Shown here: piece by piece, positions 1 to 64,000 of the stretch | Layout: every line of letters begins with the position of its first letter | How positions within the stretch are numbered: position 1 is the stretch's first letter | From: Longimicrobiales bacterium | GTDB taxonomy: Bacteria; Gemmatimonadota; Gemmatimonadetes; Longimicrobiales; Gaopeijiaceae | Assembly (NCBI GenBank): GCA_965116905.1 | Contig: OZ220732.1 | Location: forward strand, 2,752,001-2,816,000 | DNA: 64,000 nucleotides | Direction of reading: 5' to 3' | Program-made: the position numbers and the translations under genes | The notes under the pieces: model-generated | Database searches by the model: none | Told to the model about the DNA's origin: nothing | What the model saw: the letters and a program-made list of their open reading frames with translations, nothing else

Positions 1-597
1 GGCCATCCGGGCGGCGATACGGCGGGCTTCGGCAAGGTGCTGCCCTTCGGCAACGAGAAACTCCACCAGCCCGATCCGGTGGGCCTCCTCTGCGTCCACA
101 AAGTCGCCGCACAGGCCAATCCTCATGGCCTGTCCGGGCCCCACCAGCCGCGCCAGCCTCTGGGTGCCGCCCGCGCCGGGGATCAGCCCGAGGCGAACCT
201 CGAACTGCCCGAAGCGGGCCGTCGTGTCGGCGACCCTCAGGTCGCATGCCAGGGCGAGTTCGTTGCCGCCCCCCAGGCAGAAGCCGTGGACGGCGCAGAT
301 CACCGGTTTCGGGAACTCGGCGAGTGCGTCGTAGACCCGCCGCTTCCCGTAGACCTCACGCTGCTCGTCCGGCGTGCGGGCGGCGAACTCGCTCACGTCC
401 GCGCCGGCGACGAACGCCTTGTCCCCGGCTCCGCTCAGAATCGCGACCTTGGCGTCGTCGCGGTCGGCGATGGCATCGAACACTTCGGTCAGCTCCCGCC
501 GGACGGCTTCGTTCAGCGCATTCAGCTTCCGGGGCCGGTTGATCGTGACCTCGGCGATCCCACCGTCGACGGAGAGCACGACGTGTGCGTGGTTCAT
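1..597 (-). CDS. enoyl-CoA hydratase/isomerase (crotonase) family protein, 3' part beyond window edge
   Basis: Manual minus-strand translation from ATG 597: MNHAHVVLSVDGGIAEVTINRPRKLNALN...AFVAGADVSEF...KPVICAVHGFCLGGGNELALACDLRVA...FGQFEVRLGLIPGAGGTQRL; not in the ORF track because no stop lies in the window. Confidence 0.92.
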   Translation of the reverse strand, partial: MNHAHVVLSVDGGIAEVTINRPRKLNALNEAVRRELTEVFDAIADRDDAKVAILSGAGDKAFVAGADVSEFAARTPDEQREVYGKRRVYDALAEFPKPVICAVHGFCLGGGNELALACDLRVADTTARFGQFEVRLGLIPGAGGTQRLARLVGPGQAMRIGLCGDFVDAEEAHRIGLVEFLVAEGQHLAEARRIAARMA

Positions 598-613
598 GCG
601 GCGCTCCGGTCCC

Positions 614-1486
614 TCATCGTTCGGTGTCCCAGTCGTAGAATCCCTTTCCCGTCTTCCTTCCCAGCCTGCCCTCGGCCACCATCCGCTCGAGCAGGGCGGG
701 CGGCCGGAACGCCTCGGAGCGCAGGGTCTCATGGAGGTAGCGGGCGATCCCGAGTCGCACGTCCAGTCCCACGAGGTCGGTCAGCCGCAGCGGACCCATC
801 GGATGGCGGTAGCCGAGGACCATCGCCTTGTCGATGTCGGCCGGGGACGCGACTCCGGCTTCGACCATGCGCATGGCCTCGAGTCCCAGGACCACGCCCA
901 GCCGCGACGATGCGAACCCCGGCGAATCTGCCACGACAATCGGCTCCTTCCCCAGTCCGTTCGCGAACGCAACACAGCGATCCACGACGGCGGCCTCGGT
1001 GTCGTCGCCCCGCACCACTTCGACGAGCGCCATGATGTGCACCGGGTTGAAGAAATGGAGCCCGAGGAAGCGCCCCGGGGAAGGCAGCCCGGCACCGATC
1101 CCGGTCACCGACAGGGAGGAGGTGTTGCTGGCCAGGATCACCTCGCCGGACACGGCCTCGGCCACCTCGCGGAATATCGTCCGCTTCAGCTCGATCACCT
1201 CCGGCACGGCTTCGATCACCAGGTCGGCGCCCTCGACCGCCTCGCCCAGCTCCACGGCTCCGGACAGGCGCTTCCAGGCTGCGTCGCGGCTGGCCCCCGC
1301 CACCTTGCCCAGGCGCACGCCCTTGTCCAGGGTTTTCGCGATCCGGGCCAGGGCGCGCTCGAGCTGCCCGGGGTCGACATCCTGGAGCACGGTCTCGTGG
1401 CCCGCCAGCGCGCAGACCTGTGCGATGCCGTGCCCCATGGCGCCGGCCCCGATGACCGCCACCCTCCCGATCCCGTGATCGGACAT
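614..1486 (-). CDS. 3-hydroxyacyl-CoA dehydrogenase (PaaH/Hbd-like)
   Basis: C-terminal part of ORF 614..2245; GAGAMGHG Rossmann motif, LASNTSSLS, GLHFFNPV, HPMGPL, GRLGRKTGKGFY; ATG 1486 overlaps the thiolase stop. Confidence 0.93.
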   Translation of the reverse strand: MSDHGIGRVAVIGAGAMGHGIAQVCALAGHETVLQDVDPGQLERALARIAKTLDKGVRLGKVAGASRDAAWKRLSGAVELGEAVEGADLVIEAVPEVIELKRTIFREVAEAVSGEVILASNTSSLSVTGIGAGLPSPGRFLGLHFFNPVHIMALVEVVRGDDTEAAVVDRCVAFANGLGKEPIVVADSPGFASSRLGVVLGLEAMRMVEAGVASPADIDKAMVLGYRHPMGPLRLTDLVGLDVRLGIARYLHETLRSEAFRPPALLERMVAEGRLGRKTGKGFYDWDTER

Positions 1487-2682
1487 CAGTTCCGTTCCAC
1501 CACGGCCGCGATCCCCTGGCCGACGCCGATGCACATCGTGGCCAGCCCCAACTGCGCGTCGCGGCGGACCATCTCGTGAACCAGCGTGGTCAGGATGCGG
1601 GCTCCCGAGCACCCGACCGGGTGGCCCAGGGCGATGGCCCCGCCGTTCACGTTGACCATGCCGGGGTCGAGGTCGAGCTCCCGCATGCACGGGATCGCCT
1701 GGGCCGCAAACGCCTCGTTCAGCTCCGCGAGGTCGAGGTCCCGCGCCGAGGCACCCACCCTCTCGAGGCACCGGCGCGTCGCGGGGACCGGGCCGATGCC
1801 CATCCTGTGAGGTGCGACGCCCGCCACGGCGGCCCCGCGCACGACCGCCATGGGCCGCAGCCCCCGAGCGCGCGCGGCCTCGCCCTCGACGACCAGCATC
1901 GCGGCCGCCCCGTCGTTGATCCCGGACGAGTTCCCCGCGGTGACGGTGCCGTCCCGCTCGAATACGGGACGCAGCCGCGACAGGGCCTCGGCGGTGGTCC
2001 CCGGCCGGGGGTGCTCGTCGCGGTCCAGGACGATGGGGTCTCCCCTCCGCCGTGGCACCGTGACCGGCACGATCTCGGGCTCGAGGCGGCCTGCCTCGAT
2101 CGCGGCCGCAGCACTGGCTTGGCTGTTCGCGGCGAACGCGTCCTGCTCCGCGCGGCTCACGCCGAACTCGCGCGCGACCACCTCTGCCGTCCGTCCGAGT
2201 CCGATCGTCCATTCGTCGGGCAGGCGGGGGTTGGCGAAGCGCCACCCCAGCACCGTATCGGCCACCTCCGGCACGCCTCGGGTGTAGCCGCGCTCCGGCT
2301 TCAGCATCACAAAGGGGGCCCGGCTCATGGACTCGACGCCGCCGGCGATGAACGCGTCACCTTCGCCCGCCCGAATCGCGTGGAAGGCGCTGACCACCGC
2401 CTGCAGTCCCGACCCGCAGAGGCGATTCACCGTCTGGCCCGGGACCTCGACGGGCAGGCCGGCGCGCAGGAGGGCCATGCGGGCGACGTTGCGGTTGTCT
2501 TCGCCGGCCTGGTTGGTGCATCCGAAGACCACGTCGGCGAGCTCCGAGGCAGGGAAGCCCGTGCGGTCGAGCAGGGCCTGGATGGTCGTCGCGGCCAGGT
2601 CGTCGGGACGGACGGGCGCGAGCGTGCCCCCGTGCCGGCCGATCGGCGTGCGAACCGCGTCGATGATCCATGCCTCGCGCAT
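1486..2682 (-). CDS. acetyl-CoA C-acyltransferase / 3-oxoadipyl-CoA thiolase (PaaJ/PcaF-like)
   Basis: NQAGEDNRNVARM, NRLCGSG, NEAFAAQ, GAIALGHP, MCIGVGQG thiolase motifs. Confidence 0.93.
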   Translation of the reverse strand: MREAWIIDAVRTPIGRHGGTLAPVRPDDLAATTIQALLDRTGFPASELADVVFGCTNQAGEDNRNVARMALLRAGLPVEVPGQTVNRLCGSGLQAVVSAFHAIRAGEGDAFIAGGVESMSRAPFVMLKPERGYTRGVPEVADTVLGWRFANPRLPDEWTIGLGRTAEVVAREFGVSRAEQDAFAANSQASAAAAIEAGRLEPEIVPVTVPRRRGDPIVLDRDEHPRPGTTAEALSRLRPVFERDGTVTAGNSSGINDGAAAMLVVEGEAARARGLRPMAVVRGAAVAGVAPHRMGIGPVPATRRCLERVGASARDLDLAELNEAFAAQAIPCMRELDLDPGMVNVNGGAIALGHPVGCSGARILTTLVHEMVRRDAQLGLATMCIGVGQGIAAVVERN

Positions 2683-2691
2683 GCCGGTCGA

Positions 2692-4164
2692 CTATCCGTC
2701 CAGCGCCACCCAGACGCTCTTGAGGTGGGTGTACTTCTCGAGTGCGGAATGGAAGCCGAGGTCGCGCCCGAAGCCGCTCTGCTTGTATCCCCCGAACGGC
2801 GACGCGGGCGAGTACTGGTTGTACGTGTTGACCCAGACCGTGCCGGCATCGATGGCTCCGGCAAGCCGATGGGCCTTGCCGATGTCACGGGTCCACACCC
2901 CCGCCGCGAGCCCGTACAGCGAGTCGTTGGCCTTCCGGACGGCGTCGTCGACGTCGTCGAAGGGGATGACCGCGGCCACCGGGCCGAAGATCTCCTCGCG
3001 CGCGATCGACATCTCGGGGTCCACGTCGCGGAACACGGTGGCGTTCACGAAGTGGCCGCGGCCGTTGACCGTTGCCCGCTCACCCCCCGCGACCAGGCAG
3101 GCGCCGTCCCGCTTGCCCGCCTCGATGTACCCCATGACACGGTCCAGCTGCGCCTCGCTCACAATGGCCCCGAGGCGCGTTGACGAGTCCATCGGGTCGC
3201 CCACGGTGGCCCGCGCGGCGCCCGCCTGAAGCCCGGCCACGAATTCGTCGTGGATCCGCGACTCGACGAGGATGCGGCTGCCCGCGGCGCAAACCTCGCC
3301 CTTGCCGTAGAAGATCCCTGACGAAGCGCCCTTGAGCGCGCCGCGGAGGTCGGCGTCCGCGAAGACGATGTTGGGAGACTTCCCGCCCAGCTCGAGCGAG
3401 ACCTTCTTCAGCGTGTCCGCGGCCTCGCGCATGATGATCTTGCCGACCTCGGTCGATCCGGTGAACGAAATCGCGTCCACGCCCGGGTGCCGCACGAGGG
3501 CCGCGCCCGCGGTCTCTCCGAACCCTGGCACGACGTTGAGCACGCCCGCGGGCAACCCGGCTTCGGCCGCCAGCTCCCCGAGACGCAACGCGGTCAGCGG
3601 GGTCTCCTCGGCGGGTTTCAGAACCACGGTGTTTCCGCACGCCAGCGCCGGAGCGACCTTCCAGGCCGCCATCGACAGGGGGAAGTTCCACGGGATGATC
3701 GCCCCCACCACGCCGATGGGTTCCCGCAGCGTGTAGTTGAGGAACGGTCCCGGCACAGGCACGGTGTCCCCCTGCACCTTGTCGGCGAGGCCCGCGTAGT
3801 AGCGCAGGGTCTGGGCGACGCTCGGGATATCGATCCGGCGAGCCTCGAAGTAGGGCTTGCCGTTGTCCCGCGTTTCCAGCAACCCGAGTTCGTCCGCGTT
3901 CGCGTCCACGAGATCGGCGAGCTTCCACAGCAGCCGTGAGCGCTTGTGCGGGTTCATGCGGCGCCACCTGCCGTCCGCGAATGCCGCGCGGGCCGCCTGG
4001 ACGGCACGATCGATGTCTTCCGCACGGGCTTCCGCCACGTCCGCGATGACCCGCTCGGTGGCCGGGTTGATCGTGGCGAATGTGCCGCCCCCCTGCGCGT
4101 CGACCCACTCGTTGCCGATCCAGAGCCGTGTGCGGATCCCCTCTGCCGTGTGCGTTGCGGACAC
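2692..4164 (-). CDS. aldehyde dehydrogenase family protein
   Basis: IIPWNFP, KPAEETP, FTGSTEVG, LELGGKSP, GEVCAAGSR (catalytic Cys), EEIFGPV. Confidence 0.95.
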   Translation of the reverse strand: MSATHTAEGIRTRLWIGNEWVDAQGGGTFATINPATERVIADVAEARAEDIDRAVQAARAAFADGRWRRMNPHKRSRLLWKLADLVDANADELGLLETRDNGKPYFEARRIDIPSVAQTLRYYAGLADKVQGDTVPVPGPFLNYTLREPIGVVGAIIPWNFPLSMAAWKVAPALACGNTVVLKPAEETPLTALRLGELAAEAGLPAGVLNVVPGFGETAGAALVRHPGVDAISFTGSTEVGKIIMREAADTLKKVSLELGGKSPNIVFADADLRGALKGASSGIFYGKGEVCAAGSRILVESRIHDEFVAGLQAGAARATVGDPMDSSTRLGAIVSEAQLDRVMGYIEAGKRDGACLVAGGERATVNGRGHFVNATVFRDVDPEMSIAREEIFGPVAAVIPFDDVDDAVRKANDSLYGLAAGVWTRDIGKAHRLAGAIDAGTVWVNTYNQYSPASPFGGYKQSGFGRDLGFHSALEKYTHLKSVWVALDG

Positions 4165-4170
4165 CGGACG

Positions 4171-4974
4171 TCAGCTGCCGGAGAAGTCGGGCTTCCGCTT
4201 CTCGACGTACGCGTTCAGTCCCTCGGTGGCGTCGTCGCTGGCGAACAGCTGTTGCTGCAGCTCGCGCTCGAGCGCCAGCGCGGTCTCGAAGGGGATCTCG
4301 GCTCCGGTCTGTACCGACCGCTTGATCAGCCCGACCGCCTTGGAGGCGCGGTTCGGGGGACAGAAGGTGCGTGCGTAGTCGACCACCTTCGCCATGAAGT
4401 CGTCCAGCGTTTCCGTTTCCCACACCTGGTTGACGATGCCCAGCTCCAGGGCGCGGTCGAAGCCGAACGTGCTGCCGGTCGTCATCAGTTCGATCGCGGC
4501 GGCCTTGCCGACGAGCCGCGTGAGCCGCTGGGTGCCGCCAGTGCCGGGAAGAACGCCGAGATTGACCTCGGGCAGTCCGCACATGCTGCGGCCGGCGCGC
4601 GCGATCCGCATGTCGGCGGCCATCGCGATTTCGAGCCCGCCGCCTACTGTGTGGCCGTTCAGCGCGGCGATCGTCAGCTTCGGGGTGTGCTCGAGGCGGT
4701 TGAGCGTCTCGTTGGCGTGGAGGCAGAAGCAGTACTTGAAGCCCGTGGTCACGGTCGAGAGCATGCCGATATTGGCACCCGCCGAGAAGAACTTCTCGCC
4801 TTTGCCGGTCAGGACGATCACGTGGACATCGTCGTCGAAGCGCGCACGCAGAATCGCATCGTCGAGCTGGCGCATCATCTCGTGGGTATACGTGTTGGCG
4901 GGGGGGTCGTCCAGGGTGATCAGGGCGACGCCGTCCCCGGCGGCAGCGTAGCGAACAAGGGTCTTTTCGGACAT
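4171..4974 (-). CDS. crotonase-family protein resembling the N-terminal domain of BoxC
   Basis: FFSAGANIGML, FCLHANETLN, NGHTVGGGLE, GLPEVNLGVLPGTGGTQR; ATG 4974 preceded by AAGGA. Confidence 0.88.
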   Translation of the reverse strand: MSEKTLVRYAAAGDGVALITLDDPPANTYTHEMMRQLDDAILRARFDDDVHVIVLTGKGEKFFSAGANIGMLSTVTTGFKYCFCLHANETLNRLEHTPKLTIAALNGHTVGGGLEIAMAADMRIARAGRSMCGLPEVNLGVLPGTGGTQRLTRLVGKAAAIELMTTGSTFGFDRALELGIVNQVWETETLDDFMAKVVDYARTFCPPNRASKAVGLIKRSVQTGAEIPFETALALERELQQQLFASDDATEGLNAYVEKRKPDFSGS

Positions 4975-5062
4975 CGGAAATCGATCCTTTGGAGGGTGTG
5001 GAGAGTGGAGCAAAGATAACACGGGGCTCAAGGAATTCCCGCGTGGCCGTTAGATTAGGCCC

Positions 5063-5851
5063 ATGCATGAAACCGACCTTCTCGTACGCGCCGGACGTGA
5101 CGCCGGGCCGCCCTGGGGGCGGGGCGTCCGCCGGGGCCCGGGCATTGCGCTGCTCGGTGTCGGGACCGCGATGCTCGCGGGGCTGTCGAGCGCGTGCCAC
5201 GAGACCCTGACCCAGGTCGATTCGCGGGTGGTGGCGCCGGCCACGCGGCCCGCGCTCGATATCGCGGCCAGCCTGCCGCGTCTTGCCGACCTGGTGACGG
5301 AGCAGGAGGGGGGCGCCGCCGAGACGACCCTCGGCCGATGGGAGGACTCCTGGAGCATGGCGATGGCCCCGGGCGGCCGCGTGCGCGCGGATATCTATCG
5401 TGCGGCCGGGGAACGGGGCCTGGCGTTCGATACGGCCGCGGCCCGCACCGCGCTCGAGGCACTACACGCGACGCTCGCCGAAATCGAGGGCGTTGCGCAT
5501 CCTCTGCCGCCGCACATCTCCCTGCGGCTCACGGAGGCGCAGCGTCTCCTTCGCGCTGCCGAAGCCGCGCATGAGGAGGGGGATGTGACCGAATCCGTGC
5601 TGGCGACGCTGCGATCCGCGGACGCGCTCCGCGGGACGACGCCGGCCGTGGTCGCGCTTGATCTTGTGGAGACGGCGGAGCGCGCGCTTGAGACCGCGCG
5701 TGACGAAGTGGAAGAGTCGGCACCCGCCGATCACGCGCGGGCACGCCGGCTCACGGAATGGGCGCGATCCGCAGTGGATATGGAGGACTACGAGAAAGCC
5801 ATTCAGCGCGCCTACTATGCTTGCAGGCTGCTTGGCCTCGACCTCCGGTGA
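5063..5851 (+). CDS. hypothetical helical protein, probable lipoprotein
   Basis: Fills the gap between divergent operons; hydrophobic stretch ending LSSAC (lipobox-like); start uncertain. Confidence 0.65.
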   Translation: MHETDLLVRAGRDAGPPWGRGVRRGPGIALLGVGTAMLAGLSSACHETLTQVDSRVVAPATRPALDIAASLPRLADLVTEQEGGAAETTLGRWEDSWSMAMAPGGRVRADIYRAAGERGLAFDTAAARTALEALHATLAEIEGVAHPLPPHISLRLTEAQRLLRAAEAAHEEGDVTESVLATLRSADALRGTTPAVVALDLVETAERALETARDEVEESAPADHARARRLTEWARSAVDMEDYEKAIQRAYYACRLLGLDLR

Positions 5852-6016
5852 TGGCATGGGGAGCGCATGCAGAGCCCGGCACGTAGATTGTTCCGTGTGT
5901 GTCGAACGTAGCCCGTTAGTGAGAGCAGGGGCGCCGCGACCTCCGGGCCGGGAGTGCCGGGAGCCGGGGCGCGCCCGGATCCGACCCCGATGGAGGGTCA
6001 CACCGACCGCTATGGA

Positions 6017-7378
6017 ATGAGTGCCATGGACAGATCCTGTACGGAGAGATCGGGACGCGCCGGCGTGTCCGCCTTCGTCCTGCTTTGGCTTTCCGCCTTT
6101 TCCACGGCCGCCGCCGGCCAGGAGCACGTGGTCCGGGTGCCGGTGTCGGGCACCGTCGAGATGGGACTTGCCCCGTTCATCGAGCGCACGATCGAAGAGG
6201 CCGAGGCGGACGGGGCGGCCGCGGTCGTCCTTGAAATCGAGACCCCCGGCGGCCGCGTGGACGCGGCGGAACGGATCACCAGCGCCATCAGCCGCGCGGA
6301 ATTGCCGGTCTACGCCTACGTGAACCTGCACGCATACTCGGCGGGGGCGATGATCGCCCTGGCGACCGAGCGGGTGTTCATGAGGGAAGGGTCCGTCATG
6401 GGCGCGGCGACGCCCGTCGACGGGAGCGGCACGAAGGGTTCGGAGAAGATCGTGTCGGCGATGCGGGCCCGGATGCGCGCGCTTGCGGAGGCGCGTGATC
6501 TCGACCCCGCGGTGGCCGAGGCCATGGTGGACGAGGAGATCGCGATCGCGGGGGTGGTCGAAGAGGGGAAGCTGCTCACGCTGACGACCGCCGAAGCGGT
6601 CGGGCTCGGCTATGCGACCGCGGTGGACGATTGGGCCGATCTGATCGCGGTGCTCGAGCTGGAGCAGGCTCCGGTGAACGAGGCCACCGTCAACTGGGCC
6701 GAGCGCCTTGTCCGGTTTCTGACCAACCCGGTGATCGCCCCCTTCCTTCTTTCGCTGGGCTTTCTGGGCCTGATCGTCGAAGTCAAGACCGCGGGGTTCG
6801 GTCTGGCCGGGATCGCGGGACTCCTGTCCCTGGCGATGTTCTTCGGCGCCCACCTGTTGCTGGGGCTGGCCGGCGCGGAGGACCTCATCCTCGTGATGGC
6901 GGGCATCGTGCTCATCCTTGTCGAGATCTTCGTCATCCCCGGTTTCGGGATCTTCGGGATTCTCGGGGGATTGGCGCTCGTTGGAGGACTTGTCCTCGCC
7001 CAGGTGGGCGCCTACCCGACCGGGGCGGACTTCGCCCAGGCGGGTACCGTCATCACCGTGTCGACCATCCTGGTCGGGGTCGCCGCCTGGCTCATCCTGC
7101 GCTCGATCCCGGGCAGCTGGCGGTTGAAGCGCAGCGGGGTCCTGCTCCCCGAATCCACGGACCGCGACGAGGGCTACACGTCCGCGGACGTGCGCCTGGA
7201 TCTGGAGGGCGCCGTGGGCGTGGCGATCACGGACCTCCGGCCCGCCGGCGTGGGGCTCTTCACGGACGAGCGCATGGATGTCGTCTCGGAGAGCGAGTGG
7301 ATCGAGGAGGGCACGAAGATCCGGATCATCAGCGCAGAGGGATACCGGCACATCGTACGTGCCGTCAAATCAACATAA
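6017..7378 (+). CDS. nfeD: NfeD family membrane-bound serine protease (ClpP-class N-domain, TM region, C-terminal OB fold)
   Basis: IETPGGRVD, AYSAGAMIA, KLLTLT, FVIPGFG, TDLRPAG; upstream of floA; start 6017 or 6026. Confidence 0.9.
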   Translation: MSAMDRSCTERSGRAGVSAFVLLWLSAFSTAAAGQEHVVRVPVSGTVEMGLAPFIERTIEEAEADGAAAVVLEIETPGGRVDAAERITSAISRAELPVYAYVNLHAYSAGAMIALATERVFMREGSVMGAATPVDGSGTKGSEKIVSAMRARMRALAEARDLDPAVAEAMVDEEIAIAGVVEEGKLLTLTTAEAVGLGYATAVDDWADLIAVLELEQAPVNEATVNWAERLVRFLTNPVIAPFLLSLGFLGLIVEVKTAGFGLAGIAGLLSLAMFFGAHLLLGLAGAEDLILVMAGIVLILVEIFVIPGFGIFGILGGLALVGGLVLAQVGAYPTGADFAQAGTVITVSTILVGVAAWLILRSIPGSWRLKRSGVLLPESTDRDEGYTSADVRLDLEGAVGVAITDLRPAGVGLFTDERMDVVSESEWIEEGTKIRIISAEGYRHIVRAVKST

Positions 7379-7393
7379 GGAACGGAACAGCAA

Positions 7394-8380
7394 ATGAACC
7401 CATTGATCATGCCCGCACTCATTGTCTTCCTGGTCTTCATCGGGATTCTCGTGCTAACCTGGGCGGTACCGGTCCGCCTGTGGATCGAGGCGATATTCTC
7501 CGGTGTGAGGCTCGGGCTCGGCAGTCTGGTCGGCATGCGCCTGCGCAAGGTCAGCCCGCCGGCGGTGGTGAGGCCGCTCATCGCGTCGACGAAGGCTGGC
7601 CTTCCGCTCGACGTTTCCCATCTCGAGGCCCACTACCTGGCCGGCGGCAGCGTGGACCGCGTGGTGCGGGCGCTGATCAGCGCCGACAAGGCCACGATCG
7701 ACCTGCCGTTCCAGCAGGCGGCGGCGATCGATCTGGCGGGTCGTGACGTCTTCGAGGCGGTCCAGGTTTCGGTCAACCCGAAGGTGGTGCAGACGCCCCG
7801 CGTGGCCGCGATGGCCAAGGACGGGATCCAGCTCATCGCCGTGGCCCGCGTGACCGTGCGCGCGAACATCAACCGCCTGGTCGGCGGTGCGGGGGAGGAG
7901 ACGATCCTGGCACGGGTCGGCGAGGGGATCGTGTCGACGATCGGGTCCGCGGACACGCACAAGAGCGTGCTCGAGAACCCCGACCTGATCTCCAAGAGCG
8001 TTCTGCAGAAGGGACTGGACTCGGGCACCGCGTTCGAAATCCTGTCCATCGACATCGCGGATGTGGACGTCGGCAAGAACATCGGGGCCGAGTTGCAGAC
8101 GGATCAGGCCGAGGCCGACAAGCGCGTCGCCCAGGCACGCGCCGAGGAGCGCCGGGCAATGGCCATGGCCCAGGAGCAGGAGATGAAGGCCCGCGTGGAG
8201 GAGATGCGGGCGGAGGTCATCGCGGCCGAGGCGCAGGTCCCGCTGGCGATGGCCGATGCGTTCCGCTCCGGGAACATGGGGATCATGGACTACGCGAGGT
8301 ACCGCAACATCGAGTCGGACACGCACATGAGACGCGCCATCTCCGAGGGCGAGCCCGACCAGCAGGCACCACCGAGCTGA
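7394..8380 (+). CDS. floA: flotillin-like protein FloA (YqfA family)
   Basis: [63 protein letters not shown]. Confidence 0.95.
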
Positions 8381-8390
8381 GGACCCTGGC

Positions 8391-9092
8391 GTGGACATCA
8401 GATTCCTCCTGATCCTCGCGGTCGTGGCCGCGATCATGGAAATCCTGGGCAGGTTGGCGCGCAGGGGCGCCGGCACGGAGGCGCCCCGCGTGCCGGGAGC
8501 GGATACGGCCGATCCGTCGATGCCGCGGTTGGAGGATCTGGATTGGTTGCCCGGTGTTCACGAGGAGGAAGACGGGCAGCGGACAGGCCGGGACCCCGTG
8601 GTGCCGGAGAAGCCCGTGCCGGCGCCCGAGCCAACGCGGCCGCCGGTGCCTACGCGCGTGCCCGAGCCTACGCGCGTGCCCGAGCCGGTGCGAGTGCGGG
8701 AGCCGGCTCCGCAACCACGCTCCGCGCCACCGCGGCCAACGCCTCCCGCGGTGCCGCCGGACGGCTACCGGGACCGGGCTCCGCGGCCCGTCGTGGTCCG
8801 CTCGCGCGAGGCCCGTCCGATCGAGTCGCGGCGCCGGGAGCGAAGGCCGTCGGCAGCGGAAACGCGCGTCGCCGAGCGTGCGGCGGCGGGTACGGAGCAG
8901 TTGCTCAGGCGCCGGCGGGAACCTGAATCGGAGCGCGCGCCATCGGCCGAACGCGCGGGAGCGGCGGCGACCGGGGCCGGGCCCGGCGACCGGCTGGGCC
9001 TTGGATCGCGGAGAGGGTTGCGCAGGCTCGTCGTGGCCCGGGAGGTGCTGGGCCCGCCGCTCGCGTTGCGGGACAGCGAACGGCGGACGTAG
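8391..9092 (+). CDS. membrane-anchored Pro-rich protein (YqfB-like position after floA)
   Basis: GTG start after GAGGA; N-terminal TM helix, disordered middle, C-terminal LRRLVVAREVLGPPLALR. Confidence 0.7.
   Translation: MDIRFLLILAVVAAIMEILGRLARRGAGTEAPRVPGADTADPSMPRLEDLDWLPGVHEEEDGQRTGRDPVVPEKPVPAPEPTRPPVPTRVPEPTRVPEPVRVREPAPQPRSAPPRPTPPAVPPDGYRDRAPRPVVVRSREARPIESRRRERRPSAAETRVAERAAAGTEQLLRRRREPESERAPSAERAGAAATGAGPGDRLGLGSRRGLRRLVVAREVLGPPLALRDSERRT
8648..8686 (+). repeat. 18-bp in-frame tandem duplication (PTRVPE x2)
   Basis: gcctacgcgcgtgcccga x2 + gcc. Confidence 0.85.
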
Positions 9093-9123
9093 GCGCCCTT
9101 CGGCCGGTTGACCTGTGGCCGGC

Positions 9124-9181
9124 CCGCGAACCGCGAACGGGCTAGCGAACCGGGGCCAGGCTGGCGAACCGGGGCCGGCTA
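9124..9181. repeat. short tandem repeats in convergent intergenic region, last partial unit overlapping acnA stop
   Basis: ccgcgaa x2, then ggctagcgaaccggggcca / ggctggcgaaccggggcc / ggcta. Confidence 0.75.
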
Positions 9182-11938
9182 CATGGCTCCCGTGGCCAGC
9201 TTCCGGAGCACGGTGTGGAGGATGCCGCCGTTGCGGTAGTACTCCAGCTCGACGTCCGAGTCGAGGCGTACGACGGCCCGGAAGTCGGCGGCAACGCCGT
9301 CTTCCCTCGTCACGCGCACCCGAACCGTCCCGCCCGGCGTCAGGCCCTCGGCGATCCCGGTCAGGTCGTACTCTTCAAACCCCGTCAACCCCAGACGCTC
9401 GGCACCGTCCCCATCTGCGAACTGGAGCGGCAGCACGCCCATCCCCACCAGGTTCGAGCGGTGAATGCGTTCGTAGCTCTCGGCGATCACGGCCCTTACG
9501 CCGAGCAGCTGCGTGCCCTTCGCGGCCCAGTCGCGCGAGCTGCCGGTCCCGTATTCGCGGCCGGCGATCACGATCAGGGGGGTGCCGGCATCCCGGTAGC
9601 GCTCGGACGCGTCGAAAATCGTGGTCATTTCGCCGGTCGGCACGTGCACGGTGTAGCCGCCCTCCTTGTCGTCGAGCATGAGGTTCCGGAGGCGGACGTT
9701 GCCGAAGGTCCCGCGCATCATGACCTCGTGGTTGCCGCGGCGGGAGCCGAAGGTGTTGAAGCGGATCGGGTCGACGCCGTGATCCTGCAGGTAGCGGCCG
9801 GCGGGTTCGTTGCGCGGAATCGCTCCGGCGGGAGAGATGTGGTCCGTGGTGACGGTCTGTCCGAGGAGGGCGAGGACGCGCGCGCCGCGGACGTCCTGGA
9901 GCGGCGGCGGTTCGTCGCTCATGCCCTGAAAGAAGGGCGGGTTGCGGATATAGGTGGACTCCGGATCCCAGGCGTAGAGGTCCCCCTCCTCGGGCAGGGG
10001 AAGTGCCCGCCAATGCTCGTCGCCGTCGAAGACCCTGGCGTAGCGCTCGCGGTACATCTCGGGTCTGAGAGAAGTGGCGATGGTGTCGCGCACTTCCTCC
10101 GGGGTGGGCCAGATATCCGCCAGGAACACGGGACGGCCGTCGCGCCCCCGGCCCAGCGGCTCGTTGTACAGGTCGATGTCGATCCGTCCGGCCAGCGCGA
10201 AGGCGACCACCAGCATCGGCGAGGCGAGGTAGTTGGCACGGACCAGCGTGTGGATGCGGGCCTCGTAATTCCGGTTGCCCGAAAGGATCGACGCGACCAC
10301 GAGTCCGTGTTCGGAGACGGCTTCGGCGACGGCCTCGGGAAGGGGGCCGCTGTTGCCGATGCACGTCGTGCAGCCGTATCCCACGAGGTTGAAGCGCAGC
10401 TCTTCCAGGTATTCCATGAGCCCCGCGGCCTCCAGGTAGTCGGTGACGACCTGGGATCCGGGCGCCATGCTCGTCTTGACCCACGGTTGCACCTGCAGCC
10501 CCAGGGCGCGCGCCTTCCTGGCCATGAGTCCCGCGCCCACCATCACCGACGGGTTGGAGGTATTGGTGCAGCTGGTAATCGCGGCCACCACGATCGTGCC
10601 GTCGCCGATCTCGACGGTGCGGCCGTCGAGCTCGATGTCGACCGTTCTGCGCGTACTCGCGGCCACGGCCGTCCCGCCGCCCGCTCCACCGGCTCCGCCC
10701 GCGTTGCCACCCGCCGTGAACCCGCTGGGCACGAGGCCGGGGAGGTCTCGCGCGAAAGCCCGGCGGACATCGGTCAGGTCGATCCGGTCCTGCGGCCGCT
10801 TCGGCCCGGCCACGCTGGGCTCGATCGAGGACAGGTCCAGTTCCAGTGTGGACGTGTACTCCGGATCGGGAGTGTCGTCGGTGCGGAAAAGCCCCTGTTC
10901 GCGGGCGATCCGGTCGACGCGCTCCACCAGTTCCGGGCTTCTGCCGGTGCCGCGGAGGTACCGCAGCGTCTCTTCGTCGACGGGGAAGAAGCCGACCGTC
11001 GCGCCGTACTCCGGCGACATGTTGGCGAGCGTCGCCTTGTCGGGAAGGCTCAGGCCGGACAGGCCGGCGCCGTAGTACTCCACGAATCTGCCCACGACCC
11101 CGTGCGCGCGCAGGAGTTCGGTCACGCGCAGCACGAGGTCGGTCGCCGTGGCCCCTTCGGGGAGCGTCCCCGTGAGCTTCACGCCGACCACCTCGGGCAG
11201 CAGCATGTAGTACGGTTGCCCCAGCAGCACCGCCTCGGCCTCGATCCCTCCGACCCCCCAGCCGACGACGCCCAGCCCGTTGATCATCGTGGTGTGCGAA
11301 TCGGTCCCCACCACGGTGTCGGGATAGGCCAGATGGGTCCCGGCGTGTTCGCGCCGATGAATCACGGACGCCAGGTATTCCAGGTTGACCTGGTGCACGA
11401 TGCCCGTTCCGGGCGGCACGACGCTGTAGTTTTCGAAGGCCTCCTGGGCCCACCGGAGCAGGGCGTAGCGCTCCCGGTTCCGTTCGTATTCGCGGGCCAC
11501 GTTCTTTTCGAAGGCGTACCCGGTGCCGAAGAAGTCGACCTGTACGGAGTGGTCGATGACGAGGTCGGCGGGAACGAGCGGGTTGATCCGCGCGGGGTCG
11601 CCCCCCATCTCGCGGATCCCGTCGCGCATGGACGCAAGGTCGACGATCGCGGGAACGCCGGTGAAGTCCTGCAGGACCACCCGGGTGGGCATGAAGGGGA
11701 AGTCCGTGCCCGCGTTGCTCGGACTCCACGCCGCAACGGCCTCGACATGATCCGTGGACACGTAGCCGTCGCCGGCGTTGCGCAGCACGTTTTCGAGGAG
11801 CACGCGGATGGAGAAGGGAAGGCGGTCGAGCCGGACGAGGCCCTCTTCCTCCAGCCGCGCGAGGCGGTAGAAGGAAGTGGCGCCTTCGCTCAGGTCGACC
11901 GTGGCGAGAGCGCCGAGGGGATCGGTGGGGCGGGGCAT
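9179..11938 (-). CDS. acnA: aconitate hydratase A
   Basis: LPFSIRVLLEN, QDFTGVP, DHSVQVD, GTDSHTTM, AAITSCTNTSNP, GYGCTTCIGNSG, TTDHISPAG, GSSRDWAAKG; ATG 11938 has GAGGA upstream. Confidence 0.97.
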   Translation of the reverse strand: MPRPTDPLGALATVDLSEGATSFYRLARLEEEGLVRLDRLPFSIRVLLENVLRNAGDGYVSTDHVEAVAAWSPSNAGTDFPFMPTRVVLQDFTGVPAIVDLASMRDGIREMGGDPARINPLVPADLVIDHSVQVDFFGTGYAFEKNVAREYERNRERYALLRWAQEAFENYSVVPPGTGIVHQVNLEYLASVIHRREHAGTHLAYPDTVVGTDSHTTMINGLGVVGWGVGGIEAEAVLLGQPYYMLLPEVVGVKLTGTLPEGATATDLVLRVTELLRAHGVVGRFVEYYGAGLSGLSLPDKATLANMSPEYGATVGFFPVDEETLRYLRGTGRSPELVERVDRIAREQGLFRTDDTPDPEYTSTLELDLSSIEPSVAGPKRPQDRIDLTDVRRAFARDLPGLVPSGFTAGGNAGGAGGAGGGTAVAASTRRTVDIELDGRTVEIGDGTIVVAAITSCTNTSNPSVMVGAGLMARKARALGLQVQPWVKTSMAPGSQVVTDYLEAAGLMEYLEELRFNLVGYGCTTCIGNSGPLPEAVAEAVSEHGLVVASILSGNRNYEARIHTLVRANYLASPMLVVAFALAGRIDIDLYNEPLGRGRDGRPVFLADIWPTPEEVRDTIATSLRPEMYRERYARVFDGDEHWRALPLPEEGDLYAWDPESTYIRNPPFFQGMSDEPPPLQDVRGARVLALLGQTVTTDHISPAGAIPRNEPAGRYLQDHGVDPIRFNTFGSRRGNHEVMMRGTFGNVRLRNLMLDDKEGGYTVHVPTGEMTTIFDASERYRDAGTPLIVIAGREYGTGSSRDWAAKGTQLLGVRAVIAESYERIHRSNLVGMGVLPLQFADGDGAERLGLTGFEEYDLTGIAEGLTPGGTVRVRVTREDGVAADFRAVVRLDSDVELEYYRNGGILHTVLRKLATGAM

Positions 11939-12078
11939 TCGAATTCGCGTCCTCTTGACGGGTTGATCGGGGGTGTACACGAAGCATGGCGACTCCCGGA
12001 GGGTTCAACAACGGGAGACGCTGGACTAACATAGTTCCGGTGCGGTCTCGCCTGCGGGGTTGGCGGGGTCGCACCCGG

Positions 12079-12162
12079 GCCGAGGTGGCGGAACCGGTAG
12101 ACGCGAAGGTCTCAAAAACCTTTGCCCTTGCGGGCGTGAGGGTTCGAGTCCCTCCCTCGGCA
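12079..12162 (+). tRNA. tRNA-Leu (anticodon CAA)
   Basis: Acceptor GCCGAGG/CCTCGGC + discriminator A; anticodon arm AAGGT-CTCAAAA-ACCTT; long variable arm GCCC-TTGC-GGGC; T-loop GGTTCGAGTCC; CCA not encoded. Confidence 0.95.
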
Positions 12163-12346
12163 CTCATGGGCGGCGGCGGGGGTGGTCGGTTGCCGGGATC
12201 GTCCGGTGTTCGGGGGCAGGTTGCCTGGCGGCGGGCCGCGCCCATGCGCGTATGGGACAAAAGCCGAGGTCGGCGGCCGCCGCGCTTTCTGCGCATGCCG
12301 GCTGCGGGCTATCTTTGAGTGGAAGCGAAAAACCCGGGGGGGCGGT

Positions 12347-12382
12347 GCCGTAGCCCTGTCAATGGCCGCAGCCCTGTCAATG
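12347..12382 (+). repeat. 18-bp tandem direct repeat upstream of DUF411 gene
   Basis: gccgtagccctgtcaatg / gccgcagccctgtcaatg. Confidence 0.85.
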
Positions 12383-12399
12383 GCAAGGAAGGGAAGCGC

Positions 12400-12861
12400 A
12401 TGAACATCAAGAAACTGGCGGCCGGGGTCCTGCTCCTCGGCGGCGCGCTGCTGGTCGCGTCATTCCGGCCGGCGGGGCCGGACACGGACGCCGATATGCA
12501 CGTGTACAAGACCGCCACGTGTGGATGCTGCGCCAAGTGGGTGGATCACATGAGGGCCGCGGGCTTTACGGTGAGCGTCGAGAATGTGATGGACATCAAC
12601 GCCGTGAAGCGCCGGACCGGCGTGCCGCTGGATCTGGGGTCGTGCCATACCGCCGTGGTGGGAGACTACGTGATCGAGGGGCACGTTCCGGCCCGCGTCG
12701 TACGGGCGTTTCTCGATGAGGCTCCGGAGGTTCTGGGGATCGCCGTGCCGGGAATGCCCATCGGATCGCCGGGCATGGAAGGGCCGAATCCGCGCCCGTA
12801 CGATGTGCTCGCGTTCGACCGGGCCGGCAATCGGGGGGTGTTCGAGCGGGTCGAGCCGTAG
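12400..12861 (+). CDS. DUF411 (CopG-like) exported metal-binding protein
   Basis: Signal peptide; YKTATCGCCAKWVDHM, SCHTA, IEGHVPA, AVPGMPIGSPGME. Confidence 0.9.
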   Translation: MNIKKLAAGVLLLGGALLVASFRPAGPDTDADMHVYKTATCGCCAKWVDHMRAAGFTVSVENVMDINAVKRRTGVPLDLGSCHTAVVGDYVIEGHVPARVVRAFLDEAPEVLGIAVPGMPIGSPGMEGPNPRPYDVLAFDRAGNRGVFERVEP

Positions 12862-12886
12862 GTGTCCGTGGTAGCATTCACAACGA

Positions 12887-12915
12887 TTTCGCAGATTTGC
12901 GTTCCGTGGTAGAAT
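12887..12915 (+). promoter_or_regulatory. putative sigma70 promoter (extended -10) for gltA
   Basis: TG-g-TAGAAT at 12907-12915 with weak -35 TTTCGC 17 nt upstream. Confidence 0.45.
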
Positions 12916-12973
12916 AAGGGTCGCACACACGACCCCATCCCCCTACCCGGCACCGGCCCGGCCCGGAGACCCG

Positions 12974-14275
12974 ATGTCTCAGCACAACGCGAAGAACACC
13001 CTTTCCATTACCGACAACCGCACCGGACGACAGTACGAGGTGGAGGTCCGCGACGGCGACGTGATCCGCGCGATGGACCTGCGCCAGATCAAGGTCAACG
13101 AAGGCGACTTCGGGATGATGGCCTACGATCCCGGCTTCACCAACACGGCCTTCACCACCAGCCGCATCACCGAGGTCAAGGGGGGAAAGGGTATCCTGGA
13201 GTACCGGGGGTACCCGATCGAGCAGCTTGCCGAGCAGTCCAGTTTCCTGGAGGTCGCGTACCTGATTCTGAACGGGGAGCTCCCCGACAGGCGTGAACTC
13301 GACGATTTCGTGCACGACGTGACCTATCACACGTACGTGCACGAGAACGTGCTCACGATCCTCCAGGGCTTCCGGTACGATGCCCACGCCATGGGGATGA
13401 TGATCTCCACCGTGGCCGCGCTGTCGACCTTCTACCCCGAGGCCAAGAACATCGAGGATCCGGCCAATCGCAGGAGCCAGATCATCCGGCTCCTCGCCAA
13501 GATGCCGACCCTGGCGGCGTTCGCCTACCGGCATCACAAGGGCCTGCCATACGTCTATCCCGAGAACGGACTCTCGTATACGGCCAATTTCCTGAACATG
13601 CTCTTCCGGATCGGCGGGCGGGAGTATCAGCCGCACCCCGCGCTGGTGCGCGCGCTGGACATTCTCTTCATCCTGCACGCGGACCATGAACAGAACTGTT
13701 CGACGACCGCCATGCGGGTGATCGGAAGCTCACGGGGCGACCCCTACTGCGCCATGTCCGGAGCGATGGCGGCTCTGTACGGACCGCTGCACGGCGGGGC
13801 GAACGAGGCGGTGCTGCGGATGCTCACCGAGATCGGCACCACCGACAACATCCCCGCCTTCATGGACAGCGTGCGCAGGGGAGAGCGGCGCCTGATGGGG
13901 TTCGGGCACCGCGTCTACAAGGCGTATGACCCGCGCGCGACGATCATCAAGCGCGCCGCCGACGAGGTCTTCGAGGTGACCGGGCGCAACCCGCTGCTGG
14001 ATATCGCCCTGGAGCTGGAGAGGATCGCGCTGCAGGAGGAGTACTTCGTCAAGCGCAACCTCTATCCGAACGTGGACTTCTATTCGGGCCTGATCTACCA
14101 GGCCATGGGCTTCCCGGTCGAGCTGTTCCCGGTGCTCTTCGCGATACCGCGCACCGTTGGCTGGCTCGCGCAATGGGAGGAGATGGTCGTGGACCGCGAG
14201 CAGCGGATCGCACGGCCGCGCCAGGTGTTCCGGGGGCATGCCCGCCGCGACTACGTACCGATGGAGTCGCGCTGA
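12974..14275 (+). CDS. gltA: citrate synthase
   Basis: YDPGFTNTA, GILEYRGYPIEQL, HADHEQNCST, GPLHGGANE, LMGFGHRVYK, YPNVDFYSG. Confidence 0.97.
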   Translation: MSQHNAKNTLSITDNRTGRQYEVEVRDGDVIRAMDLRQIKVNEGDFGMMAYDPGFTNTAFTTSRITEVKGGKGILEYRGYPIEQLAEQSSFLEVAYLILNGELPDRRELDDFVHDVTYHTYVHENVLTILQGFRYDAHAMGMMISTVAALSTFYPEAKNIEDPANRRSQIIRLLAKMPTLAAFAYRHHKGLPYVYPENGLSYTANFLNMLFRIGGREYQPHPALVRALDILFILHADHEQNCSTTAMRVIGSSRGDPYCAMSGAMAALYGPLHGGANEAVLRMLTEIGTTDNIPAFMDSVRRGERRLMGFGHRVYKAYDPRATIIKRAADEVFEVTGRNPLLDIALELERIALQEEYFVKRNLYPNVDFYSGLIYQAMGFPVELFPVLFAIPRTVGWLAQWEEMVVDREQRIARPRQVFRGHARRDYVPMESR

Positions 14276-14284
14276 GCGGGACGG

Positions 14285-16348
14285 CTACGATACCGGTCTG
14301 CGTTCCGTAGCGTACTTGTCGAACCATCCCTTCACGGTCGTGATCTTCGACATTCCGTGGGAAGGCCGTCCCCAGATGCCGTGGGCCTCGCCCGGCACCC
14401 GGACGAGGACCGCGTCGACCCCCAGCAGCTTGAGCGCCTTGTAGTACTGTTCCGATTCCGACATCGGCGTGCGCCAGTCTTCCTCGCCCGTCATGATCAG
14501 CGTGGGGGTCTTCACGTTCTCCACCACCGAGAGCAGCGACCGGCTCTCGTAATGCTCGACGTTGTCCCAGGGCAGGCCCGGGAACCAGTGGCTGACGGCC
14601 ATCGGCGCCATGTCGGCGGTCAGTGCGAAGCTGTACCAGTTGATCACGGGGTAGAAGGATACGGCGGCCTTGAACCGGTCCGAGTTGCCGATCATCCAGG
14701 CGGTCAGCACGCCGCCGCCGCTGCCTCCGGTGACGAACAGGTTGTCCTCGTCGATGTAGCCCTGCGCGATGACCGCGTCGACGCCGGAATCGAGGTCGTA
14801 GAAGTCGTCGCCGGGATACGCGTGGTGGATGAGGTTGCCGAATTCCTCGCCGTAGCTGGTGCTGCCCCGGGGGTTGGCGTAGAAGACCACGAATCCGTGC
14901 GAGGCCATCAGCTGCTTCTCGACGTCGAAGCGGTCGCCGTAGTTGGCGAACGGCCCCCCGTGTATCTCGAGGATGAGGGGGTACTTGTTGTTCGGATCGA
15001 AATCCGGGGGCTTCATGATCCAGCCCTGGACCGGTCGGCCGTCGCGCGAGGACTCCCACCAGATCTCCTCGACGGCGCCCAGCGTCTTCGCCGCAAAGAG
15101 ATCGGCGTTGACGGCGGTGATGACCCTGCCGGGGCCGTCGCCGCCCACCATCACGTCGCCGGGCCGGTCCGGGCGGCTGGTAGTGAAGGCGAAGGTGCCG
15201 TCCTGGGCCACCGTGTACGACACGCCGAAGCCGCCGTACGCCATGAACCCGCTGCCGCCGTCCTCGGCGAGGACCTCGTGGGTTCCATCGAGCTGGAAGA
15301 GCGCGAGCCTGGTGTTCCCCTCGTCGTCGTAGAGCCCGTAGATGCCCTCGCCCTCGGGCGCCCAGCGGACCTGGTAGACGGAGCGGTCCAGCTCGCCGCT
15401 CACGACCCGCGAGTTCGAGCCGTCCCGGTCCATGACATGGAGCCGCGTGACCTGGTACCCCTGGTATCGGTCGTCGTAGCCGAGGTAGGCCACCTGCCGG
15501 CCGTCCGGCGATACCGTTGGCGATGAGTCGGGACCCCGCCGATCGGTCAGGGCCTGGACGCTGGCGTCCGCGACCGAGACCTCGTAGACCTCGGAGTCCC
15601 CCCACTCGATCTCCCAGTCCTCGCGGAGGTTGGCTGCGAGGACAATGGCGTCGGATGTCGGGGCCCACTCGGGCGCGCCGCCCTGGGCACCGAAGAAACC
15701 ACTGTTGTAATGCCGGTCGCCCGAGGTCAGCTGTCTCGGCGTGCCGCCTTCCGCCGGAACCACGAACAGGTGCCAGTAGCCGGATGGCAGGTCACCCAGC
15801 CCGTCAAAGCGGAAGACCAGCTTGTCCGTGTACTTCGCCGGCTCGGCCCACTGCGCGCCAGCAGGCGCGGCGGGCAGCTGTCCGATGACCAGCGGCGCCT
15901 CGGGCACCAGCTTGTGGAACGCCAGAAGCGATCCGTCCGGAGACCAGGAGAGGCCGGTCGCGGGATCCGTGAGGTTGGTGATGGCGGCCGTCTGTCCGGA
16001 CTCCACCCAATGCATGTAGATCTGCGGCATGCCGTCCCGGTTGGACATGTACGCGATTCGCGACCCGTCCGGGGACCAGCGGGGGCTGTGGTCGATGAAC
16101 TTGCCGGTCGTCAGGGGACGGTGATCGCTGCCATCCGCCGAGATCAGCCACAGGTTCGAGTAGTTCATGTCCGTCATGACGTCGGCGAACTGACGCACAT
16201 AGACGACCTGGTCCCCATCCGGCGAGATCCTGGGATCGCTGGCGTATTCGAGGTCGAAGACGTCGATTTCGGTCAGGCGGGCGGTCTGGCCCGCGAGCGG
16301 AGATGCAACCAACAGGGCGACAGCGGGGTATACGAAGGAGAGCCGCAC
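14285..16348 (-). CDS. exported S9 family peptidase (beta-propeller + alpha/beta hydrolase)
   Basis: Signal peptide; WSPDG repeats; IHGGP, NPRGSTSYG, GGSGGG nucleophile, GEEDWRTP, GEAHG; GTG start with GGAGG RBS. Confidence 0.93.
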   Translation of the reverse strand: MRLSFVYPAVALLVASPLAGQTARLTEIDVFDLEYASDPRISPDGDQVVYVRQFADVMTDMNYSNLWLISADGSDHRPLTTGKFIDHSPRWSPDGSRIAYMSNRDGMPQIYMHWVESGQTAAITNLTDPATGLSWSPDGSLLAFHKLVPEAPLVIGQLPAAPAGAQWAEPAKYTDKLVFRFDGLGDLPSGYWHLFVVPAEGGTPRQLTSGDRHYNSGFFGAQGGAPEWAPTSDAIVLAANLREDWEIEWGDSEVYEVSVADASVQALTDRRGPDSSPTVSPDGRQVAYLGYDDRYQGYQVTRLHVMDRDGSNSRVVSGELDRSVYQVRWAPEGEGIYGLYDDEGNTRLALFQLDGTHEVLAEDGGSGFMAYGGFGVSYTVAQDGTFAFTTSRPDRPGDVMVGGDGPGRVITAVNADLFAAKTLGAVEEIWWESSRDGRPVQGWIMKPPDFDPNNKYPLILEIHGGPFANYGDRFDVEKQLMASHGFVVFYANPRGSTSYGEEFGNLIHHAYPGDDFYDLDSGVDAVIAQGYIDEDNLFVTGGSGGGVLTAWMIGNSDRFKAAVSFYPVINWYSFALTADMAPMAVSHWFPGLPWDNVEHYESRSLLSVVENVKTPTLIMTGEEDWRTPMSESEQYYKALKLLGVDAVLVRVPGEAHGIWGRPSHGMSKITTVKGWFDKYATERRPVS

Positions 16349-16370
16349 GGTTACCTCCTGGAGCTGTGTG

Positions 16371-16404
16371 CGTATGTTGGACGGAGCCGTATGTTGGACG
16401 GAGC
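16371..16404. repeat. perfect 17-bp tandem duplication in divergent intergenic region
   Basis: cgtatgttggacggagc x2. Confidence 0.9.
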
Positions 16405-16492
16405 AGGGCAGAGTACAATATCCACGGTTGCCGGCAAAGGCGAGGATTCCCGAGCCCGCCGGTCCCGCGGTTCGCGGACAGAGGAGTCGACA

Positions 16493-16876
16493 ATGTGGAA
16501 CGGGCTTTCAACACGGACGGGACATCGCTTTCATCGTCACGTGCTTGCCGCGATGGCGCTTGCGCTTCTGGGCGCGTGCGCGACCGCGAACGGCGCGAGG
16601 ACGAACCCCTTGGAGGGCGACGGGCGGGATTCGGAGGAAATCGAGATCCTGGTCCGGAACAACCACTTCAGCCAGGCCACCGTGTATACGGCGCGAGGCG
16701 GAGCCTCCATGCGCCTGGGGATCGTGCCGGGGAAGGGCAAGGCGACCTTCCGGACCCGGTGGCCGCTTCCCGACATTCAGCTGCGCGTGAAGTTCCTGGC
16801 GGGCTCCGATTTCCTCACCCAAACGATGCCGGTGGGGCCGGGAGAACTCCTGGAACTGATCATCCAGGCCAGATAG
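16493..16876 (+). CDS. hypothetical small lipoprotein
   Basis: GAGGAG RBS, ATG 16493; LALLGAC lipobox; beta-rich mature domain. Confidence 0.75.
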   Translation: MWNGLSTRTGHRFHRHVLAAMALALLGACATANGARTNPLEGDGRDSEEIEILVRNNHFSQATVYTARGGASMRLGIVPGKGKATFRTRWPLPDIQLRVKFLAGSDFLTQTMPVGPGELLELIIQAR

Positions 16877-16982
16877 CGGTCCCCAACGGCGCGTCGTCCT
16901 GAACGCGCCCGGATGCCCCCGGGGCCCAGCCTGCCTATTATCAGAGGCTGACAGCAGGCACACGCTTTTCGGGAGCATCAAT

Positions 16983-19037
16983 ATGCGCATTCACTCCTGC
17001 AAATGGTCCTTTCTTGCCGTCCTTGGCTGCGTGGTTCCCTCCGCGGTGGCGGGCCAGGCGGCCGATGCAGCGGCCTTCACCGTCGACGACGCCATCGACA
17101 TGGTGCGGGTGTCGGGACCGAAGCTTGCCCCCGACGGCACGCGGATTCTCTTTGTGAAGAACGAACTGGACTGGGACGAGAACAAACGCAAGAGTCGGAT
17201 CTGGGTGGTCGGGGCCGATGGCCAGGGCGCCCGCCCGTTCACGGGTTCCGCCGACGACAGCAACGCTGAATGGTCCCCTGACGGACGCTGGGTCTCGTTC
17301 ACCCGGCCGGTCGGGGACAGCGACAAGGTGCGGCAACTCTTCGTGCTCCCGGTCGACGGGGGCGAGGCCGTCCAGTTGACGCAGCATCCGACCGCCGTGG
17401 GCAGCTACCGCTGGTCCGACGATGGAGCCTCGGTCTTCTTCCTGGCCAACGATTCGCTTCCCGACGATCTGGAGGAAGAACGCAAGAAGGGCGACGACGC
17501 CGTGTTCATCGACGAGGGCCCGAACGGCCAGACGCGGGGCTCGTGGAACGGGGTGTGGCGCGTGACCGTGTCGCTGGCCGACGCTCCTCTGGACGCAACG
17601 CGCGTGACCCCCGAGGTCCGCCGCATCGGGGACTTTGCCCCGTCGCCGGACGGCAACTTCCTCGTGTATGTCTATCGGCAGGAGAACCGCCGCAACGCGG
17701 GCCATCTCACGGAGGTGATGCTGCACACGATCTCCACCGGCGAGGAGGTGCAGATCACCGACAACGACGCACCTGAAGCGCAGTTGGCGTGGTCCCCGGA
17801 TGGTCGCGCGATCACTTTCGGGGCGCCGGATCTGGAGACCTGGGAGCTGGACCAGGGCAATCTCTACCACTACGACATCCCCACCGGCAACGTCCGGCAG
17901 CTCGCGGCGGATACCGATGTCGACATCCGCAGCTATCGCTGGAATCCCGGTGGACGGTCCATCGAGATCGTGGCGCTCGACCGGACCGACGCGAACATCT
18001 TCCGTGTGGACGTACGGTCGGGCGAGGTGGAGCAGGTCACGCACGGGAACGGCATCATATCGGGGGCTTCGTTCGATGCGCTCCACCGCAGGGTGGCGTT
18101 CGTCCACGCAAGTCCTCGCGAACCCGGCGACCTGTGGCTCACAGACCTCTCGGACGATTCCAGGGTACGGCTCACCGAGGCGAACCCGGACCTCGCGGCC
18201 CGGAATCTGGCTGAACCGGAGGTGGTTCGCTGGGAGAGCACCGACGGCCTCGAGATCGAAGGGATTCTCTATCGGCCCGAGGGCAGAACAGCACCCGGCG
18301 CGGCGGTCCTCGAGATCCACGGGGGCCCGGCGGGCGTGTTCACCCGGGGGTTCGACGCCGACGCCCAGATCCTGGTGGCGCAGGGGTACGCGGTGCTGCA
18401 GCCCAACGTTCGCGGCTCGTCCGGCTACGGAGACGATCTCCTGCGCGGCAACATGAACGACATCGGCGGCGGGGACTACCACGACCTCATGACGGGTGTC
18501 GACGCGATCATCGAGCGGGGTGTGGCGCACCCGGACTCCCTGGCGGTCAAGGGTTGGAGCTACGGAGGCATTCTGGGCGGGTGGACCATCACCCGGACGG
18601 AGCGCTTCAAGGCCGCCAGCCTGGGCGCGATGGTGGCGGACTGGCGGAGCGAGTTCGGCGCCGGATTCAACTTCGACGTCGTGCGCTGGTACCTCGGCGG
18701 CGATCCCTGGTCGAACCGCGACTACTGGACCGAGCGCTCGGCCTACAGCCACCTCGACAAGGTGACCACGCCGACCATCCTGTTCCACGGAACCGAGGAC
18801 CGCACCGATACGATGGAGCAATCCATGAACTTCTTCGCTGGGCTTCGCCACCTGGGTGTGGAGGCGCGCTTCATCCTGTTCCCGCGCGAGGGTCACGGAA
18901 TCCGGGAACCGAGGCATCGCCGCACCCTGCTCGTAGAGGAGATGCGGTGGCTGCAGCGGTACGTCCGGGACATGGACTGGGAGCCGCCGGCACGTCCGGA
19001 TGCGGACGCGAAGAAGGAAGTGGCGGCGATCTCCTGA
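16983..19037 (+). CDS. exported S9 family peptidase
   Basis: Signal peptide; WSPDG repeats; IHGGP, PNVRGSSGYG, GWSYGG, HGTEDRT, REGHG. Confidence 0.93.
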   Translation: MRIHSCKWSFLAVLGCVVPSAVAGQAADAAAFTVDDAIDMVRVSGPKLAPDGTRILFVKNELDWDENKRKSRIWVVGADGQGARPFTGSADDSNAEWSPDGRWVSFTRPVGDSDKVRQLFVLPVDGGEAVQLTQHPTAVGSYRWSDDGASVFFLANDSLPDDLEEERKKGDDAVFIDEGPNGQTRGSWNGVWRVTVSLADAPLDATRVTPEVRRIGDFAPSPDGNFLVYVYRQENRRNAGHLTEVMLHTISTGEEVQITDNDAPEAQLAWSPDGRAITFGAPDLETWELDQGNLYHYDIPTGNVRQLAADTDVDIRSYRWNPGGRSIEIVALDRTDANIFRVDVRSGEVEQVTHGNGIISGASFDALHRRVAFVHASPREPGDLWLTDLSDDSRVRLTEANPDLAARNLAEPEVVRWESTDGLEIEGILYRPEGRTAPGAAVLEIHGGPAGVFTRGFDADAQILVAQGYAVLQPNVRGSSGYGDDLLRGNMNDIGGGDYHDLMTGVDAIIERGVAHPDSLAVKGWSYGGILGGWTITRTERFKAASLGAMVADWRSEFGAGFNFDVVRWYLGGDPWSNRDYWTERSAYSHLDKVTTPTILFHGTEDRTDTMEQSMNFFAGLRHLGVEARFILFPREGHGIREPRHRRTLLVEEMRWLQRYVRDMDWEPPARPDADAKKEVAAIS

Positions 19038-19045
19038 CCGGCCGG

Positions 19046-20359
<1,314 letters not shown>

Positions 20360-20392
20360 CGGGTGCCGGCGGCACGGAGCCGGATCGGCGGT

Positions 20393-20620
20393 TCAGACCT
20401 GCAGCACCCGATAGAGAATCCGTTCCTCGTCGAGCGCGCTCGTCAGCTCGTCGGCGTGGCGTCCGGGAATGCGCAGGGCGATTCCGCACTTGGCGCCGCC
20501 CTCCGGTGGTGCGGGGACCACGTCCACCGGTATCGCTTGCTCGCGCGCGACGTCTTCGGCCCACATCGCGTGGTGCGTGGTCTCGAAGATGAAGACGTGT
20601 GCGGGGGAATCGTCGGTCAT
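20393..20620 (-). CDS. DUF3343-like small protein
   Basis: MTDDSPAHVFIFETTHHAMWAE...VVPAP...AKCGIALR; C-terminus of ORF 20393..21208. Confidence 0.75.
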   Translation of the reverse strand: MTDDSPAHVFIFETTHHAMWAEDVAREQAIPVDVVPAPPEGGAKCGIALRIPGRHADELTSALDEERILYRVLQV

Positions 20621-20640
20621 GATGCGGATCGTTTGCGGCG

Positions 20641-22845
20641 TCAGGGCTCGCGGCCAGGAATGATGGATTGATCGGGGCGATCGCACGGCTGCACCGGCTC
20701 CGTCCCGGGGAGATACAGCTCGTCGTAGGCGTCGTCCGAGGGACACCACCGGGACGCCAGCAGCCCCGTCCGGCTGTCGACCCTGCGGGTGATCAGCGCT
20801 GTGGGTATGGGCCAGGGCTCGGGAACGGGCAGGAGCGGCACGGCGTCGCCGGCCAGGGCCTGCTCGTCGGCCGCCGGCCCGTCGGCGTAGTACACGCGCC
20901 TCATGAACTCGCCCCAGACGGGAGAGGCGAGCCCGCCGCCGGTGGCACGGGGAACGATCGGGACGGGTTGGTCCATCCCGAACCAGACCGCGGCGGCCAG
21001 TGTCGGGGTGAAGCCCAGGAACCAGACGTTCCTGCCTTCGTTGGTCGTGCCGGTCTTGCCGGCCGCGGGCACGGCCGTCGGCAGTCCCGCCACCTGGCGG
21101 ATCCCGAGGTTCCCGGTTCCCTGCGCCACGACCTCTTCCAGCATGGACACGGCGAGGCGGGCCACCAGCGGATCCAGAACCCGGGTACGTTCGGGCCGGG
21201 GTTCCCATAGCACCTCGCCATCGGCGCTTTCCACCCTCAGGATCGGGAACGCGCGAACCCTCTCCCCCAGCGTCGCGAACGCCGAATAGGCCTCCAGCAT
21301 CTGGATGGGGATCACCTCGGCGGCACCGATCGCACTCGACGGATACCGTTCAACCTCCGTTCGGATCCCCAGGCGGCGGGCCATCTGGCCGACGCTCTCG
21401 AGTCCCACCTGCATGCCGACCTTGATGGCGACCATGTTGATCGACTTGCTCATGGCCTCGCGCATGGTGATCGACCCGAGGAACTCCGGCTCGTAGTTGC
21501 TGGGCGCCCACGTCGTGCCGTCCACCTGGTCAATGATGACCGGGCTGTCGGTGAAGACCTCCGAGGCCGCGATGCCGCTCTCGAGCGCCGCGGTATAGAC
21601 GAACGGCTTGAAAGACGACCCTGCCTGCCGCCTCGCCTGGATCGCCCGGTTGAACTTGGAATGCACGAAGTCCCGCCCACCGATCATCGCTCGGACATGA
21701 CCCGTGGCGGGGTCGGCGGCGATGAACATTCCCTGCACGTAGGGAATCTCGGGGACATCCGCCCCCTCGGTCTGGTCGGCGAATCCCCGATACGTCATGT
21801 GGCGGAACCCCGGCCGCTGCTCGATCCTTTCCCAGCCGTTCTCCATGGCGGCTCGGGCCGCCTCCTGCATTTCCAGATCGAGGGTCGTGTAGATTCTCAG
21901 CCCACCCGTATAGAGTTTGCCTCCGAACCGGTCGGCGAGGATGCCACGGACCCACTCCACGAAGTACGGAGCCTGCACCTGCACGCTGCGGGCCCTCTCG
22001 GTGGGGAGTGGCTCGGCCTTCCAGCGCTCGGTTTCCTCGGCGGTGAGATAGCCCTCGCGCTCCATCAGGTCGAGCACGAGGTTGCGGCGTCGCTGCCCGG
22101 CGTCGGGGTTGTTGAAGGGACTGTAGACCTCCGGCAGATTGGCAATCGCCGCCAGCAGGGCGGCTTCCGCCGGGTTCATGTCGATGGCGTTCTTCCCAAA
22201 GTAGTTTCGCGATGCCGTCTGAAGTCCGTACCAGCCATGAGCATACCCGATTTGGTTCATGTATGCCTCGATGATCTGGTCCTTGGTGTACGCCTCCTCC
22301 AAATCGAGCGCGACCTGCCACTCCTTGAGCTTGCGCAACACCCTCTTTTCGAAGCCGATGCGATCCGTGAACATGTGCCGCGCCAGCTGTTGCGTGATCG
22401 TGCTGCCGCCGGCGCCGGACAGCGACAGGGTCCTTATCGCCTCCAGACCCGCCCGGGCGATCCCCCGCCAGTCCAGTCCGCCGTGCGAGTAGAACCGCCG
22501 ATCCTCGATCGCGATGAACGCCTGGGGCACGTGCGCCGGGAGACTGGCCAGCGCGACGGGAGTGCGCCGCTGCACGCCGATTTCGCTCACCAGCGTGGAA
22601 TCGCGCGCGAAGACCTTGGACGTCTGCTGCGGTTCGTAGGTGTAGATCTGAGCGATCGAGGGACAGTCGGCGCACAGGTTCCGCCAGCTGCCCGCGGCGA
22701 GACCAAGACCACCGGTGCAGAGAAACAGGCCCAGGAACCAAACGATACGAGGTATGCGCCGAATCCTTCGCAAGATTCCCCGAAACACGCTTGCTGCTCC
22801 TCCCGACCATGAGGTCACGCCTCGCCCGCTCCAATTTATCACCAT
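20641..22845 (-). CDS. class A penicillin-binding protein (PBP1A family)
   Basis: TM anchor; EDRRFYSH, GGSTITQQL, RKLKE, RRNLVL; QAGSSFKPF, SIN, GKTGT; start uncertain. Confidence 0.93.
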   Translation of the reverse strand: MVINWSGRGVTSWSGGAASVFRGILRRIRRIPRIVWFLGLFLCTGGLGLAAGSWRNLCADCPSIAQIYTYEPQQTSKVFARDSTLVSEIGVQRRTPVALASLPAHVPQAFIAIEDRRFYSHGGLDWRGIARAGLEAIRTLSLSGAGGSTITQQLARHMFTDRIGFEKRVLRKLKEWQVALDLEEAYTKDQIIEAYMNQIGYAHGWYGLQTASRNYFGKNAIDMNPAEAALLAAIANLPEVYSPFNNPDAGQRRRNLVLDLMEREGYLTAEETERWKAEPLPTERARSVQVQAPYFVEWVRGILADRFGGKLYTGGLRIYTTLDLEMQEAARAAMENGWERIEQRPGFRHMTYRGFADQTEGADVPEIPYVQGMFIAADPATGHVRAMIGGRDFVHSKFNRAIQARRQAGSSFKPFVYTAALESGIAASEVFTDSPVIIDQVDGTTWAPSNYEPEFLGSITMREAMSKSINMVAIKVGMQVGLESVGQMARRLGIRTEVERYPSSAIGAAEVIPIQMLEAYSAFATLGERVRAFPILRVESADGEVLWEPRPERTRVLDPLVARLAVSMLEEVVAQGTGNLGIRQVAGLPTAVPAAGKTGTTNEGRNVWFLGFTPTLAAAVWFGMDQPVPIVPRATGGGLASPVWGEFMRRVYYADGPAADEQALAGDAVPLLPVPEPWPIPTALITRRVDSRTGLLASRWCPSDDAYDELYLPGTEPVQPCDRPDQSIIPGREP

Positions 22846-22963
22846 TTGGATCGTGACGGATCGCCTGGAGTTGCATCGCTGTCCCCTGGCCGTGCAGCGA
22901 TCCGTGAACCGCACGCCGGGCCCGTGGGCGGGTTGACCGGGCGCTGGCCGACGATGATGCTTC

Positions 22964-24109
22964 TTGGTGAAGCCATCCGCGGTGATCAGGCAATTGGAGC
23001 GGTCACTGGTAAAGCACAGCGAAGTGTCCGTTCGTTCCGCATTCGGCGGTTACCGGGTGTGCGTTGGCGACGGAGTGCGCCGGCTCCTCGAAGCGGCGGT
23101 GGCCGACGCGGCCCCATCGGGTCGCTGCGCGCTGATCACCGACGACACCGTCAGGGGGCTTTGGGGCCGGGAGGTGCACGTGCACCTGGCTTCGGCCGGC
23201 ATCGACGTCGTGGAGCTGTCCTTCCCGGCCGGAGAAGCCCACAAGACCCGAGAGACATGGGCGGCGCTCACCGACTCGTTACTCGAGGCTCGCCTGGGGC
23301 GGGACAGCTGTATCGTTTCGCTCGGAGGCGGTGTGGTCGGCGACGTCGCGGGCTTCGTGGCCGCCACGTATCTGCGCGGAGTCCCGTTCATCCAGGTCCC
23401 GACCACGACGCTGGCCATGATCGATGCCTCCGTCGGGGGCAAGACCGGTGTGGACCACCCGCTGGGGAAAAACCTGGTGGGGGCGTTCCACGCGCCCGAG
23501 ACGGTCCTTGCCGATCCCGGATTTCTGAGTACGCTCGGACGTCGTGCGAAGGCGGAGGGGTTTGCGGAGGCCGTCAAGCACGGCGTCATCGTGGACGCCG
23601 GCTACGGACAGTGGCTGGCGAGCCGGGCCGGGCCGCTGCTCGATGGCCAGGGCGAGGACGTGGAGCGCGCGGTGGTCCGCTCGGTGGAGATCAAGGCCGG
23701 GGTTGTGTCGGCCGACGAATTTGAGGCCGGCCGACGCCAGATCCTCAACTTCGGCCATACCGTGGGGCACGCCCTCGAGGCCGAGTCGGGCTATCGGCTG
23801 TCACATGGCGAGGCGGTGGCCGTAGGGATGGTGGTGGAAGCACGCATCGGAGAGGAGTTGACCATCACGGCGGGTGGCACGGCGGAACGGATACGGCATC
23901 TGGTGCGGGCGTTCGGACTGCCCGATACGCACGGGGGCCTCGCGTGGCCACGGAGGCTTGCCGAGCGGATGACGAGGGACAAGAAGACCCGGTCGGGTGT
24001 CGTTCACCTGGTCCGTCTCGAGGAAATCGGCCGGACGGGAGAAGCGGGCGATGTCACCTTCCCGGTCGCGGTTGATGAGCTGGTACGGATCATGGAGCAA
24101 TGGCGATGA
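22964..24109 (+). CDS. aroB: 3-dehydroquinate synthase
   Basis: GEAHKT, GGGVVGDVAGF, QVPTTTLAMIDASVGGKTG, KNLVGAFH, LNFGHTVGHALE, HGEAV; start uncertain. Confidence 0.93.
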   Translation: MVKPSAVIRQLERSLVKHSEVSVRSAFGGYRVCVGDGVRRLLEAAVADAAPSGRCALITDDTVRGLWGREVHVHLASAGIDVVELSFPAGEAHKTRETWAALTDSLLEARLGRDSCIVSLGGGVVGDVAGFVAATYLRGVPFIQVPTTTLAMIDASVGGKTGVDHPLGKNLVGAFHAPETVLADPGFLSTLGRRAKAEGFAEAVKHGVIVDAGYGQWLASRAGPLLDGQGEDVERAVVRSVEIKAGVVSADEFEAGRRQILNFGHTVGHALEAESGYRLSHGEAVAVGMVVEARIGEELTITAGGTAERIRHLVRAFGLPDTHGGLAWPRRLAERMTRDKKTRSGVVHLVRLEEIGRTGEAGDVTFPVAVDELVRIMEQWR

Positions 24110-24208
24110 GACACGGATCCGCGCCCGCGCGGGCGCATTTGACCGGGCCGCCGTCTGCGGCGAGCGTTTACGGTCCGCACTGTCGCGGCACTGGCGAGTG
24201 GAGGATCC

Positions 24209-25837
24209 ATGACCCTGCCTGAGGGATCGCCGCACCTCACGGTCTCCTCGGTCCTGTCCCGGCGCGCGGCCGAGGCCCCGGAATCGCCGTTCCTGCATTC
24301 CGGTCAAGCGACGTTGTCGTATCGCGAGGTCGAGGCTCAGGCGCTGTCTCTGGCCGCCTCGTTGAAGAACCTGGGCGTCGGCGGTGGCGACCGCGTGGCG
24401 TTGTTGCTGCCGGCGTGGCCCGAGTTCGCCGTCGCGGTCTTTGCCGCCGCGAAGCTCGGGGCGCGAATCGTCCCGCTGGACCCGAGGCTGAAGCTGCCCG
24501 ACCTCCGGTACATGCTGCGGCATTCCGGCGCGGTGTGTGCGGTTTCGGCCGAGGATGCGTACGGGATCGACTACCTGCAGCTCTTTGAGGACTTGCTGAA
24601 CGATCTGCCGAGGCTCCGCCATCTGGTCACGGTGGGCGAGGAAGATCTGTGGTACGACGACCGGATCTTCCAGTGGGAGGATCTGGTGTCGCCGGGGCGG
24701 GGTCGTGACTTCGAGGATCGGGAAGCCGACCCTGAGGCGCCCTTCGCCATTGTGTACACGTTCGGAACGACGGGCAAGCCGAAGGGTGTCGAGCTGTCGC
24801 ACCAAAACCTGCTCTACGGCGCGGCAGGCACCGCCGCGGCCACCGGGCTGAGTGCCCCTGACGTCGTGGCGGGTGTGAGTGCGCTGCACCATGCCTTCGG
24901 TCTGGGTCCCGGGCTCCTGGGTACCGCCCTCGAGGGAGCCAGCCTCGTGTTGCAGGACAACGCCGATCCGGGCACGACGCTCGCGTTGGCCGAGCGCTAC
25001 CGTGCGACCGTGCTCAGCGGAGTCCCCACGCTCTTCGCCACTGCGCTTCGCGAGACCGGGGACTCCTACCAGCCTCCCGAATCCCTCAGACTTTGCATCG
25101 CCTCGGGCGCGCCCGTGCGTGAACCGCTCGCGCGCCGCGTGGAGGAGTTCTTCGGGGTACCCCTGATCATCGCGTACTCGCTGACCGAAGCGGGGTCCAC
25201 GCTCGCTGTCGGGCGACACCAGGAGGAGGCGGCGAGGCGGTGGTTCACGGTAGGCCGGCCGTTGGAGGGCACGACCGTCCGGGTGACCGAGGACGACGGC
25301 ACCGTGCTTCCCGGCGAGAGCGTCGGGGAGATCCGGGTGAAGGGGCCCGGGGTGATGTGCGGGTACCACCGCCAGCCGCGACAAACGGCGGCGTCGTTCG
25401 ACGGGGAGGGGTTCCTGAAGACGGGTGACCTCGGCATGCTCGACGAGGAAGGGAGCCTGCACCTGATCGGGCGCAGGGAGGACGTGATGATCCGTAGCGG
25501 ATTCAAGGTGTACCCGAAGGAACTTGAAGACCGGTTGATGGCCCATCCCGCCATTGCTGGCGCAGTGGTTGTCGGGGTATCGGACGACATCCTGGGGGAG
25601 GCGATCTGTGCGTGCGTGATCCGCGTCGAGGGCGGTGTGATCTCGGAAAACGAAGTCAGAGAGTGGAGTGCGGCGACGCTCACAGCCTACAAGGTCCCCG
25701 ACTTCGTTAACTTCATGGACGAATTCCCGCGTACCGCTTCCGGCGGCGTATGGCGGCAGGAGTTGACTCGGCGAGTATCCTCCGCACGAACCGGCCGGCC
25801 GGGGGCCAGCGCGAAACCACGCTTGACGACAGAGTGA
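24209..25837 (+). CDS. class I adenylate-forming (acyl-CoA ligase-like) protein with substituted catalytic motifs
   Basis: [39 protein letters not shown]. Confidence 0.85.
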   Translation: MTLPEGSPHLTVSSVLSRRAAEAPESPFLHSGQATLSYREVEAQALSLAASLKNLGVGGGDRVALLLPAWPEFAVAVFAAAKLGARIVPLDPRLKLPDLRYMLRHSGAVCAVSAEDAYGIDYLQLFEDLLNDLPRLRHLVTVGEEDLWYDDRIFQWEDLVSPGRGRDFEDREADPEAPFAIVYTFGTTGKPKGVELSHQNLLYGAAGTAAATGLSAPDVVAGVSALHHAFGLGPGLLGTALEGASLVLQDNADPGTTLALAERYRATVLSGVPTLFATALRETGDSYQPPESLRLCIASGAPVREPLARRVEEFFGVPLIIAYSLTEAGSTLAVGRHQEEAARRWFTVGRPLEGTTVRVTEDDGTVLPGESVGEIRVKGPGVMCGYHRQPRQTAASFDGEGFLKTGDLGMLDEEGSLHLIGRREDVMIRSGFKVYPKELEDRLMAHPAIAGAVVVGVSDDILGEAICACVIRVEGGVISENEVREWSAATLTAYKVPDFVNFMDEFPRTASGGVWRQELTRRVSSARTGRPGASAKPRLTTE

Positions 25838-25839
25838 GG

Positions 25840-27624
25840 ATGCGAAATCCGTACATGAAGACCCCTCATACCGACCCGGGCCGGCACGTTTCCCGGGAGG
25901 CTCTCAATGCAGCGCTGCTCATCGACTTCGACAACGTCACGATGGGCATGCGCAGCGATCTGGCCAAGGAACTGAAGAACCTCCTCGACTCGGACATCAT
26001 CAAGGGCAAGGTGACGGTGCAGCGGGCCTATGCCGACTGGCGCCGGTATCCGCAGTACATCGTCCCCCTTTCGGAAGCCTCGATCGATCTCATCTTTGCG
26101 CCCGCCTACGGCAGTTCGAAGAAGAACGCGACCGACATCCGGATGGCGATCGACGGCATAGAACTGGTTTTCATCCGGCCCGAGATCGGCACATTCATCC
26201 TCCTCACGGGGGACTCCGACTTCTCCAGCCTCGTCCTGAAGCTGAAGGAGTACGGGAAGTACGTGATCGGGATCGGGATCCAGGAATCGAGCTCCGACAT
26301 CCTCGTCCAGAACTGCGACGAATACTACTCGTACACCGCGCTCACGGGCCTCAGCCGCACATCCGAGCACACCACCGGGGCGCCCGACGCCTGGCAGTGC
26401 GTGGAGGAAGCGGTCGCGCAGATGGTCTCCCGTGGCGACGTGATGCGCTCCGATCGCCTCAAGCAGGTCATCATGGAGATGTCGCCCACATTCGACGAGA
26501 GGAACCTGGGCTTCAAGAAATTCTCCAAGTTCCTCGTCGAAGCGGCGAATCGGGGGTTGCTGAACATCGAGCGGGGAGAAAACGGCCAGTACCACATCGC
26601 GCCCCGCAAAGATGCGCCAGCGTCGAAGGGCGCGGTCGCCCCTTCCAGGGACTCCGCGGGCAACGGCGAGGATCAGCGCAAGCGCACGAGGCGGTCGTCG
26701 CCGGCGCGACGGCCCGCGGGCCGGGGAGCCCGGGGCACGGATTCGCGCGGAGGGAGTCAGGTAGCCCAGGCGGTGCGGGAGCCGGCGGCAAAGCAGCCCG
26801 GCCGCCCCACGTTGGATCCGGCTCCTTCGCTGGACCTGCTCAGGCGGGCCGTGCTGGAGCTCGGCGGCAAGCAGCAGGGGGGCGTGCGCGACTCCGACGT
26901 GAAGCGTCGAATGCTGGCGATCGACAGGAACTTCTCGGAATCGGCGCACGGCTTCGGCAAATTCAGCAAGTTCCTTCGCTACGCCGAGAAGCAGGGTGCC
27001 GTGAGGCTCGACCGGGCCAGGGATGGAAGCTACTCGATCGCGCTGGTGAAGCCTCGGCAGGAGCCGGCCGCCGCCCCGTTCGACCCCAAGGCACTCGGGC
27101 TGCCCGTAACGGAGGGATCCATCAAGAGCTATCTCGCCAACCGGTACAAGGGCGTGGGGGTCAAGACGGCCGAGCGGCTGGTCGAGGCGTTCGGCAGCGA
27201 TGTCTTCACGGTCCTGCACCGTCAGCCGGACCGTGTAAGGAAGACTGTTCGTGCTCGCGCCAACAGCGTCATGGAGGCCTGGGAGGGCGATTACAAACGG
27301 AGAAGCGCCGCTCTGGAGCGGTCGAAGGCCGCCTCGGGATCCGGACGGTCGGCGAGTCAGGCCGGCACCTCGCCCCCCCGGTCGTCGGGGAGCGCGCCGA
27401 AGCGACCGCAGGACAAGCCGTCCGGCGGTGCGGGCCGGGGGAGTTCGACGGCAGATGGCGGGAAGTCTGCCGCTGGTGGCGCGAAGCCTGCCGCTGGTGG
27501 CGCGAAGCCTGCCGCTGAGGGCGGGAAGTCTGCCGCGGGCGACGGGAAACCGGCACGGTCGGGTCTGATGGGACTGTTCCGTCGCGGTCGCCGTCCCCGT
27601 GAAGGTGCCGGCCAGAAGCGCTGA
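25840..27624 (+). CDS. NYN (LabA/DUF88) nuclease-domain protein with two OST-HTH/LOTUS-like domains and a RecD2-like HhH segment
   Basis: LIDFDN, RAYADW, KNATDIRM, LTGDSDF; FDERNLGFKKFSKFL and FSESAHGFGKFSKFL; KGVGVKTAERLVEAFG; start 25840 or 25855. Confidence 0.85.
   Translation: MRNPYMKTPHTDPGRHVSREALNAALLIDFDNVTMGMRSDLAKELKNLLDSDIIKGKVTVQRAYADWRRYPQYIVPLSEASIDLIFAPAYGSSKKNATDIRMAIDGIELVFIRPEIGTFILLTGDSDFSSLVLKLKEYGKYVIGIGIQESSSDILVQNCDEYYSYTALTGLSRTSEHTTGAPDAWQCVEEAVAQMVSRGDVMRSDRLKQVIMEMSPTFDERNLGFKKFSKFLVEAANRGLLNIERGENGQYHIAPRKDAPASKGAVAPSRDSAGNGEDQRKRTRRSSPARRPAGRGARGTDSRGGSQVAQAVREPAAKQPGRPTLDPAPSLDLLRRAVLELGGKQQGGVRDSDVKRRMLAIDRNFSESAHGFGKFSKFLRYAEKQGAVRLDRARDGSYSIALVKPRQEPAAAPFDPKALGLPVTEGSIKSYLANRYKGVGVKTAERLVEAFGSDVFTVLHRQPDRVRKTVRARANSVMEAWEGDYKRRSAALERSKAASGSGRSASQAGTSPPRSSGSAPKRPQDKPSGGAGRGSSTADGGKSAAGGAKPAAGGAKPAAEGGKSAAGDGKPARSGLMGLFRRGRRPREGAGQKR
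27457..27555 (+). repeat. 21-bp in-frame tandem repeat, ~4.7 units (GGKSAAG/GAKPAAG)
   Basis: ggc(g/c)gaag(t/c)ctgccgct-type units in the low-complexity tail of the NYN protein. Confidence 0.85.
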
Positions 27625-28225
27625 CGCCCGCGCGTCGAGCCACTGTCGGCCGGACTGGGGATACCTGGCCGGCGACACCGTCGCGGCGGCCCGCCGGCTG
27701 CTCGGCTGTACCCTGGTTTCGACCGTGGACGGCCTGGAGGCCAGCGGCCTGATCGTGGAGACCGAGGCCTATCTCGGACTGGATGACCCGGCCTCGCACG
27801 CCCACGCCTCCCGGGGCCGCACGCCGCGAAACGACGCCATGTTCACCGGCCTCGGCACCCTGTACGTGTACATCTCCTACGGGATCCACCACTGCGTGAA
27901 CGTGGTCACCGGAGAGGCGGGCGATCCGGCCGCGGTTCTCGTGCGGGCCCTGGAGCCCGCCAGCGGCCTGGACGCGATGGCCGAACGGCGCGGACGGGCC
28001 GCCGATCTGTGCAATGGACCGGGACGGCTCGCCCAGGCGCTCGGGGTTACGCTGCGGCACAACTACCACGACCTGGCCCGGCCGCCCATCCAGCTCGTGC
28101 GGGGCCCGGCCGTTCCAACCGCCGATGTCGGCAGCTCCGGCCGCATCGGGGTATCCCGGGCCTCCGACTGGCCGCTCAGGTTCTTTGTCCGCGGACACCC
28201 GGCGGTCAAGGCGCCGAGGTGGTAG
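27599..28225 (+). CDS. mpg: DNA-3-methyladenine glycosylase (MPG/AAG family)
   Basis: ARRLLG, IVETEAYLG, DPASH, YVYISYGIHHCVNVV, AVLVRALEP, NGPGRL, RIGVS; start uncertain. Confidence 0.92.
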   Translation: MKVPARSADARASSHCRPDWGYLAGDTVAAARRLLGCTLVSTVDGLEASGLIVETEAYLGLDDPASHAHASRGRTPRNDAMFTGLGTLYVYISYGIHHCVNVVTGEAGDPAAVLVRALEPASGLDAMAERRGRAADLCNGPGRLAQALGVTLRHNYHDLARPPIQLVRGPAVPTADVGSSGRIGVSRASDWPLRFFVRGHPAVKAPRW

Positions 28226-28234
28226 TTTAGGGAC

Positions 28235-29653
28235 ATGAGCGAACCAACCTGGATTACCCTGTTGCCGCCCCTCCTTGCGATCGGCCTGGCGATCGGTACC
28301 CGCCAGGTCTACCTGTCGCTCGCGGGAGGGCTGTGGCTGGCCTGGTCGATCCTCGCCGGCTGGGACTTCGGCACGGGACTGATGGACGCGGTGGCGTCCA
28401 CCGTCGGCGTGTTGGGAGATCCCGGCAACGCGCAGGTGATCATGTTCACGCTCGTGATGGGCGCCCTCATCGCCACGGTGGGATCGTCGGGCGGCGTCGC
28501 CGGGTTCGTGGGCTGGCTCGAACACAAGCGCTGGGTCACCAGCGGCCGCCGGGCGCAACTGCTGGCCTGGGTGATCGGCGTGATCATCTTCATCGAGTCG
28601 AACATTACGGTGCTGGTGGCCGGATCCGTGGCCCGGCCGCTCTTCGACCGCTACCGCAATTCCCGCGAAAAGCTGGCGTACCTGATCGATTCCACCAGCG
28701 CGCCGATCTGCATCCTCATCCCGCTGAACGCGTGGGGGGCGACCAACCTGCGCCTGCTCGCCGAGGCGGGCGTGCCCCAGACCGAGACGCTGTCCGTGTT
28801 CCTGCGGTCGATCCTGTTCAACTTCTACTCGTTCGCCGCCGTGGCCCTCGCGCTGGGGGTGGTGCTCCTCCGGATGGACTGGGGGCCGATGAAGCGGGCG
28901 GAGGCGCGGGCGGCCAAGGGCGAGGTCCTCTGGCCCGGAGCCACCCCGATGATGGATGAGGAGGTGCTCGGGCAGAACGTCGAGCCTCCGATCCGGCCCC
29001 GCGCGCTCAACATGGTGGTACCGATCGTGGTGCTCGTCGCGATGATGCCGGTCGGGCTGTGGATTACCGGCGGCGGGGATCTCGCCGCAGGGAACGGCTC
29101 GACATCGGTGCTGTGGGCCTCGCTGGCCGCGCTGACGGCCGCGTGGATCCTGCTGTTGTTCCAGAAGGCGTATTCGGTCGACGAACTGACGCGCATCGCA
29201 CTGCGCGGAGCCGGCGGCCTGGTGCCGCTCGCGGTGATCCTTCTCCTGGCGCTGGCGCTCGGCAGCGTGACGAGGACGCTGGGCACGGGCGACTACGTTG
29301 CCGCGGTGGTGCAGGGGACCCTGTCGCCCGGCGTCTTCCTCCCGCTGGTCTTCGTGGTCGCGTCCGCGATCGCGTTTTCCATCGGATCGAGCTGGGGAAC
29401 CTTTGCCATCATGATTCCCATCATCGTTCCGGCTGCGGGCGGCCTCGGGCTGGACCTGGCCCCGTTCCTCGCGGCGGCGCTCTCCGGAGGGATCTTCGGC
29501 GATCACTGCTCGCCGATCAGCGACACCACGATCATCTCGTCGATGGCAGCGGCCACGGACCATGTCGACCATGTGCGTACCCAGCTTCCCTATGCGCTCA
29601 CCGGCGGTGCCGTGGCCACGGTGTGCTTTGCGCTCGCGGGGGCGTTTCTGTAG
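28235..29653 (+). CDS. Na+/H+ antiporter NhaC-family transporter
   Basis: Many TM helices; REKLAYLIDSTSAP, GSSWGTFAIMIP, GDHCSPISDTTIISS, HVRTQLPYA. Confidence 0.88.
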   Translation: MSEPTWITLLPPLLAIGLAIGTRQVYLSLAGGLWLAWSILAGWDFGTGLMDAVASTVGVLGDPGNAQVIMFTLVMGALIATVGSSGGVAGFVGWLEHKRWVTSGRRAQLLAWVIGVIIFIESNITVLVAGSVARPLFDRYRNSREKLAYLIDSTSAPICILIPLNAWGATNLRLLAEAGVPQTETLSVFLRSILFNFYSFAAVALALGVVLLRMDWGPMKRAEARAAKGEVLWPGATPMMDEEVLGQNVEPPIRPRALNMVVPIVVLVAMMPVGLWITGGGDLAAGNGSTSVLWASLAALTAAWILLLFQKAYSVDELTRIALRGAGGLVPLAVILLLALALGSVTRTLGTGDYVAAVVQGTLSPGVFLPLVFVVASAIAFSIGSSWGTFAIMIPIIVPAAGGLGLDLAPFLAAALSGGIFGDHCSPISDTTIISSMAAATDHVDHVRTQLPYALTGGAVATVCFALAGAFL

Positions 29654-29662
29654 CGAGGCAGC

Positions 29663-30412
29663 GTGAATATCACCGTCTGCGTCAAGCGGGTTCCCGACAC
29701 GGAGACCCGGATCCGGATCACGGACGAAGGGAAGGACATCGCGCGTGACGGCGTGAAGTACGTGCTCAGTCCATACGACGAATTCGCGGTCGAGGCGGCG
29801 CTGCAGCTGGTCGAGCAGGCCGGTGCCGGCGAGGTCACGCTGCTCAGCTACGGCGATGCGGCCACGACCGAGTCGCTCCGGGCGGGCCTCGCGCTGGGTG
29901 CCCACCGTGCGGTGCTGTTGACGGGAGCTCCCTCGATGGACGGGTGGGCGACCGCACGCGTGCTCGCCTCGGAACTGACGGAAGGCGATGCGGCGCTGGT
30001 GCTCTTCGGGATCAAGGCGGTGGACGACGATCAGCAGCAGGTGGGTCCCATGGTGGCGGAGCTGTTGAAGCGGCCTTGCGCGACCTCGGTTGCGGCGATC
30101 GACGTTGCCGACGGAGTGGCGACCTGCCGCCGGGCGGTAGAGGGGGGGCAGGAAGTCGTCGAGATGGACCTCCCCGCCGTGGCCACGATCACCAAGGGCC
30201 GCTACGAGCCGCGGTATGCGTCCCTGCGCGGGATCATGATGGCGAAGCGCAAGCCGCTTACGGAAAAGGCGGCTCCGGCCGTGGAATCGGGACTTTCGGT
30301 CGAGGCGCTGAGCTATCCGCCCCAGAGGCCGGAAGGACGAATCGTGGGTGAGGGCCCCCAGGCCGCCGCCGAGCTGGTGCGGCTCCTGCGGGAGGAGGCC
30401 GGAGTACTCTGA
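29663..30412 (+). CDS. etfB: electron transfer flavoprotein beta subunit
   Basis: VCVKRVPD, PYDEFAVE, QVGPMVAE, PRYASLRGIMMAKRKP. Confidence 0.95.
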   Translation: MNITVCVKRVPDTETRIRITDEGKDIARDGVKYVLSPYDEFAVEAALQLVEQAGAGEVTLLSYGDAATTESLRAGLALGAHRAVLLTGAPSMDGWATARVLASELTEGDAALVLFGIKAVDDDQQQVGPMVAELLKRPCATSVAAIDVADGVATCRRAVEGGQEVVEMDLPAVATITKGRYEPRYASLRGIMMAKRKPLTEKAAPAVESGLSVEALSYPPQRPEGRIVGEGPQAAAELVRLLREEAGVL

Positions 30413-31383
30413 TGGCGGACGTGCTTGCGGTAGCCGAGTCGAAGCAGGGAGTGCTTGCGGGGGTTTCGCGGGAAGCGGTCACGGTCGCACGCAGGATTGC
30501 GGACGAACTGGGCTGTGAGGTCGAGGCCGCCGCCACGGGTGCGCCGGCCGACGAGCTCGCGCGCTACGGTGCCGACCGGATCGTGCAACTGGCCGGTGAC
30601 GGTCTTTCGCCCGGCTACGCCGACGCCTGGGCCGCGGCTCTGGCCGGCCGGATCCGCGCGGGAGGCCATGCGGCCGTGGTCATCGCGGCCACGGCGACGG
30701 GCAAGGACCTCGCCCCCCGCGTTGCCGCGAAGCTGGGAACTCCGCTGCTGACGGACGTCACGGATGTCGCGGTGGACGCGGGCGGCGTCGTGGTCACGCG
30801 GCCGGTATTCGCCGGCAAGGCCCTGGCCCGGGTAAGGGCGCTTGAGGCACCCGCACTGATTTCCATCCGGCCCAACGTCTTCTCCGCGGCCGAGTCGCCG
30901 CGCGACGCGAGCCTGGAGACGGTCGTCACGGACATCTCGGATCGGGATTCCGGGTACCGGGTCGTCGGCTTCGAGGCGTCCCAGGGGGCATCCATCGATG
31001 TCAGCGAAGCCACGATCGTCGTGTCGGGCGGGCGCGGTCTCAAGGGTCCGGAGAACTGGCATCTGGTCGAGGACCTCAGGGACGCGCTCGGCGAATCCGC
31101 CGCGCTGGGCGCTTCGCGGGCGGTGGTCGACGCCGGCTGGCGGCCGCACTCCGAACAGGTGGGCCAGACGGGGAAGACCGTGACGCCCAAGCTCTACTTC
31201 GCGGTCGCGATCTCGGGGGCGATTCAGCACCTCGCCGGGATGCGCACCTCGGGCGTGATCGTGGCCGTGAACCGCGACGCCGACGCGCCGATATTCGGCG
31301 TCGCCGACTACGGCATCGTGGGTGACGCCTTCGAAGTCGTTCCGCAGCTGGCCGAAGCAATCCGCGAGCTGCGCGAAAGCTAG
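30412..31383 (+). CDS. etfA: electron transfer flavoprotein alpha subunit
   Basis: VSGGRG, GASRAVVDAGW, QVGQTGK, ISGAIQHLAGM, APIF..ADYGIVGD. Confidence 0.95.
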   Translation: MADVLAVAESKQGVLAGVSREAVTVARRIADELGCEVEAAATGAPADELARYGADRIVQLAGDGLSPGYADAWAAALAGRIRAGGHAAVVIAATATGKDLAPRVAAKLGTPLLTDVTDVAVDAGGVVVTRPVFAGKALARVRALEAPALISIRPNVFSAAESPRDASLETVVTDISDRDSGYRVVGFEASQGASIDVSEATIVVSGGRGLKGPENWHLVEDLRDALGESAALGASRAVVDAGWRPHSEQVGQTGKTVTPKLYFAVAISGAIQHLAGMRTSGVIVAVNRDADAPIFGVADYGIVGDAFEVVPQLAEAIRELRES

Positions 31384-31461
31384 CCGTCCTCGGACGGGAG
31401 CGGGTCCGCGGATCAAGCCACCCGAGCACCGAGAGTGGCGAGGTGTCTGCCGAGGCGAGGC

Positions 31462-31491
31462 GCCTGCTGCGAGTGAGCCTGCTGCGAGTGC
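31462..31491. repeat. 15-bp tandem duplication in convergent intergenic region
   Basis: gcctgctgcgagtga / gcctgctgcgagtgc. Confidence 0.8.
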
Positions 31492-31498
31492 GCCCCCT

Positions 31499-31939
31499 TC
31501 AGCGGCCCGAGGGACGGCCCAGCATCGCGACGGGGTCGACCTCGCGGCCCCACCGCCAGATCTCCAGGTGCAGGTGCGAGCCGCGCGAGTTCCCGGACTG
31601 CCCCGTCAGCCCGATCACCGTGGCCTTGGAGACCTCCTGGCCCACCTCGACGGAGATCTCGGAGAGGTGGGCGTATACCGTGATCACATCATCGGGGTGG
31701 TCGAGCCAGATCACCTGCCCGTAGCCGCTCATCGTGCCCGCAAACCGGACCCTCCCGGACAGGACGGGCCGGACCGGGGTCCCGTGCGCGACCGCGATGT
31801 CCACGCCGCGATGCAGATCCCCGACCACGCCTTCCATCCGCATGCCGTAGGGGGAACTCAGCGGGCCCTCGACCGGCCACTGGGGCGTCTGGCATGAGAT
31901 CAGGACGAGGGCCAGGAGCGCGGGGAGACTGCGTCTCAT
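31499..31939 (-). CDS. M23 family metallopeptidase, probable lipoprotein
   Basis: LVLISC; HRGVD, YAHL, TGQSGNSRGSHLHLE; ATG overlaps moeA stop. Confidence 0.9.
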   Translation of the reverse strand: MRRSLPALLALVLISCQTPQWPVEGPLSSPYGMRMEGVVGDLHRGVDIAVAHGTPVRPVLSGRVRFAGTMSGYGQVIWLDHPDDVITVYAHLSEISVEVGQEVSKATVIGLTGQSGNSRGSHLHLEIWRWGREVDPVAMLGRPSGR

Positions 31940-33219
31940 CGCGGACCGGGCAGCAGCATCACCGACACGGGTTCGTTCCTGCCGATCCGCGCGACGCCCT
32001 CGGGCAGGATCGCAAGGCCGTCGGCATCCCGAAGCGAACGCACCAGTCCACTGCCCTGTGGACCCGTGAGCGAGCAGCGGCCCCATGGGGACTCCTGCCC
32101 GGAGGCCGGTCCGTGCAGCTTCACCCGGTAGAACTGCGTCAGCCCTTCCGGGGAGGCGAGCGGCGCCTCCGTTCGCACGGTCACCGCGGTCCCCTCCGGG
32201 CGGGGAGACCCCAGGCAGGCTCGCAGGTAGGGAGCCACGAAGACATGAAAGGTCACGAACGCCGACGCCGGGTTTCCGGGGAGCCCGAAGACGGGCAGAT
32301 CGCCGCTTCCCCGCTGCAGGTGCCCGAACGACATGGGACTGCCCGGCCGCACGCGGACCCGCCAGAAGTCCAGTCGGAAGGGCATGTCCAGCAGAATGCG
32401 CTTCAGGAGGTCCCTCTCGCCCATCGATGCGCCGCCCGTCGTCACCAGCACGTCGACGTCCGCGACGGAGTCCAGACAGTCGCGCAGCGACTCGGGATCG
32501 TCGTCGACTACCCCCAGATCGATCGGAAGGCCTCCGGCCTCCCGGACACCCGCGGCGATCATCGCACGGTTCGTGTCGGGCACCCCACGACCTTCCACGA
32601 CGCGGTCGAACCGGTCGGGCCCCACCAGCTCGTCCCCGCTGGACAGCACCCCCACCCGGGGCCTCCGGAACACGGCTACCGGATCATGCCCACTGGCCAG
32701 GATCACCGGCACGGAGCCCGAATTCACGATCGTCCCGACCGGGACGGTCTCTTCGCCGACGGTCATGTCGTTCCCGGCCGAGCGCACGTGCTTGCGCAGG
32801 TCGTCGGTGCGGTGAATGACCACCCGTCCCGGCGACGCTTCGCCGTCCGTGTGCTCGACGCGAATCACCGTGTCGAAGCCCACGGGCACCGCCCCGCCCG
32901 TCATGATCCGCACCACGGCGCCGCGCGGGACGTTGTCGAGCGGCACCGAACCGGGATACACCGCGCCCGCCACGGGCATGGTGATCGGTGTGCGTGCGGC
33001 CGCGGTCAGCTCCCCGCTTCGCGCGGCGAAGCCGTCCATCGCGCTGTTGGGCCAGGCGGGAAGGTGCGCGCGGGCCCGGACCGGCTCCCCCAGCGAGCGC
33101 CCGAGAGCGTCCCACGCCCGCACGCGTGCGGTCGGCGTCGGCGATGCAGCGTCCAGGACGTGCGAGAGGGCCTCCTCCCAGGACAGCCAGTCCGCCGCGA
33201 GGCTCTCGAACTCACCCAT
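31936..33219 (-). CDS. moeA: molybdopterin molybdotransferase MoeA
   Basis: NSAMDGFA, RIMTGG, SSGDEL, TTGGASMGERD, VRPGSP, GLPGNPAS, QGSG. Confidence 0.93.
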   Translation of the reverse strand: MGEFESLAADWLSWEEALSHVLDAASPTPTARVRAWDALGRSLGEPVRARAHLPAWPNSAMDGFAARSGELTAAARTPITMPVAGAVYPGSVPLDNVPRGAVVRIMTGGAVPVGFDTVIRVEHTDGEASPGRVVIHRTDDLRKHVRSAGNDMTVGEETVPVGTIVNSGSVPVILASGHDPVAVFRRPRVGVLSSGDELVGPDRFDRVVEGRGVPDTNRAMIAAGVREAGGLPIDLGVVDDDPESLRDCLDSVADVDVLVTTGGASMGERDLLKRILLDMPFRLDFWRVRVRPGSPMSFGHLQRGSGDLPVFGLPGNPASAFVTFHVFVAPYLRACLGSPRPEGTAVTVRTEAPLASPEGLTQFYRVKLHGPASGQESPWGRCSLTGPQGSGLVRSLRDADGLAILPEGVARIGRNEPVSVMLLPGPR

Positions 33220-33230
33220 GCGGCGATACG

Positions 33231-33929
33231 TCAGAAGCGCAGCGCCAGGCTGACCGAGACACCGTAGCCGCCGGCCCATTCGCTTTGCTCGATCGAGTCC
33301 AGCTGCTTCGCCTCGTCGTCGAAGCCGGAAGGGGTTGTCAGCTGCCACAGCTTGAGACTGCCGTCGGCCCGAAGCATGAGCCGGGAAGAGATGGCGAGCT
33401 TGACTCCGGCGCCTGCGTTTGCCGTGAACGCCGTGCCGAAGTCGAATACGTCCTCCGGGAGCAGGACCTCCTCCAGGCCGCTCAGGCCGGCGGCGTCGTA
33501 CGCGATGCCACCGCCCACGAACAGGTGGGGACTGATCCTGTTCCAGGTCCGCCGTCCGGTCAGACTGAAACCCAGGCGCGCGTCCAGCATGAACAGGTGA
33601 ACGTCCGTCTCGCCGATGGAGCGGTCACCCTCGGCCCTCCGTGGATCGATCACGTCCCGGGTGGTCGGCAGGTAGGTGATCATCCCCTCGATGAACAGGG
33701 GACCGGTCGCCTCGACCACATACCGGCCACCCAGGAACGACGACGACTTGGGGCCCAGATCGAGCGATCCCTCGGAGAGGTACAGAGTGCCCCACAGCGC
33801 CGACGCTTCCTGGCCGTACTCGATGAAGCGGTAGGAAGACGGGATCGACTGGGCCCGCACGGGAGCGCCGGCGAGGAGAGCCAAAAGGGTCAATAGCGCG
33901 CCAGTACGGGAGATACTGGATACGGTCAT
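33231..33929 (-). CDS. probable small outer-membrane beta-barrel protein
   Basis: Signal peptide (VRA|Q), alternating amphipathic strands, C-terminal VSVSLALRF. Confidence 0.7.
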   Translation of the reverse strand: MTVSSISRTGALLTLLALLAGAPVRAQSIPSSYRFIEYGQEASALWGTLYLSEGSLDLGPKSSSFLGGRYVVEATGPLFIEGMITYLPTTRDVIDPRRAEGDRSIGETDVHLFMLDARLGFSLTGRRTWNRISPHLFVGGGIAYDAAGLSGLEEVLLPEDVFDFGTAFTANAGAGVKLAISSRLMLRADGSLKLWQLTTPSGFDDEAKQLDSIEQSEWAGGYGVSVSLALRF

Positions 33930-34108
33930 CGATTCGGGTCTTTATCCTGGTTTACGCGAAACTGCAGTGAATGTAATCTGATTCATGGATGTGTACCGAC
34001 CGCTGCCCGCCGGATGAATCCTGCCGGGTGGGGTTTCGTATGGAAGAGGTGTTCCTTGGGCGTCGAATGGTTGCCGGTACCCGGCACGGCGAAGGGATCC
34101 TGGATCTG

Positions 34109-34903
34109 ATGCGGTGTTCGACCTGTGGCGAGACTCTGGGCGCCGGCGAGGCGCGGTGTCCCACGTGCGGGGCCGCTGTCGCTTCCAGGGTTCCGGTGTC
34201 GCAACGCCACATCCGGCAGTGTCCGCGGTGTTCCCACCGGGGCGACGGCATCTCCTACTTCCGCAAGGCCAGCCACATCGGATTGCTGGTCGGCCTCAGC
34301 GTCTTCACCTACGGCGTGGGCGGCGTGGTCTACTACGCGCTCCGCCGCCGCCGCCGCGTTTGTCCCAATTGCGGGCTGGGCTGGGAACACAGCCGTGAGC
34401 CGGGCGAAGGACTCTCGACGGAGGAGCTCGCGCCCGTCGCAACCCCCTCCAGGCCGGCCGCGCCCGCACCGGACGCACCGCTTCCCCCCAGCGGCATCGG
34501 CAGGCGCGTATTCGGGGGAAGCCTGGCAGTGCTGGCGACGATCATGATCACGGCCGGCATCTCGACAAGCGTCTTCGAGCCCGTCGTCATCGGATCCGCG
34601 ATCGGCATGGCGGGCTCCGGGCTTTTCCTGTGGGGCTGGAAGGCCCTTCAGCAGCGGCGGGAATCGGTGCTGAACGCCCTCAACCGCAAGGTGCTGATGC
34701 TGGCGACGCGGCGTGAAGGGGTCCTCACGGTCACCGACGTGGCGGCGGAACTCGACCTCACCATTCCCGCGGCCGAGAAGGTCCTGATCGCCATGGACGA
34801 CGGGTTTCGCGTGCGCTCGGAGATCACCGACGACGGGGTGCTGTACTACGAATTCCCCGAGGTTAGGCACAGGAAGAAGCTGGCGTCCGGCGACGCCGAC
34901 TAG
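34109..34903 (+). CDS. zinc-ribbon membrane protein with C-terminal winged-helix-like domain
   Basis: CSTC, CPTC, CPRC...hydrophobic...CPNC; two further TM helices; LTVTDVAAELDL...GVLYYEFPE. Confidence 0.75.
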   Translation: MRCSTCGETLGAGEARCPTCGAAVASRVPVSQRHIRQCPRCSHRGDGISYFRKASHIGLLVGLSVFTYGVGGVVYYALRRRRRVCPNCGLGWEHSREPGEGLSTEELAPVATPSRPAAPAPDAPLPPSGIGRRVFGGSLAVLATIMITAGISTSVFEPVVIGSAIGMAGSGLFLWGWKALQQRRESVLNALNRKVLMLATRREGVLTVTDVAAELDLTIPAAEKVLIAMDDGFRVRSEITDDGVLYYEFPEVRHRKKLASGDAD

Positions 34904-34954
34904 GTCCCGCGTTATATTGGTCCGTCATCCCGACTCCGTTCAGTGAGGATTTGC

Positions 34955-35212
34955 GTGCGACAGTTCGTTGACGACAGCGGCGATGCCTGGGTGGCGTCTG
35001 TGGCCCGGGCCGAGGGCGGAGACTACAAGGGAGCCTACTACCTCGTGATGGAACGGGCCGGCGGGAGCGGCGAGCCGGTGGCGTTGACCGATGTGCGCTG
35101 GAACTCGACCCGAACCGCGGAGCGGACGCTGTCGACGATGTCTGGGGTGGAATTGCGGCGTCGTCTGCGTTCGGCGCTGGGGAGGGCGGGGACGGCCGCC
35201 TCGGCTTCCTGA
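34955..35212 (+). CDS. small hypothetical protein
   Basis: GAGGA RBS, GTG start MRQFVDDSGDAW; fits between neighbouring genes. Confidence 0.65.
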   Translation: MRQFVDDSGDAWVASVARAEGGDYKGAYYLVMERAGGSGEPVALTDVRWNSTRTAERTLSTMSGVELRRRLRSALGRAGTAASAS

Positions 35213-35215
35213 CCG

Positions 35216-35280
35216 GGACTCAGGCGCAATCCGGACGCGGGAGCAGCGGACGCAGGCGCGGCGGACTCAGGCGCAATCCG
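35216..35280. repeat. degenerate ~15-17-bp array; first and last 18 bp identical, last overlaps fur stop
   Basis: ggactcaggcgcaatccg at 35216-35233 and 35263-35280, with two degenerate ggacgc... units between. Confidence 0.8.
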
Positions 35281-35701
35281 CGCAGTAGCCCGTCAACTCC
35301 AGCCGGTATCCCGTGACGTGGAAGTCGGCGCAGGCCTCCGGACCGGCAACCAGTTCGCGCGGAAGGCTCCCGGGAACGTCGCGCACCGTGCCGCAGTGCG
35401 TGCATCGGGCGTGGTGGTGGGGGTCCGTGCGTCCGTCGTACCTGGCTGAGCCGTCCGAATAGGTCAGCTTCAGCGCCATTCCGCACCCGACCAGGGTCTC
35501 CAGGTTCTTGTAGACGGTCGCGAGCGAAATCGCGGGAACCAGCTCCCGAACGCCGGTGAAAACCTCCTCGGCGGTCGGATGCGTGTCGGTGCCGGAGAGG
35601 AACCCGTAAACGGCGCCCCTCTGCTCCGTGAAGCGATGCCCGTGCGCCTCCAGAGTCTCCCTGAGGCGATCCGTGGAAACGGACGAACTGACCTGGGACA
35701 C
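35267..35701 (-). CDS. Fur family transcriptional regulator (PerR-like)
   Basis: RFTEQR, HPTAEEV, ISLATVYKNL, RYDG..PHHHARCTHCG, GYCADC; GTG 35701 after GAGGAGG. Confidence 0.9.
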   Translation of the reverse strand: MSQVSSSVSTDRLRETLEAHGHRFTEQRGAVYGFLSGTDTHPTAEEVFTGVRELVPAISLATVYKNLETLVGCGMALKLTYSDGSARYDGRTDPHHHARCTHCGTVRDVPGSLPRELVAGPEACADFHVTGYRLELTGYCADCA

Positions 35702-35810
35702 CTTCCCTGCCTCCTCGGTGGGACCGGTTCGAGCACCATCATTAGCATGCGTGGCCCGCGGCGCAGTGTCAACGGTTGCCGGTTCGCCGGCCGGCTTCCA
35801 TACTCCGTGA

Positions 35811-37766
35811 ATGAAACAGGACCGTGCCGCTCTCGACGCGCTGCTCACCGAAAAGCGACTCTTCGCTCCGCCCCCGCAGTTCGCCGCGGCAGCGGTCGTG
35901 CCCGACGACTCCATCTACGACGAAGCCGAGGCCTACGAGGACTTCTGGGCGGGCTGGGCCGGTGAACTCGACTGGTTCCGCAAGTGGGACACGGTTCTGG
36001 AGTGGAATCCGCCCCACGCGCGCTGGTTTGTCGGTGGAAGGCTGAACGTCTGCCACAACTGTGTCGACCGCCACCTCGACGGCCCGAGACGCGACAAGCA
36101 GGCGTTGGTGTGGGAAGGGGAGCCGGGGGACAGACGCACGTTCACCTATGCGGAGCTCGCCGGGGAAGTGGCAGTTTTTGCCAACGTGCTCAAGGGACTG
36201 GGAGTGAAGAAGGGCGACCGCGTCGCGATCTACCTCCCCATGATCCCGGAAGCCGCCTTCGCCATGCTCGCCTGCGCGAGGATCGGGGCGGCCCACTCGG
36301 TGGTCTTCGGCGGATTCAGCCCGGACTCCCTCGCGGATCGGATCAACGACGCCGAGGCCAGGGTGCTCGTCACGGCGGACGGGGGATACCGGCGCGGATC
36401 CGTCGTGCCGCTCAAGGCCAACGCGGACCGGGCCGTGGCACGCTGCCCCGGTATCGAGCACGTGCTGGTCGTCGCGCGCGGCCACGCGGACGCCCGCCTT
36501 GACGACACCTCGATGACCCCCGGCCGCGATCACTGGTACCACGAACTCGCCGCCGGCGTCGATGCCGCGTGCGAACCCGAGGTCATGGACTCGGAGGATC
36601 TCCTCTACATCCTCTACACGTCGGGGACCACGGGGAAGCCCAAGGGCGTCGTCCACACGACCGGCGGCTACCTCACCCAGGTGCACGCGACGACACGGAT
36701 GGTGTTCGATCTGAAGGAGGACGACGTGTACTGGTGCACGGCCGATGTCGGCTGGGTGACCGGGCACAGCTACATCGTCTACGGGCCGCTGGCCGCCGGC
36801 GCGACGGTGGTCATGTACGAGGGCGCCCCCGATTGGCCGGACAAGGGCCGTTTCTGGAAGATGTGCGAGTCGTACGGCGTCACCGTCTTCTACACGGCCC
36901 CCACGGCGATCCGGGCCTTCATGCAATGGGGAGAAGCGTGGCCGGCGGGGTACGATCTCGGGCGCCTGCGCCTGCTGGGGACGGTGGGCGAGCCCATTAA
37001 CCCGGAGGCCTGGATGTGGTACCACCGGGTGATCGGCGGAGAGCGCTGTCCCATCGTGGACACCTGGTGGCAGACGGAGACCGGCGGGATCATGATCACC
37101 CCGCTGCCCGGCGTCACCCACACCCGTCCGGGGAGCGCATGCCGGCCCTTCCCGGGCATCCAGGCCGCCCTGCTGAACGACGCGGGCGAGCCTGTCGACG
37201 CCGGATACCTGGCCGTTACGCGGCCATGGCCGTCGATGCTCCGGACGATCTGGGGCGACGACGAACGCTACCGCGAGACCTACTGGTCCAAGTGGGACGG
37301 GATCTACTTCCCGGGAGACGGCGCCAAGGTAGACGAGGACGGCTACCTGTGGATCCTCGGGCGGGTCGACGATGTCCTGAACGTTGCGGGCCACCGGATC
37401 GGCACCATGGAGGTGGAGAGCGCCCTCGTCGAGCACCCCGCGGTGGCGGAGGCCGCGGTCGTGGGCAAGGAGCACGCTGTGAAGGGCCAGGCGATTTCCG
37501 CGTTCGTGACCCTGATGCAGGAGTTCGAGGCGAGCGATTCCCTCGCTGCGGAGCTGCGCGCCCACGTAGCGGCCGCCATCGGGCCGATTGCCCGGCCCGA
37601 GGACATCCTGTTCACCGCCGATCTCCCCAAGACGCGGTCCGGCAAGATCATGCGCAGACTCCTCGGCGACATTGCGGCCGGCCGTGCCCTGGGCGATACC
37701 ACGACCCTGGCGGATCCCGCGGTGGTGCAGGGCCTGAAGGAGCGCTACGAGGTGAACGAAGGGTAG
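35811..37766 (+). CDS. acs: acetate--CoA ligase
   Basis: [58 protein letters not shown]. Confidence 0.97.
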
Positions 37767-37785
37767 GAGCGGCGCTCCCCGCCAC

Positions 37786-37860
37786 CCGGGCGGCTATCCG
37801 GCTGAGCGGCTGCTTGGCCGGGCGGCTACCCGGCCGGGCGGCTCAGCCGGGCGGCTACCC
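37786..37860. repeat. degenerate ~13-16-bp array (ccgggcggct core), last unit overlaps acyltransferase stop
   Basis: About five units; gccgggcggctaccc occurs at 37817 and 37846. Confidence 0.8.
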
Positions 37861-38667
37861 CTCGCCAAGCGGGTCCGGCGTGGGCGGCCGGCGCTTTCGC
37901 TTCGGCTTCCGCGTCACCGGCTTGGCGGGTACGCCGACATGCACCGTGTCGGGCTCCGTATCCCTGGTGACGAGCGCCCCCGCGCCCACCATCGAATTGG
38001 GCGCCAGGTTCGTGCCCGCCAGCACGGTGGCGTGATAGGCGATGCGCACACCGTCGCCGATCACGGTGCGCGGCGTGCGCACGTCGCGGGGCTCGCAGAT
38101 GTGGTGACTGTGGGAGTACACGTTCGCGTAGTCGGAGATCGACACCCGGCTCCCGATCCGGATGCCGCCCCGGTCGTCGAGGAGGACGTGCCGGTGCACC
38201 ACGACGTCGTCCCCGACCTCCATCCCGTAGCCGAAGGACAGCTTCACGAAGTGGAAGGCCTTGAAGTTCTTCCCGCACCGGGCGAAGATGCGCCTGGCGA
38301 GCATGCGGCGGAACTTCACGCCCAGGTGCACGTTCTCTCCCAGCAGGCTCTTGTCGAACATCTCCCAGAGCCAGATCAGCGGCTTCACGCGATGGTACCG
38401 GTCGAGGTCGGTGTCGACGTAGTACTCGGGCTCCAGCGTCACGTTCCGGGGGTCCAGCTGATCGCGGAGGATCGGGTGGGCCGTCTCGAGTCCGCCGGGG
38501 AAGTAGATCTCTTCCAGGACCCTGCGGCAGAAGTCGTACCGGTCGGTGCCGGGATCGGCGAGTTCTTCCTCCAGCGCCGCCAGCCAGCGGTCGTAGCGGG
38601 CCTCGCATCCCTCGCCCAGGGGAACGCTGCGCAGCGGAAGGAATCGGTAGTCGGTCGTGTCTGACAT
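37855..38667 (-). CDS. left-handed beta-helix (hexapeptide-repeat) acyltransferase
   Basis: EVGDDVVV, IRIGSRVSIS, VIGDGVRIA, VGAGALVTRD, GVPAKP. Confidence 0.88.
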   Translation of the reverse strand: MSDTTDYRFLPLRSVPLGEGCEARYDRWLAALEEELADPGTDRYDFCRRVLEEIYFPGGLETAHPILRDQLDPRNVTLEPEYYVDTDLDRYHRVKPLIWLWEMFDKSLLGENVHLGVKFRRMLARRIFARCGKNFKAFHFVKLSFGYGMEVGDDVVVHRHVLLDDRGGIRIGSRVSISDYANVYSHSHHICEPRDVRTPRTVIGDGVRIAYHATVLAGTNLAPNSMVGAGALVTRDTEPDTVHVGVPAKPVTRKPKRKRRPPTPDPLGEG

Positions 38668-38787
38668 GCCAACGTGTTCCGGGGTCGTTGGGGGCGCGGG
38701 GCGACCGATTGACGCCCGCGGGCCACGGCGTGTCCCCGAAGATAACCCCGGCTTGCGTTAATGATCCGTCAGCGGCTTCTTAGAACG

Positions 38788-39246
38788 ATGCACGACGTCC
38801 TCAGAGCCCGGTTGGTACGGAAGATCGAGAGCCTCCCCGAGGCGCAGGTCTATCAGGTGCTGGATTACATCGAGTTCCTCGAGTCCCGGTATGCCGCCGA
38901 AGAAGTGGACGGGGGCGCGAGCGGTCTGCAGCGGCTCGCGGAGGGGATTGAGGACCGCCTTCGCAAGTCGTCCTTCAACCCCTCGAATCTGCGCGAAGCG
39001 TTCCAGGTGGTCGCTGCCGCCGACCGAGCGCTCAGCGGGGTCGCCAGGGCGGGCCGGCAGCTCATGGACGAACTCGCGGGGGGGCCGGCCGACGGCGAAG
39101 ACTCGGAGCGAGGGGCTGCTTCCACCGACGCCGACGGCTCGGAGTCGGCAGCCGGGTCGGCCGACGACGAGGACCCGGAGCGCGCGGCCCCGTCGACGGA
39201 CGACTCGGATCCCGGAGCCGGGCCGGACGAGCCGCACGACCGTTGA
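38788..39246 (+). CDS. hypothetical protein with DUF2281-like N-terminus and acidic tail
   Basis: KIESLPEAQVYQVLDYIEFLESRY. Confidence 0.65.
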   Translation: MHDVLRARLVRKIESLPEAQVYQVLDYIEFLESRYAAEEVDGGASGLQRLAEGIEDRLRKSSFNPSNLREAFQVVAAADRALSGVARAGRQLMDELAGGPADGEDSERGAASTDADGSESAAGSADDEDPERAAPSTDDSDPGAGPDEPHDR

Positions 39247-39277
39247 CTAGTCGTTTGGCGGGTCTCTAGCTTTGCTG

Positions 39278-40765
39278 ATGGACAGTGGCAGCGAGCGCAC
39301 GGTCCCGTGGCGCGGCACGGTGATCAAGGAAGCCCTCACCTTCGACGATGTCCTCCTGGTGCCGGGTCACTCCCGGGTCCACCCGAAGGACACCGACGTC
39401 TCGACCCGCCTGACCAACCGCATCACCCTGCAGGTCCCGCTGGTGTCGGCCGCCATGGATACCGTCACCGAAGCCCGGATGGCGATCGCGGTCGCGCGCG
39501 AAGGGGGCGTCGGGGTCATCCACAAGAACATGCCCATCGAGCGGCAGGCGCGCGAAGTGGATCGTGTGAAGCGCTCCGAGAGCGGCATGATCCTCAACCC
39601 GATCACGCTGGGCCCCGACGCGTCGCTGCGCGAGGCGCACCGGCTCATGGCGCGCTTCTCCATCAGTGGGGTCCCCATCGTGGAGCCGGACGGCCGCCTG
39701 GTCGGAATCATCACCAACCGGGATCTCCAGTTCGAGAGCGACCTGGACCGCCCGGTCGCGGCGCTGATGACGTCGGAAGGGCTGGTGACGGCTCCCGTCG
39801 GGACCAACCTCGACGCGGCCCAGGAGATCCTGCACCGTCACCGCATCGAGAAGCTGCCCGTGGTGAACAGGGAAGGGCAGCTCAAGGGCCTGATCACGGT
39901 CAAGGACATCTTCAAGCGCCGTCAGTTCCCGAACGCGTGCAAGGACGAGCACGGGCGCCTGCGGGTAGGGGCTGCGGTCGGGGCCGGTGCGGCGGACATG
40001 GAACGCGCGCGGGCACTGGTGGAATCCGGGGTGGACTTTCTGGTGATCGACACGGCGCACGGGCACTCGGAGGGCGTCCTCGAGGCGGTCGCCCGGGTGC
40101 GTCAGGCCTTCCCGGACCAGGATCTGGTAGCGGGCAACGTGGGAACCGCCGAGGGCGCGGCGGCCCTTGTCGAGCGCGGCGCGGATGCGGTCAAGGTCGG
40201 CGTCGGGCCGGGTTCCATCTGCACGACCCGGGTGGTGACCGGTGTGGGCCTTCCGCAGCTGACCGCGGTGATGGATGCCGTCGATGGGGCGGCGGGGCAG
40301 GTGCCCGTGATCGCCGACGGGGGTGTGCGCTACTCGGGCGACGTCGTCAAGGCGCTGGCCGCCGGTGCCCACAGCGTCATGATGGGCTCGATTCTCGCGG
40401 GCACGGAAGAGTCGCCCGGCGAAGCGTTTCTGCTGGAAGGGCGCCGCTTCAAGACGGTGCGCGGCATGGGGTCCCTGTCCGCGATGGAAGAGGGGTCGGG
40501 CGACCGGTACTTCCAGGACAGCCGGGACGTTCGCAAGCTCGTACCGGAGGGGATCGAAGCGCGTGTGGCCTACAAGGGGCCGGTAGCCGACACGGTCTTC
40601 CAGCTCGCCGGAGGCCTCAGAAGCGGCATGGGCTACTGCGGGGCCGCCTCGCTCGCGGAGCTGCGGGCCGACGCCCGCTTCGTCCGGGTCACGGCGGGCG
40701 GTCTTCGGGAGTCACACCCCCACGACGTCACGATTACGCGTGAGGCGCCGAACTACAGCCACTGA
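39278..40765 (+). CDS. guaB: IMP dehydrogenase
   Basis: [20 protein letters not shown] pair, [41 protein letters not shown]. Confidence 0.97.
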
Positions 40766-41966
40766 CCCCGACCTCGCGCAGCTGGCCCGCGGATTCCCGG
40801 CCTGGGGACGATCCGCGCTCTCGGCCCTGCTGCTCGCGTCGGGGGCGGCGTGTACGGGAGCGCCGCCACTCCCCGCCCCCGGTCCGGCAGCTCCTCAACC
40901 CGTGGTCGTGAGGGCGCCGACGCCCGATATCCCCACGCGCCGCCCCCCGTCCGGGCGTCCCCGCGAGCTCGGTCTCGGCGACATTGCGACCGACCCGATC
41001 CTCACCTCGCCCTCGGCGCAGGACGATGCGATCAGCGAACGCGTCGCGTGGTGGCTGGACTACTGGCGGACGCGCGCCCCCGACCGGTTCGTGCGGGCAC
41101 TGGTCCGGATGGGCAGGTACGAGGACTACGTGGACGCGCAGGTCGCCGAGCGGGGTTTGCCGCCGTCGCTGCGCTACCTGCCCATCATCGAAGCGAGCTA
41201 CTACCCCAGGGCCGACTCGCCGGCCGGGGCGGGAGGGCTTTGGCAGTTCATGCCGGCCACGGCGCGCTGGCTCGGGATCGAAGTGGGCCCGCTGGTGGAT
41301 CAGCGTTACGATCCGTACGTCGCAACCCCCAGGGCGCTGGACTATCTGGCGGACCTGCACGAGCAGTTCGGGTCGTGGTTTCTGGCCCTTGCGGCGTACA
41401 ACGGCGGACCGGGGCGCCTGGCGCGGATCCTGGCGGAACACGGGCCTGACCGTCCCTGGACCGATGACGCGTTTCACCGGATCCGGCACCGGCTCCCGTC
41501 CGAGACGCGGGATTTCATCCCCAAATACCTCGCGGCCGCGCGTGTGGCCCGGGATCCGGAGGCGTTCGGGCTTGCGGCCTTTACCCGGGACGCGCCTCAG
41601 TCCTTCGATGCGGTGGATGTGGCGGGGTCCGCTTCGATCGATGTCATTGCCCGGGCCGCGGGGGCCGGCGAGGAGGAGGTGAGGGTCCTGAACCCCCACC
41701 TGGTGCTCGGACTCACACCGGCGGGAAGGACGACGGCGGTCCGTGTCCCGCAGGGTTCCGGATCGAGCTTCGAAGCCCGCCTTGCCGCGATTCCGGAAAC
41801 CGATCGGGTGACATTCACGCACCACCGGGTGAATCCGGGCGAGACGCTCTCGGGCATCGCGCGCGACTATCGCGTCTCTCTGCGCGACCTCCGGGCGGCC
41901 AATCCGGGAGTGCAGCCCAGGCTGCTTCAGATCGGCGCCGTCCTGGTCATTCCGTGGTCTCCCTGA
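40740..41966 (+). CDS. lytic transglycosylase (SLT domain + LysM, MltD-like), probable lipoprotein
   Basis: [55 protein letters not shown]; start uncertain. Confidence 0.9.
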
Positions 41967-41969
41967 GTC

Positions 41970-42053
41970 GGTGCGTCAGTCCCGGGCGCGCGTCAATCGC
42001 TGTGGTGCGTCAGTCGCTGTGGCGCGCCAGTCCGCTGCGGTGCGTCAGTCCCG
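41970..42053. repeat. degenerate ~17-18-bp array (ggtgcgtcagtc core), last unit overlaps moaC stop
   Basis: About five units; ggtgcgtcagtc at 41970, 42004 and 42039. Confidence 0.8.
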
Positions 42054-42611
42054 TTCGCGCTGCCAGGATCCGGAACGTCCGCCGGATTTCCGCAACAGCT
42101 CGATGGACTCGATGGTCATGCCGCGATCGACGGACTTGAGCATGTCGTATGCGGTCAGCAGGGCGACGGAGACGGCGGTCAGCGCTTCCATCTCCACCCC
42201 GGTCCTTCCCGTGATACTCGCGCGCGCGGTGACCTTGAGGCCGGGCAGGGCCGCGTCCGGTTCGATGTCCACGGAAACGCTGGCCTCCGGCAGCACGTGG
42301 CAGAGCGGTATGAGTTCGCCCGCGCGCTTCCCCGCCATGATGCCCGCGAGGCGGGCGACCTGTTCCACGTCCCCCTTCGGGTTTCCGCCTTCCGAGAGGA
42401 GCCGGAACGCACGGGGCGAGCACCTGAGCACGCCCCGCGCGACCGCCTGGCGGGCTGTAGAGGCCTTTTCCGTCACGTCGACCATCGTCGCGTCGCCGTC
42501 CGGGTCGAGGTGGGTCAGCGACTCGCGCGCCGCGGAAGCGCCCCCGTCCCCTTGGGCGGGTGCGGCGTCCCGGGCCACCTGATTCCTGTCTGCGGGGCTC
42601 GCGTTCGACAT
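42045..42611 (-). CDS. moaC: cyclic pyranopterin monophosphate synthase MoaC
   Basis: LTHLD, MVDVTEK, KGDV, LIPLCH, TGVEMEAL, YDMLKSVD, KSGGRSG. Confidence 0.95.
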   Translation of the reverse strand: MSNASPADRNQVARDAAPAQGDGGASAARESLTHLDPDGDATMVDVTEKASTARQAVARGVLRCSPRAFRLLSEGGNPKGDVEQVARLAGIMAGKRAGELIPLCHVLPEASVSVDIEPDAALPGLKVTARASITGRTGVEMEALTAVSVALLTAYDMLKSVDRGMTIESIELLRKSGGRSGSWQRERD

Positions 42612-42613
42612 TA

Positions 42614-43774
42614 CTAAACCATTTTGTTTAGTGTTTCTTCCAGTTCCAGAAGAAGTGTACCGACGAAGAGCTGTGGGTTCACGTTTCCAAGGGCAAGCAT
42701 CCGGGCCCGCTCCACCTGCTCGACGGCCCGCGCGACCCGTGCGGGCGTCAGCTTGAGGCGGCCGGCGGCTTCGCGCAGATACGGCAACTCGTCGGTGTTG
42801 ATCACCCGCTCGTCCTGACCGAGACCGGCTGCTCCCAGATCGCGGAGCCACAGCTGCAGCGCGCCCAGGAGGTCCAGGAGTCCCCTGGCTCCCGCGGGCC
42901 CGAATTCCAGTGCGGCCTTGAAGGCCTCCGCACGCTTTCCACCCGTCACGATCCGGAGCAGCTTCAACGCCCCGCGGCGCTGCTCGGCCTGGAATCCTTC
43001 ACGGTCCAGGTAGCCGAGGGCGGCACCGATCGACCCCTGCGCCAGCACGGCCGCGCGCTGTGCCGCCGTTAGGTCGGCCCCGCATTCCTCCTCCAGGAAG
43101 CCGGCCACCTCGCTTGTCGCGAGCGGGGGGAGGTGGATCGGAAGCGCGCGGGAGCGAACGGTTTCCAGCAGGCTTCCGGGCTTCCCCGACGTGAGGATGA
43201 ACCGGGTGCCGTCCGGGGGCTCCTCCAGGAGCTTGAGGAGCGCGTTGGCGGCCTCGGGGCTGGCCTCCTGCGGGACAAGGTGCTCCGCGTCCCCCACGAT
43301 GAAGAACTGCTCGTCGCTCATTGCGGGCCGCCGATGGGCCTGGCTGCGGAGCGTGACGACCGCGGCCAGGTAGATGCCCTTGACCTCGGCGCTTCCCTCG
43401 GCCCGCAGCGGCTGTCTTCGCAACTCCGCCAGCCGTTCGTGGCGCGCGGTTTCCAGGGCCTCGGCCAGCTTGTCGGGCCCGTGCACGCGCTTCGGGCGGG
43501 GAAGGGGGAAGTACCAGTGGATGTCCGGGTGCTCGAGGCGCAGTGCCAGCCGACAGCTTCCACAGCTGTCGCAGGGGCGCGAGGCGTCCGCGGTGCACAG
43601 CCGGGTGCGAGCCAGCCACAGCGCGAGCGATTGCTTGCCGCAGCCCGGAGTGCCGTGGATCAGCACGGTGGCTGGGAGGGCATCCCGGTCGAGGGCGCGC
43701 CTGAGCGACGCCCGCAGCGCGTCGTGTCCCCGGAACGGGGGCGGAACCGAGGGTTGCTGAATTGGCGGCGGCAT
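42614..43774 (-). CDS. holB: DNA polymerase III delta' subunit
   Basis: GTPGCGK, C..CDSCGSC zinc motif, HPDI, EAANALLKLLEEPP, LETVRSR. Confidence 0.88.
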   Translation of the reverse strand: MPPPIQQPSVPPPFRGHDALRASLRRALDRDALPATVLIHGTPGCGKQSLALWLARTRLCTADASRPCDSCGSCRLALRLEHPDIHWYFPLPRPKRVHGPDKLAEALETARHERLAELRRQPLRAEGSAEVKGIYLAAVVTLRSQAHRRPAMSDEQFFIVGDAEHLVPQEASPEAANALLKLLEEPPDGTRFILTSGKPGSLLETVRSRALPIHLPPLATSEVAGFLEEECGADLTAAQRAAVLAQGSIGAALGYLDREGFQAEQRRGALKLLRIVTGGKRAEAFKAALEFGPAGARGLLDLLGALQLWLRDLGAAGLGQDERVINTDELPYLREAAGRLKLTPARVARAVEQVERARMLALGNVNPQLFVGTLLLELEETLNKMV

Positions 43775-43838
43775 GGCAACCGAAGTATCGATTGCGGCCT
43801 TGCGCCTCACAAGTGGCGGTGCGCCCACGGGCCGTCCG

Positions 43839-44453
43839 TCAGCCTTCGGACCGGGCGCGCAGGAGGACGTGCAGCGGGTCCTGCGGATCCTCGATGCGCT
43901 TCCTGAGCCGGTTCAGGGCATGGCGGATGTGAGAGCGCACGGTCGCGGGCCTGACGCGCATCAGGCGTGCCGCCTCGGCCGGACTCCTTTCGTCGATCAG
44001 TCTGAGCGTCAACGCCTGCCTCTCGCGGTCGGGAAGGTCGTCGATCGCCTCGCGGACGATGCGATGAAGGGCTTCGTCCTCGGCGCGGTCGAGCGGGTCG
44101 GGTCCCGAGCCGGACGCGTCGGAGACGGCCAGCTCGCCGGCGTAGCGGTCAAGATGCCGGGCGGCGGCCGTTCGGGAGCGGTAGTCGCTCACGCACACGC
44201 TTCGAGTCAGTCGGCCAAGCCACCCCCGAAAGGTCCCCGTCGCCCGAAAGGACTCCGCGGCTGCGTGCACCTTCAGCCAGGTGTCCTGGTACAGGTCGTC
44301 GAGGTGGTCGGGGTCGCGCGCGTAGCCTTTGCATATGGCCCATACCAGGGGACCATTCTCCTCCACGATCCGGCGGGCGTAGGTGCCGCCTGCGATGAAC
44401 CTCGCGGGTACGAACGGCAGGCGCTTCGCGTCTCCGCCGGGGGGACGGGTCAT
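43839..44453 (-). CDS. ECF-type RNA polymerase sigma factor
   Basis: Region 2: DDLYQDTWLKV...TFRGWL; region 4: LPDRERQALTLR...AEAARLM...TVRSHIRHALNRLR. Confidence 0.9.
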   Translation of the reverse strand: MTRPPGGDAKRLPFVPARFIAGGTYARRIVEENGPLVWAICKGYARDPDHLDDLYQDTWLKVHAAAESFRATGTFRGWLGRLTRSVCVSDYRSRTAAARHLDRYAGELAVSDASGSGPDPLDRAEDEALHRIVREAIDDLPDRERQALTLRLIDERSPAEAARLMRVRPATVRSHIRHALNRLRKRIEDPQDPLHVLLRARSEG

Positions 44454-44484
44454 GGGGTGCGCGGGTTTCGCGAGGGTGGCCGGG

Positions 44485-44925
44485 TCAGGTCCGCGCGGCC
44501 TGCTGGACCGCCAGCGCCCGGTCCCGTCTGCCAACCAGAATCTGCACCCCCGCGGCCGCCGCACCTCCACCCGCGGCCACCAGCGCCAGCTCCAGGATCG
44601 TCGCCCCCGGCTGGAGGTGTCCGCCCGTGGCAAGGATCGCGGCCGCGATCGTCAGAGTTCCCAGCAATGCGGTCACCCACACGTCGACGGGACGAACGAG
44701 CGCCCGCCGGATCCGCAGCTTTGCAATCCTCTTGATGACCAGGTCATTGAGGTGCTCGAGGTGCTCCCGGCTTCCCCGTTGCGGCTTGAAGGCCCTTTTG
44801 GTCGCCCCGATCAAGAGCAGATCGAAACGGCACACCGGGCAGGTCTGCAGGTGTTCCCACGTGCCCGGGTCGATCTCGGTGCCGGGTTCCTGGCTGGTGA
44901 TGCTGAAGATGTCGGGACAGGACAT
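44485..44925 (-). CDS. putative zinc-binding (ZAS) anti-sigma factor with two TM helices
   Basis: C3...H25xxxC29xxC32 (HLQTCPVC), two hydrophobic segments, adjacent to ECF gene. Confidence 0.7.
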   Translation of the reverse strand: MSCPDIFSITSQEPGTEIDPGTWEHLQTCPVCRFDLLLIGATKRAFKPQRGSREHLEHLNDLVIKRIAKLRIRRALVRPVDVWVTALLGTLTIAAAILATGGHLQPGATILELALVAAGGGAAAAGVQILVGRRDRALAVQQAART

Positions 44926-44928
44926 GTT

Positions 44929-45774
44929 TCAGATTCCTCGCGAAGGGAAGGCCGGTCTGCCGCTGAACCAGGGGAAGACCGGCAGGTAATCCTGGTGGCG
45001 GGTCACGGCTGCGAGCGCCACGGCTTCGAGGAGGGGCACCGCCAGAGGGAGCCACGCGGCCGCGACACCGGACACCACGACCCAGTCACGGCCCGGATGA
45101 CTGGCGAAAACGGCCGCGCCGAAGAACGCCAGACCTCCGGCCAGTCCGATGGCGAGGCGACCGTTTCGGCGGCTCGGGGGGCGCAGCGCGCCCGTCACAT
45201 GGGATGCGCGAACCCCCAGCACGCAGTTGATGACGGAGAATGCCAGGAGAGCCAGCGGCATGTGCAGCAGGAGCCGGACGCGGTTGGGTGCTGCGGCCCG
45301 GGCCGTGTCGCCCGGGTTGTCCTGTCCCGGGGGATTCGCGTCCAGGAAGCGGAGTTCGCGGAGCCTCCCCGCGGGGGTCCTCGGTCCGAAGGGTCTCATC
45401 TCGGCCAGGTCGGGATCTCCGGCCAGGGCGGCGTGGTCCGCGAGCGGATTGATGATCTCGGACGACGCATAGCTCGCCACCCCGATGACAAGCCCCGCCA
45501 ACACCGCCACCCAGGTGCGTCCAGCCGCCGAGCTTCGTCTCCAGATCGCCACGCCACCGGCAAAGGCGGCGAAGGGCAGCAGGAGGCCCAGCAGGTCGGC
45601 CACGTAGGCGAGCCACATCAGGCCCGACCACGGCTGTGGCTGGGCTACGGCGACGGTGTGAAACACCACGATCGCAGCCACGAGTCCCAGAGTCCAGGCG
45701 ACCGCAACCTTCAGCGCATGGGCCAGCAGCGACATGATGCGGCCGAGTCCGAGGCGTTCGTACCGGATGTTCAT
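44929..45774 (-). CDS. polytopic membrane protein (~6 TM), weakly LptF/LptG-like
   Basis: Three TM, short soluble loop, three TM; LLLPFAAFAGG, INPLAD, LHMPLALLAFSVINCVLG; ATG overlaps peptide stop. Confidence 0.7.
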   Translation of the reverse strand: MNIRYERLGLGRIMSLLAHALKVAVAWTLGLVAAIVVFHTVAVAQPQPWSGLMWLAYVADLLGLLLPFAAFAGGVAIWRRSSAAGRTWVAVLAGLVIGVASYASSEIINPLADHAALAGDPDLAEMRPFGPRTPAGRLRELRFLDANPPGQDNPGDTARAAAPNRVRLLLHMPLALLAFSVINCVLGVRASHVTGALRPPSRRNGRLAIGLAGGLAFFGAAVFASHPGRDWVVVSGVAAAWLPLAVPLLEAVALAAVTRHQDYLPVFPWFSGRPAFPSRGI

Positions 45775-45977
45775 GGCTCCGGGCGGCATTCGCGGTCACG
45801 GTCACAGTTCTTGACGAGCCAGCAGCACTCACGGCAACAGTACGCCTTGGCGCCCTCGCCCCAGCAGCAGTCCGACCGCGTGAAACGGGTGAGCAGCGAT
45901 TGTGCCGGCGGCGCAAACAGGGCAACCGCCAGCACAAGGTTGAGAAGAATCAGACCAGCGAGGACCAGCTTGCGCAT
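45771..45977 (-). CDS. secreted cysteine-rich peptide (68 aa; ~41-aa mature region with 8 Cys)
   Basis: AGGAGG RBS; MRKLVLAGLILLNLVLAVALFAPPAQS-LLTRFTRSDCCWGEGAKAYCCRECCWLVKNCDRDRECRPEP; stop coupled to next ATG. Confidence 0.85.
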   Translation of the reverse strand: MRKLVLAGLILLNLVLAVALFAPPAQSLLTRFTRSDCCWGEGAKAYCCRECCWLVKNCDRDRECRPEP

Positions 45978-46014
45978 GGGCCATGCCTCCTGAAGGTGAT
46001 GCGACGCGGTGCGG

Positions 46015-47142
46015 CTACCCTGTCCATTCGGCCAGCCACCGTACCCCGTCGGGGGATCCATGGGAACCGAGCACTCCACGCGGCGTGGCCACGAGGGGCT
46101 CGAAAGAAGGGGGGAATTCGAACGCGTCCACCGCTCCCGAGGTCGTCACGCGCAGCCACCGGCGGCCGTGTCCGAGCGGGTCGGTCCGGTTGTCGAAGAG
46201 CCGGAGCCACGCCGGGCCTCCCGACTGGCAGAGCACGGAGGTCACGAACGGCAGTTCATCCGAGAAGTGCGCCCGCACGTCTCGCGCCATGGCCTCCAGG
46301 TCGATCCCGGCCTCGGCGTAGTTGGGGCCCAGCTCGAGGCGGATCATCTTCTCCAGGTAGAAGACGATGTCCGCCTCCTGAATCGGGGACGGGCTTCCCG
46401 GAATCGGGACCTGGGCGATGGACACTCCGCCGTCGTCCAGCCAGACCAGATCGTGCGAGGCGGGGCGCCACAGCACCAGGTCGCTGCCGCAGGCATCCCA
46501 TAGGGGCACGGGCACGAATTCCCCGGGAGTCTCCCCGGTCGGCCGCATGTGCTCCGAGAAGGCGACGACCTCCCGCCGGGTCTCGAGGGAAAGATCGGCC
46601 CGCACAAGGGAGGCCTCCTGGAAATCGGCCGTGACATCGAGACGGGTGGGCGTGTGGACCACGACCGCGCCCCGTGCATCCAGACGGACGCGGTAGGGAT
46701 CCGCGTAGGAGACGTCGTTGAAATCCCGTCGCCGCGCCCAGGAGGCGCCCTGCAGGCGTTCCGACCGGACCAGCGACATGGTCGCGTCGAAGACCTTGTG
46801 CTGCCTGCTGCCGACGTCCCACACGTGCGCCATCCCGCCATCCGGATCGACCTGCAGCGCGATGGGGAAGACGAGATCCTCCGGACCCTCACCGCGCTCG
46901 CCGCCTCGAAGGACATCGCCCCCGGCACGCTCGATCCGCGTGAGGTACGGAGGGGACGTGTCCAGCACCCATACGGCGTCGGGTGCGGTCGCGATGTCCC
47001 GTATGGCGGTGAATTCCACGCCGGGGAAGGGCGTCGTGAGTGCCTCGGCCGGAATCTCGCGAAACTCGATGGCCGCGTCCGAACTCGCGCAGGCGCTCGC
47101 GACCGCGCAGACGGCGCCAAGCAGCAGGAACCGGGGCCTCAT
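46015..47142 (-). CDS. probable 6-bladed beta-propeller lipoprotein
   Basis: Signal ending ASAC; IRDIA..DAVWVLD, GERGEGPEDLVFP, HVWD blade-like motifs; ATG overlaps upstream stop. Confidence 0.72.
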   Translation of the reverse strand: MRPRFLLLGAVCAVASACASSDAAIEFREIPAEALTTPFPGVEFTAIRDIATAPDAVWVLDTSPPYLTRIERAGGDVLRGGERGEGPEDLVFPIALQVDPDGGMAHVWDVGSRQHKVFDATMSLVRSERLQGASWARRRDFNDVSYADPYRVRLDARGAVVVHTPTRLDVTADFQEASLVRADLSLETRREVVAFSEHMRPTGETPGEFVPVPLWDACGSDLVLWRPASHDLVWLDDGGVSIAQVPIPGSPSPIQEADIVFYLEKMIRLELGPNYAEAGIDLEAMARDVRAHFSDELPFVTSVLCQSGGPAWLRLFDNRTDPLGHGRRWLRVTTSGAVDAFEFPPSFEPLVATPRGVLGSHGSPDGVRWLAEWTG

Positions 47143-47738
47143 GGCCGGTCCTCCGTCGTGACGCGCGGCCGGGCGGCGGGCGGGGTGTCGGCGGCCGGCG
47201 GGGCATCGGCGGCGAGCAGGACGTCGGTGGCGGGCGGTACGGCGGCGGGCGGCAGGGCGGCCACGACGTCGGCCAGTTCATCTCCGTGGCCCAGCGCGAC
47301 GACGCGGCCGTCCCGCAGCGCAAAGACCCACGGCGTGCGGCTGACGAGCGCGTGCTCCCGGCTCCCGAGGCCGAATCGGTCCATTGTCGCCACCGGGACC
47401 CGCCAACCGTGCGCCTCCGCGTGTCCGGCGGCCGCTTCGAGTGGCCCGGGCGCAACGGCGAGGACTCCTGCCGGTCTGCCCGGATCCCGCAGGAATCGTC
47501 CCCACTGCAGGGCAACCTGCCGGGAATGCGCGCACTCGGGATCGAAGGCGAGTACGAGCTGGTACTTGCCGAGCGGGTGGCTCCGGCCGCCGCTGTCGCG
47601 GACCTGGACACCCGAGAGGTCGTCGCCCATCGCGACATGCCCGGCACTCCCCGTTCCCAGGCGGCCGGCAAGCAGCGAGAACTGGAGGGCCGCCAGGGCT
47701 GTCAGCGCGGCGGTGATGGTACTTCCGGATCGGTTCAA
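47139..47738 (-). CDS. membrane-anchored/exported thioredoxin-fold (TlpA/redoxin-like) protein with CxxS
   Basis: N-terminal hydrophobic helix; GDDL.GV.V.D..G, LVLAFDPECAHS, TPWVFAL.DGRV; TTG start after GGAG. Confidence 0.72.
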   Translation of the reverse strand: MNRSGSTITAALTALAALQFSLLAGRLGTGSAGHVAMGDDLSGVQVRDSGGRSHPLGKYQLVLAFDPECAHSRQVALQWGRFLRDPGRPAGVLAVAPGPLEAAAGHAEAHGWRVPVATMDRFGLGSREHALVSRTPWVFALRDGRVVALGHGDELADVVAALPPAAVPPATDVLLAADAPPAADTPPAARPRVTTEDRP

Positions 47739-47753
47739 TGAACTGCTCCCGGG

Positions 47754-47794
47754 CTTCGAAATGGTGGACGTCTGGTCTTCGAAATGGTGGACGT
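47754..47794. repeat. 18-bp perfect direct repeat, 23-bp period, in the cassette leader
   Basis: cttcgaaatggtggacgt at 47754-47771 and 47777-47794. Confidence 0.9.
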
Positions 47795-47815
47795 GGAGTT
47801 GCCCCTCTACACTTA

Positions 47816-47844
47816 TATGACAGTTCTCAGAGCAAAAACGTGCA
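47816..47844 (-). promoter_or_regulatory. candidate ECF-type promoter for the peptide cassette
   Basis: Minus strand TGCACG-N17-GTCATA within an AT-rich patch (TGCACGTTTTTGCTCTGAGAACTGTCATATAAGTGTAGAGGGG). Confidence 0.4.
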
Positions 47845-47885
47845 AAAGGGGCTCGCGTGGGCCTGCTGCTCCGACCCCGGTCAGG

Positions 47886-48812
47886 TCATCCGCGGCGGCC
47901 CCTGGCGAGCCGGATTGCGAGCCGGATAGCCTCCACCATGGATGACGCGTCGGCCACCCCGTTTCCCGCGATGTCGAACGCGGTGCCGTGGTCCGGGGAC
48001 GTGCGCACGAACGGCAGGCCGATCGTGACGTTGACGCCCTGGCCGAAGGCCGCCGTCTTGAAAGCGGCCATGCCCACGTCATGGTACGGGGCGACCACGG
48101 CGTCGAATTCGCCCGAAAACGCTCGGCCGAAGACGGTGTCGGCCGGCACCGGCCCGGTGATGGACCAGGGGCCGTGGGCGAGGGTCGCCAAGGCGGGCTC
48201 GTAGACGTCGCGTTCCTCGGAGCCGAACAGTCCGTCGTCGGAAGCGTGCGGGTTGAGAGCGCAAAGGGCGATGCGCGGTGCCGGCACGCGCCAGTCGGAG
48301 TGAAGCGCCGCCGCAAGCAGGCGAGTCTGCGTGACGAGCAGCTCCGCCGTGACCGCGTTCGGAACCCGCGCCAGCGGAATGTGCGTGGTCGCCAGCAGCA
48401 CGCGCTTCGCGGGCCGCGCGCCTTCGCCTCCCGGCCCCTCGTCGCACATCAGCATGCCCACGCGCGGCGCACCGGAAAGCGCCATCAGCATCTCGGTGTG
48501 CCCCGGGTGATACCCCGCGTCCTCCAGTGCCGGCTTGTGCACGGGCGCGGTCACGACGGCGTCCACCTCGCCGGCGAGCGCCCATTGCACCGCCCGCTCG
48601 ACCGCGAGCCCGGCGGCCTGGCCCGGCGCCAGACCCTCCCGCCCACCGGCCAGCGACTCGTACCGGCACAACTCGCGGAAGTCGGCCGCGCACTCGACCG
48701 GTCCGGTGACGCGCACCGCGACATCGTGCAGATCGGCGGCGGCCAGGGCCTTCGCGGTCACCTCCGGTCCGATGCCCCGGGGGTCCCCCAGAGTGATGGC
48801 CAGGCCGTTCAG
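47886..48812 (-). CDS. pdxA: 4-hydroxythreonine-4-phosphate dehydrogenase PdxA
   Basis: [58 protein letters not shown]; probable CTG start. Confidence 0.93.
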
Positions 48813-50176
48813 TTGATGAACTCGACGTAGGTCTTTGCGCGCAGGCTCTGCATGAGCGCCTCGATGCGCTTCTGCCGCATAAGCGTGGCCCGGATCTGGG
48901 GCTCGAGGTCCTCGTAGGTGAACTCGCCCGCCTCTCTCTGTTCGACGATCTTCAGGACGGCGAACCGCTCCTGTCCCAGGTAGCCGAACTGGATGGGACC
49001 GACGACCTCGCCTTCCTCCCGGTCGGTCAGGGCGGCCAGGTAGGCGGCCGGGAGGATCTGCGTGATCTGCCTCTGCGGCACGGTGGCGGAATCGGGCAGG
49101 CTGGAGTCGTGGTATTCGTCGATCAGCGCCTGGAAGTCCTCCGTTGCGGCGCGTGCCGCAACCTCCTCGGCCACCTGGCGCGTCCGGGTATTGTCCTGCG
49201 GACCCGTCTCCGCCCGGATCAGGATGTGCCGGGCCTTTCGCTCGGCGACACGCATTCGTTCCAGCAGGATGATGTGGAAGCCGTGGACCGTCTCGACCAC
49301 CTCGCTGATGCCGCCTTCCAGGAGCGTAAAGGCCGCTTCCTCGAATTCGTCCACCATGTCCCCCCGGCGGAACCACCCCAGATCGCCCCCCGCGGTCGCC
49401 GAGCCGGGATCCTGCGAATACTCGGTTGCGAGTTCGGCGAAGTCCTCACCCGCGCGGGCGCGTTCCAGCAGCCCCTCGAGTGTGCTGCGGGCGGCCTGGC
49501 GGGAGGAATCGGATGGAGCGACGCTGAGCATCACCTGCTTGAAGGTCACCGTGGCGGGGCGCTCCTCCAGGGTCGCCCGTCCTTCCTCGAAGAACGCGCG
49601 CATCTCCGCGTCGGTGACTTCGACGGCTCCCTGATCGCCGTGACGGGCCATGTAGAGCTGCACGAGCTGCTCCTGGGCGAGCTGCTCCCGCACCATCTCC
49701 CGGTAGCTCTGGATCGTGAGCCCCTCGATTTCGAGTTGCTGCTCCATCGCGGTTCGGCTGCCGAAGTTGTTCTCTATCAGGGTCATGCGTTCCTGGAGGG
49801 CGTCTTCGACGCGCTCGTCCTCCACCTCGAGCAGCGTATCCTGGGCCGCCGCCTGCAGCACCAGCAGCTGCTGCACGATGTCCTCCAGCCTTTCCTGCCG
49901 GAATTCCTCCCGTTCGCGCGTGCCTTCCTCCGGAACGGGGCGGCCCTGTGCCCGCCACTGGTTCTCACCCTGGATGACCTGCGACAGCAGGATCACCGAG
50001 TCGCCCACGATCGCCACCACCTCGTCGACCAGCTCCTCGCGCTCGACCTGCGCGAAGGTCTCCGGCACGGCCGCGAACAGCACGGTGGCGGCCAGGAGCG
50101 GCGCCATCCGGGTGGGGAAGGGAATCTTCTGTTTCATGACGGTCCTGCGCATCGCGAGTACGCCCAACGGGGTCAC
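48809..50176 (-). CDS. surA: SurA-like peptidylprolyl isomerase/chaperone
   Basis: VDEVVAIVG SurA N-domain; [42 protein letters not shown]; start may be 50152 or 50137. Confidence 0.85.
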
Positions 50177-50178
50177 AC

Positions 50179-51609
50179 CTATCTGAGTCTTTCGATCCGT
50201 TCCAAAGTTGCCGCCACGGCGGCAGCGTTGATTCGCCAGTTGCCCTGGTCCCGGAGTAGCAATGTAACGCCGCCCAGCGGAATGATCTCGGTCTCGCCGG
50301 ACACGATCCGGATCAGCGCCGCCTCGACCCGGCTCGCCGAGGACGTCTCCCGGGCCGTACCGGGGACCGGGGTCGAATCGGGGCCGGAGGCGGAGTCGGG
50401 GCCGGGGGTGGCGTCGGCAATGGAGGATGCGTCGGGCCGGGTCGATGGCGACGTGAGCCCGATCAGCGCCGCCCGCTCCCGGATCGCGGCCCGCGCCTCG
50501 GCCGACACCGAATCGATCTGCTCCGCGGTCGGCGCGAGCCCGAGCGACCGGGCGTGCTCCAGGAGCAGTTCCTCCTGCCCGAGGCGTCGAAGCACGGCTT
50601 CCAGCTCCTGATCGGACGCGGACGCGACGCCTTCGCCGAATCCCTCCCCCGAAAGGCGTGCGAGGGACAGGAAGTCACCCGCCGAAAAGGAGCCTCCGTT
50701 CCATGTGACGAGCGGCCGCTCGGCAGCGCTTCGTGAAAGGCGCGAAGGGGTCGTCCCGGCCAGCGCACGGGCCAGTTCCACCGCTCCCCCCGCGAGCCCG
50801 AGCCCGGACGTGGAGTCGAGCCGCGTGACGTAGGCGGCCTCGGCGACGGCCAGGCGCTCGAGCTGGATCTGCCGGCGGAACTCCGCTCCCACCTCCGACA
50901 GCTCGGGGACCTCCAGGGCGTCGAGCCGGAGAAGGTGATAGCCGATTCCGGACTCGACGGGCCCGCTGGTTTCGCCCGGGCGCAGGCCGAAGACGGCCGA
51001 GTCCACCGGCGCGAGCATCTCGCCGCGTCCGAAGGTCCCCATGCTTCCGCCTCTGGCCCCGCTCCCGGGGTCGTCGCTGTAGCTGGAGGCCAGCCCCGCA
51101 AAGTCGGCCCCCGCATCGAGCCGGGACGCCAGGCCCGCCGCGACCGCGCGGACGCTGTCGCGCTGGAGGGTCGTCGCGCCCCGCGGGAAGAGGAGCAGGA
51201 TCTGGGAGGCCGTGGCCCGGGCGCCCGGCATGTCCGCCGCGAAGCGGGACGTCAGTTCCTCGTCACTGACGATCGTGTCGATGTCCACGACCTCGTCCCT
51301 GAGGCGGGCGATCATCAGCTCGTCGAGCGGCGCTTCCGTGACCAGGCCGACGTCCAGTGACTGAAGAGTCGAGTCCTCCGAGAGGCGCGAGGCCAGCAGG
51401 GTATAGTCCACCCAGAGTTCGGCCACCACCCGCACGATCTGCGAATCCGCCGGAACGCGGCTGTGGTCGGCGATCAGGATGGCGGCGTCTTCGAGGCCAA
51501 GCCGACTTCCGTCTGCTTCGGCGAGTGATCCGGGTCCACAGGCTGCAAGCATCAGGATCAACGCCATGCAACTCGACAGACCGCGGCTGTTCGAGCTATA
51601 CGCCTCCAT
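50179..51609 (-). CDS. parvulin-type peptidylprolyl isomerase lipoprotein
   Basis: LAAC lipobox; [36 protein letters not shown]. Confidence 0.85.
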
Positions 51610-54600
51610 TCGTGCCTCCTCCGAGCGCCTGCAGCGCGCGTATCAGTACCGGGGCAAGCCTGTCCGCATCCTCGCATGCGAAGGTTACCGAGAGCGGAGC
51701 GATTCTGCGAACCTCGAGCGTCACCGCCTCCCCCTTGAGCGTCCGTTCCAGAGCCGAAATGCGGGGGACGACTTCGGGCCGGAAGTTGACACGCGCCCTG
51801 TCCCCTCGCACCAGGATGCGATCGGCTCCCGCGCTCCGGCCCGCGAGTCCCAGCAGCGACTGGTCCAGCAATCGCCTCACTGCCGAGGGCGGTCTCCCGA
51901 ACCGGTCCGTGATCTCGTCCGAGAGCGCCTCCACGTCGCGCGCTCCGGACACCTTTGCGAGGCGCCGGTACAGGTGGAGCTTCTGGTGCCGGTCCCGAAT
52001 ATAGTCGTCCGGGAGGTACGCGCTCGCCGACATCGTGACCTCGGGGCGGGGATGACGCACGTGCCGGTCTCCTTCCCGCACGCGGCGCACGGCGTCCTCC
52101 ATGAGGCGCATGTACGTGTCCAGGCCGACAGCGTGCGCGAATCCGGACTGATGCTCCCCGAGGAGGTTGCCGGCGCCGCGCACCTCGAGGTCGCGCAGCG
52201 CGATCTGGTAGCCGCTCCCGAGCTCCGTGAAGTGTTCGAGCACGCGCAGGCGTTTCTCGGCTTCGTCGGTGATGCTGTCCGGCACGACCAGGTAGCAGTA
52301 CGCGCGGCGGTCCCAGCGCCCGACCCGCCCGCGGATCTGGTAGAGCTGGGAGAGCCCGAAGCGGTGCGCGCCGGCGACGATCAGGGTGTTGGCATTGGCC
52401 ACGTCCAGTCCGTTCTCGATGATCGAGGAGCATACGAGGACCTGGGTCCGCCCCTCCACGAAACGGGTCATGGCACGGTCCAGGAGACCCGTCCCCATCT
52501 GTCCGTGGGCCACGTCGACGGTCGCGTCGCCCAGGAGCCGGCGTACCCGCTCGGCGGCCGTCTCGATCGTCTCGACCCGGTTGTGCAGAAAGAAGACCTG
52601 GCCGCCGCGGTCGAGCTCCCGCTGGCAGGCCTCGGCGATCAGATGGTCGCTCCAGGAGATGACATGGGTGAGGATGGCCATGCGGTCGCGGGGCGGAGTC
52701 CGAATGAGGGACAGATCGCGAATGCCCGCGAGCGAAAGGTAGAGGGTCCGGGGGATGGGGGTGGCCGTCAGCGTCAGGACGTCCACCGTGGTGCGCAGCC
52801 GCTTGAGCCGCTCCTTCTGGCGGACGCCGAGCCGCTGCTCCTCGTCGATGACCACGAGACCCAGGTCGTGAAACGCGACGTCGGCCGACAGGAGACGGTG
52901 GGTGCCAATCACGATGTCGACGGTTCCGTCCTGGAGGCCGGCGACGACCTCGCGCTGGCGGCGCGGAGAGTCGAGCCGGGAAAGGGACCGGACGACCACC
53001 GGGTACTCGGCGAGCCGGTCGCCGAAGGTCCTGGCGTGCTGGGCGACAAGCACGGTGGTCGGAGCCAGCACCGCGACCTGCTTTCCGTCCTGGACGGCCT
53101 TGAAGGCGGCCCGGATGGCGACCTCCGTCTTGCCGTAGCCCGCGTCGCCGCACACGAGGCGGTCCATCACGCTCGACGACTCCATGTCCCGCTTGATATC
53201 CTCGACGGCGGCGCGCTGGTCGCGCGTGTCCTCGTAGAGGAACGCCGCCTCCATCTCGCGCTGCCAGCGCGTGTCGGGGGAAAAGGCGTGACCCGTGCGG
53301 GCCCGGCGCGTGGCATAGAGTTCGAGCAGCTCGGCGGTCATCTGGTGGATCGCGGCTTCGGTCTTCCGCTTCAGCCGCCCCCAGCGCCTGCCGCCGATGC
53401 GGTGCAGTTCGGCCGGCTTGTCGTCCGGGTGCGTCCCGACCCAGCGCTCCACCTCGTCCAGCCGGTAGACCGGGACGCGCAGGACCTCGCCGTCCGCGTA
53501 GCCGACAACGAGGGCCTCGATCGATTCACCGCCGATCTCGATCCGTTCCAGGCCCTGGAAACGCCCGATGCCGTGCTCCATGTGGACGACGTGGTCGCCG
53601 GGGCTGAGTTGCGCCAGGCTCTCCAGGGAGGCGGATCCGCGAAAGCGCCGGGTCCGCCGCAGCTTCCGGCCCCGGCGGAAGATCTCGTGGTCGGTGAGGA
53701 TATTGATCGGCGGGTCGGCGTCCGCCAGGCGAAAGCCGTGTGCGAGCGAGCCGACGACCAGGTGGCAGCCCCGCGGAGGCGTCCCGCGGCTGTCCGCGAT
53801 CAGGTCGTCGAGGCGGCTGGCCTGGCCGTCGTTGTCGCAGAGGATGTAGGTCTCTTCTCCCGCCGCGGCGGCGCGCGACAGAAACAACCGCAACCGTCCG
53901 ACCCGCCGTTCGATCACCGGCGGTCTGCCGGCCTCGAAGACGACGGTTCCGACATGTTCCTCGACGAAGACGATACGGCCGTATTGGGCGACGGTCCCGG
54001 CCAGCGCCCCGGGGGTCAGGAGGATGGTCGCCGGATCGGTGGCGGGGTTGCCGTAGCGCAGGGCATCGCGGTAGCGCTTGTCCGCGCGGGCCCACACCGC
54101 CTCGGCCTCCCTGTGCACCGGGTGGTCGCCGATCCGGACCAGAATCGTGTCGCGCGGCAACCGGTCCAGAAGGGAACAGGCCGTCCGCCGCCGGGTATCG
54201 ACCGAGGCCCCGAATCTCACGGGCAGGATGTCCACCCGCGCCACGGTCCCGGTCGACCGCTGGTCCAATACCCCGAAGTGGCGGATGGACTCGATCTCGT
54301 CGCCCATGAATTCGATTCGGACCGGGCCGGCGGCGCCGTAGGAGAAGACATCGATCAGGCCGCCGCGTACCGTGTAGCTCCCCGCCTCCTCCACCATGGG
54401 AGCCCGCTCGAACCCCCGGGCCTCCAGTTCCTCGATCAGCCCGTCCCTTCGCAAACGGTCGCCGGTCGCGACCGTGAAGCGCAGTTCGGCGATATCGTCC
54501 GGTATCGGGACCCGTTCCTGGAGTGCGCGGTGGGTCGCCACGATCACCCGCGCCTGGCCCGTCAGCAGTGCCTCGACCGCCTCGACGCGCTGGCCCTCGA

Positions 54601-55012
54601 TCTCGTCGTCGCCGTCATCGTCCGGCGCGGTGTATTCGCCCTGCGGATACGGCACCGCCGAGCCGGGCCCCATCAGCGTCTCCAGGTCGCTGAGGTGCTC
54701 GGCGGCCTCGTCGGGGGAGGATGCGGAGAGGAGCCAAAGCCGCGTGGGAAGGTGAGCGGCGAGCGCGGCGATGGCCGTGACGGGAAGGGACCCGGCCGCG
54801 CCTCCGACCCTCATGGAATCGCCGGCCGGCGGAATGCCGGGGAGCAGCGCCCGGAAGGCGGGGGTGCGCGCCAGCGCGGCCGTCGCGGGGTGTGGGGCCG
54901 TGGCGGAATGTGAGGCCGTGGCGGAATGCGAGGCCGTGGCGGGGTGTCGGGCCGCGACGGAGTGTGGGGCCGCGACGGCGTGTGGGGTCGCGACGGAACC
55001 GCGGCTAGGCAC
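51596..55012 (-). CDS. mfd: transcription-repair coupling factor
   Basis: UvrB-like [77 protein letters not shown] 55012 overlaps upstream stop. Confidence 0.95.
54878..54996 (-). repeat. 18-bp in-frame tandem repeat, ~6.5 units, in the Mfd N-terminus
   Basis: ggccg(t/c)...gtg(t/c)g. units encoding [24 protein letters not shown]. Confidence 0.85.
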
Positions 55013-56957
55013 CGGGTTGCCGGGTGCGGAGCGCGCGCGAAGCGGCCAGAACGGTCTCCACGACGAGCAATGCCAGGATGATGGCCGCCAGAGGACGCCA
55101 CGGCTCGGGCCCGCGTCCGGCCCTGAAGATGTGCCGCGGCCACGCGGAAGCGTTGTCGACGATATCGTCCACGCCGCGCACGATGCGCCTGACCTCGTCG
55201 CGCGAAGCGGGCGCGAGCACCCCCTCGGCAGCTGGCGGATTGACGGGAACGGACTCCAGTACGCTGTCCCCGGCCAGGACCTGGTAGATCCCGGCCGTCG
55301 CGGTCTCAAGGAAGGGCTGATCCCCGTCGACCCGCAGCACGGTGCCATCGGGCCCGCGCACGGCGCTGGCAGTCGGTGAAGGCCGGAAGCTCATCCCCGC
55401 AGTGACCGCGGAACCCGTTGCCGCATCCTCGAACCGGCGCTCCATCGCCCACTCGAGCAACGGGATCATGGCCGCGGAGACGGGGAGGCTGGTCGCCTGC
55501 TCGTCCATGGGCGATGCCAGCAGGATGTAGGGGCCGGTCGCGGCGGTTCCGGCCAGGAGCCATGGGTCCCCGGTAGACAGCAGGGCCATCGACCCGGCGC
55601 CGCCAGCCCGGGGATCGGCCCGTCCACCGCCGTTCCCAGCCGGGGCGGTCCCGGCGGAGCCGTCGGTCGACACGATCCGGTAGAACCGGCGGACGTCGAG
55701 ACCCTCCAGGTCCAGCGGGAGGTCGCTCTGCGCAACGCGGGCCCCCTCATCGGGCCCCGGCTGGTAGCGGAACGGGATGCCTGCCTCGGCGAGGCGGCGA
55801 TTCACCGCGGGAAGCCGGGCCGGGTCGGCGAGCGGGATGACCAGGACGCTCTGGGAGGCGGCGCGCCGTTCCAGACCCTCTCCGCCGAGGCTTACGAGAG
55901 TGGTGGCCCGCCCCACGCCCCCGAGCGAGATGCGCTCGCTCTCTTCCAGGACCGCCAGCGCTTCGGCTAGCAGGAACGGCAGGGGACCAACGGCCGCGAC
56001 CGGCGTGGGATCCCGGACAACGAACGAGAAGAAGTGGCGGTCGTCCCCGGTGAGCGGGTCCGGATCGATCTCGGCGTAGCCGTCGACGCGCCCGGAAGGA
56101 AAGGGGCCCAAAGGCAGGCGAACCGTGGCGCCCGGGGGGGCCGTAGCGGCAGCGCGCACCTGGTCGCCCACGTACAGGCGCACCCCAACGGTGTCGCCCG
56201 CCGCGCCGCCCGAAATCGAGACCGCCGCCTCAGTGCGCCGCCCTTGAAGCGGGGGGAGCCCCCCGCCGATCGATACCTCGCCTATGCCGCGGTTGGGCAG
56301 TTCGTCGGAGGGCGCGGCGAAGACGATGACCGGAATGTCCTCGTTGCCGCCCGCAGGCTCGGAAAACGCCGTCGCCTGGAGATCCGTGAAGACGTGCACC
56401 TCCCGTCGCGGCAGGTCGCTCTGGGCGACGAGCGCCCGGGCGCGTGCGATCGCGTGACTCAGGTCGCCGCGCGCGTGGCTCGGGTTCGTCTCTTCGATGG
56501 CCAGCGCGGCGCCGGATGCACCCGCCGGCACCGCAACCTCCCAGGGGCTTCCGGCCCGCACCACCCAGATGACGTCGTCGTAGCTCGCGGCCTCGACGCT
56601 CATGCGCGCGACCGCCTTCAACGTGTCGAGCCGGCGGCGCCCGTCCTCGATGATCGTTGCGCTCAGGGAGTTGTCCAGCACGAGGGCCAGGGCGGTCGGG
56701 TCGTGGCTCCCGCCGGGACCGGGAAGGTGAATCCGCGCGCCCAGGATGACCAGCAGCAGGACGGTTGCCACCCGCACCAGAAGCAGGAGCAGCTGCTGGG
56801 TACGGATCTGGCGGGCGTGGTCCTTCTCGGTTCGGAGCAGGTAGCGGATGGCGGGGAAGGTGAAGGTCTTGCTCTCCTGCCGGTAGAAGAGGTGCAGGAT
56901 CAGGGGCACCAGCACCGCGGCGCCGGCCAGAAGGAACAGGGGGTTGAGGAAGCCCAC
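55005..56957 (-). CDS. BatA-domain / vWA-domain membrane protein
   Basis: MGFLNPLFL..PLILHL...FPAIRYL BatA N-terminus; VLDNSLS MIDAS, VFTDLQ; C-terminal TM. Confidence 0.88.
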   Translation of the reverse strand: MGFLNPLFLLAGAAVLVPLILHLFYRQESKTFTFPAIRYLLRTEKDHARQIRTQQLLLLLVRVATVLLLVILGARIHLPGPGGSHDPTALALVLDNSLSATIIEDGRRRLDTLKAVARMSVEAASYDDVIWVVRAGSPWEVAVPAGASGAALAIEETNPSHARGDLSHAIARARALVAQSDLPRREVHVFTDLQATAFSEPAGGNEDIPVIVFAAPSDELPNRGIGEVSIGGGLPPLQGRRTEAAVSISGGAAGDTVGVRLYVGDQVRAAATAPPGATVRLPLGPFPSGRVDGYAEIDPDPLTGDDRHFFSFVVRDPTPVAAVGPLPFLLAEALAVLEESERISLGGVGRATTLVSLGGEGLERRAASQSVLVIPLADPARLPAVNRRLAEAGIPFRYQPGPDEGARVAQSDLPLDLEGLDVRRFYRIVSTDGSAGTAPAGNGGGRADPRAGGAGSMALLSTGDPWLLAGTAATGPYILLASPMDEQATSLPVSAAMIPLLEWAMERRFEDAATGSAVTAGMSFRPSPTASAVRGPDGTVLRVDGDQPFLETATAGIYQVLAGDSVLESVPVNPPAAEGVLAPASRDEVRRIVRGVDDIVDNASAWPRHIFRAGRGPEPWRPLAAIILALLVVETVLAASRALRTRQPGA

Positions 56958-56958
56958 G

Positions 56959-57885
56959 TCAGGGAAGCCGCTGGCGCTTCCACAGGTAGAACCGGAGCGC
57001 TCGCGACAGGGGCTCGTCGGTATCGATCGTCGAATACGCGATCCCGCGGCTTGTCAGAGCGGTGGTCCACTCGGCCACGGCCTCTTCCACCGCCTGCCGG
57101 TATTGGCGCCGCATGTCCGCGACCGAGACCTGGAGCGAATCGCCCGTCTCCGGATCCACGAAGCGCGTCTCGCCGGTCGTGGGCAGGTCGCGTTCCCCCG
57201 GGTCGATCAGGTGGAAGACCAGCACCTCGTGCCCCGTGTGCTGCAAGTAGACCAGGGCCTTGGCGGTTCCCTCCGGGTCCACCAGCAGATCGGAGATCAG
57301 GATCACGAGACCCTTCCGCTTGAGCCGCATGGCCACCCTCTTCAGCGCGGACTCGGAATCCGTGCGCCCCCCTCCGCGCAGTGAGTTCAGGTGCTGGAGC
57401 AGAAGCCGCCAGTGCACCTTGCCGCCGCGTGCCTGCGTCTGCCGTACGATCTTCTCGTGGAAGGCGATCAGTCCGACGATGTCGCCCTGCCGGATCAGGA
57501 TGAGCGACAACGCCGCGGCGAGGTGCTTGGCGTACCAGAGCTTGGAGGGCAGGCGGGCCCGCGACGACCAGGCCATGGACTCGCTGATGTCGACCAGCAT
57601 GTAGGCCCGCAGGTTCGTCTCTTCTTCGTACTGCTTGACGTAGAAGCGGTCCGAGCGGGCGAACATTCGCCAGTCCAGGGTACGCAGATCGTCACCCGGC
57701 TGGTACTGCCTCAGTTCGGCGAACTCGGCGGAGAAACCCCGGTTGGGCGAGCGGTGCAGACCCAGCAGAAAGCCCTGCACGACCTGCCGCGCGATGATAT
57801 CGATCCCGCCGAGCTGCGCCAGAGTGGCCGGATCGAGGAGGTCCGTACGCCGGTCCCGGTGCGGAGTGGTCTCGTTGGTAGCCAT
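56959..57885 (-). CDS. DUF58 domain protein
   Basis: GLHRSPNRGFSAEFAELRQYQPGDDLRTLDW, YVKQYEEETN, VDISESM, ILISDL. Confidence 0.93.
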   Translation of the reverse strand: MATNETTPHRDRRTDLLDPATLAQLGGIDIIARQVVQGFLLGLHRSPNRGFSAEFAELRQYQPGDDLRTLDWRMFARSDRFYVKQYEEETNLRAYMLVDISESMAWSSRARLPSKLWYAKHLAAALSLILIRQGDIVGLIAFHEKIVRQTQARGGKVHWRLLLQHLNSLRGGGRTDSESALKRVAMRLKRKGLVILISDLLVDPEGTAKALVYLQHTGHEVLVFHLIDPGERDLPTTGETRFVDPETGDSLQVSVADMRRQYRQAVEEAVAEWTTALTSRGIAYSTIDTDEPLSRALRFYLWKRQRLP

Positions 57886-57952
57886 GGTCCATTGAATGTG
57901 GACCGGCGTCACCGCATGGGGAAGAGCGCGGGCCGGGGAACGGTGGCCGTGA

Positions 57953-60900
57953 TCAGCCGCCCATGCGATAGGTCAGCGAGAGCTTGATCCGCCGTCCTTT
58001 GGGACTGTGGGTGAATCCGTCGTAGGATTGCTCCCAGTTGACCAGCGGCGGTGGCGCGTCCAGAAGGTTCAGAACGGACAGGGCCACGTCGCTTCTGCTG
58101 GAGGCCCGCCGCAGCACGCTCAGGTCCCAGGTCACGAAACGGTCGATCTCGGCGAATTCGGTGTCGGGAAAGACCTCGTTCGCGTACCCCGAGACCGAGT
58201 TGACGTAGTTGACCACACTGTAGTCGCCAAAGTGGTAGCCCGCAGAGAACCGGCTCTTCCACTGGGGCAGCGGGGGGGCGATCGGATTGTTCCAGTTGAG
58301 CTTCCCGGCCGCGTCCTGAGCCGGAAAAACCTCCACGCTGTTCAGATCCAGGGCCCGGACGAAGAACCTCCGTGTGAAGGTGCCGTCCATCCCGAGCGAG
58401 GCGATGCCCTGGCCCATGGGCAGACGGGTGCTGACGTGCCAGTCGAGTCCCGACAGCTCGATGCCCGGCCAGTTGATGGTACGCACGGCGATCCGCTCGA
58501 GGGCGCTGGTCGGGCAAGTGCCCGTGCCCGGACCGTCCGGACAGGTCACGAACTGCTGCACGGCGGCACGCGATGCGCCGCCCAGATCGTATAGCCGCGT
58601 GACTCCGGTCGCGGGAATGATGTCGATGACGTCACGGAAGTCGTAGTTCCAGTAGTCGAGCGAGGCGCGCATGCGCGGGAGCTCCAGCGTGAGTCCCACG
58701 TTGTAGGTGAACGCCCGTTCAGGTGTCAGGTCCGGGTTTCCGAAGGCGTCCAGCGCCTTGTAGATCCCCGCTTCGGCCACGTACTCCAGTGAAGTTGCGC
58801 GGTCTTCGTTGAGATCGTCGACGGAAGGTGTGCGGAAGGTCGTCTGCAGCGACGCGCGCAGCGCCAGCGGCTCGGCCAGGTCCACCCGCAGGGCCAATTT
58901 CGGGTCGAAGCTGGTCACGGACCCGTGAAACTCGTAGTTCGCGGCCACCTGGGCGTCCACCCTCGATCCGAGCTCCAGCTGGGATTCCACGAAGAAGCGA
59001 TGGACGGTCTGGGCCGCGTGATACGGGTAGTGACCGGTCGTGAAGGTGAAGGCGCCGGCTTTCTCCAGACAGGTCCGATCCCCGGGCACGGGACAGGGAT
59101 TGACCTCGAGGTTGCCCGGCTCGTTCGGCTCCGCCTCCACATCGAACCAGCGGAACTGGTACCCGACGGCATACTGGGCCACCTCTTCCACCAGCGTGCC
59201 CTTGAGGATGGCATCCGCGACGAGCAGGTTGGCGGCGTTGTCCAGATCGACCTCCTGGTTGATCCAGTCGATCAGCGCCGGACTGTTTTCCAGCCCCGGC
59301 ATGTAGTCCGGGTTCGCCTGGTCCAGGTAGCGCGCCCCGGGCTGGGCAGAGTACCGGTGCGCGTTGCTGAAGGGGTTGTAGTACATGCAGTTCCCCTGGC
59401 CCGCCACGGCGCCGTTCAGCGCGCCCAGGGCCATTCCCGACGGGCTGGACGGATCCAGCACCACGTCGACCCCGCAGTTCGGACCTCCGAAGCCGCGGAA
59501 GGCGAGGAACTTCCGGTAGGCGTACTCGGCCGGAAGGTTGACGTTGCCGGTGGTGCGGGAGAACGACGTGGAGAACTCCAACGACGCGGCGTTGCCGCCG
59601 AGAGACTCGATCTCACGCTCCAGCGAGGCGGAGATCCGCCCGGTGCGGGATGCCCGGTCCAGGGTGCGGCCGGGGCCGCTGTTGCCCACGAGGCGGCCAT
59701 AGAAGTACCAGTCGTCTGCGAGACACGCCTCCTGTCCCGTGAAGCCCGCCGTTTGCCCGTGGCTCTGGCAGAAGGCCTGCCGTCCCGGATTTCCTGGAGT
59801 GATGACCTGTGCCCCGTTGTACGGCGAGATCGGCGGGAACGACGGCGTGGTCACCCAGTCCGGAGTGGCGGCCTCGGCCCACAGGGCCTCGACGTGGTAG
59901 CGCGACTGGTCACCCAGTTCGCCGTTCAGTTCACCGAAGACGCGAACATGGCGGGACGGCTGGATCAGATTGTCCCACGGCTGGTAGCGGAACCGGCAGG
60001 TCTCTCCCTCGCGGTGGCCCCCGAACGCGGTGCACTGCGGGTCGATGAAGACGCCCCCCCAGCCGCCGAACTGCGCGTCGGCCAGAGCCGCGACGAACTC
60101 TTCCTTCGTCTCGTCGCCGGTCAGCCTGGGAAAGAGGAACGCGCCCGGATTGCCCGTGTACGACCAGGCGCCGCCCCCGGACGTGAACGGACGCAGCGCC
60201 CAATCCCGCTCCTCGGGGTCCAGTTCCTGCGTAACGGCCACCTCCGCCGATACGACGGCGTGTGCGCTCTCGGAGAGCCGTGAGCCCCAGATGGCGCCCA
60301 CATTGGTGTCACCCGCCCCCGCCAGGTACTCGTGGGCACCCGACACCTCAAAACCTTCGAATTCCTTTCTGGTAAGGAAGTTGGCCACGCCCGCAACCGC
60401 GTCCGAGCCGTAGATCGCGGAGGCGCCCTCCTTCACCACCTCGATCCGGTCGAGAGCGATCGACGGGAAGGCGTTGACGTCCACGAACCGGCCCCCCAGC
60501 AGGCGCATCGGGACGTACACCTGGCGTCTGCCGTTCAGCAGCACAAGCGTCCGCGACGGCCCGATGCCACGGAGATTCACGCTGGCCACGGTTTCGGGCA
60601 CCGCCGCGGCCGGCCTGGTCGTATACCACCCCTGGCGGTCGCCAAGGACGCCCGCGCTGGCTCCCAGGTTGCGGAAGAAATCGACCGCCTGCGGCGATCC
60701 CTGTTCGGCCAGGGATCGGCGACCCGAAACCGCGACCGAATACGGCAGGTCGACCGGCGACTCCTCGAAGGCCGTGCCGGTGACGACCACCCCCTGAAGC
60801 TGGAGGACGGTCGGCTGCATCCGCAGTTCCAGGAAAACGGTTCCGCCTTCGGGCACGACGACGCTCTCGGAAGTGGCGAGGTAGCCGATCAGTTCGGCGC

Positions 60901-61162
60901 GCACCTCGTGGGTGCCGGGCGACAGGCCGACAAGGGCGAATCGTCCGTCACCGCCCGACAACTGTCCCGTGCCCAGCGCAGCAACCGAAACCTGGGCGCC
61001 CGCGACCGGCTGCCCGCTCGCGGCATCGGTAACGATTCCGGTGATGGAGCCGGTCGCCTGAGCCGACGCGGTGGCCGCAGCCGTCCCGGACAGGGCGAGA
61101 CAAAGGAAGAAGAGAACAACGGGCTGACCGGCAACTCTGAACCAGCCGGGGAACTGCACCAT
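57953..61162 (-). CDS. TonB-dependent receptor with N-terminal carboxypeptidase-regulatory-like domain
   Basis: Signal peptide; GSITGIVTDAASGQPV; VVVTG; VNLRGIG..RTLVLLNGRR; IEVVKEGASAIYGSDAVAGVANF; GNPDLTPE; NLLDAPPP; GAGG RBS. Confidence 0.93.
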   Translation of the reverse strand: MVQFPGWFRVAGQPVVLFFLCLALSGTAAATASAQATGSITGIVTDAASGQPVAGAQVSVAALGTGQLSGGDGRFALVGLSPGTHEVRAELIGYLATSESVVVPEGGTVFLELRMQPTVLQLQGVVVTGTAFEESPVDLPYSVAVSGRRSLAEQGSPQAVDFFRNLGASAGVLGDRQGWYTTRPAAAVPETVASVNLRGIGPSRTLVLLNGRRQVYVPMRLLGGRFVDVNAFPSIALDRIEVVKEGASAIYGSDAVAGVANFLTRKEFEGFEVSGAHEYLAGAGDTNVGAIWGSRLSESAHAVVSAEVAVTQELDPEERDWALRPFTSGGGAWSYTGNPGAFLFPRLTGDETKEEFVAALADAQFGGWGGVFIDPQCTAFGGHREGETCRFRYQPWDNLIQPSRHVRVFGELNGELGDQSRYHVEALWAEAATPDWVTTPSFPPISPYNGAQVITPGNPGRQAFCQSHGQTAGFTGQEACLADDWYFYGRLVGNSGPGRTLDRASRTGRISASLEREIESLGGNAASLEFSTSFSRTTGNVNLPAEYAYRKFLAFRGFGGPNCGVDVVLDPSSPSGMALGALNGAVAGQGNCMYYNPFSNAHRYSAQPGARYLDQANPDYMPGLENSPALIDWINQEVDLDNAANLLVADAILKGTLVEEVAQYAVGYQFRWFDVEAEPNEPGNLEVNPCPVPGDRTCLEKAGAFTFTTGHYPYHAAQTVHRFFVESQLELGSRVDAQVAANYEFHGSVTSFDPKLALRVDLAEPLALRASLQTTFRTPSVDDLNEDRATSLEYVAEAGIYKALDAFGNPDLTPERAFTYNVGLTLELPRMRASLDYWNYDFRDVIDIIPATGVTRLYDLGGASRAAVQQFVTCPDGPGTGTCPTSALERIAVRTINWPGIELSGLDWHVSTRLPMGQGIASLGMDGTFTRRFFVRALDLNSVEVFPAQDAAGKLNWNNPIAPPLPQWKSRFSAGYHFGDYSVVNYVNSVSGYANEVFPDTEFAEIDRFVTWDLSVLRRASSRSDVALSVLNLLDAPPPLVNWEQSYDGFTHSPKGRRIKLSLTYRMGG

Positions 61163-61264
61163 GACGCACCTCGGTTCGATTACGCGGTTGGGAACCGTCG
61201 GATCACCCCTTCTAATAGATCGAAGCGGTCGTCGGGACGCAACATGAAACCGGCCGGATTTGTT

Positions 61265-61298
61265 CCGTTTTTGTCGCGCAATTGACCGTTTTTGTCGC
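61265..61298. promoter_or_regulatory. 13-bp direct repeat with 21-bp period upstream of the TonB receptor (candidate regulator site)
   Basis: ccgtttttgtcgc at 61265-61277 and 61286-61298 in an AT-rich patch. Confidence 0.5.
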
Positions 61299-61354
61299 TA
61301 TCGCAGGGAAACAGAAGCGCAGGGCCTTGACGACGATGTTTGCGGGCAGGCGGG

Positions 61355-61410
61355 CGCCGGATCCACTCGGCACCAACGCCGGATCCACTCGGCACCGACG
61401 CCGGATCCAC
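61355..61410. repeat. 22-bp tandem repeat, ~2.5 units, no spacers
   Basis: cgccggatccactcggcacc(a/g)a x2 + cgccggatccac. Confidence 0.9.
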
Positions 61411-61565
61411 ACCGAATTCGCGCGGACCCATGCGGGCGGCCGGTCCCCGCGATTGACCGTCCAAAATCGGCCCGGTTACCTTCGAATGTCCGCGCTCGGA
61501 GCCCCGCCAACCGGCCCCATGGCACTCGAGCGGCACCGCATCCCAACACCCGGGCGTCGCGATCG

Positions 61566-63374
61566 GTGAGAACCGACCTCATCCGCAACTTCTGCATCAT
61601 CGCTCACATCGATCACGGCAAATCCACGCTGGCGGACAGGCTCCTGGAAGCGACCGCCACGCTCGATAGCCGTCAGATGCGCGAGCAGGTGCTCGACTCC
61701 AACGAGCTCGAACGGGAACGCGGCATCACCATAAAGCTCCACGCCGTGCGCATGTCGTATCGGGCGAAGGACGGCCGGGAACTGCAGTTCAACCTGATCG
61801 ACACACCCGGCCACGTGGACTTCACCTACGAGGTGTCGCGCTCCCTGGCCGCCTGCGAGGGAGCGATCCTGGTCGTCGATGCCACGCAGGGCGTCCAGGC
61901 GCAAACCCTGTCCAATCTCTTCCTGGCCCTGGACGCCGACCTCGAGATCGTGCCGGTCCTCAACAAGATCGACCTTCCGGGTGCGGAACCGGAGCGCCGG
62001 CGCCGGGAAGTCGCCGAGCTGATGGGAATCGACCCCGAGCTGGTGCTCGCTGTTTCGGCGAAAGAGGGAACGGGCATCGAGGAGGTGCTGGAGGCCGTCG
62101 TCGAGAGAGTGCCCGCGCCCGGCGGTGACCCCGACGCCCCGCTTCGGGCGCTGATCTTCGATTCGTACTACGACCAGTACCTCGGTGCCGTTCCCACAAT
62201 CCGGGTCTTCGACGGTACGCTGCGGCCGGGGATGCCCATTGCCTTCGGCGCGGTCGACTCGTCCTACGAGGTGACGGAGGTGGGCCACCTTTGCCTGGGT
62301 CGTGTCCCGTCGCAGGCGATCGGACCGGGAGAGGTCGGATACCTCGTGGCGGCGATCAAGGCCGTGGCGGACACCCGAGTGGGAGACACCGTGCTCGATG
62401 CGGCGAATCCCGCCGGGGAACTGCTCCCCGGCTACCAGGAAGCCAGGCCGATGGTGTTCGCGGGCCTCTATCCCTCGGATGCCGACGACTACGAGGAGCT
62501 CAGGGAGTCGCTTCGCCGCCTTCAGCTCAACGACGCCTCGCTGCAGTTCGAACCCGAGACCTCCCGGGCGTTGGGCTTCGGCTTCCGCTGCGGCTTTCTC
62601 GGGCTGCTGCACCTGGAGATCGTGCAGGAGCGGCTGGACCGCGAATTCGGAGTCAAGCTGGTCACCACGGTACCGAATGTGAAGTACCGGGTGTCCATGG
62701 CGGACGGATCGGTGCTGTCGATCGAGAACCCTACGGATCTTCCGGACCGCGTGCTTGTGGACTCGGTCGCGGAGCCCGTGGTCCGGGCGCACATCGTGAC
62801 CCCGTCGGCCTTCATCGGCAACGTGCAGAAGCTGTGCCACGAGCGCAGGGGGCTGTTCAAGGGGATGAGCTACCTGGATCCCCGCCGGGTGGAGATGGAC
62901 TTCGAGCTTCCGCTGGCCGAGATCGTTCTCGACTTCTATGGCCGTCTGAAGGGCGGCACCAAGGGCTACGCGGCGCTGGACTACGAGTTCCAGGAGTACC
63001 GGGCGGGGGACCTGGTCAAGCTCGACATCCTGGTCAACCGTGAACCGGTCGACGCCTTTTCGGTGATCCTCCACCGCGACAACGCGTACCGCCACGGCAA
63101 TCTGCTGGTCCGCAAACTCAAGGAACTGATCCCGCGGCAGCAGTTCGAGGTGGCCCTGCAGGCCGCGATCGGAGGCCAGGTCATCGCCCGGCAAACCGTG
63201 AAGGCGGTCCGCAAGAACGTGACGGCCAAGTGCTACGGAGGCGACATCACGCGCAAGCGCAAACTCCTGGAGCGCCAGCGCGAGGGCAAGAAGCGGATGA
63301 AGCAGGTCGGTGCGGTGGAGATACCGCAGGAGGCCTTCATGGCCGTCCTGCAGCTGGACGACGACCGGTCGTGA
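61566..63374 (+). CDS. lepA: translation elongation factor 4
   Basis: [71 protein letters not shown] start. Confidence 0.97.
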
Positions 63375-64000
63375 GGGGCGAGCGGCCGCGCTGGGTCGTA
63401 GGGGTGGACATCGGAGGCACCAACCTGCGCGTCGGCAGCGTTCCCGCCGGCAGCGTCCCCGTCGGCAGCGTTCCCGTCGATAGCGGGGCACCACCACGGA
63501 TCCGGCGCTGCGCCACGAGGCCGGCGCTCGGCCCGGACCATGTGCTCGACCGTATCGTCGCGATGATTCGTGAAACGGTGGCCGAAGTGGGACGGGGTCG
63601 CGTGGCGGGCATCGGTCTGGGCGCACCGGGACCGCTGGATACCGAGTCGGGTGTCGTGGCGGAGACCCCCAATCTCGGGTGGCGGGACTTTCCCCTGCGA
63701 GATCTCGTCGCCGAAGCCTGCGGACTGCCGGCGACCCTGGAGAACGACGCCAACTGCTTTGCCTATGGCGAGTGGTGGAAGGGCGCGGGACGAGGCTGCA
63801 GACACCTTGTGGGCATCACGCTCGGCACCGGAATCGGCGGCGGCGTCGTGATCGACGGCGAGATCCATCACGGCGCTGCCGGTGGCGCCGGCGAGGTGGG
63901 CCACATGTCGGTGGACTTCCGCGGCAGACCCTGCGCGTGTGGCTCCCGGGGGTGCGTCGAGGCGTACGCGTCGGGACCTGCAATCGCGTCGCGGGCGGTC
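63371..64000 (+). CDS. ROK family sugar kinase (glucokinase-like), truncated by window edge
   Basis: GTG overlapping lepA stop; [51 protein letters not shown]. Confidence 0.92.
63431..63475 (+). repeat. 15-bp in-frame triplication ([15 protein letters not shown]) in ROK kinase
   Basis: gtcggcagcgttccc / gccggcagcgtcccc / gtcggcagcgttccc. Confidence 0.88.

Follow-up and report, generated by a model that had tools for sequence, protein, structure and literature searches.

What does the gene for a 68-residue, cysteine-rich and apparently exported protein do between a predicted lipoprotein gene and a membrane-protein gene in a member of the Longimicrobiales? The gene lies within a 64,000-nucleotide stretch of genomic DNA (hereafter, the window; features are listed in Table 1), and its product comprises a signal or transmembrane (TM) helix with a near-invariant asparagine (Asn13), a linker and a core of eight cysteines spaced CC-x8-CC-x2-CC-x5-C-x5-C. 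A first-pass annotation had reported this framework without giving the strand, together with the AGGAGG ribosome-binding site and a basic-hydrophobic N-terminus, and all three were recovered here. It had also pointed out that the peptide is hidden inside a longer ORF. The ORF finder does return 102 aa, and we rejected this extension as an artefact of first-start ORF finding, in that the additional 34 aa contain in-frame stops in 6 of 11 orthologues.

Table 1. Features of the locus, in window coordinates.
Feature	Position	Strand	Remarks
Putative ECF-sigma promoter	47819..47846	minus	TTGCAC-N17-TGTC; heads the operon
Membrane-anchored thioredoxin-fold protein (redoxin)	47139..47738	minus	D-P-x-C-x-H-S (CxxS); TPW loop
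Accessory predicted lipoprotein	46015..47142	minus	375 aa; no Pfam hit; matched in 11/40 loci
Shine-Dalgarno sequence	45986..45991	minus	AGGAGG; 8 nt before the peptide ATG
Eight-Cys miniprotein gene	45771..45977	minus	ATG at 45977; TGA end at 45771; 68 aa
6-TM protein	44929..45789	minus	predicted LptF/LptG transmembrane fold without beta-jellyroll
Putative anti-sigma	44485..44925	minus	zinc-finger-type motif; two TM helices with a short loop
ECF sigma-70 factor	43839..44453	minus	start taken as the ATG after the anti-sigma stop; ORF finder extends to 44633

The 68-aa ORF is a genuine gene. In the 20 loci compared, the corresponding position has a start codon preceded by a Shine-Dalgarno sequence (19 full length; one, L019, starting later), and a public protein collection contains the exact sequence. 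All 11 orthologue pairs gave dN/dS values of 0.09–0.25, with orthologue differences distributed 147/64/294 over the three codon positions. The framework of three CC pairs occurred four times in the six reading frames of the genome, these being its four family members, versus zero times in each of three shuffles. The codon score of the peptide was weak (−0.016), yet the highest among the six frames. A shadow or chance ORF was ruled out by the codon-frame comparison, the dN/dS values and the comparison with shuffles. Neither a sigma-70 promoter nor a terminator was found. The locus is present in a sponge-metagenome run, and an RNA-labelled sponge run covers it as multi-kb contigs of flat depth, which cannot show transcription.

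Homologues that conserve the cysteine framework, on whose existence the first-pass annotation had made its reading depend, are readily found, and relatives were placed in the Longimicrobiales/Gemmatimonadota. Retrieval by HMM alone yielded 78 distinct copies, 75 with eight cysteines, one with seven, one truncated and one divergent with nine. Profile matches were present in 41 of the 53 genomes of the genus (at most seven matches each), including the genome of the window (G000); a noisy tally at E ≤1 was set aside in favor of this profile search, and the unpublished genomes G037 and G056, which enter that tally alone, underlie no claim made here. A broader profile matched 23 of 401 genomes of the phylum, namely G000, 19 of the 69 other genomes in its family and 3 of the 166 genomes of one other family, among which only one match is convincing (E 3e-8). 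Beyond the Gemmatimonadota, the reach of the family was probed by word-seeded searches only, and a pattern scan of metagenomes gave 597 pattern matches, none of which was confirmed. For comparisons we also used a regular-expression set of 71 members, in which the asparagine and the framework were required by design; it splits into clade I (CC-x8; 48 members, including the window gene) and clade II (mostly CC-x9; 23 members). This family of eight-Cys miniproteins is unannotated and undescribed: the peptide gave no significant Pfam, NCBIfam or PDB-sequence match, and a search of titles and abstracts (with few subscription papers, and with the supplement of PMC7826278 outside its scope) returned no account of the peptide family, the cassette around it or an LptF/G-like ECF partner. 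The ECF reclassification paper indicates that its supplement describes the gene context of each ECF group (PMC7826278). Two loci of another family (L138 and L139) encode divergent Cys-rich peptides after redoxin and propeller-like genes, with the same signal asparagine and a different Cys spacing, and a peptide-redoxin pair is tandemly duplicated at L136:4627-7603.

The N-terminal helix has an uncharged span of median length 17 (range 14–23) and carries the asparagine in 76 of the 78 HMM-retrieved copies, the two exceptions being 5'-broken. Cleavage after residue 27 (A-Q-S; A-[QR]-[ST] in orthologues) is plausible from the sequence; a strict [AVS]-x-A site lies in the linker of 41 of 71 members and a loose cleavage motif, which is a weak test, in 68. 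A tyrosine precedes the second CC pair in 59 of 71 members and a tryptophan or phenylalanine follows the third in 58, and an aromatic or hydrophobic residue is retained at both places. We saw no conserved His or Met in the 41-residue Cys core and no replacement of Cys by His. From the first cysteine to the end, net charge is negative in 51 members, zero in 10 and positive in 10. In five orthologues, 18–20 of the 20 non-Cys core residues are identical, while their membrane proteins are only 60–68% identical; across the clade, the same core residues diverge by about 70% (median). As judged from these alignments, a core conserved among orthologues and divergent within the clade is what would be expected of a specificity-bearing surface.

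Because the eight cysteines are kept despite changes in spacing, a thioredoxin-fold protein is encoded nearby and VKOR and DsbA-like genes are present in the genome, the core would fit four disulfides. Predicted structure adds little here: the mature part was modelled at pLDDT 51–72, with the core too uncertain, Foldseek gave 0 matches with this model, the best VIA match (Z 2.8) involved the N-terminal helix only, and the best ESM Atlas scores (0.77 and 0.80) belong to unnamed clusters and are leads only. Knottins and conotoxin-like miniproteins combine high Cys density and a signal peptide with variable loops on a fixed framework, and three CC pairs are not a usual knottin spacing. The likeness to venom peptides or knottins proposed in the first-pass annotation finds no support beyond Cys density, signal peptide and variable loops: there is no match in the Pfam, NCBIfam or PDB-sequence libraries, the cores are acidic or neutral in 61 of 71 members, and the gene sits in a regulatory operon. 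Knottin membership is unsupported at the sequence level. Metallothioneins are cytoplasmic, aromatic-poor Cys-rich peptides, whereas the peptide here has an N-terminal hydrophobic helix and conserved Tyr and Trp/Phe.

The setting of the gene is a compact operon, read in the order promoter motif, redoxin, lipoprotein, peptide, 6-TM protein, anti-sigma and ECF sigma factor, with genes that overlap or abut and with pdxA and holB as flanking genes. An alternative start of the 6-TM protein at 45774 overlaps the peptide stop (ATGA). The lipoprotein is probably beta-propeller-like; elsewhere, the genome has 48 matches to the PF17170/DUF5128 propeller family. The redoxin gave weak hits to thioredoxin and PDI chains (best E 5e-4) and has an invariant Gln in its TM helix. 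Its active site is CxxS or CxxT in 37 of 39 clade I loci, with CxxS in the window in place of the CxxC of TlpA-like proteins, and CxxC in 13 of 22 clade II loci. In the putative anti-sigma, C3, H25, C29 and C32 are invariant in 30 of 30 members, 10 of which match zf-HC2 weakly, below the cut-off; the C...HxxxCxxC zinc motif and the adjoining ECF sigma gene are those of a ZAS anti-sigma.

To score conservation of this arrangement, we dropped 8 of 48 clade I loci for short flanks and retained 40, which with 23 clade II loci gave 63; the loci were taken from best hits and are related to one another, and the counts describe this sample rather than independent trials. All 40 clade I loci encode the membrane protein, the anti-sigma and the sigma factor, with the peptide directly upstream of the membrane-protein gene in each, and 39 encode the redoxin. 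Among clade II loci, the redoxin was found in 22 of 23 and a sigma factor in 14 of 23. Over both clades, the redoxin is present in 61 of 63 peptide loci and the LptF/G-like membrane protein in 56 of 63. Approached from the redoxin, a peptide-type gene was found beside 9 of 10 further hits (two divergent and of another family), the tenth being cut by a contig end. Approached from the membrane protein, for which 54 of 68 loci had full flanks, the sigma and anti-sigma were always present, the peptide in 44 loci and no peptide in 10, and these 10 peptide-less loci were all without the redoxin as well; a Fisher p value from this comparison is an overstatement, given the relatedness of the loci. G000 itself has four complete sets of peptide, receptor and full redoxin, each set at its own locus beside an ECF sigma gene. 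The first-pass annotation was thus right about a real, exported-looking eight-Cys miniprotein and missed its conserved ECF-sigma cassette, a context that makes a signalling component, rather than an effector, the likelier role.

The membrane protein is predicted to have the transmembrane fold of LptF and LptG. Its model is confident (pLDDT 88) and all-helical, with about 45 residues between TM3 and TM4, and its best structural matches are LptG and LptF chains (Z 18.8, 17.4 and 16.4; next best 8.4), the first of these, to LptG, aligning 229 residues at an rmsd of 3.2 Å. The same LptF/LptG chains also head the Foldseek ranking, though with E values no better than 0.016, and PF03739 was weakly matched in 13 of 34 members of the 6-TM family. 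While the six-helix fold is common to both, the window protein differs from LptF/LptG in several respects: the periplasmic beta-jellyroll is absent from the model, the protein is encoded by a single gene rather than paired F and G genes, and it has no adjacent ATPase, an ABC-type Walker A motif occurring within 4 kb of only 4 of the 63 loci and the nearest ABC ATPase lying more than 40 kb from the window locus, although an ATPase encoded farther away might still serve it. A separate, true LptF/G pair is encoded elsewhere in the genome.

A further difference from LptF/LptG, as read from sequence comparisons, is fusion with an anti-sigma-like domain, which two lineages show. In clade I, such fusions account for 6 of 38 hits, plus 2 loci. 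In clade II, a fused protein of ~400 aa combines a related N-terminal membrane part with a C-terminal TM pair; in 16 of 23 loci its gene lies no more than 4 kb away, and in 10 it directly follows the peptide gene. Profile comparisons of this protein score modestly, with E 4.7e-5 (probability 68%) for the membrane family of clade I and E 1.7e-4 (50%) for the TM pair of the anti-sigma, but a search with the fusion HMM also recovers remote membrane proteins of the clade I type at E values as low as 1e-22. The notion that clade II is without a receptor was overturned by this protein. Since the anti-sigma has two TM helices joined by a very short loop, it would have no sensing domain of its own, and the LptF/G-like protein is its presumed sensory partner. 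A comparable division of labor is described for CnrYXH of Cupriavidus, an autoregulated operon in which an anti-sigma with little periplasmic part needs a co-encoded extracytoplasmic partner (PMC6851896). The components differ: CnrX is a His/Glu/Met four-helix metal sensor, a site that the window peptide does not have, and CnrY is single-pass (PMC6851896), whereas the window cassette combines a Cys miniprotein with a 6-TM accessory protein and an anti-sigma that has a zinc finger and two TM helices, and no efflux genes follow its promoter motifs. The cassette would be a variant of accessory-sensor ECF signalling not described before.

Some loci depart from this layout. At L099 and L100, distant LptF/G-like genes stand beside an ECF sigma gene and a different, 560-aa partner, with no peptide, and the link between receptor and sigma factor may be older than the peptide. 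A clade II subgroup (L122, L125, L126 and L137) has no LptF/G-like gene; a divergent ABC transporter adjoins, with a response regulator at L137, which suggests that the sensing route was swapped. In five other clade II loci (L120, L124, L129, L132 and L140), what appears by eye to be an AraC-like helix-turn-helix regulator follows the fused receptor.

The motif TTGCAC-N17-TGTC, whose spacing is ECF-like, emerged from the upstream regions, and is presumably read by the cassette's own sigma factor. Its gapped count alone did not exceed that of shuffles, and the short pattern occurs twice in the window against 1.2 expected, which is not significant alone. A position weight matrix built from 40 sites of other genomes (G000 excluded, close orthologues of the window operon included) ranked the window operon site first in G000, at 50.0 bits. 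Above 22 bits, G000 has eight sites, versus none in a shuffle; six of these stand ahead of the window operon, a redoxin gene, the genes of two peptide paralogues and those of two unrelated Cys-rich secreted proteins, and the remaining two lack a clear target. Of the 48 clade I loci, 39 carry an upstream motif above 14 bits (background 0.5%), a count that includes training sites; the motif usually lies about 100 nt before the first gene and was found in none of the 23 clade II loci, whose sigma factor differs. The operon 5' leader also contains a 17-nt direct repeat (47754-47793, minus strand), and one related contig lacks 23 nt at 47754. Elsewhere in G000, further small secreted proteins that are rich in Cys but have other frameworks form islands (G000:C1:748000-755000, 727700-730000, 364700-368300 and 945300-948600) together with propeller-like and DsbA-like genes, and several carry the motif.

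The reading that we favor, as a tentative one approaching an even bet, is that the peptide is an exported, disulfide-folded, dedicated ligand of the LptF/G-like protein in a self-regulating ECF sigma circuit. The peptide would be exported by Sec, its four disulfides would be set or shuffled by the anchored CxxS/CxxC redoxin, and the folded peptide would dock on the periplasmic face of the LptF/G-like protein, which would signal within the membrane to the 2-TM anti-sigma; the sigma factor would transcribe its own operon and other secreted Cys-rich proteins. We favor a ligand because of the gene order and the one-to-one multiplication of peptides and receptors, and because the non-Cys surface exceeds the rest of the cassette in conservation among orthologues, yet diverges among paralogues. 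The fusions of membrane protein and anti-sigma in both clades, the scarcity of Walker A motifs together with the separate LptF/G pair, and the position of the promoter motif also count in favor of a ligand. Several observations argue against it. As the peptide-less loci imply, a receptor does not need a ligand gene close by; conversely, 7 of 23 clade II peptides have no receptor in the fetched DNA. The most constant neighbor is the redoxin, not the receptor. Co-divergence of peptide and receptor is modest (partial correlation 0.25, versus 0.20 for the redoxin, in a mirror-tree comparison that linkage confounds and makes uninformative). Complex predictions of the peptide with the membrane protein and redoxin, which scored 0.36, 0.03 and 0.30 against a mark of 0.32, uncontrolled, are counted on neither side. 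Anchored TlpA-type redoxins are usually reductants, and one of this type would favor free thiols. Moreover, since the peptide shares its promoter with other secreted proteins, it may be only an output.

This last point leads to the main rival of the ligand reading, which is possible but on the whole unlikely: the peptide would be a sigma output that acts as a periplasmic thiol buffer for soft metals or oxidants, with the redoxin recycling it, much as for bufferins or MrpX under SigF/NrsF. It ranks as the main rival because no partner is as constant as the redoxin and receptors are found where the peptide is missing; the redoxin is nearly obligate from both sides of the comparison, and the joint absence of peptide and redoxin at every peptide-less receptor locus also points this way, as do the mostly acidic cores and a possible electron supply from two DsbD/CcdA-type genes in the genome. 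Precedents exist for ECF control of Sec-exported peptides rich in Cys or Met (PMC11626156, PMC4436054). The bufferins of Caulobacter (buf1/buf2) are small Sec-signal precursors with conserved Cys encoded beside SigF/NrsF (PMC11626156), and the window peptide resembles them in its sequence pattern and in its place beside an ECF sigma and anti-sigma; it differs by its eight cysteines in three CC pairs and by its redoxin and LptF/G-fold partners. Membership among the bufferins was rejected, as the MNIO family (PF05114, DUF692) was not found in G000, which is 97% complete, while the control matches in Caulobacter; further, DUF2282 or a related profile matched 0 of 70 members at E 0.05 (Pfam, NCBIfam), the bufferin subtype BUF_6/12Cys having no library profile. 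In the SigF/NrsF-MrpX-YedY system of Azospira, an ECF regulon is likewise built around a small periplasmic sulfur-rich peptide and a redox enzyme (PMC4436054); there the peptide is Met-rich and goes with methionine sulfoxide reductase, whereas the window has a Cys framework, a thioredoxin fold and an extra receptor-like protein. Besides the missing MNIO gene, a thiol buffer is hard to reconcile with the strong conservation of non-Cys surface residues among orthologues, with a Cys count that stays at eight without replacement by His, and with the 13 motif sites in G000, none of which leads to an efflux pump, copper enzyme or Msr.

Taken further, the ligand reading would make the cassette a quorum-sensing-like system of a Gram-negative lineage, with a four-disulfide pheromone, an LptF/G-fold receptor, an anti-sigma and an ECF sigma factor that turns on a secreted disulfide-rich arsenal, and the receptors of peptide-less cassettes would be eavesdroppers; we regard this extension as improbable. 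Gram-positive Blp, Com and Agr operons place a small peptide gene before a membrane receptor and a regulator, and use a histidine kinase and a dedicated ABC exporter. The window cassette is alike in its order of peptide, receptor and regulator, in its likely autoregulation and in having other secreted peptides as likely outputs, and differs in its diderm host, Sec-type signal, disulfide-type core and ECF sigma factor. An unsystematic look at the cassette revealed no dedicated exporter (ABC-type included) or outer-membrane receptor, which leaves action between cells unexplained.

The LptC helix packs within LptBFGC, and on this model the peptide could be an uncleaved small membrane subunit, with its Asn-bearing helix packed against the LptF/G-like protein or the redoxin and its Cys domain acting as a periplasmic switch. 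We consider this quite improbable. It would explain the asparagine of the helix, would fit the invariant Gln in the TM helix of the redoxin and the limited occurrence of the strict signal-peptidase motif, and has a precedent in the pairing of CnrX with CnrY (PMC6851896), but the uncharged span is rather short to anchor the protein stably, the loose cleavage motif is nearly general (a weak test, as noted) and receptors occur without the peptide. Least probable of all is a secreted antimicrobial or host-directed effector with the membrane protein as its immunity or self-sensing protein, for which the overlapping peptide and membrane-protein genes, several diverged paralogues per genome, the occurrence in a sponge metagenome and a promoter motif common to other secreted Cys-rich proteins would speak, but whose cores, in contrast to cationic defensins and bacteriocins, are mostly acidic or neutral and under tight purifying rather than diversifying selection among orthologues, with no dedicated exporter seen and a membrane protein tied, even fused, to the anti-sigma.

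An LptF/G fold that has lost its ATPase link and is tied to an anti-sigma domain, with fusion of the two on two occasions, would represent a new class of signal input for ECF factors, and the eight-Cys family is a possible new disulfide scaffold in bacteria. Given its small size and predicted promoter, the cassette can be rebuilt in a laboratory host, although the organisms are known here as metagenome-assembled genomes only. Two further regions of G000 resemble peptide loci of other kinds: at G000:C1:722072-727338, kinase-like and LanC-like genes, a 56-aa Ser/Cys-containing ORF and an ABC transporter have, by eye, the look of a lanthipeptide cluster, and at G000:C1:3898500-3902000, three tandem hydrophobic ORFs of 84–113 aa with paired CxxC-like motifs lie beside an ABC ATPase and appear to be bacteriocin-like precursors.
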